Positions 1 to 24,132 of a stretch of DNA of 24,132 bases are shown in pieces. Both the position numbers and the translations under genes were made by a program. This stretch comes from a virus. Lineage: Duplodnaviria > Caudoviricetes. The notes beneath the pieces were generated by a model, which was given only the letters and a program-made list of their open reading frames with translations, had not been told where the DNA came from and did not search any database. Location: IMG/VR virus record IMGVR_UViG_3300005332_000012, positions 1-24,132 of that record; one strand, written 5' to 3'. The first letter of the stretch is position 1. Each line of letters opens with the position of its first letter.

Positions 1-405
1 ATCCCATCCATCCCGCTCCCCTGGACCTCCCGCCGCGCTTCCCTGGCGGCGGGAGAGGCGCCCAGCCGACTCCCCGCGGCCGGAGCGCCCGAGGCCACCG
101 CGAGCGCCTGCCCCCCCTGGCGCCCGGTGGCCTCACCCCCCGCACTGCCCCGGCAGCCCTGGTACACCGAGCACCCGCCGCCCGGCACCCGGCTCCAGGC
201 CGCCCTCAGCGACACCGGCACCTGGGCCGTCCTGCCCGGGGGCGCCTGGGACGGCAGCCACCTCCGGGGGCTTGAGCCGCGCACCGTCCCCGCCAGCGGC
301 GCCGAGGCGCGCGGGCGGCAGACCGGCGCGCAGCCCGCGCTCGTGCGGCCCGGGCGGGCGCGGTTCGACGCATGGCAGGACGCGGCGGCGAGGTGGATCT
401 CATGA
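1..405 (+). CDS. Hypothetical protein, probably 5'-truncated by the window edge
   Basis: Frame is open from base 1 to TGA at 403-405, which overlaps the next ATG (ATGA). An in-window start at GTG 127 is also possible. Confidence 0.5.
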   Translation: MPSIPLPWTSRRASLAAGEAPSRLPAAGAPEATASACPPWRPVASPPALPRQPWYTEHPPPGTRLQAALSDTGTWAVLPGGAWDGSHLRGLEPRTVPASGAEARGRQTGAQPALVRPGRARFDAWQDAAARWIS

Positions 406-842
406 GCGCCGACCTGTACCAGCGCCCCAGCCGCGAGGAGATTGCCGCCCGCGTCAACGGCACCCTGCCGGGCGCGCGCAAGCCGGAGCCGCAGCCCGAC
501 CCGCTCGCCAGCTTCGCCCGCCACCTGAAGGCCAGGATGCGCGCCCTCGGCTGGGACCAGGAGCAGCTAGAGCAGCGCTCTGGCCTGTCCCAGCGCATCG
601 CCGCCCGCGCCATCAACGGCACGTACGTCGACCTTGAGACCGCCGGGAAGATCGCCGCCATCGTCGGCTCCCACCTCGCCGCCATGCTCGGCCCGTACAA
701 GTGCGGCACCTGCAACGGCACGCCCCCGCCCGGGTACGCCTGCCTGGAATGCGGCGCCGAGAAAAGGCCGTCAGCGGACCACTCCGCCGCCCGCGAGCGG
801 CTCGAGCAGGCAACCGCCGAGCGCACCGGGAGGCCAGCATGA
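402..842 (+). CDS. XRE/Cro-like HTH DNA-binding protein with C-terminal zinc ribbon
   Basis: FARHLKARMRALGWDQEQLEQRSGLSQRIAARAING...LETAGKIA fits the XRE HTH pattern, followed by CGTC...CLEC. GAGGTGG lies upstream of ATG 402. Confidence 0.8.
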   Translation: MSADLYQRPSREEIAARVNGTLPGARKPEPQPDPLASFARHLKARMRALGWDQEQLEQRSGLSQRIAARAINGTYVDLETAGKIAAIVGSHLAAMLGPYKCGTCNGTPPPGYACLECGAEKRPSADHSAARERLEQATAERTGRPA

Positions 843-1207
843 CCCTCGTCCTCTACGGCGGCCTCGTCCTCCTCATCGCCGCCGGGCTCATCGCCGGGCT
901 CGACTACCTCCGCGAAGGCCACGAGGTCGACCGCGTCCGCCGCCTCGGCGAAGCCGACAACGCCGCCCGCACCCCCGTCCGGCGCGAGCCCGCCGTCCGC
1001 GAGGACTGGGAACGGCTCGTCGTCAACCCCGACCTGGAGGAGTACTACAGGCGCCGCCTGGAGTCCATCCTCCCCGGCGAGCCGCTCTGCTACTGGTGCT
1101 GGCCCCCCGCCGGCGACCCGGACGCCAAGAAGGCGCTGGTCACCGACTGCGTGTGCCCGGACTGGTGCGACGCCGCCGCGTGCATCGCGGGAGTGCGCCA
1201 TGGGTGA
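839..1207 (+). CDS. Hypothetical membrane-anchored protein with Cys-rich C-terminus
   Basis: ATGA overlap and GGGAGG SD; hydrophobic N-terminus (LVLYGGLVLLIAAGLIAGL); CYWC and CVCPDWC motifs. Confidence 0.7.
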   Translation: MTLVLYGGLVLLIAAGLIAGLDYLREGHEVDRVRRLGEADNAARTPVRREPAVREDWERLVVNPDLEEYYRRRLESILPGEPLCYWCWPPAGDPDAKKALVTDCVCPDWCDAAACIAGVRHG

Positions 1208-1964
1208 TTTCCGCAGGCGCAACTACGGCCGGGGCCACGGGTACACCCTGGACGGCGAGAAGCTGCCAGGGGTAACCACGATCCTCAGCGACGGCCTCGC
1301 CAAGCCCGCGCTCGTCAACTGGGCCGCCAGGACCGTCGCCGGGTACGCCCTGGACAACTGGGACGACCTCGCCGGGATGAAGCCCAGCGAGCGCCTCAAG
1401 GTCCTCGAAGGCGCCCACTACGCCGACCGCGACGCCGCCGGCAAGCGGGGCACCGAGGTCCACAAGCTGGGCCAGAAGCTCATCCACGGCGAGAAGGTCA
1501 CCGTCCCCGACGAGCTGGCCGGGCACGTCGAGAGCTACGTCAGGTTCCTGGACGACTTCGACGTCGAGCCGGTGTTCGTCGAGGCTCCCGTCGTCAACTA
1601 CCAGTGGAAGTACGCCGGGACGATGGACCTCGGCGCGAGGCTCCGCGGCCTCGGCCTCCAGGCCCTCGACCTGAAGACCGCACGCTCCGGCGTGTTCCCC
1701 GACAACGCCCTGCAGCTCGCCGGATACAGGTTCTGCGACCAGTACATGGACGAGGCCGGGGAGATGCGCGACATGCCGAAGTTCGACGGCGCCGCCGTGG
1801 TGCACGTCAGGGCCGACGGCTATTCGCTCGTGCCGGTCGACGCCGGGCCGGACGTGCACAGGTACTTCCTGTACTGCAAGCAGCTCTGGCAGTGGGCGAA
1901 CGAGCGTTCTAAGTCAATCGTCGGCGAGGAGATCCTTCCCTCGCGCGAGGAGGTTCCGTTCTGA
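1200..1964 (+). CDS. PD-(D/E)XK exonuclease (RecE/Cas4-like phage recombination exonuclease)
   Basis: Motifs PGVTTIL, RGTEVH, VE, YAGTMD, DLKT and QLAGY; directly upstream of a RecT-like gene. Confidence 0.88.
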   Translation: MGDFRRRNYGRGHGYTLDGEKLPGVTTILSDGLAKPALVNWAARTVAGYALDNWDDLAGMKPSERLKVLEGAHYADRDAAGKRGTEVHKLGQKLIHGEKVTVPDELAGHVESYVRFLDDFDVEPVFVEAPVVNYQWKYAGTMDLGARLRGLGLQALDLKTARSGVFPDNALQLAGYRFCDQYMDEAGEMRDMPKFDGAAVVHVRADGYSLVPVDAGPDVHRYFLYCKQLWQWANERSKSIVGEEILPSREEVPF

Positions 1965-3007
1965 TGACCGAAGTTGAGGTTTACCGCCCGAAGTCCGAAG
2001 TGGCCGTTCCCGGTGCACAGGACACCGACTCGTGGATCACCGTCGTCCGGGACATCATCAAGATCGCCGAGGTCATCTATGACACGCCGTTCGTCCCCGA
2101 CGGCCTCCGGGGGTCAGCCCCGGCCGTTGCCGCCGCCATGCTGGCCGGCCGTGAAATGGGGCTGGGGATCATGACGAGCCTCGCCAACATCGACGTCATC
2201 CGCGGCAAGCCGTCACAGAAGCCGCTGCTGATGCGCGCGATGATCCAGGCGCAGGGCCACAAGTGGGAGGACGTCGACGTCAGCGATTCCCGCGCCGTGG
2301 TGCGCGGCTGCCGCAAGGGCGAGTCAGCGTGGACCACGGTCTCGTTCACCGCCGACCAGGCCAAGCGCGCCGGGCTGGACCTCGGCAAGTACCCCGCCGA
2401 TAAGCTGTACGCCCGCGCCACGAGCAGGCTTGCCCGGCACAAGTTCGCCGACGTGATCATGGGCATGCCGTACAGCAGCGACGACCTTGAGGACGGCCTG
2501 GACGCCGAGGTCGGCAACGTCGCCAGCGAGCAGCCCGAGGCGTCCGCGACCGACAAGCCCCGCACCGCCCAGCGCCGCACCAAGACCGCCCCGCCCGCGA
2601 ACGCCGCTAGCACGCACGCAGCCGCCACCCCGGCCGCCGGAGAGCAGCGGACGGACGCGGGCGGGGCACTGCCCCCGCTGCCAGGCGAGGACGAGCCGCC
2701 GCTGGACACCGACTACGACTCGCCCGGCACCGCCACGCAGCCGCAGCTCACCCGCATCTGGGCCACGCTCACCAGCGACTACGAGTTCGCCCGCGACGAC
2801 AAGGACGCCGCCCGCGGGCTGTGCGCCCAGATCGTCAGCCGCCCGCTGGCCTCGTCGAAGGAGCTGTCGTTCAAGGAGGCCGGGATCGTCATCGACACCC
2901 TCGCCAACTGGATCGCGACCGCGCAGGCGAAGGGCGAGCACCCGCGGGCGCTGATGACGGAAGTGCTGTCGGGCGGCGTGACGGTCGAGGAGGTGCCCGG
3001 TGAGTGA
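1964..3007 (+). CDS. RecT-like single-strand DNA annealing protein
   Basis: GREMGLGIMTSLANIDVIRGKP...FTADQAKRAGL...YPADKLYARATSRLARHKFADVIMG resembles actinophage RecT-like cores, followed by a disordered linker and a helical C-terminal domain. Coupled to the exonuclease by TGATG with a GAGGAGG SD. Confidence 0.8.
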   Translation: MTEVEVYRPKSEVAVPGAQDTDSWITVVRDIIKIAEVIYDTPFVPDGLRGSAPAVAAAMLAGREMGLGIMTSLANIDVIRGKPSQKPLLMRAMIQAQGHKWEDVDVSDSRAVVRGCRKGESAWTTVSFTADQAKRAGLDLGKYPADKLYARATSRLARHKFADVIMGMPYSSDDLEDGLDAEVGNVASEQPEASATDKPRTAQRRTKTAPPANAASTHAAATPAAGEQRTDAGGALPPLPGEDEPPLDTDYDSPGTATQPQLTRIWATLTSDYEFARDDKDAARGLCAQIVSRPLASSKELSFKEAGIVIDTLANWIATAQAKGEHPRALMTEVLSGGVTVEEVPGE

Positions 3008-3668
3008 GCCTGTCACGATCGGCATGGCCACGGAGCTGCACGGCTACGACGTCGAGGTGCTGCGCCACCAGAACGGCGCGGTCGTGCTGGACATGGAGGA
3101 GTGCGTCCGGGTCTTCGCCCCCGAGCATGCCGCGGTGCTGGCCGAGCTTGTCCAGCGCGCCGCCATGCCGGGGCAGGGCGCTGACGGCGAGCCGCCCGCC
3201 ACCGACGCCCCCGGCCCGCTGCCCGCCGTGGACGTCACCGGCCCGTTCACCGGCATCCACGGCGCCACCCTGTGGCTCGGCGCCGACCACGACGCCGTCG
3301 TCGTCGCCGAGCGGACGCTGGAGCTGCCCGAGGCCCGCAGGTTCCACGCCGCGCTCGGCGCCGAGATCACCCGCCGGGAGGCGTGGAAGGCCGCGCACGA
3401 CGCGGAGGAGGCGGCCGACGAGGACGGCTGCGGGGACGGCGCGCCAGTCCTGTGCCAGGCGCACGGCGGCGAGTACGGCCCGGCCGACTGCGACGAGTGC
3501 CACCGCGAGCGGACCACGCAGCAGGGCCATGCGCTCTACCACGAGCAGCACTGCCGGTGCGGCCACAAGAAGGGCGTGCACGCTGGCCGGGACGCCACCG
3601 GCCGGTGCGTGCTACGCCGCTGCGGCTGCGGCATGTTCGAGGCGGCCACGGAGGCGCGCAGTGAGTGA
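3000..3668 (+). CDS. Hypothetical protein with Cys/His-rich C-terminus
   Basis: GAGGAGG SD, high GC3; CQAH...CDEC and CRCGH...H...C...CGC motifs. Confidence 0.7.
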   Translation: MSEPVTIGMATELHGYDVEVLRHQNGAVVLDMEECVRVFAPEHAAVLAELVQRAAMPGQGADGEPPATDAPGPLPAVDVTGPFTGIHGATLWLGADHDAVVVAERTLELPEARRFHAALGAEITRREAWKAAHDAEEAADEDGCGDGAPVLCQAHGGEYGPADCDECHRERTTQQGHALYHEQHCRCGHKKGVHAGRDATGRCVLRRCGCGMFEAATEARSE

Positions 3669-3900
3669 CGTGCACGTCCGGCTAGCCGACCCCGAAGGCC
3701 AGCTCCTCGCCGAGATCGCCGACCCCGCAACGACCGCCCGCAGCCTCGTGCTGACGTACGCGTTCGCGCTGCTCGACCAGGACAGGGTCGACTGGCCGAA
3801 GGTCAACCGGGCCATCATCGGCCGCTGGTCGCCCGCCGCCCTGGACCGCATCAAGCGGGATGCGTGGCGCAGGGTCGAGCGGAAGGCGGCAGGACAGTGA
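3661..3900 (+). CDS. Hypothetical protein (79 aa)
   Basis: GGAGG SD before GTG 3661; it is the 3' part of track ORF 3004..3900 and has typical codon usage. Confidence 0.7.
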   Translation: MSDVHVRLADPEGQLLAEIADPATTARSLVLTYAFALLDQDRVDWPKVNRAIIGRWSPAALDRIKRDAWRRVERKAAGQ

Positions 3901-4136
3901 CCAGGCTCATCCACGGCACCCGCCCCACCTCGCAAGGCCCCGCCCACGGCAACGGCCGCCCGCCGCAGAAGTCCACCGCCGGCTACCACGGCAACCCCCT
4001 CTGGCCTGGCATCACCTGGGGGTTCACTGCCCGGTGCTCGTGCACGTGGGCGCCACGCGCGGGCGAGTACCAGGTCAAGGTCCGCGACCGCGCCTGCAGC
4101 GTCCACGGCGGGTACCAGGGGGCGGGCCGTGGGTGA
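3897..4136 (+). CDS. Hypothetical protein (79 aa), CxC...CxxH
   Basis: GTGA overlap with the upstream stop; fills the gap to the methylase; high GC3. Confidence 0.65.
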   Translation: MTRLIHGTRPTSQGPAHGNGRPPQKSTAGYHGNPLWPGITWGFTARCSCTWAPRAGEYQVKVRDRACSVHGGYQGAGRG

Positions 4137-4773
4137 GCGTCCCGTCCTTCTCGACCTGTTCTGCGGGGCAGGGGGCGCGGCCATGGGATATCACCGCGCC
4201 GGGTTCGACGTGGTCGGCGTCGACGTGAAGCCTCAGCCGCGCTACCCGTTCAAGTTCGTCCAGGCGGACGCGATGACGTACCCGCTGGACGGGTTCGACG
4301 CCATCCACGCGTCGCCGCCATGCCAGGACCATTCGCGCAGCTTTAAGCCAGTTGCGCACGGCACTGGCTGGATGCTCGCCGCGACCCGCGGGCGACTGGA
4401 GGCGGCTGGCGTCCCGTGGGTGATCGAGAACGTTCCCGGTGCGCCCATGCGGGCAGACCTGAAGCTCTGCGGCTGCATGTTCGGCCTTGGCGCCGCTGGG
4501 CTCCAGCTGATACGCGAGCGCTGGTTCGAGTGCTCATGGCGGCCGTTTGAGATGCGGGCACCCTGCTATCACGCCAGCCGGGCGATCACCATCACGGGGA
4601 CCGGTCCTGGCGTCTCGCACTCACTGGCGAAGTTCAGCACCGTCGACTGCCGGGTCGCCATGGACACGGACTGGATGACCTACGAGGAGATGTCACAGGC
4701 CATCCCGCCCGCCTACACCGAGCACATCGGCCGCGCGCTGATGGAGCACCTGACGGCGGTGAGCCATGGCTGA
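4129..4773 (+). CDS. DNA (cytosine-5) methyltransferase, short phage type
   Basis: Motif I DLFCGAGG, catalytic motif IV SPPCQ, motif VI ENV, RxR in IRERWFE, and motif X-like SQAIPP. Confidence 0.9.
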   Translation: MGERPVLLDLFCGAGGAAMGYHRAGFDVVGVDVKPQPRYPFKFVQADAMTYPLDGFDAIHASPPCQDHSRSFKPVAHGTGWMLAATRGRLEAAGVPWVIENVPGAPMRADLKLCGCMFGLGAAGLQLIRERWFECSWRPFEMRAPCYHASRAITITGTGPGVSHSLAKFSTVDCRVAMDTDWMTYEEMSQAIPPAYTEHIGRALMEHLTAVSHG

Positions 4774-4975
4774 GCGCCGCTCCCTGCCCCGCGAGCACGG
4801 CACCCCCCGCGGCTACAACCAGCACCGCCGCCGCGGCGAGCCGGAATGCCCCGAATGCCATGAGGCGTGGAACGCCGACCGGCGCGCCCGCACCGCCAGC
4901 ATCAAGGCCGAGCAGGCCGCACGCCGCGCGCGATGGCGGGCGCAGGACGACCTGAAGGCGGCGGCCCATGGCTAG
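4766..4975 (+). CDS. Small zinc-binding, putative DNA-binding protein
   Basis: HGTPRGYNQHRRRGEPECPEC matches the HGT-x-Y-x-H-x-GE-x-CxxC motif common in actinophage small proteins, followed by a basic helix. Confidence 0.75.
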   Translation: MAERRSLPREHGTPRGYNQHRRRGEPECPECHEAWNADRRARTASIKAEQAARRARWRAQDDLKAAAHG

Positions 4976-5078
4976 CGGCATCTCCTGGGCCTGCTGGCAC
5001 GACTGGTGCGACGACTGCCAGGACGGCGACAACGGCTGCACCTGCGGCTGCCACGAGGAGGACGACGGCGATGCCTAG
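4968..5078 (+). CDS. 36-aa Cys-rich acidic microprotein (absent from the ORF track)
   Basis: Translated by hand: MASGISWACWHDWCDDCQDGDNGCTCGCHEEDDGDA. 8-nt overlaps with both neighbours. Confidence 0.65.
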   Translation: MASGISWACWHDWCDDCQDGDNGCTCGCHEEDDGDA

Positions 5079-5283
5079 CGGCAAGGACTGGCAGCGCCAG
5101 GTCCGCAAGGCGCAGGCCGCGCTGAGGGCACGGCAGCGCATCGCACGGCAGCAGTGGCAGCGGGCCCCCGCGTCACCCGGCGCGGGCATGACGCGGCTCA
5201 TGCCGCCGCAGCGAGACGACGAGGAGGGGGCCATGACGTGCGACTGCCTGGGCGGCGACGACAGCATCGCGAGCGACAAGTGA
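5071..5283 (+). CDS. Hypothetical basic protein (70 aa)
   Basis: GAGGAGG upstream of ATG 5071; ends in a GTGA overlap. Confidence 0.6.
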   Translation: MPSGKDWQRQVRKAQAALRARQRIARQQWQRAPASPGAGMTRLMPPQRDDEEGAMTCDCLGGDDSIASDK

Positions 5284-5444
5284 AGATCGTCGACCTGTTC
5301 GGATGGCGGCCAAAGCGCCCGGCCGACGTCGAGCCGATCGCGCCAGTCGCGAATCCGTTCGGCAAGTGGCGATGGTGCCGCCCGTGCGACGTCAAGTGGC
5401 TCGGGGAGCCGGAGTGCTGGTGCTGCGGGCAGGTGATCGCGTGA
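5280..5444 (+). CDS. Small zinc-ribbon protein (54 aa)
   Basis: GTGA overlaps at both ends; CRPC...CWCCG. Confidence 0.65.
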   Translation: MKIVDLFGWRPKRPADVEPIAPVANPFGKWRWCRPCDVKWLGEPECWCCGQVIA

Positions 5445-6373
5445 GCCTCCACGACCAGATGCGCGACTACCTCGAGGCCGGGACGAAGGCCGCTGAGGAC
5501 AAGGTGCAGGGCATCGCCACCAGCTATGCCGGCACCATGTTCCGGTCCCGGCTCGAGGCCGGGTGGGCATCCACGCTGGACGGCTACGGCATCCGGTGGG
5601 AATACGAGCCGGAACTGGTCACGCTCGGCTCCGGTGCCCGCTACCTGCCCGACTTCCGGCTGCCCGAGCTGGCCACCGTCATCGAGGTCAAGGGGCCGCA
5701 CATGCAGCGCCTAGACAAGACCGCCGAGTACGCCCGTGAGATGGCCCCCGGCGTCCTGGTGCTCATCGGTTACCCGCCGCAGTTCCGCCGCCTCGTGGAA
5801 TGGGCTGGCACGCCGCTCATGCAGTGGGGCAGCCCGCTGGCGGTGATGACGGCATTCACGACGTGCACGGCGTGCGGCGCCTACCAGTGGTGCGCGCCGC
5901 GCTACTCGATGGACTGCCGGAATTGCGGGCGACGACTTGACGGGCACTTCGCCGGGTGCGGCGAGATGCGCTTCGAGCAATGGCAGGACGAGGGCGAGAC
6001 ATTCGAGTCAATTCTCGCGAAAGGCGGAGCGGGGTTAAATGCCATGGTTCCGCGTGGACGACGGCTTCCATTCCCACCCCAAGGCGCTAGCGACATCCCT
6101 GGCAGCAAGGGGCTTGTGGGTGACCGCCGGCTCGTGGTCGAGCGCCCATCTCACCGATGGGGTCGTGCCAGACAACGTGCTCGCGTCACTCGGCGGCTCC
6201 CCAGAGCTTGCGGCCGAGCTAGTCGCTGCGGGCCTATGGAAGCGTCGCCGCAACGGATGGCAGTTCCACGAGTGGGAGAAGAAAAACCCGACGAAAGAGG
6301 CTGTGGAAAACGACCGCAAGGCAGCGGCCGAACGACAGAGACGCAGGCGAGATGCCATGTCGTCACGGCGTGA
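5441..6373 (+). CDS. PD-(D/E)XK endonuclease (T7 endonuclease I / resolvase-like) with zinc ribbon; 3' end uncertain, domain content ends near 6035
   Basis: FRSRLEA-W...WEYEP...YLPDF...IEVKG is the classic signature, followed by CTAC...CRNC. The ORF then runs 335 nt into the next gene. Confidence 0.8.
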   Translation: MSLHDQMRDYLEAGTKAAEDKVQGIATSYAGTMFRSRLEAGWASTLDGYGIRWEYEPELVTLGSGARYLPDFRLPELATVIEVKGPHMQRLDKTAEYAREMAPGVLVLIGYPPQFRRLVEWAGTPLMQWGSPLAVMTAFTTCTACGAYQWCAPRYSMDCRNCGRRLDGHFAGCGEMRFEQWQDEGETFESILAKGGAGLNAMVPRGRRLPFPPQGASDIPGSKGLVGDRRLVVERPSHRWGRARQRARVTRRLPRACGRASRCGPMEASPQRMAVPRVGEEKPDERGCGKRPQGSGRTTETQARCHVVTA

Positions 6374-6620
6374 CACAGCCGTGAGTAACGGCGTGAGTCA
6401 CACGACCCCGACCCGAAGGGTCGGGAGGACTGAAAGTCCTCCTCCCGACCCTTCCCCCGGCGCAGCCAGCCGAGCGATCCCTGCGGGCTCGCCCGACCGC
6501 GCCGGACGGCCCCCATGGTGCGGCGAGTGCGACGAGCGAACGCGCCTGACCGGCGACGCCGACGCGCCCAGCCGCTGCCACCGCTGCCACCCCATGGCCC
6601 AGGCCGCGGCGGTGACCTGA
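6039..6620 (+). CDS. Putative phage replication initiator
   Basis: N-terminus MPWFRVDDGFHSHPK...GLWV...TDGVVP...LVAAGLW...WQFHEW, then a basic AERQRRRR helix, internal DNA repeats and a C-terminal CGEC...CHRCHP. This architecture is typical of actinophage lambda-O-like initiators. Confidence 0.75.
   Translation: MPWFRVDDGFHSHPKALATSLAARGLWVTAGSWSSAHLTDGVVPDNVLASLGGSPELAAELVAAGLWKRRRNGWQFHEWEKKNPTKEAVENDRKAAAERQRRRRDAMSSRRDTAVSNGVSHTTPTRRVGRTESPPPDPSPGAASRAIPAGSPDRAGRPPWCGECDERTRLTGDADAPSRCHRCHPMAQAAAVT
6362..6454. repeat. Iteron-like tandem repeats plus overlapping inverted repeats (candidate replication origin)
   Basis: GTCACGGCGTGAC, ACAGCCGTGAG and TAACGGCGTGAG in tandem (6362-6397); 8-bp IR at 6407-6425; perfect 15-bp IR at 6415-6429 / 6440-6454. 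Confidence 0.7.
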
Positions 6621-6621
6621 C

Positions 6622-6903
6622 ATGACGGCCATCCCCGCAGTCCTCGGCTGCTTCCGCTGCGCAGGCGATGACCACTGGGCCGACGCCTGCCCCACGCTGA
6701 TCCCGCCGCAATCAAAAGCCGAGCACGCCAGGCGCGTGCAGCAATACGTCGAATGGTTCTGGGACCACCGGATAGACGCGCACATGAAGCGCAAATTGAT
6801 AGAGCACGAGAACGCCATGGAGAAAGACCGGCTAAAGGAGGAAGCGAAATGTACGGCGACAGCAAGAACTACGGCACCGCCACCGGCGCCGACGGCCCGG
6901 TGA
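6622..6903 (+). CDS. CCHC zinc-knuckle protein
   Basis: CFRCAGDDHWADAC is an exact C-X2-C-X4-H-X4-C; starts 1 nt after the initiator stop. Confidence 0.75.
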   Translation: MTAIPAVLGCFRCAGDDHWADACPTLIPPQSKAEHARRVQQYVEWFWDHRIDAHMKRKLIEHENAMEKDRLKEEAKCTATARTTAPPPAPTAR

Positions 6904-6962
6904 CCAGCACCCTGTGGGACCGGCTCCTGGCCGCGGCGCCATCGCTGGACGGCCGGCGGTGA
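6849..6962 (+). CDS. Small hypothetical protein (37 aa)
   Basis: Strong AAGGAGG SD before ATG 6849; its stop forms GTGA with the next gene; overlaps the upstream ORF by 55 nt. Confidence 0.55.
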   Translation: MYGDSKNYGTATGADGPVTSTLWDRLLAAAPSLDGRR

Positions 6963-7624
6963 GCGAGATGCACCCGGAGGCGCCGCTAGGCTCGCCGCCC
7001 GCGACGGAGCCGGGCCAGGCGACGTACGAGGCCTGGGCTGCCGCCCTGGACGCCCGGGGCGTCGGGTGCGACGTCTGGTACGACCAGGACGGCGATGAGC
7101 AGGCCGCGTGGGCCGCTGTTGAGGCGGAGCGGGGCGCCCAACTCGCCGCCGTCACCGCCGAGCGGGACAAGCTCGCCGCCGAGCTGCGCGGCGTGCACGG
7201 CGAGCTGACGGCAAGCGGGATCAAGGGCGACCCGGAGAACCACTGGGCGCCGCTGCTGATCGCCCAGCTCAGGCGCGAGCGTGACGCCGCACGCAAGGCG
7301 TACGCCACCCTCCGCGCCGCGTTCACCCAGGGCGCCCAGACGGGCTGGTCGGCGCGCGTGTCCGGCACGGTGCTGCACAGGCTGGACGTCCTGGCCATGC
7401 ACGAGCCGGGCGCGGCGACGGCCTGCTGCGACCTGCACGGCCGGAACTGCGAACCGGAGGAGCCGTGCTGCGAGCGGTGCACTGAAGTCCGGCACGCCGG
7501 GTGGAGGGATGAGGCGGGAGTCCTGCGCTACGGCCACCCGCGCGGCGAGGTGTGCTCGGCACCAGACTTGTCCGTGCTGGCCGCGCCGCAGCCGGGCGGC
7601 AGCGGGCAGGAGGCGGGCCAGTGA
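6959..7624 (+). CDS. Hypothetical coiled-coil protein with Cys/His cluster
   Basis: GTGA overlap; coiled segment AVTAERDKLAAEL; CCDLHGRNCEPEEPCCERCTE-H motif. Confidence 0.7.
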   Translation: MSEMHPEAPLGSPPATEPGQATYEAWAAALDARGVGCDVWYDQDGDEQAAWAAVEAERGAQLAAVTAERDKLAAELRGVHGELTASGIKGDPENHWAPLLIAQLRRERDAARKAYATLRAAFTQGAQTGWSARVSGTVLHRLDVLAMHEPGAATACCDLHGRNCEPEEPCCERCTEVRHAGWRDEAGVLRYGHPRGEVCSAPDLSVLAAPQPGGSGQEAGQ

Positions 7625-7809
7625 CCCCCGCCGAACTCGCCGACCACTGGGACCAGGAAGCCCGCACCGCCAACGCGAGCGCCGAGAACACTCGCAGCCT
7701 CAGCCTCTACGAGCGCGAGCATGAGCGTGCCCGCACGCTCGGCCAGTGCGCCATGCAGCTGCGGCTCGTGATCGGCGCCAGCACCCGCGCCGGGCTGGGC
7801 GGCTCGTGA
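7621..7809 (+). CDS. Hypothetical protein (62 aa)
   Basis: AGGAGG SD and GTGA overlap. Confidence 0.65.
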   Translation: MTPAELADHWDQEARTANASAENTRSLSLYEREHERARTLGQCAMQLRLVIGASTRAGLGGS

Positions 7810-8121
7810 TGGCAAAAGTGCGCGCGCCGTTCAGCGCAGAGCAGGTCGCTAGCCTGAACGCCTACCAGGCTAGCGGCGCGTTCCATGAGTTCACCTGCGG
7901 CAACGACCTCTGCCCGGGAGTCGACGGCGAGCATGCGGTCCTCGTGGCCCAAGAGGATGGCTGGCGCTGCCCGGCCTGCCCGTACACCCAGGGCTGGGCG
8001 CACGAGTTCATGGCAGACGGGTCGTGGAGGGGCTTCGCGGGCATCACGGTGCGCGTCGATGGCGGAGCACCGGTCAAGGGCGAGCATGGCGCCCGCAACG
8101 AGCCGGGCGGCTCGTGATGGC
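7797..8121 (+). repeat. 17-bp direct repeat GGGCGGCTCGTGATGGC at two consecutive gene junctions
   Basis: Identical copies at 7797-7813 and 8105-8121; partial copy GCGGCTCGTGAT at 7761-7772. Confidence 0.85.
7809..8117 (+). CDS. Hypothetical zinc-binding phage protein
   Basis: TGATG coupling; LNAYQ...HEFTCG...GWRCPACPYTQGWAH. Confidence 0.75.
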   Translation: MAKVRAPFSAEQVASLNAYQASGAFHEFTCGNDLCPGVDGEHAVLVAQEDGWRCPACPYTQGWAHEFMADGSWRGFAGITVRVDGGAPVKGEHGARNEPGGS

Positions 8122-8266
8122 GTGGGGAGACGGCAAGCCCAGGCCCGGCCGCGTCCTGAAGGCCGCCATCGGCGAGGACACGTGCCACGCGTGCCTCAAC
8201 CCGAAGCGCTCCCGGCTGCACCGGGAGCTGTGCGTCGTCACCGGCGCGCCGAAGGAGGCGGCGTGA
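8117..8266 (+). CDS. Small zinc-binding protein (49 aa)
   Basis: TGATG coupling; CHAC...H...C. Confidence 0.6.
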   Translation: MAWGDGKPRPGRVLKAAIGEDTCHACLNPKRSRLHRELCVVTGAPKEAA

Positions 8267-8385
8267 CCTGCTGCGACACCTGCCCGTACAGCCCGACGTG
8301 CGAGGAGGAGGACCAGTTCCTCGCCGACATCGGCCTAGCGCCCCAGTGGGGCGAGGAATACGACGATGAGGAGGAGGCGCCGTGA
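8263..8385 (+). CDS. Small acidic Cys-containing protein (40 aa)
   Basis: AAGGAGG SD and GTGA overlap; CCDTCPYSPTC. Confidence 0.6.
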   Translation: MTCCDTCPYSPTCEEEDQFLADIGLAPQWGEEYDDEEEAP

Positions 8386-8495
8386 CCGAGCTGCTGGTCC
8401 TCGCCGCCCTGGCCATCGGCTATGCCCTGAACCACTACGTCACCATGCTGCGCGAGGCGCTGAGCGACCGGCGCGCCACCCGGGAGGAACGGTGA
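8382..8495 (+). CDS. Small membrane protein (37 aa, absent from the ORF track)
   Basis: GAGGAGG SD and GTGA overlaps at both ends; MTELLVLAALAIGYALNHYVTMLREALSDRRATREER. Confidence 0.65.
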   Translation: MTELLVLAALAIGYALNHYVTMLREALSDRRATREER

Positions 8496-8842
8496 ACATC
8501 GAGCGCGACGTCATCGAATGGCTGCACCACCGCCACCACGACCCCGGCGCGCCGCAGCAGGACGCGCCGGCAATGCCCCACAATGGAACCCAGGAGGAAC
8601 ACATGTCCATCGCCAGCGACGCCCGCCAGGCATTCGAGACCGCCGTCAGCTTCTACGAGCGCCACTCCGGCAACCCCGTCCTGCTCAGCCTCGAGGGCCT
8701 CGGCCTCACCGAGCTGCACCTGTCCCCCGCCGAGGTCCAGGCCGTCACCGGCATCATCAGCTCGCTCGAGGCGTCGCACGCAGCCCCGGTGCCGTCGTTC
8801 CTGCCGGCGCCCGCCGGGCCGCAGGTCGGCGGCCAGGCGTAA
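8492..8842 (+). CDS. Hypothetical protein (alternative in-frame start at ATG 8603)
   Basis: GTGA overlap with a GGAGG SD; a second strong AGGAGG SD precedes ATG 8603. Confidence 0.65.
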   Translation: MNIERDVIEWLHHRHHDPGAPQQDAPAMPHNGTQEEHMSIASDARQAFETAVSFYERHSGNPVLLSLEGLGLTELHLSPAEVQAVTGIISSLEASHAAPVPSFLPAPAGPQVGGQA

Positions 8843-8867
8843 CGTCCGCCAACGAGGAACGTCTGAC

Positions 8868-9386
8868 ATGGCCAGGCCCACGAACGAGGCGCGCGTCCTG
8901 ATCGCGCAGCGCCGCACGCGGGTCCTGGCCATGCGCATCGAGAACGTCCCCTACGAGCAGATCGCCGCCGCCCTCAACATCAGCGAGGCCGTCGCCGAGA
9001 AGGACTACCAGCGGGCACGCGACGAGGCGGCAGCCCAGCTCGACGCGACGACCGCGAAGGCGCGCGAGCTGGAGCTGCTGCGGCTCGCCGCGATGGAGCG
9101 CGAGGCGTGGGCCGTCCTGCGTCGCAGGCACATCGTCATCCAGCAGGGCAAGGTCGTCCGCGACGAGGACGACAACACGATCGAGGACGACGCGCCCGTC
9201 TTGCAGGCCATCGACCGGCTGGAGCGCATCAGCGCCCGCCGCGCCCGCATGCTCGGCCTGGACGCCCCGGCCAAGGTGGAGGTGAGCGGGGAAGTTGACG
9301 ACGCGATCGCCGCTCTTGCCTCCCGGCTGGGAGCAGTGGAACCTGGCGGAGAAGCGCAAGCTGCTGGAGACGCTGCAGCGGGCTGA
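8868..9386 (+). CDS. terS: Terminase small subunit
   Basis: N-terminal HTH (RRTRVLAMR...YEQIAAALNIS) and the AIDRLERISARRARMLGLDAP motif; immediately upstream of and overlapping TerL. Confidence 0.85.
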   Translation: MARPTNEARVLIAQRRTRVLAMRIENVPYEQIAAALNISEAVAEKDYQRARDEAAAQLDATTAKARELELLRLAAMEREAWAVLRRRHIVIQQGKVVRDEDDNTIEDDAPVLQAIDRLERISARRARMLGLDAPAKVEVSGEVDDAIAALASRLGAVEPGGEAQAAGDAAAG

Positions 9387-10797
9387 GAGCCAGCGTGCGC
9401 CCCGTGACCCGGCCGGGTGGGCGCGCTACCGGGGCCTGCACTTCTGGTCCGCGCAGCGCGCCATCGCGGCCAGCGTCGCGGCGAGCAAGCGGACCGCCGT
9501 CCGGGCCGCGCACGGCGTCGGCAAGAGCTTCACCGCGGCGGCGCTGGCCGCATGGTGGGTGGACACGCACCCCGGCGGCCTCGTCGTCTCCTCGGCGCCG
9601 TCCGCCCACCAGGTGCACGGCATCCTGTGGGAGGAGATCCGCGGCCTGCACGCCCGGCTGTCCCTGCCTGGCCGCGTGCTGCTGAACGACACGTGGATGC
9701 TCGGCGGCAGCCAGGCCGGGTTCGGCCGCAAGCCCCCCGACGCCGCCGCGGGCTCGGATTTCGACCCCAGCACGTTCCAGGGCTACCACAGGACCGGCGG
9801 CGTGCTCGTCATCCTCGACGAGGCGGGCGGCCTGCCCGAATGGCTGTGGACGGCCGCGGAGAACATCACCACGACGGACAACAGCCGTATCCTGGCGATC
9901 GGCAACCCGGACAACTCCGGCTCGCACTTCGCGGAGGCGTGCGCGCCGGGCGCGAAGGGCTGGGCGCAGTTCCGCATCAGCGCGTTCGACTCGCCGAACT
10001 TCACGGGCGAGCCGGTGCCGGCCGAGGTGTCGGCGGCGCTGGTGACCAGGAACTGGCAGCTGGACCGCCTCGACGACTGGGGCGAGGGCAGCCCGCTGTA
10101 CGTGTCGAAGGTGCTGGCGGAGTTCCCCGCGGACAACCCGCAGCAGGTCGTGCCGACTGGGGCGCTGGCGACGTGCCGGATACCGGAGCCGCGGGCGGCG
10201 TCGGAGCTGGTGCCGGTGGAGCTGGGCGTCGACGTCGGCGGCGGGTCGGACCTGACGGTGGCGCGGGAGCGGCGCGGCGTCCGCGCGGGCCGCAGGTGGG
10301 CGGTCCGCACGTCCGACCCGGAGGCGGCGGCCCGGATGATCCGCGACGCGATCAACGAGTGCGGGGCGACGTCGGTGAAGGTCGACGCGACGGGCGTCGG
10401 CTGGGGCATCGTCGGCCTGCTGCGGGACTGGGGCAGGCGCGGCGACCACCAGGCGCAGGTGCACGCGGTCATGGTCGGGCAGGCCAGCAGCGAGCCGCTG
10501 AAGTACGCCAACCTGCGGGCGGAGCTGTGGTTCGTGATCGGGCGGCAGGGCAGCCAGCGGGGAGAGTGGGACCTGTCCGCGATGGAGGCGGCCGACACGG
10601 CGGCCGGGGAACTGCTGCTGCCGCGCTGGCACCCGGACGCCAAGGGGCGCGTCGTCATCGAGGCGAAGGACGACATCAGGGCGCGGACGGGCGGCAAGTC
10701 CCCGGACGACGCCGATGCCCTGCTGCTCGCCTATTTCGTCCCTCGCGACGCGCAAGGCTCGTACTGGCAGGCGCTGCAGGCTGGCAAGCTCCGGTGA
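9295..10797 (+). CDS. terL: Terminase large subunit
   Basis: Walker A AAHGVGKS, Walker B VILDEAG, coupling motif IGNP; RNase H-like nuclease acidic motifs GVDVG, VDATGVG and SPDDADA. Confidence 0.95.
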   Translation: MTTRSPLLPPGWEQWNLAEKRKLLETLQRAESQRAPRDPAGWARYRGLHFWSAQRAIAASVAASKRTAVRAAHGVGKSFTAAALAAWWVDTHPGGLVVSSAPSAHQVHGILWEEIRGLHARLSLPGRVLLNDTWMLGGSQAGFGRKPPDAAAGSDFDPSTFQGYHRTGGVLVILDEAGGLPEWLWTAAENITTTDNSRILAIGNPDNSGSHFAEACAPGAKGWAQFRISAFDSPNFTGEPVPAEVSAALVTRNWQLDRLDDWGEGSPLYVSKVLAEFPADNPQQVVPTGALATCRIPEPRAASELVPVELGVDVGGGSDLTVARERRGVRAGRRWAVRTSDPEAAARMIRDAINECGATSVKVDATGVGWGIVGLLRDWGRRGDHQAQVHAVMVGQASSEPLKYANLRAELWFVIGRQGSQRGEWDLSAMEAADTAAGELLLPRWHPDAKGRVVIEAKDDIRARTGGKSPDDADALLLAYFVPRDAQGSYWQALQAGKLR

Positions 10798-10798
10798 T

Positions 10799-10852
10799 GG
10801 TTATTCACGCCAGTGATGTCCCATACTGGGAGCATCACCCGGAGCGATAACC
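10799..10852 (+). promoter_or_regulatory. Long imperfect inverted repeat between terL and portal
   Basis: GGTTAT/ATAACC outer arms; GTGATG-TCCCA / TGGGA-G-CATCAC inner arms around a TAC loop; lower GC than the flanks; ends just before the portal AGGAG SD. Confidence 0.55.
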
Positions 10853-10864
10853 CCAGGAGTGCCT

Positions 10865-12763
10865 GTGAGCCGTCGCGCCGCCCGTAGCCGAGGGCGCCAG
10901 CGCGCGGCGAAGGCCGTCCCGCCCTCAGCCGGCGGCGGCGCCACGTTCACCGCCGACCAGGTCACCGCGATGATGACGGCCCAGCGGCAGCTCAGCAGCG
11001 GCAACAGCCGCGCGACCCCGCTGGCCACGTCGCCGCTGTGGGAGACCGCCCCGTTCGGCCCCGGCCGCAGGCTCATCCCCGCGCCGATCAACGTGCCCCG
11101 GGCCGACACCGGCCGCGCCGAGCCGCGCCTGTGGGAGTTCCCCGTCTCGTGGAACCTGCAGATCGACGACCGCTGGCACGTCCCGTGGCACGTTTTGCAA
11201 AGAGCCGCTGATATGCCACTTTTTAGAAAATGTATTGAAAGGCGCAAGAACGTCTGCCAGCTGGACTTCGCGGTCACCGTCGACCCGCGCGCCGTCGCGG
11301 CGGAAGTGGCGGCGTCCGGCGCGGCCAAGCAGGACGTGGAGTCGGCGCTGCGGAAGAAGTACATCTCCGAGATAGCCAGGATCAGCGACTGGCTGCAGGT
11401 CCCGGACCGGAAGAATGACCTGGACTGGCCGGGGTGGACGTCGCTGCTGATGGAGAACCGCCTGAAGTTCGATGCGGCGGTCGTCTACCCGCGGCGCACC
11501 TACGGCGGTGACCTGTACAGCTTCGAGGTCATCGACGGGAAGACGATCAAGCCGCTGATCGACGAGTACGGCGGCCGTCCCCTGCCCCCTTTGCCAGCGT
11601 TCCAGCAGGTGCTGTTCGGCTTCCCCAGGGGCGAGTTCACGGCGCCGACGGACGGCCCGGACGGCAGGCCCGTCGACGGCGGCTTCCCGTCTGACCAGCT
11701 GTACTACGAGCGCAGCATCTACCGCAGCGAGTCGCCCTACGGCATGTCGCCGACCGAGATCGCCCTGTTCGATGGCTTGCTGTGGATGCGGCGCATGGGC
11801 TGGATGATGAGCGAGTACACCGAGGGGGTAGCGCCGACGGGGCTGCTGGAGACCAGCCCGGAGACGGAGTGGACGCCGAGGCAGTGGGAGGACTGGGCGC
11901 GGGCGCTGAACGACCACCTGTCCGGGAACACGGCCGAGCGGCACCGCTGGCCGCTGATGCCGCCGGGCGTCAAGTTCATCCAGGGCGAGGAGCCCGACGC
12001 GAAGTACCACCCCGACTACGACCTGTTCCTCATCAAGCTCATCGCCGGGGACTTCGGCCTGCCCGCGTCGGAGGTGGGCTTCACGGAGGCGGGCGCCCTG
12101 GGCGCGAGCTTCCATGAGGGCGAGGAGGACATCCTCGAGCGCGCCACCCGCAAGCCCGACCGGGACTGGCTCGGCAGGTACGCGACGAAGCTGTGCCGCC
12201 GCGAGCTGGGGATGCCGGCGGCGCTGCAGGTCGAGGTGCTCGGCCTGGAGTGGGAGGACGAGGCGGCGGCGGACGCGATCGCCGACCAGCGGGTGCGCGG
12301 CGGCCGGGCGACGCTGAACGAGGACCGCGCGAAGCGGGGCGAGCCGCCGTACAACTTCGCCGCGGCGGACATGCCGATGCTGATCACGCCGCGGGGCATC
12401 GTGTTCATCGAGGGCGCGGAGAAGGCGGCGCCGCCGGGGGAGCTGATCGGCCCCGTGCAGGCGCCGAAGGAGGGCGAGCCGCCGGAGGGCCAGCAGGCTG
12501 ACGCGGGCAGCGAGGGCGGCGGCCAGGACGGCGAGGGGGAGCCGCAGCCGAAGGCCCCGCCCGCGTCCAAGAGCGGCGAGCTGGCCGCATTGCGGAAGTG
12601 GCTGGCTCGCCACCCGTCGGCGTCGCGCCCGTTCGCGTGCCAGGCGCTGACGGCGGCGGACGCCCCGCAGTACGCGGATGACCCGCGCGTCCTGCTGAAG
12701 GACGGCCCGGGAAAAGCGCTCGCCGGGACTGGCCCGGCTGGCAGAGGGACCTGGACCTCGTGA
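10865..12763 (+). CDS. Portal protein
   Basis: Position after TerL; motifs IDGKTIKPLID, YGMSPTE, YTEGVAP and TLNEDR...G-PP typical of phage portals. GTG 10865 is chosen for SD spacing (track start 10859). Confidence 0.92.
   Translation: MSRRAARSRGRQRAAKAVPPSAGGGATFTADQVTAMMTAQRQLSSGNSRATPLATSPLWETAPFGPGRRLIPAPINVPRADTGRAEPRLWEFPVSWNLQIDDRWHVPWHVLQRAADMPLFRKCIERRKNVCQLDFAVTVDPRAVAAEVAASGAAKQDVESALRKKYISEIARISDWLQVPDRKNDLDWPGWTSLLMENRLKFDAAVVYPRRTYGGDLYSFEVIDGKTIKPLIDEYGGRPLPPLPAFQQVLFGFPRGEFTAPTDGPDGRPVDGGFPSDQLYYERSIYRSESPYGMSPTEIALFDGLLWMRRMGWMMSEYTEGVAPTGLLETSPETEWTPRQWEDWARALNDHLSGNTAERHRWPLMPPGVKFIQGEEPDAKYHPDYDLFLIKLIAGDFGLPASEVGFTEAGALGASFHEGEEDILERATRKPDRDWLGRYATKLCRRELGMPAALQVEVLGLEWEDEAAADAIADQRVRGGRATLNEDRAKRGEPPYNFAAADMPMLITPRGIVFIEGAEKAAPPGELIGPVQAPKEGEPPEGQQADAGSEGGGQDGEGEPQPKAPPASKSGELAALRKWLARHPSASRPFACQALTAADAPQYADDPRVLLKDGPGKALAGTGPAGRGTWTS
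12709..12742 (+). promoter_or_regulatory. Candidate -1 programmed frameshift signal (portal to MuF-like fusion)
   Basis: In-frame G GGA AAA heptamer at 12709-12715, 6-nt spacer, hairpin GCCGGG-ACTGG-CCCGGC at 12722-12738. The -1 frame is open into 12760..13506. Confidence 0.75.
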
Positions 12764-13506
12764 GCATCTACGCGGCCGAGGTCCGCCGTGCAGTCGCGGG
12801 ATCCGTCGACGCGCAGAAGCTCGCTGAGGCGTGGCAGGCGCTGCACCCTAAGGACGTGTCGAAGGCGGTCCCGGCGGCGCTCTCCGCCTTTCTCAGCCGC
12901 GCCGCGCGGGCGATCATGGGTGCGCTCGGCCCGGTGATGACGCGGCTGCTGACGGAGGCGTGGGTGCTCGGCAACCGCTCCGCCCTCGCCGCCATGGAGA
13001 ACCTGAACCCGGACTGGGGGAACTGGACTCCGGGCGACTACGCGGCGGCGGCGCAGATCGCGGGGCCGGGGCTGCGGCAGCTGCTCGGCGAGGCCGGGAT
13101 CCGCATCAAGAGCATCACGGACTCGCGGCTGGAGGAGCTGTCGGCGGTGCTGGAGGCGACGCTGCGGTCCGACGCGATCCTGCGGACGCCGGGGACTGAG
13201 CCGCTGCCGCCGTTCCTGTCCGTCGGCGATCTCGCCGGGCGGCTGCGGACGGTGCTGGACAATCCCGATCGCGCCGAGCTGGTCGCCCAGGCGGAGATCG
13301 CCCGCGCGCAGGCGACGGCCGCCCGGCAGGCGTACGCGGAGTCCGGCCGGACTGAGGTCGAGGTGTCGACGGCGGCCGATGACCGCGTGTGCCCCGTGTG
13401 CGAGGCGGCGGAGAAGCTCGGCCCGCACCCCATCGGGCAGCCGCCGATGGTGCCGCTGCACCCGCGCTGCCGGTGCGCTGAGCTGCCCGTGCTGGAGATG
13501 GCATGA
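12760..13506 (+). CDS. Head morphogenesis protein, MuF / SPP1 gp7-like (coding probably extends up to about 12715)
   Basis: RAELVAQAEIARA...DDRVCPVC...PLHPRCRC C-terminal signature; follows portal. Confidence 0.88.
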   Translation: MSIYAAEVRRAVAGSVDAQKLAEAWQALHPKDVSKAVPAALSAFLSRAARAIMGALGPVMTRLLTEAWVLGNRSALAAMENLNPDWGNWTPGDYAAAAQIAGPGLRQLLGEAGIRIKSITDSRLEELSAVLEATLRSDAILRTPGTEPLPPFLSVGDLAGRLRTVLDNPDRAELVAQAEIARAQATAARQAYAESGRTEVEVSTAADDRVCPVCEAAEKLGPHPIGQPPMVPLHPRCRCAELPVLEMA

Positions 13507-13799
13507 GCTGGCTTCCGCACCTGCTTGGCATCGACAACGAGGCGGGCCGCTGGTACGCGTTCTGGTCAGGTCCCGGCTCGGACGTCGGCGAGCTGGCCAT
13601 CATCGGCGCCATCTACGGCGCCTACCGCAAGCACGCCTGCCATGAGCACCGCTGCTGGCGCCTCGGCCGCCACCCGGTCGCCGGGACGCCGTACGTGGCC
13701 TGCAGGAAGCACCACCCGGGCGTGCCCGACAAGGCGCGGCGGGGCGACATCGCAAGGGCGCAGGAGAAGGCGAGGGGCCAGTGGCCAGGACAACCGTAA
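13503..13799 (+). CDS. Small membrane protein with Cys/His C-terminus
   Basis: ATGA overlap and GGAG SD; hydrophobic LAIIGAIYGAY; HACHEHRC...CRKHHP. Confidence 0.7.
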   Translation: MSWLPHLLGIDNEAGRWYAFWSGPGSDVGELAIIGAIYGAYRKHACHEHRCWRLGRHPVAGTPYVACRKHHPGVPDKARRGDIARAQEKARGQWPGQP

Positions 13800-14287
13800 C
13801 GCCGGACGGCACCGTCACCGTCGACACCGGCGGCAGCGCGGCCAAGGCGACATGGGACGGGGAGAGCGTCGCCGGGGTGCTGGTCAAGGCCAGCGACGAG
13901 CGCCGCTACACGCTCACCGTCGCCTACCCCGCCGACCGGGCGGACGTTGCCGTCGCGGCGGATGGCCACCGGGATTTCGCGAGCAAGGCGGCCGTCGAGG
14001 ACGCCGCCTGGTCCTACCTGGTCAAGTCCCCGCAGGTGGGGCTGTGGCACGCTGACGGCACCGACGGGGCCGGGGCGGTCGTGGAGTCCTACGTCTACCG
14101 GGGGCCGGACTGGCAGCCGGACGGCAGCGGCTACGTCGTCAAGGCGGGCGACTGGCTGCTCGGGATCGTGTGGGAGCCGGAGGCGTGGGAGCACGTCAAG
14201 GCGGGTCGCATCGGCGGCGTGTCGATGCAGGGATCGGCGCGGCGGCGCACGCCGACCGCTGAGGCAATCGCGGCACTGAGGGAGTAA
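13781..14287 (+). CDS. XkdF-like prohead (capsid maturation) serine protease domain
   Basis: RYTLTVAYP...DGHRDF...VGLWH...VVESY...VKAGDWLLG...WEHVKAGRIGGVSMQG, with candidate catalytic His (LWH) and Ser (GVS). Confidence 0.85.
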   Translation: MARTTVTPDGTVTVDTGGSAAKATWDGESVAGVLVKASDERRYTLTVAYPADRADVAVAADGHRDFASKAAVEDAAWSYLVKSPQVGLWHADGTDGAGAVVESYVYRGPDWQPDGSGYVVKAGDWLLGIVWEPEAWEHVKAGRIGGVSMQGSARRRTPTAEAIAALRE

Positions 14288-14289
14288 CC

Positions 14290-15489
14290 GTGGACGTCGC
14301 CATCACCGAGCTGGAGAAGATCGAGGCGACCCGCGTCGACGGCGTCGCGGAGCCCGCCAACGGGATACCGATCCTGCTGCTGAAGAGCGTCGCCAAGGCG
14401 GACGGCATGGGCCACCCGCCGATGACGGGCACGCACAGCCACTCCCACCCCGCCTTTGACGGCCCGGACGGCGACGGGGACGGGCAGCACGGCCACGAGC
14501 ATGACCACGACGGCGACGCTGACCACCACCACCCGCACGCGGCGAAGGCCGCCGTGTTCGACCGTGACGCGGCCCTGGCGGCGGTCAAGGCGATCGTCGG
14601 CCGGAAGGTGGACGAGTCGCCGGACATCGCCGGGGGCACGGCGGTGCTCTCGCAGATCGCCGACCTGATCATCGCCGAGGCGCAGGAGCTGAAGTCGGGG
14701 CAGGCGGGGGAGATCGCCGACATCCAGCAGCTGGCGTGCGCGGCGGAGATGATCTGGTGCTGGCGGACGGGCGAGGAGTCGGTCGCGTCCGGGTCGGTGA
14801 TGCCGGCGACGGCGCTCATGCAGTCGGCGGCATGGGACAGCGACGACCCGGCGGAGATCGCCAAGGCGTTCCGCGCGCTGGGGAGGTCGCTAGGGCTGCC
14901 CGGCATCGACGCCAAGGCTGACGCGATCGCGAAGGCGGACCTCTCCGCGGCCGGGCGGCGGAAGTCGGCCGATGCCGGGCACGCGCTGCCGGACGGCAGC
15001 TACCCGATCGAGAACGAGCACGACCTGCACAGCGCCGCCGTCCTCGCCCGCAGCGGGCACGGCGACGTCGCGGCGGCCAGGCGGCTGATCGCACGGCGAG
15101 CGAAGGAGCTGAGAGTGAGCAACCCCCTTGACAGCGACGACGACACGAGCAAGGGCCAGTTGGCAGGAGAGGGCACCAGCATGGATACTGTGGTCAAGGG
15201 AAGCGACGACCTGGCTAAGGCCGTCGCGGACGCTGTCACGAAGGCCGTTGCCCCGCTAGAGGAGCGCCTGGAGGCGCTCGGCGGAGAGCTGGCGAAGGTG
15301 AAGGCGACACCGGTACCCGGCGGGCCAGCGCAGTCCGCCGCCGGCAGGCAGCCAACTGCCGCCGACGGCACGCGCGCCGCCAAGGCCGCCTACTACGACC
15401 AGTGGGCAGAGCTCGTCTCTGACCCCAAGGTGGCCGACGACTACCGCAAGCTCGCCGCCCAGGAACGGGCGCAGGTCACCGCACCGTGA
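14290..15489 (+). CDS. Capsid scaffolding / maturation protein
   Basis: Lies between protease and capsid; N-terminal RVDGVAEPAN, His-rich tract, ALPDGSYPI module, Ala/Lys-rich coiled C-terminus with PVPGGP. Confidence 0.75.
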   Translation: MDVAITELEKIEATRVDGVAEPANGIPILLLKSVAKADGMGHPPMTGTHSHSHPAFDGPDGDGDGQHGHEHDHDGDADHHHPHAAKAAVFDRDAALAAVKAIVGRKVDESPDIAGGTAVLSQIADLIIAEAQELKSGQAGEIADIQQLACAAEMIWCWRTGEESVASGSVMPATALMQSAAWDSDDPAEIAKAFRALGRSLGLPGIDAKADAIAKADLSAAGRRKSADAGHALPDGSYPIENEHDLHSAAVLARSGHGDVAAARRLIARRAKELRVSNPLDSDDDTSKGQLAGEGTSMDTVVKGSDDLAKAVADAVTKAVAPLEERLEALGGELAKVKATPVPGGPAQSAAGRQPTAADGTRAAKAAYYDQWAELVSDPKVADDYRKLAAQERAQVTAP

Positions 15490-15524
15490 CGCGCCGCTGG
15501 GCTGGCCCCACCTAGCGAGGGAAC

Positions 15525-17435
15525 ATGCCCAGCACCGCAGAGCTCTTCGGCGGACACCGCGGCCACTACCGCGCCGGCGGCCCGCTGCGCCCGGACTACA
15601 CGGGCACCCAGGTAACCGAGCAGTTCGAGGCGTACAAGGCCGCCTTGCGGAAGGCGCACGCCGACCATGACGCGGGCACGGACGTCCTTGTCCCCTACGA
15701 GGGCATCCGCAAGAACGCCCGGCCGAGCAAGGCGCAGCACGAGGAGCGGATGCGCGTCCTGGAGACGCTGCGCAAGTCGCTGCCCGCCGACCAGCTGGCC
15801 GCGATGGACGCGGGCCTCGCCGACTTCTCCGCCCTGGTCGCGAAGGACTGGAACCAGGCGTACCCGGAGACCGGCGGCTACAACACGCAGCTCGCCCCGT
15901 ACAACCTCGAGGACCCCAGCAAGAAGCTGGTGCCGCGGCAGACGCCGCTGTGCAACTCGGTGCCGCGGGACAACAGCGGCAAGGGCTCGGCGCTGCAGTT
16001 CCGGCGGATCCTGGGCTGGACGAACGCGAACGTCGGCGGGGTCGCCGACCAGGCGCCGTTCCTCAGCTCGGAGTTCCCGACGGCGCAGGGCATCAGCCTG
16101 CCGCAGTTCGGCGGCCAGTCGACGGCCACGGGCGGCGTGCAGGGCACGACGGGCGTGCCGCTGCGCCGCGGCCAGAAGATCAACTACGCGGCCGACTCCA
16201 AGACGATCAACTACACCGAGCTGAGCCTCAGCGACTCCGTCTCCTGGAAGGCGCAGTACATCGGGCAGGGCTTCGAGGACATCCGCCAGCTGTCCCACAC
16301 CGCGACTTTGTGGGCGCACAAGCTCGGCGAGGAGAAGGCGCTGCTGTACAGCCGCGGCCCGTCCGCGAACGGCTACACCGGGCCGATCTCGGCGCCGTCG
16401 GGCCTGGCGGCGACGTCCAGCGGCGGGGCCGGCGGCGGCAGCATCCCGCTCGGCACCTACAGCGTGTTCGTGACCGCAGTCGGCGGCTGGGGCGAGTCCG
16501 CGCCGTCGAACATCGTCACCACGACCGCGATCAGCGTCAGCCCCGGCACGCTCACGATCACGACCTGGCCCACGCTGCCGTCCGGCGCGAACGGCTGGAA
16601 CGTGTACGTGTTCACCGCCGCGACCGGCAACTTCTTCTTCCAGACCTTCGTGGCCGCGGGCACGCCCGCCGCGGTCAACTCCGGCCTCGTGCTGACCAGC
16701 TACAACAGCTCGTCCGGCACGCTGGCGCAGAACGCCGCCGACTCCAGCGCGAACGTCAACGGCTACGACGGGTTCCTCACCGTCCTGCTGAACCCGTCGG
16801 TGTCCGGCTACGTCGCCACCTACGCGGCGAACGCGACGGCCGCCAACTCGGTCAACAGCATCGCGGGCCTCGGCCAGTCCGGCGCCCCGGCGCAGGGCGA
16901 CACGCCGTGGCAGACGATGTTCAAGACGCTGTACGGCGCCGGGGTCGAGCCGGGCAACTACGCCCAGTCCGGCACCGCCACGTCGTACGGGCAGAAGCTC
17001 CTCGCCGACCCGGACATCGTCTACGTCGACGGCGTCATCAGGAGCGCGCTCGGCACGTTCGTCGAGCACGGCGGCGGCACCGGCCTCTCGAGCGGCAATC
17101 CGGGCGGCTACCGGATCATGCTCACCCGCGACGAGATCAGCGGCGTGCAGGTCGGCAGCGTCGTCACCGGCATGGTGAACCAGACGACCGGCAAGGCCGT
17201 GGACCTGGAGGTCCACCCGTTCATGCCGCTCGGCGTGTCGTTCGCCTGGTCCAAGACGCTGCCCGTCCCCGACAGCGAGGTCGCCAACACGTTCGCGGTC
17301 AACAACGTGGTCGACTACATCGGCTACGACTGGCCTGACATCCAGTTCACCTACGACTTCAGCACCTACCAGCTGGGGACGTTCGTGCCGTACGCCCCCG
17401 CGTGGAGCGGGGCGATCGTGGGGCTGCAGGCGTGA
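15525..17435 (+). CDS. Major capsid protein with N-terminal pro-region and Fn3/Ig-like insertion
   Basis: Position after scaffold, GAGGG SD and strongly biased codons; YNLEDPSKKLVPRQTPL, EEKALL-S-G and VHPFMP motifs. Confidence 0.85.
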   Translation: MPSTAELFGGHRGHYRAGGPLRPDYTGTQVTEQFEAYKAALRKAHADHDAGTDVLVPYEGIRKNARPSKAQHEERMRVLETLRKSLPADQLAAMDAGLADFSALVAKDWNQAYPETGGYNTQLAPYNLEDPSKKLVPRQTPLCNSVPRDNSGKGSALQFRRILGWTNANVGGVADQAPFLSSEFPTAQGISLPQFGGQSTATGGVQGTTGVPLRRGQKINYAADSKTINYTELSLSDSVSWKAQYIGQGFEDIRQLSHTATLWAHKLGEEKALLYSRGPSANGYTGPISAPSGLAATSSGGAGGGSIPLGTYSVFVTAVGGWGESAPSNIVTTTAISVSPGTLTITTWPTLPSGANGWNVYVFTAATGNFFFQTFVAAGTPAAVNSGLVLTSYNSSSGTLAQNAADSSANVNGYDGFLTVLLNPSVSGYVATYAANATAANSVNSIAGLGQSGAPAQGDTPWQTMFKTLYGAGVEPGNYAQSGTATSYGQKLLADPDIVYVDGVIRSALGTFVEHGGGTGLSSGNPGGYRIMLTRDEISGVQVGSVVTGMVNQTTGKAVDLEVHPFMPLGVSFAWSKTLPVPDSEVANTFAVNNVVDYIGYDWPDIQFTYDFSTYQLGTFVPYAPAWSGAIVGLQA

Positions 17436-17671
17436 CGGCGCTGTCGGGGTCGACGCCGGCCTACGCGCCGAGCCCGCCGGGCAAGGGCCTGCAGGCCATG
17501 CCGGCGCTCACGTTCACGTGGGACGGCACCCCGAGCCTCCCGACGCTGACCGTCAAGCAGGGGGGCGTCACCTGCGTGACCTACAGCGGGCAGGCGCTCA
17601 TCCAGGACTCCGTCCCGGTGGCCGTGATGTCGGCGGCCTCCGGCGGCAACTCGTGGGAGGTAGGGCCATGA
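17432..17671 (+). CDS. Hypothetical virion-associated protein (79 aa)
   Basis: GTGA overlap with the capsid stop; high GC3. Confidence 0.65.
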   Translation: MTALSGSTPAYAPSPPGKGLQAMPALTFTWDGTPSLPTLTVKQGGVTCVTYSGQALIQDSVPVAVMSAASGGNSWEVGP

Positions 17672-17802
17672 TCCGCCGCAAGACAAGCGACCACGTGAGC
17701 ACCCCGCCGGGGTCGCCGAACACGATCCAGGGCGTGTCGGTGCTCGGCTACGGGCACGGCGACGCCGGCGCCCACCCGACCGTCACCTGGGTGATCAGGT
17801 GA
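17668..17802 (+). CDS. Small hypothetical protein (44 aa)
   Basis: GGGAGGT SD and ATGA overlap. Confidence 0.6.
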   Translation: MIRRKTSDHVSTPPGSPNTIQGVSVLGYGHGDAGAHPTVTWVIR

Positions 17803-18053
17803 CCAAGGTCATCCTCGGCAACGACGTCGCGCAGGTCGACGCGCCGTCCGGGCGCCGCTACGGCGGCAACATGCCCGGCCGGGTGTTCGACATGACGCCG
17901 GCCGACGCCGCGGCGGTGGTGAAGGCCGGCGGCGCGCTCGCGTCGGTGAGCGGCACCACCCGCCGGGCGATCGGCTACCGGTGCCGCTCGTGCGGGTTCG
18001 GGTCGGTCGTCAGGCGCTGCAGCAGGTGCGGGGGTGAGTGCCACCGTGAGTGA
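17799..18053 (+). CDS. Small zinc-ribbon protein
   Basis: GTGA overlap; CRSCGF...CSRCG. Confidence 0.7.
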   Translation: MTKVILGNDVAQVDAPSGRRYGGNMPGRVFDMTPADAAAVVKAGGALASVSGTTRRAIGYRCRSCGFGSVVRRCSRCGGECHRE

Positions 18054-18456
18054 CCACTGCGGCGAGTGCTTCCCGGACCGCGGCGAGCTGGCCCGGCTGG
18101 CGGAGAACGCCCAGGCGGGCCGCAGGGAGCCGTTCGTCGGCACGGGCGACCTGGCCACCGTCCTGTCCTGCGTCCACGGCGAGTGGGCGCTCGGCGACGT
18201 CCTCGCAGAGCAGCCTCGTGGCTGCACGGAGCTGACCAAGGCCGGGGAGCCGTGCAAGGGCACGCCCGGCCCCGACGGGCTGTGCGCCGCCCACAAGCCG
18301 AAGGAAGGTGCCAATGCTGCCGGAGATCTTTCGCCTGCTGTGGTGGACGCTGATCCACCGCAAGCGGCAGGCGGCGGCGAGGAAGGCCGCCAAGACCAGG
18401 GCGGCGCGCAAGAAGGCGCACCGCAAGACGGCGGCCAAGAAGCCAGCCGCCCCTAG
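18046..18456 (+). CDS. Hypothetical zinc-finger protein (start 18034 or 18046)
   Basis: CGEC...CVHG and CTELTKAGEPCK...GLCAAH motifs; the last ~47 codons overlap the next gene. Confidence 0.65.
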   Translation: MSDHCGECFPDRGELARLAENAQAGRREPFVGTGDLATVLSCVHGEWALGDVLAEQPRGCTELTKAGEPCKGTPGPDGLCAAHKPKEGANAAGDLSPAVVDADPPQAAGGGEEGRQDQGGAQEGAPQDGGQEASRP

Positions 18457-18526
18457 CCCCCGCTCGGGCAGGGTCCACCACCCGCGCAAGGCAGCGTCCC
18501 CCAAGCCCGCCACCCAGGCGGCCTAG
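18314..18526 (+). CDS. Small Lys/Arg/Ala-rich, histone H1-tail-like protein
   Basis: AAGGAAGGT SD; RKAAKTRAARKKAHRKTAAKKPAA is encoded by the preferred AAG/GCC/GCG codons. Confidence 0.7.
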   Translation: MLPEIFRLLWWTLIHRKRQAAARKAAKTRAARKKAHRKTAAKKPAAPSPRSGRVHHPRKAASPKPATQAA

Positions 18527-18543
18527 ACACACGGAGGTGAGAC

Positions 18544-19488
18544 GTGACGGCGGTCCCGGTCCTCGTCCCGCCTCCCTCCGGCGTCCTCACGCGGCCGTAC
18601 GTCACCCCGGCGATGTTCTCCGCCTACCCGACGTGGCTTGACCTTGACGACCTCGTGCCGGGCGGCGTCGCGTCCGTGCAGGAGGACGTCCTCGCCGACG
18701 TGCTGCTGCAGGCGTCGGACTGGGCGGTGGGGGCGTGCGAGGACATGCTGCTGCACGCCCACTTCGTGCAGGGCGAGCAGCTGCGCACCCGGGCCGGGGG
18801 CGGCGGCAAGCTCTACATAAAGCCCCGCGACATCCCCGTCCGGGCCATCACCAGCCTCAGCTACGGCTGGGATCCGTCGGCGATGACGTCGCTGTCGCTG
18901 CCCGCGCCGTCGATGTGGATCGAGGACGGCCGGGAGGTGTCCTTCGTCCCGTTCGGGGGCCTGAGCTTCACCGGCCCGGCGATCCAGTTCGGCCCTGACC
19001 CCCGGCCCGGGATGCTGACGTACGTGAACTGGAGCTATGTCGCCGGGTACCCGTTCGCGCTGCTGTCCGCCGCGGTGACGGCGGGCGCGAGCAGCATCAC
19101 GGTGGACGACCCGGCGGGCATCCTGCCCGGCGACGTGCTGCGCGTCTACGACCCGGGGCAGTCCGAGGCGCTGACGGTGGCCGCCTCGTACGTCCCGCAG
19201 GTCCCCACCGTCCCGGCAACCCAGACGGCCATCCCGCTGGCCGCGAATGCGCAGCACCCGCACGCTGTGGGCACCGGGGTAACCGGGATGCCCCGCAAGG
19301 TGCTGCAGGCCGTCATCGCGTTCACGGTCGCGCTGCTGATGCGGGAGGACGTGGCCGAGGAGGAGCCGGTCGCCGGGTTCGGGCCGTCCGCCAGGACGAC
19401 CGGCGGGGCGCGGGGCGGGCAGGCGGCCGGGCTGGTCAACGACGCCTACGGGTGGCTGTTCCCCTACGCGCCGACGTGGCGGTCGTGA
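18544..19488 (+). CDS. Head-tail adaptor/connector with inserted beta domain
   Basis: GGAGGT SD; YVTPAMF...LLQASDW, SYVAGY and PRKVLQAV adaptor motifs; synteny. Confidence 0.75.
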   Translation: MTAVPVLVPPPSGVLTRPYVTPAMFSAYPTWLDLDDLVPGGVASVQEDVLADVLLQASDWAVGACEDMLLHAHFVQGEQLRTRAGGGGKLYIKPRDIPVRAITSLSYGWDPSAMTSLSLPAPSMWIEDGREVSFVPFGGLSFTGPAIQFGPDPRPGMLTYVNWSYVAGYPFALLSAAVTAGASSITVDDPAGILPGDVLRVYDPGQSEALTVAASYVPQVPTVPATQTAIPLAANAQHPHAVGTGVTGMPRKVLQAVIAFTVALLMREDVAEEEPVAGFGPSARTTGGARGGQAAGLVNDAYGWLFPYAPTWRS

Positions 19489-20051
19489 TGGCCGGGGACC
19501 GGCAGCTGGTGCGCAACGCGGTCGCCGCCTACTTCGGCGGCAGCCTGGTCACCGCCGACGGCGGCACCTGCTACCAGGGCGGGCAGCTCACGCCCTACGG
19601 GCTCGGCACCGCCTACCCGTACACGGTCCGCGGCGTCCCCGACGAGTACTTCACGATAGGCCAGCCCCCCGGCCAGGACTGGGGCTGCGTGATGTCCACG
19701 ACCCGCCTCGAGCGGGCCACGACCCGCATCAGCTACGGCGGCAAGACGTCCGGCTACCGGCAGCGGCTGTACACGATCACCTGCGAGCTGGCGCTGATCT
19801 GCGAGCTGCCCCACATCGAGGTCGCCGGGGCGGGCCTGGATGACCTCGTCGACCAGGTGCACGCCCTCATCTACGCGGACCGCACGCTCGGCACGACGGG
19901 CAGCAGCTCGGTGCTGATCGTGGAGGCGGGCGAGGGCCGCAACGGCATCCGCGACGTGACCGAGCGGCTTGCGGGGCTGGACCCGGTGAAGGGCCGGTAC
20001 GCGGGCGAGGCGACCGTGACGTTCGAGGCGCTGACCATGGTCGCGGCATAG
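19488..20051 (+). CDS. Putative tail terminator / tail completion protein
   Basis: TGATG coupling; RQLVRNAV...LDDLVDQVHALIYADRTLG pattern; upstream of the tail tube gene. Confidence 0.6.
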   Translation: MAGDRQLVRNAVAAYFGGSLVTADGGTCYQGGQLTPYGLGTAYPYTVRGVPDEYFTIGQPPGQDWGCVMSTTRLERATTRISYGGKTSGYRQRLYTITCELALICELPHIEVAGAGLDDLVDQVHALIYADRTLGTTGSSSVLIVEAGEGRNGIRDVTERLAGLDPVKGRYAGEATVTFEALTMVAA

Positions 20052-20060
20052 GAGGCATGC

Positions 20061-20264
20061 ATGGAGTACAGGTACGCCGGGCCGCACCCGGTCGCCGACC
20101 CGGACAGCGGCGAGGCGATCCACCCGGGGGACGTCCGCGAATTCGATCAGGAGCCGGGGTGGGGGCCATGGGAGAAGGCTGACCGGGACAACGAGCCGCC
20201 AGCGCCGGAGCCGCCCGCCCCGCCCGCTGAGACCGCGCCAGAAGGCGCTGAGGGAGGCATGTGA
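20061..20264 (+). CDS. Small acidic Pro-rich protein preceding the tail tube
   Basis: AGGAGG SD; typical position of a small tail-associated ORF. Confidence 0.7.
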   Translation: MEYRYAGPHPVADPDSGEAIHPGDVREFDQEPGWGPWEKADRDNEPPAPEPPAPPAETAPEGAEGGM

Positions 20265-21541
20265 TGGCACCCCCGACGACCTTCAGCCCGGTCGCCGAGC
20301 AGGAACTGTACGTCGTCAAGGAGGCGACGCCCGGCACCGTCCCCGCGACCGTCGGCGTGCCGCTGGCGTTCACGTCGTTCAAGCCCAGCGACAAGCCGCT
20401 GTGGCTGCCCGACGAGTCGTTCCAGGGCAGCATGGGCGACGTCTACGGCGAGTACCAGGGGCCGCTCATCGCCTCCTGGGACCTCGGCGGCCACATCTAC
20501 GGCGACACCTTCGGGCACCTGTGCTACAACATCCTCGGCGACTACACGGCGACCGGCACCGCGGGCAGCGGCTCGACGACGCTGACGGCGCAGTGCACGG
20601 CGGGCGCGACCACCGCGACCGTCGCCAGCATCACCGGGTTCAGCAACGGGCAGGCCGTGCAGCTGGGCATCACCGCCGACGGCATCCCCGAGATCGTCAC
20701 GCTGAGCAGCCCGCCGTCCGGGGTGACGCTGACGTTCGCGAACACCCCGGCGCGGTTCACCCACGCCAACGCGGCGGCCGTCGCGGGCATGGTCGCGCCC
20801 TTCACCCACGTGTTCGCGCTGCTGAACGGGTCGCTGGGGTCGACCGTGGGGCCGGGGCAGCCGCCCACCCACACGTTCACCCACCGCAACGGCATCGCCG
20901 CCAACGGGGCCAACCAGTACGCCTACTCGTGCCTGTCGGAGCTGGTCATCACCGGCAACGCGGAAAAGCTGCTCGACTTCACCGCCAAGGCCACCTGCGC
21001 CAGCCGCGCGACGGCGGGCAGCGCCGTCGGGTTCCAGAACCTCGGCAGCGTGCAGCCGTACCCGTCATGGCGGACCGTCACCGGCATCGCCGGGCCCGCC
21101 AGCGGCGGCACGCAGGTCAGGAACATCGCCGAGCACATGATCACCATCACCCGCGCGGTGAAGGCGCTGAACACCGAGCAGGGCAGCCAGCAGCCGTACG
21201 TCATCGCCCGGGGGAAGCAGAGCAACACGGGCAAGCTCGTGTTCATGCCCAGCATCGACGACACGGCGCTGACGAACATGCTGGGCAACGTCCAGCCGCA
21301 GCTCCAGTTCGTCAGCAACAACGGCCTCGCCGGGGCGTCGAACGTGATCGTGCAGGTCGACATCGTGTTCGCCGCCTACGAGGTCGCCGACATCAACGAC
21401 GGCGCCGAGCTGTTCGGCTACGACGTCACGTTCAAGCCGATCCACACGGCCGCGAGCGCGGGCGGCATCACCACGACCGGCGCGTCCGGCGGCAAGGGCG
21501 CCGTCAAGGTCACGCTCACCAACGCCATCCCCACCTACTGA
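20264..21541 (+). CDS. Major tail (tube) protein with inserted beta domain
   Basis: KEATPGT N-terminal motif, FTHVF, and VKVTLTNAIPTY C-terminus; Thr/Gly/Ala-rich; directly upstream of the chaperones. Confidence 0.85.
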   Translation: MAPPTTFSPVAEQELYVVKEATPGTVPATVGVPLAFTSFKPSDKPLWLPDESFQGSMGDVYGEYQGPLIASWDLGGHIYGDTFGHLCYNILGDYTATGTAGSGSTTLTAQCTAGATTATVASITGFSNGQAVQLGITADGIPEIVTLSSPPSGVTLTFANTPARFTHANAAAVAGMVAPFTHVFALLNGSLGSTVGPGQPPTHTFTHRNGIAANGANQYAYSCLSELVITGNAEKLLDFTAKATCASRATAGSAVGFQNLGSVQPYPSWRTVTGIAGPASGGTQVRNIAEHMITITRAVKALNTEQGSQQPYVIARGKQSNTGKLVFMPSIDDTALTNMLGNVQPQLQFVSNNGLAGASNVIVQVDIVFAAYEVADINDGAELFGYDVTFKPIHTAASAGGITTTGASGGKGAVKVTLTNAIPTY

Positions 21542-21550
21542 GGAGTAACG

Positions 21551-21991
21551 ATGAGGACGACGCTGGAGTCCGGCGCGTGGGTCGAGCACGTGCCCATCGG
21601 CGAGCTGAAGGGCAAGCACAAGCGCGCCGTGGAGGCCGCCGGCAAGCCCCCGGTGAGCCCCGAGGCGTTCGACGGCGACGGCCAGGTCGACGTGCGCGCC
21701 GTGCTGTCCGGGATGGACATCTCATCGTGGCTGGCCGCCAGGCAGGACGCCCTCTGGGCGGTCCTCATCGAGGCATGGAGCTACGACCTGCCGGTGCCGG
21801 GGCTGGACGGCGGCGCCGTCGTGAACGCGGAATCGCTGGGGGAGCTGCCGCTGGGCGACTACGAGGAGATCGAGGCGCTGTTCGCCCCGTACGCGGCGAA
21901 GCTGGCGCGCCGCGCCGACCCAAAAGGGGCGATTACCTCCGCCTCAAATGGGTCGTCTCCGGCAAGGGCCGGCGGCTCCCGGAGGGGCTGA
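21551..21991 (+). CDS. Tail assembly chaperone (gpG-like)
   Basis: After the tail tube; GAGGAG SD; LIEAWSYDLPVP motif; slippery heptamer near the 3' end. Confidence 0.85.
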   Translation: MRTTLESGAWVEHVPIGELKGKHKRAVEAAGKPPVSPEAFDGDGQVDVRAVLSGMDISSWLAARQDALWAVLIEAWSYDLPVPGLDGGAVVNAESLGELPLGDYEEIEALFAPYAAKLARRADPKGAITSASNGSSPARAGGSRRG

Positions 21992-22149
21992 GCTGGGAGG
22001 CATACGACGACATCGTCCACATCATCAGGTTCGGGATCCCGCCGGCGGCCGGGATGGGCCGGGAGGAGCTGCCGCTGGAGGTCTACACCTGGCTGATGCC
22101 GGTGCAGATGGCGATCGACAAGGCGAGGGAGGAGGCGATGGCGAGATGA
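21919..22149 (+). CDS. -1 frameshift extension of the tail assembly chaperone (gpGT-like, about 199 aa fusion)
   Basis: In-frame C CCA AAA at 21919-21925; the -1 frame reads RGDYLRLKW...EELPLEVYTWL...AMAR to TGA 22149, coupled to the next ATG. Confidence 0.85.
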   Translation, partial: PKRGDYLRLKWVVSGKGRRLPEGLSWEAYDDIVHIIRFGIPPAAGMGREELPLEVYTWLMPVQMAIDKAREEAMAR

Positions 22150-22613
22150 CCCCGCTGGAGCTGCCCGTCCGCCTCAAGCGCATCGCGGACGAGGTCCGCG
22201 ACCGGGCCGCCCTTGACGCCGCCGACGCGATGGCCCAGTCCTACCAGCGCAGCGTGGTCCGGTCGATGCGCGGCCCGTCACCGTCGCCGCCGGGCACGCC
22301 CCCCGCGCGCCGCACGGGCACGCTGGCGCGGTCCGTGCGCCCCGAGCCGGCCGTCCCCGCCGGGGCCGGGCGGGCGCGCTCCAGCGTCGCCCCGCATACG
22401 GTCTACGCGCGCATCCAGCAGCTAGGCGGCCACGTCTACCCGGTGCGGGCGAAGGCGCTGCGCTGGACGGACAAGAGCGGCGTGCACTTCGCCCGCCACG
22501 TCTACCTGCCGAAGCGGCCGTACATGGTGCTGACGTACGCCCGCGCCAGGGAATGCCACGACGCCGCGAAGGCCGCCGTCGCCAGGGTCATCCGGGAGGC
22601 GCTCCGTGGCTGA
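22146..22613 (+). CDS. HK97 gp10 / Mu gpG-like virion morphogenesis (neck/tail completion) protein
   Basis: PARRTGTLARSV...VYARIQQLGG...LPKRPYM signature; GGAGG SD and ATGA overlap. Confidence 0.8.
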   Translation: MTPLELPVRLKRIADEVRDRAALDAADAMAQSYQRSVVRSMRGPSPSPPGTPPARRTGTLARSVRPEPAVPAGAGRARSSVAPHTVYARIQQLGGHVYPVRAKALRWTDKSGVHFARHVYLPKRPYMVLTYARARECHDAAKAAVARVIREALRG

Positions 22614-24132
22614 CGAGCTGGACCCGGTCCGCCAGGACTTCGAGGCGAACGTCGAGGAGTACGTCGCCGAGGTCGAGCGCGCGGCTGAGGAGGGCCGCAA
22701 GTTCGCCCGCTCGGCCGAGGAGGTCAAGGTCGCGACCGGCGGCATGCGCGACAAGATGGCCGAGGCCGCGGCGGCGATCGGGATCACCCGCGACGAGATG
22801 GGCAAGCTCCGCGACAAGGCCGGGGAGGTCATCCTCGCCACCGACGCGGAGGCGCGGGCGCTGAAGCACTTGCGCGACCAGGCGCTCGAGGCCGCGTGGG
22901 CGGAGCGGGAGCTGGGCAAGTACCAGAAGGAGAGCCTGCTCTCGCGGCTGGGCGGCGGCATCGGCGGCCTCCCTGGCGCCGCCTTTAACGCCATCCCGGG
23001 CGGCAGCGTGCCGATGTTCCTCAACCCGGCGGTGATCGCCGGGGCCGCCGCCGGCCTCATGGCCGTCGTGTCCGAGGTCGGCGCGCTCGCCACCGGCTTC
23101 ACCGCCGCCGGCCTCGGGGTCGGCTCGTTCTACATCCTGGCTCATCCCGCGCTCAGCAACCTGCAGCAGGACGTGCAGAAGCTGTCCAGCGCCAACGCCG
23201 CCCTCGGGATCGCCCAGCAGAAGTATTTGATCGACCCGAGCAAAGCGAACCTGAAGGCGCTGCAGAACGCCCAGGTCACCTACCATGCGACGTTCAACCA
23301 GATGGGCCAGGACGCCGGGCCCGCCGCCGACGCGGTGATGCGCCTGCACGACGCCTACGTCCAGGTGTCCAACGCGTTCGCCCCGGTGACGTACAAGGTC
23401 ATCGGCCAGCTGGCGGGCATCGCCACCCAGATGCTGCCGTGGATACAAACGTTCGCGAACGCCGCCGCCCCCGCCATCGAGCAGGCCCTGTCCGGGATCA
23501 GCAAGTTCGTCGAGTCGCCCAACTTCCAGTACTTCATGACGTACCTGTCCCAGCTGTCCGGCCCGGTCATCCACGCGATCGGCTCCGGGATGGAGGGCCT
23601 GACGATCCGGGTCATGAGCCTGCTGGAGACGTTCTCGAAAAAGGACGTGATCAACGCGTTCAACATCGCCTTCAGGCTGCTGGGCTTCACCGTGGAGCTT
23701 GTGCAGGGCCTGATCCTCGAGGGGATGGACGCGTGGGACCTGCTGACCGCGGGCCTGCACAACACCGCCGCGTGGTTCGACCGGGTGCGCCACGCCGCCG
23801 CCGACTTCGCCCACAACGTCGCGGCGCATTTCGACGAGATCAGGCACGACATCGCGACGTGGGACCACGACACCGCCAACGCGTTCGACCACGTCAGGCA
23901 CACGATGGCGGACCTGGCGCACAACATCGCGGCCCATTTTGACGAGATCAGGCATGACCTGGCCCACTGGGTAGACGACGTGCGCCATGACGCGGACCTC
24001 GTCATCGGCTTCTTCCGCGACCTGCCGGGCAAGATCGTGCACGCGCTCGGGAACCTCAAGAACCTGCTGTTCAACGCGGGCATGGACATCATCAACGGGC
24101 TGATCAACGGCGTCAAGTCGATGATCGGGTCC
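22606..24132 (+). CDS. Tape measure protein, 3'-truncated (absent from the ORF track because there is no stop in the window)
   Basis: GGGAGG SD and GTG 22606; the frame MADELDPVRQDFEANVEEY... stays open to the window end; helical Ala/Gly-rich sequence, hydrophobic segment, periodic aromatic repeats and GMDIINGLINGV. Confidence 0.9.
   Translation, partial: MADELDPVRQDFEANVEEYVAEVERAAEEGRKFARSAEEVKVATGGMRDKMAEAAAAIGITRDEMGKLRDKAGEVILATDAEARALKHLRDQALEAAWAERELGKYQKESLLSRLGGGIGGLPGAAFNAIPGGSVPMFLNPAVIAGAAAGLMAVVSEVGALATGFTAAGLGVGSFYILAHPALSNLQQDVQKLSSANAALGIAQQKYLIDPSKANLKALQNAQVTYHATFNQMGQDAGPAADAVMRLHDAYVQVSNAFAPVTYKVIGQLAGIATQMLPWIQTFANAAAPAIEQALSGISKFVESPNFQYFMTYLSQLSGPVIHAIGSGMEGLTIRVMSLLETFSKKDVINAFNIAFRLLGFTVELVQGLILEGMDAWDLLTAGLHNTAAWFDRVRHAAADFAHNVAAHFDEIRHDIATWDHDTANAFDHVRHTMADLAHNIAAHFDEIRHDLAHWVDDVRHDADLVIGFFRDLPGKIVHALGNLKNLLFNAGMDIINGLINGVKSMIGS
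23758..23991 (+). repeat. 54-bp (18-aa) tandem coding repeats in the tape measure gene
   Basis: HNTAAWFDRVRHAAADFA / HNVAAHFDEIRHDIATWD / HDTANAFDHVRHTMADLA / HNIAAHFDEIRHDLAHWV; units 2 and 4 are near-identical at DNA level, 108 bp apart. Confidence 0.85.

Follow-up and report, generated by a model that had tools for sequence, protein, structure and literature searches.

A conserved slippery heptamer suggests programmed −1 frameshifting at the portal/MuF boundary of a soil phage and its relatives

The window analyzed here is a 24,132-nt stretch of DNA from a soil phage. Its portal gene (10865..12763, + strand), which runs in the zero frame from GTG 10865 to TGA 12763 and encodes 632 aa, matches PHROG 2662 'portal' (E 4e-43, profile 21-483 of 717) and shows a weak match, under cutoff, to Pfam Phage_portal. 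A MuF/gp7-like ORF (12760..13506, +) lies directly 3′ of it, a position that the available part of PMC5576092 gives as a criterion for the MuF/gp7 family. This ORF has a C-terminal CxxC..HPxCxC motif and matches PHROG minor head/head morphogenesis families (E down to 7e-11); its own match to Pfam Phage_Mu_F (PF04233) is under the cutoff (E 7.5e-05, 23.9 bits versus 29.6), and PF04233 is present in many of its homologs. An XkdF-type head protease is encoded at 13781..14287 (+; Pfam Peptidase_S78_2, E 2.7e-13). Portal and MuF do not form one reading frame in the window, MuF being in the −1 frame.

Near the end of the portal gene, the portal frame reads CCG GGA AAA GCG, and therefore the heptamer G_GGA_AAA (12709-12715) is in phase, as the first-pass annotation had proposed. 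With the conserved 3′ G, the slippery site spans 12709..12716 (+), and it reads C_CCA_AAA_G in most relatives; CCCAAAA is also the heptamer used by Lactobacillus phage A2. The portal stop comes 15 codons past the site. The last −1-frame stop, at 12679..12681 (+), limits the shift window to 12682-12760, and there is no ATG, GTG, or TTG before 12760 in the −1 frame, which is open into MuF as ..GKSARRDWPGWQRDLDL-VSIY.., exactly as had been described. The two codons of the heptamer were said to be rare, which holds across eight genes of the window, where AAA accounts for 2 of 115 Lys codons and GGA for 10 of 311 Gly codons. ACT, GCT, and AGA codons are indeed seen in the portal tail, by inspection rather than by statistics. 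GGGAAAA or CCCAAAA occurs at only two sites on the + strand of the window, 12709 and 21919. The possibility of an indel in the reads was also addressed: one contig of run X1, possibly from the source sample and hence not independent, spans 12577-12762 with no difference and no gap. A look for RNA data sets covering positions 12000-13600 listed none, which speaks neither for nor against expression.

The segment from the heptamer to the MuF start, which we call the bridge (GKSARRDWPGWQRDLDL, −1 frame, 12709..12759, +), contains a W-P-G-W-x-x-D motif that is the conserved N terminus of the MuF domain. When the proposed conservation of this peptide was assessed in relatives, W[PA][GA]WxxD was found upstream of the annotated start in 43/50 junctions with MuF in the −1 frame (−1 type) and in 42/56 junctions of the fused type, in which portal and MuF share one frame. 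The two Trp and the Asp are invariant in profile A5, and a match to PHROG 2662 starts inside the bridge. Because W[PA][GA]WxxD is kept while the Pro, Gly, and Asp codons vary across −1-type junctions, and because the same peptide is encoded by the in-frame fusions, the bridge is, judging from these patterns, coding in the −1 frame. Structure prediction places the first MuF helix at residues 11-30 (pLDDT 96 for 11-20), beginning at the second Trp, 7 residues upstream of the annotated MuF start. A search of solved structures with profile A5 gave no meaningful match (best E 0.18).

To place the site in a wider context, we used 140 junction clusters (90% identity) from 222 portal + MuF loci; the heptamer was used in no search. 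A phased X_XXY_YYZ, the conservation of which had been proposed as a check, is present in 55 of 66 clusters with MuF in the −1 frame. Unexpectedly, 57 of the 62 in-frame portal-MuF fusions keep a phased heptamer at the same site. In the subset with a GC content of at least 0.55, C/G-type heptamers are found in 50/56 −1-type and 53/59 fused junctions, versus 0.05 and 0.13, respectively, expected from portal background, with the reservation that relatives are not independent. Elsewhere in the same ORFs, just 3 of the 138 Pro-Lys dicodons are CCA-AAA and, for Gly-Lys, 4 of 161 are GGA-AAA, and in seven clusters (six changes on the tree) a CCC/GGG swap alters the amino acid while retaining the slip pattern. 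Because these dicodons are rare elsewhere and the swap keeps the slip pattern, heptamer conservation is, on comparative grounds, acting at the nucleotide level, beyond the encoded amino acids.

The slip site persists down to 24-26% portal-core identity. The same −1 geometry is found in 37 related junctions that form one clade and in the genome of an isolate, Actinomadura harenae (L137), whose prophage junction lacks a start codon; prophages of Amycolatopsis and Streptosporangium are of the fused type. A −1-frame stop lies at most 6 nt from the heptamer in 25 of 50 relatives. Other −1-type members carry the alternative heptamers AAAAAAG, AAAAAAA, CCCTTTT, or CCCTTTA. L088 has CCCTTTC, probably by chance. 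The heptamer is absent from 11 of the 66 −1-type junctions, namely 10 low-GC members with plain ATGA coupling plus L203. By the script, it is also lacking in 5 of the 62 fusions, two of which, L053 and L264, do show the site. In more distant portals, no heptamer was found ahead of the MuF part in Polewnik; the AT-richer THSA-485A (9 phased heptamers along the gene) and MMB025 (2 phased heptamers, no MuF match) are uninformative.

Two nearby elements are possible stimulators. The first-pass annotation had described a hairpin (12722..12738, +), and the 6-nt spacer, the 6-bp GCCGGG/CCCGGC stem, and its extension past one mismatch are all present; however, the stretch folds no better than its shuffles (z −0.83 to −1.48 over four stretches of the window), and the 36-nt fold of the window is at percentile 0.275. 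The full 6-bp stem is seen in 17/43 −1-type junctions, and it is absent from the RNAalifold fold of 18 sequences. The predicted covariation proved weak, with one covarying pair, whereas a control slid by +1 scored higher (0.142 versus 0.099) and independent pairs gave p 0.5. With shuffles, RNAalifold, slid control, and independent pairs all unsupportive, the hairpin is not established as a conserved, covarying element. The second is a weak Shine-Dalgarno (SD)-like AAGGA (12698..12702, +), 6 nt upstream of the heptamer, which shows no enrichment over synonymous resampling in the window itself (percentile 0.56). Across relatives, upstream SD-like pairing is stronger than under synonymous-codon resampling for the −1 type (median percentile 0.06, n = 50) as well as for the fused type (0.10, n = 56). 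Their best SD-like 8-mers end 4-8 nt before the heptamer, versus 9-14 nt in the available part of a review, in which the counting convention is possibly different.

Thus, the family has two polarities: MuF is reached via a shift, as in the window, or is in frame and lost via a shift. In the fused relatives (62/140), a −1 shift would end translation ahead of MuF, after a tail of 1-69 aa that is short and not conserved in length. Cultured Arthrobacter phages Sonali and Mufasa8 are of this type. Their gp3 proteins are homologous to both window ORFs, and their genes carry a phased C_CCA_AAA_G just ahead of MuF, with a −1 stop 11 codons later. Full-length gp3 has about 1000 aa; the shortened product would carry its −1 tail after residue 739/740 and end in ..PKSAYPSVLEG in Sonali and ..PKSTYPSLVEG in Mufasa8. 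Polarity switches 6-7 times on the portal tree, and the data reject placing all −1-type members in one clade (p-AU 3.6e-7, 40-row subset). A search for further members of the +1 class with the MuF of L022 returned only itself and one distant match.

The heptamer lies at the same spot across a large family, whether MuF is in the −1 frame or in frame, and therefore these phages very likely make two kinds of portal subunit, one with a MuF tail and one lacking it. We consider it highly probable that the conserved heptamer at the portal/MuF boundary would make a fraction of ribosomes shift −1 to produce, besides the 632-aa portal, a portal-MuF fusion. The fusion would be 880 aa, matching the length first estimated, and the recoding originally proposed is supported by the phased site, its nucleotide-level conservation, and the conserved bridge peptide. 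Slippage would occur in tandem, with tRNA-Gly moving from GGA to GGG (in relatives, tRNA-Pro from CCA to CCC) and tRNA-Lys from AAA to AAA, perhaps aided modestly by upstream SD-like pairing and 3′ structure. The first-pass annotation took the fusion for the minority product, which it may be, and relatives use the site with the polarity reversed. The purpose would be a portal ring of mixed composition, with MuF brought into the prohead on a subset of the subunits, comparable to the binding of gp7 to the SPP1 portal but by a covalent link.

A second route to MuF is offered by the GTGA overlap (12760..12763, +), where coupled restart at the portal stop might yield a free, shortened MuF of 248 aa. 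It had been stated that GTG 12760 has no well-spaced SD; GAGGG (12744-12748) is indeed 11 nt off, but its upstream anti-SD pairing energy (−6.7) is no different from the value for most of the window's other scored starts. A start codon near the portal stop is found in 42/43 −1-type junctions with the motif versus 8/42 fused junctions (background about 30%), and therefore MuF can be made here without a shift. In the IS3 family, the downstream ORF is made by coupled restart. Independent initiation of MuF had been named as evidence against recoding; a start at or near 12760 does look conserved in the clade, and restart therefore probably operates alongside the shift rather than refuting it. This clade probably also makes some free MuF, shortened at the N terminus, via restart at the portal stop. 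That restart at GTG 12760 is the sole source of MuF, with heptamer and bridge as relics of an ancestral fusion, is unlikely. The overlap, the ordinary SD energy, the near-stop start (replaced several times by ATG or TTG at other positions), and the low-GC clade of 10 with plain ATGA coupling are consistent with it. However, the bridge W/W/D and the rare-codon heptamer are retained in the 37-member clade, among the 55 −1-type junctions with heptamer, 14 lack any start codon in the interval −13..+11 around the portal stop, a restarted MuF would miss the beginning of its predicted first helix, and the heptamer in in-frame fusions would be unexplained.

Nor do we favor a ribosome pause at the rare-codon run that serves portal folding or exposure of a cleavage site, with the frame unchanged, which we regard as quite improbable. 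The site of fused genes does sit at a domain boundary, where a frame change is unneeded, and their −1 tails are short and of unconserved length, but a pause would leave the conserved bridge of −1-type genes untranslated, and what the CCC/GGG triple swap and the other heptamers preserve is X_XXY_YYZ rather than particular rare codons. RNA polymerase slippage adding an A at the A4 run, with two mRNAs decoded in the standard way, would give the identical two proteins; dnaX and IS elements use either route according to the available part of the review, and a few members (L099, L101, L121) have runs of at least 7 A. It is nonetheless highly improbable, for the run here has only 4 A versus the about 9 A/T given there for efficient slippage, and the ribosome is indicated by a codon phase that stays constant, by the XXX part, and by the SD-like signal. 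Finally, a misassembly, or an indel that recently inactivated one fused gene, conceivable for a contig from an uncultured source, a PHROG 2662 family that is a fusion, and lone −1-type leaves that could be errors, has a negligible chance given the gap-free run contig, and at this locus it is refuted by the −1 geometry shared with 37 related junctions and the A. harenae isolate.

The frameshift reading may extend to the whole family. We think it likely that a whole family of phages with the XkdF-type protease sets the number of MuF domains in the portal ring by one frameshift switch, the polarity of which would have flipped repeatedly via single-base indels past the slip site, and that many genes now annotated as encoding constitutive 'portal and MuF-like fusion proteins' in fact give rise to a mixed ring; L022 and L223 may have swapped the −1 for a −2 site. 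A recoded portal would imply a hetero-oligomeric DNA-packaging vertex and would answer how fused portal-MuF genes keep MuF off some subunits. It also bears on the dosing of MuF cargo into virions, including the MuF-linked toxins of other phages. A signal that acts as an extender in some lineages and as a truncator in others would be unusual in recoding research, and many gene annotations of actinophages and prophages would change.

The second site of the window, a phased C_CCA_AAA_G at 21919..21926 (+), falls at the 3′ end of ORF 21551-21991, a gene placed where a tail assembly chaperone would be expected, and the site is kept with a conserved −1 ORF in 4/4 homologs. This ORF has no match among phage records, and its Atlas matches are hypothetical viral proteins; by gene position and G/GT-like layout, it is a putative chaperone. 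The same phage thus has the same signal type at its portal gene and at the chaperone-position gene.

Documented phage frameshifts concern tail chaperones, capsid, and tail tube proteins, to which the portal would be added. Our literature search, which covered main texts and mostly freely available papers, found no frameshift in a portal gene; the word 'portal' is absent from the available part of PMC5009743 and from the main text of PMC10885494, and 'frameshift' from the available part of PMC5576092. Tail chaperone, capsid, and dnaX genes are known users of this mechanism, and we found no paper, within the literature searched, on its use in a portal gene. As in the tail assembly chaperones G/GT of lambda, a phased heptamer late in a morphogenesis gene would give a C-terminally extended product at a set ratio (available part of PMC5009743), and the heptamer class is the same, GGGAAAA being a reported phage −1 site in G/GT of actinophages Bush and TM4 (available parts of PMC11749239 and PMC4626039). 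Unlike G/GT, the site is in a portal gene, not in a G-like chaperone between major tail and tape measure genes, the extension is MuF, the polarity is reversed in relatives, and there is a conserved restart codon. It would work like the tail chaperone frameshift family but is not a member. In T3/T7 gp10, Lactobacillus A2, and Listeria A118/A500/PSA, frameshift extensions of capsid or major tail proteins likewise let one gene supply two virion proteins, with an extra domain on a fraction of the copies (PMC5009743, in part), but most of those domains are Ig-like, at the surface, and borne by high-copy proteins, whereas here the domain is internal, MuF/gp7-like, and at the portal vertex. E. coli dnaX (tau/gamma) is a model for the fused polarity, in which the long product is read in frame, a shift leads to a stop close by, and an SD-like stimulator lies upstream (same source), although it is a cellular gene with A_AAA_AAG, whereas the portal site has another heptamer and no conserved stem shown. 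A layout with three products, namely the upstream protein, the frameshift fusion, and the restarted downstream ORF, is possible as in IS3-family OrfA/OrfB/OrfAB (PMC5009743, in part, for the frameshift), which encode a transposase and do not act in virion assembly. Single-ORF portal-MuF fusions (Microbacterium EA3/EA5/EA8/EB; Arthrobacter Sonali gp3 and Mufasa8 gp3) have the same domain order and are annotated as plain fusions, with no frameshift in the annotation. In SPP1, the portal gp6 targets 1-2 copies of the MuF-family protein gp7 to the prohead, but the two are products of separate genes that bind non-covalently, with no recoding reported in the available parts of PMC5576092 and PMC6316719, whereas in the window MuF would be joined covalently to a fraction of the portal subunits.

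The window is an entire 24-kb contig of a GC-rich tailed phage, in which a terminase gene (9295-10797) is followed by the portal gene (10865-12763, 632 aa), a MuF-like ORF (12760-13506) overlapping the portal TGA, and an XkdF-type protease gene (13781-14287), then other head and tail genes. The same portal occurs in named relatives, prophages of Streptosporangium, Actinomadura, and Amycolatopsis, which suggests an actinobacterial host. At the major capsid position, a 636-aa ORF (15525-17435), long for a capsid protein, matches only PHROG 13692, of unknown function. PHROG 2662 (717 positions) matches the portal over profile positions 21-483 and the -1-frame ORF over 448-710, the latter match beginning within the bridge, i.e. 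the -1-frame peptide between the slip site and the annotated MuF start (GTG 12760). Because this one family matches both, it includes fusions.

Near its 3' end, the portal gene reads CCG GGA AAA GCG, which places an X_XXY_YYZ heptamer, G_GGA_AAA (12709-12715), in phase, as the first-pass annotation had proposed. Its other basic observations also hold: the -1 frame, free of stops from 12682 onward, has its first ATG/GTG/TTG at 12760 and encodes GKSARRDWPGWQRDLDL into MuF, and both slip codons are rare (AAA, 2 of 115 Lys; GGA, 10 of 311 Gly; eight window genes, 3194 codons). These genes contain just two phased X_XXY_YYZ motifs, and the entire window has two occurrences of GGGAAAA/CCCAAAA on its + strand. 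The predicted products are 632 aa (unshifted) and 880 aa (-1 shift). A contig from run X1, which may be the source sample, covers 12577-12762 at a depth of 2.2 with zero differences. The heptamer is a real and very likely functional -1 frameshift site.

Searches for related loci started from an extended MuF, alignments of the MuF body and of the portal, a fusion protein, and a bridge-peptide pattern; none of them used the heptamer, but some used the bridge peptide. Matches to portal and then MuF were present in 222 of 272 sequences, which gave 150 distinct junctions and 140 clusters (90% identity), in which the two ORFs overlap in the -1 frame (66, -1 type), form one in-frame ORF (62, fused type), overlap in the +1 frame (4), or lie apart (8). 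A phased heptamer is present in 55/66 -1-type clusters (CCCAAAA 44, GGGAAAA 6, AAAAAAG 2, and AAAAAAA, CCCTTTT, and CCCTTTA 1 each) and in 57/62 fused clusters (CCCAAAA 55, GGGAAAA 1, CCCTTTC 1). Ten of the 11 -1-type clusters lacking it form a low-GC clade (L096, L106, L111, L112, L119, L122, L123, L129, L133, and L142) with plain ATGA coupling, i.e. MuF as a separate protein; their sister, L121, carries an A7 run and lacks a start codon. At GC ≥0.55 (13 low-GC clusters removed), C/G-type heptamers occur in 50/56 -1-type and 53/59 fused clusters, with 0.05 and 0.13 expected from portal background. Since these counts come from related, hence non-independent, sequences, codon usage over the rest of these ORFs is the sharper control: there, CCA-AAA makes up 3 of 138 Pro-Lys and GGA-AAA 4 of 161 Gly-Lys dicodons. 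The nucleotide directly 3' of the heptamer is G in 50/50 -1-type and 53/56 fused clusters, and the slip site is still present at 24-26% portal-core identity.

Downstream of the site, W[PA][GA]WxxD is found in 43/50 -1-type and 42/56 fused clusters, and this region varies synonymously in the MuF frame. In a MuF alignment of 78 of the 92 heptamer-bearing full-length sequences, the 14 invariant columns include those of the Lys, the two Trp, and the Asp; this invariance partly reflects the choice of sequences, because the 14 divergent ones omitted mostly lack the motif. In an AlphaFold model (mean pLDDT 89.4, pTM 0.88), the first helix begins with residue 11, the second Trp, ahead of the annotated start at residue 18, so the bridge is predicted to belong to the MuF domain. 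Among portal relatives, P0145, P0200, P0204, P0213, P0223, P0230, and P0236-P0238 carry variable inserts; by eye, we take that of P0145 to be intein-like and several others to be ParB-like. The C termini of P0236-P0238 hold just the Cys/His C-terminal part of MuF.

The site exists in two polarities. In-frame fusions have the heptamer at the same Pro-Lys, immediately upstream of the MuF motif, where shifting to the -1 frame leads to a stop after 1-69 more residues (median 7.5). In the cultured Arthrobacter phages Sonali and Mufasa8, C_CCA_AAA_G lies at codons 738 and 739, with the -1 stop 11 codons further; AAA provides 3/35 and 4/36 Lys codons of these genes. Sonali gp3 is annotated as 'portal and MuF-like fusion protein'. 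Both gp3 (L272:2144-5131 and L273:2134-5136) have an additional domain between portal and MuF, MutT/NUDIX in one record, and an unannotated phased CCCAAAAG upstream of MuF. In L021 (~3940-4020), an in-frame CCCAAAAG precedes the MuF motif in an ORF other than that of the portal, where a shift would trim MuF off a non-portal protein. A portal-core tree, for which 131 of the 142 rows had enough core (105 with the heptamer), shows a minimum of 6-7 polarity switches and puts the window among 37 -1-type junctions that make up a fully supported clade; the tree has no outgroup, so these changes are given no direction. A single clade for all -1-type junctions was rejected (p-AU 3.6e-7, 40-row subset). 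Lone -1-type leaves of metagenomic origin may reflect misassembly; L137, also -1 type, comes from an isolate genome. In two sister loci whose MuF is in the +1 frame (L022:4016-4023 and L223:4949-4956), the equivalent site holds a phased CG_CGA_GAA, with rare CGA and GAA codons and a GGT-rich stretch upstream; in L223, an ATG follows directly. From these two sequences, it is a candidate for -2 slippage (CGA to CGC, GAA to GAG).

The hairpin described in the first-pass annotation (12722-12738) is present, but its folding is not above that of shuffled sequences. Its stem is complete in 17/43 -1-type clusters, including all five GGGAAAA clusters with the motif, and one pair alternates (G-C 17, A-U 10, G-U 5). 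Formal tests of covariation give weak values, with one covarying pair, a slid control that scores higher, and p 0.5 for independent pairs; RNAalifold did not recover the window's stem. Folding of the 36 nt after the site, as a percentile of gene background, is better chiefly in the fused class (median 0.05, versus 0.28 for the -1 type and 0.275 for the window). Upstream, generic anti-SD pairing beats synonymous-codon resampling (median percentile 0.06 in -1-type and 0.10 in fused clusters), although not in the window (0.56), and GGT and GAT codons are over-used (e.g. GGT 22/59 Gly versus 169/2062). If the fused class does have the stronger stimulators, this would be consistent with its requiring a higher shift efficiency.

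MuF could also be made by restart at the portal stop. GTG 12760 shares bases with the portal TGA, and its SD pairing is comparable to that of other starts, which weakens the first-pass point that it lacks a well-spaced SD. The seven codons downstream of the conserved Asp include a start codon in 42/43 -1-type clusters, 8/42 fused clusters, and ~30% of background windows, an excess that is partly mechanical because a TGA stop creates NTG in the -1 frame. The 55 -1-type heptamer junctions comprise 26 with NTG/TGA overlap, 15 with another nearby start, and 14 with none; the latter, all outside the window's clade, need the frameshift for MuF. A free shortened MuF made by coupled restart is plausible in the window's clade, beside the fusion.

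Beyond the observed anatomy, conservation, and two polarities of the site, we propose that tandem tRNA slippage at the heptamer would yield a mixed portal ring of subunits with and without MuF, and that the portal-MuF fusion would deliver MuF into the head. SPP1 gp7 binds the portal, is present in 1-2 copies, and aids infection (PMC5576092 and PMC6316719). If this copy number applies, the fusion would be a minority product in the window and the fused type would need a high shift rate; if shift efficiency is similar in both types, widely different MuF loads are tolerated. Many portal/MuF junctions have Lys-Ala a few residues upstream of the slip site. Within 13781-15489, Lys is commonly followed by Ala/Ser (protease, 6/6 Lys; next ORF, 13/21; for comparison, TerL 2/13 and RecT 1/16). 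Such positions are candidate maturation-protease sites, which could possibly release MuF.

The window's sole other GGGAAAA/CCCAAAA heptamer is C_CCA_AAA_G at 21919. It lies in phase, close to the 3' end of an ORF (21551-21991) downstream of a probable major tail gene, and gives access to a 76-aa -1 ORF. Family matching found none for this region (21551-22146). All four homologs (L279-L282, 44-47% identity, two of them near-identical) retain both the site and the -1 peptide. Downstream of this chaperone-position gene, an unusual order, lies an HK97 gp10-like neck/tail completion ORF (21948-22613), whose 5' third overlaps the 76-aa ORF and is probably non-coding. The layout at 21919 is that of a tail chaperone frameshift, which it likely is. 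PMC5009743 reviews frameshifting both in phage genes (tail chaperone, capsid, and tail) and in dnaX, and GGGAAAA -1 sites are reported for phages Bush and TM4 (PMC11749239 and PMC4626039). The available portions of PMC7302621 describe portal-MuF fusions with no mention of frameshifting, and those of PMC7911831, PMC10885494, PMC3483164, PMC10299305, and PMC5221750 describe no portal frameshift. Our literature search, which covered the main text of openly accessible papers, found none either. The portal-gene frameshift would thus be a new setting within known phage -1 frameshifting.
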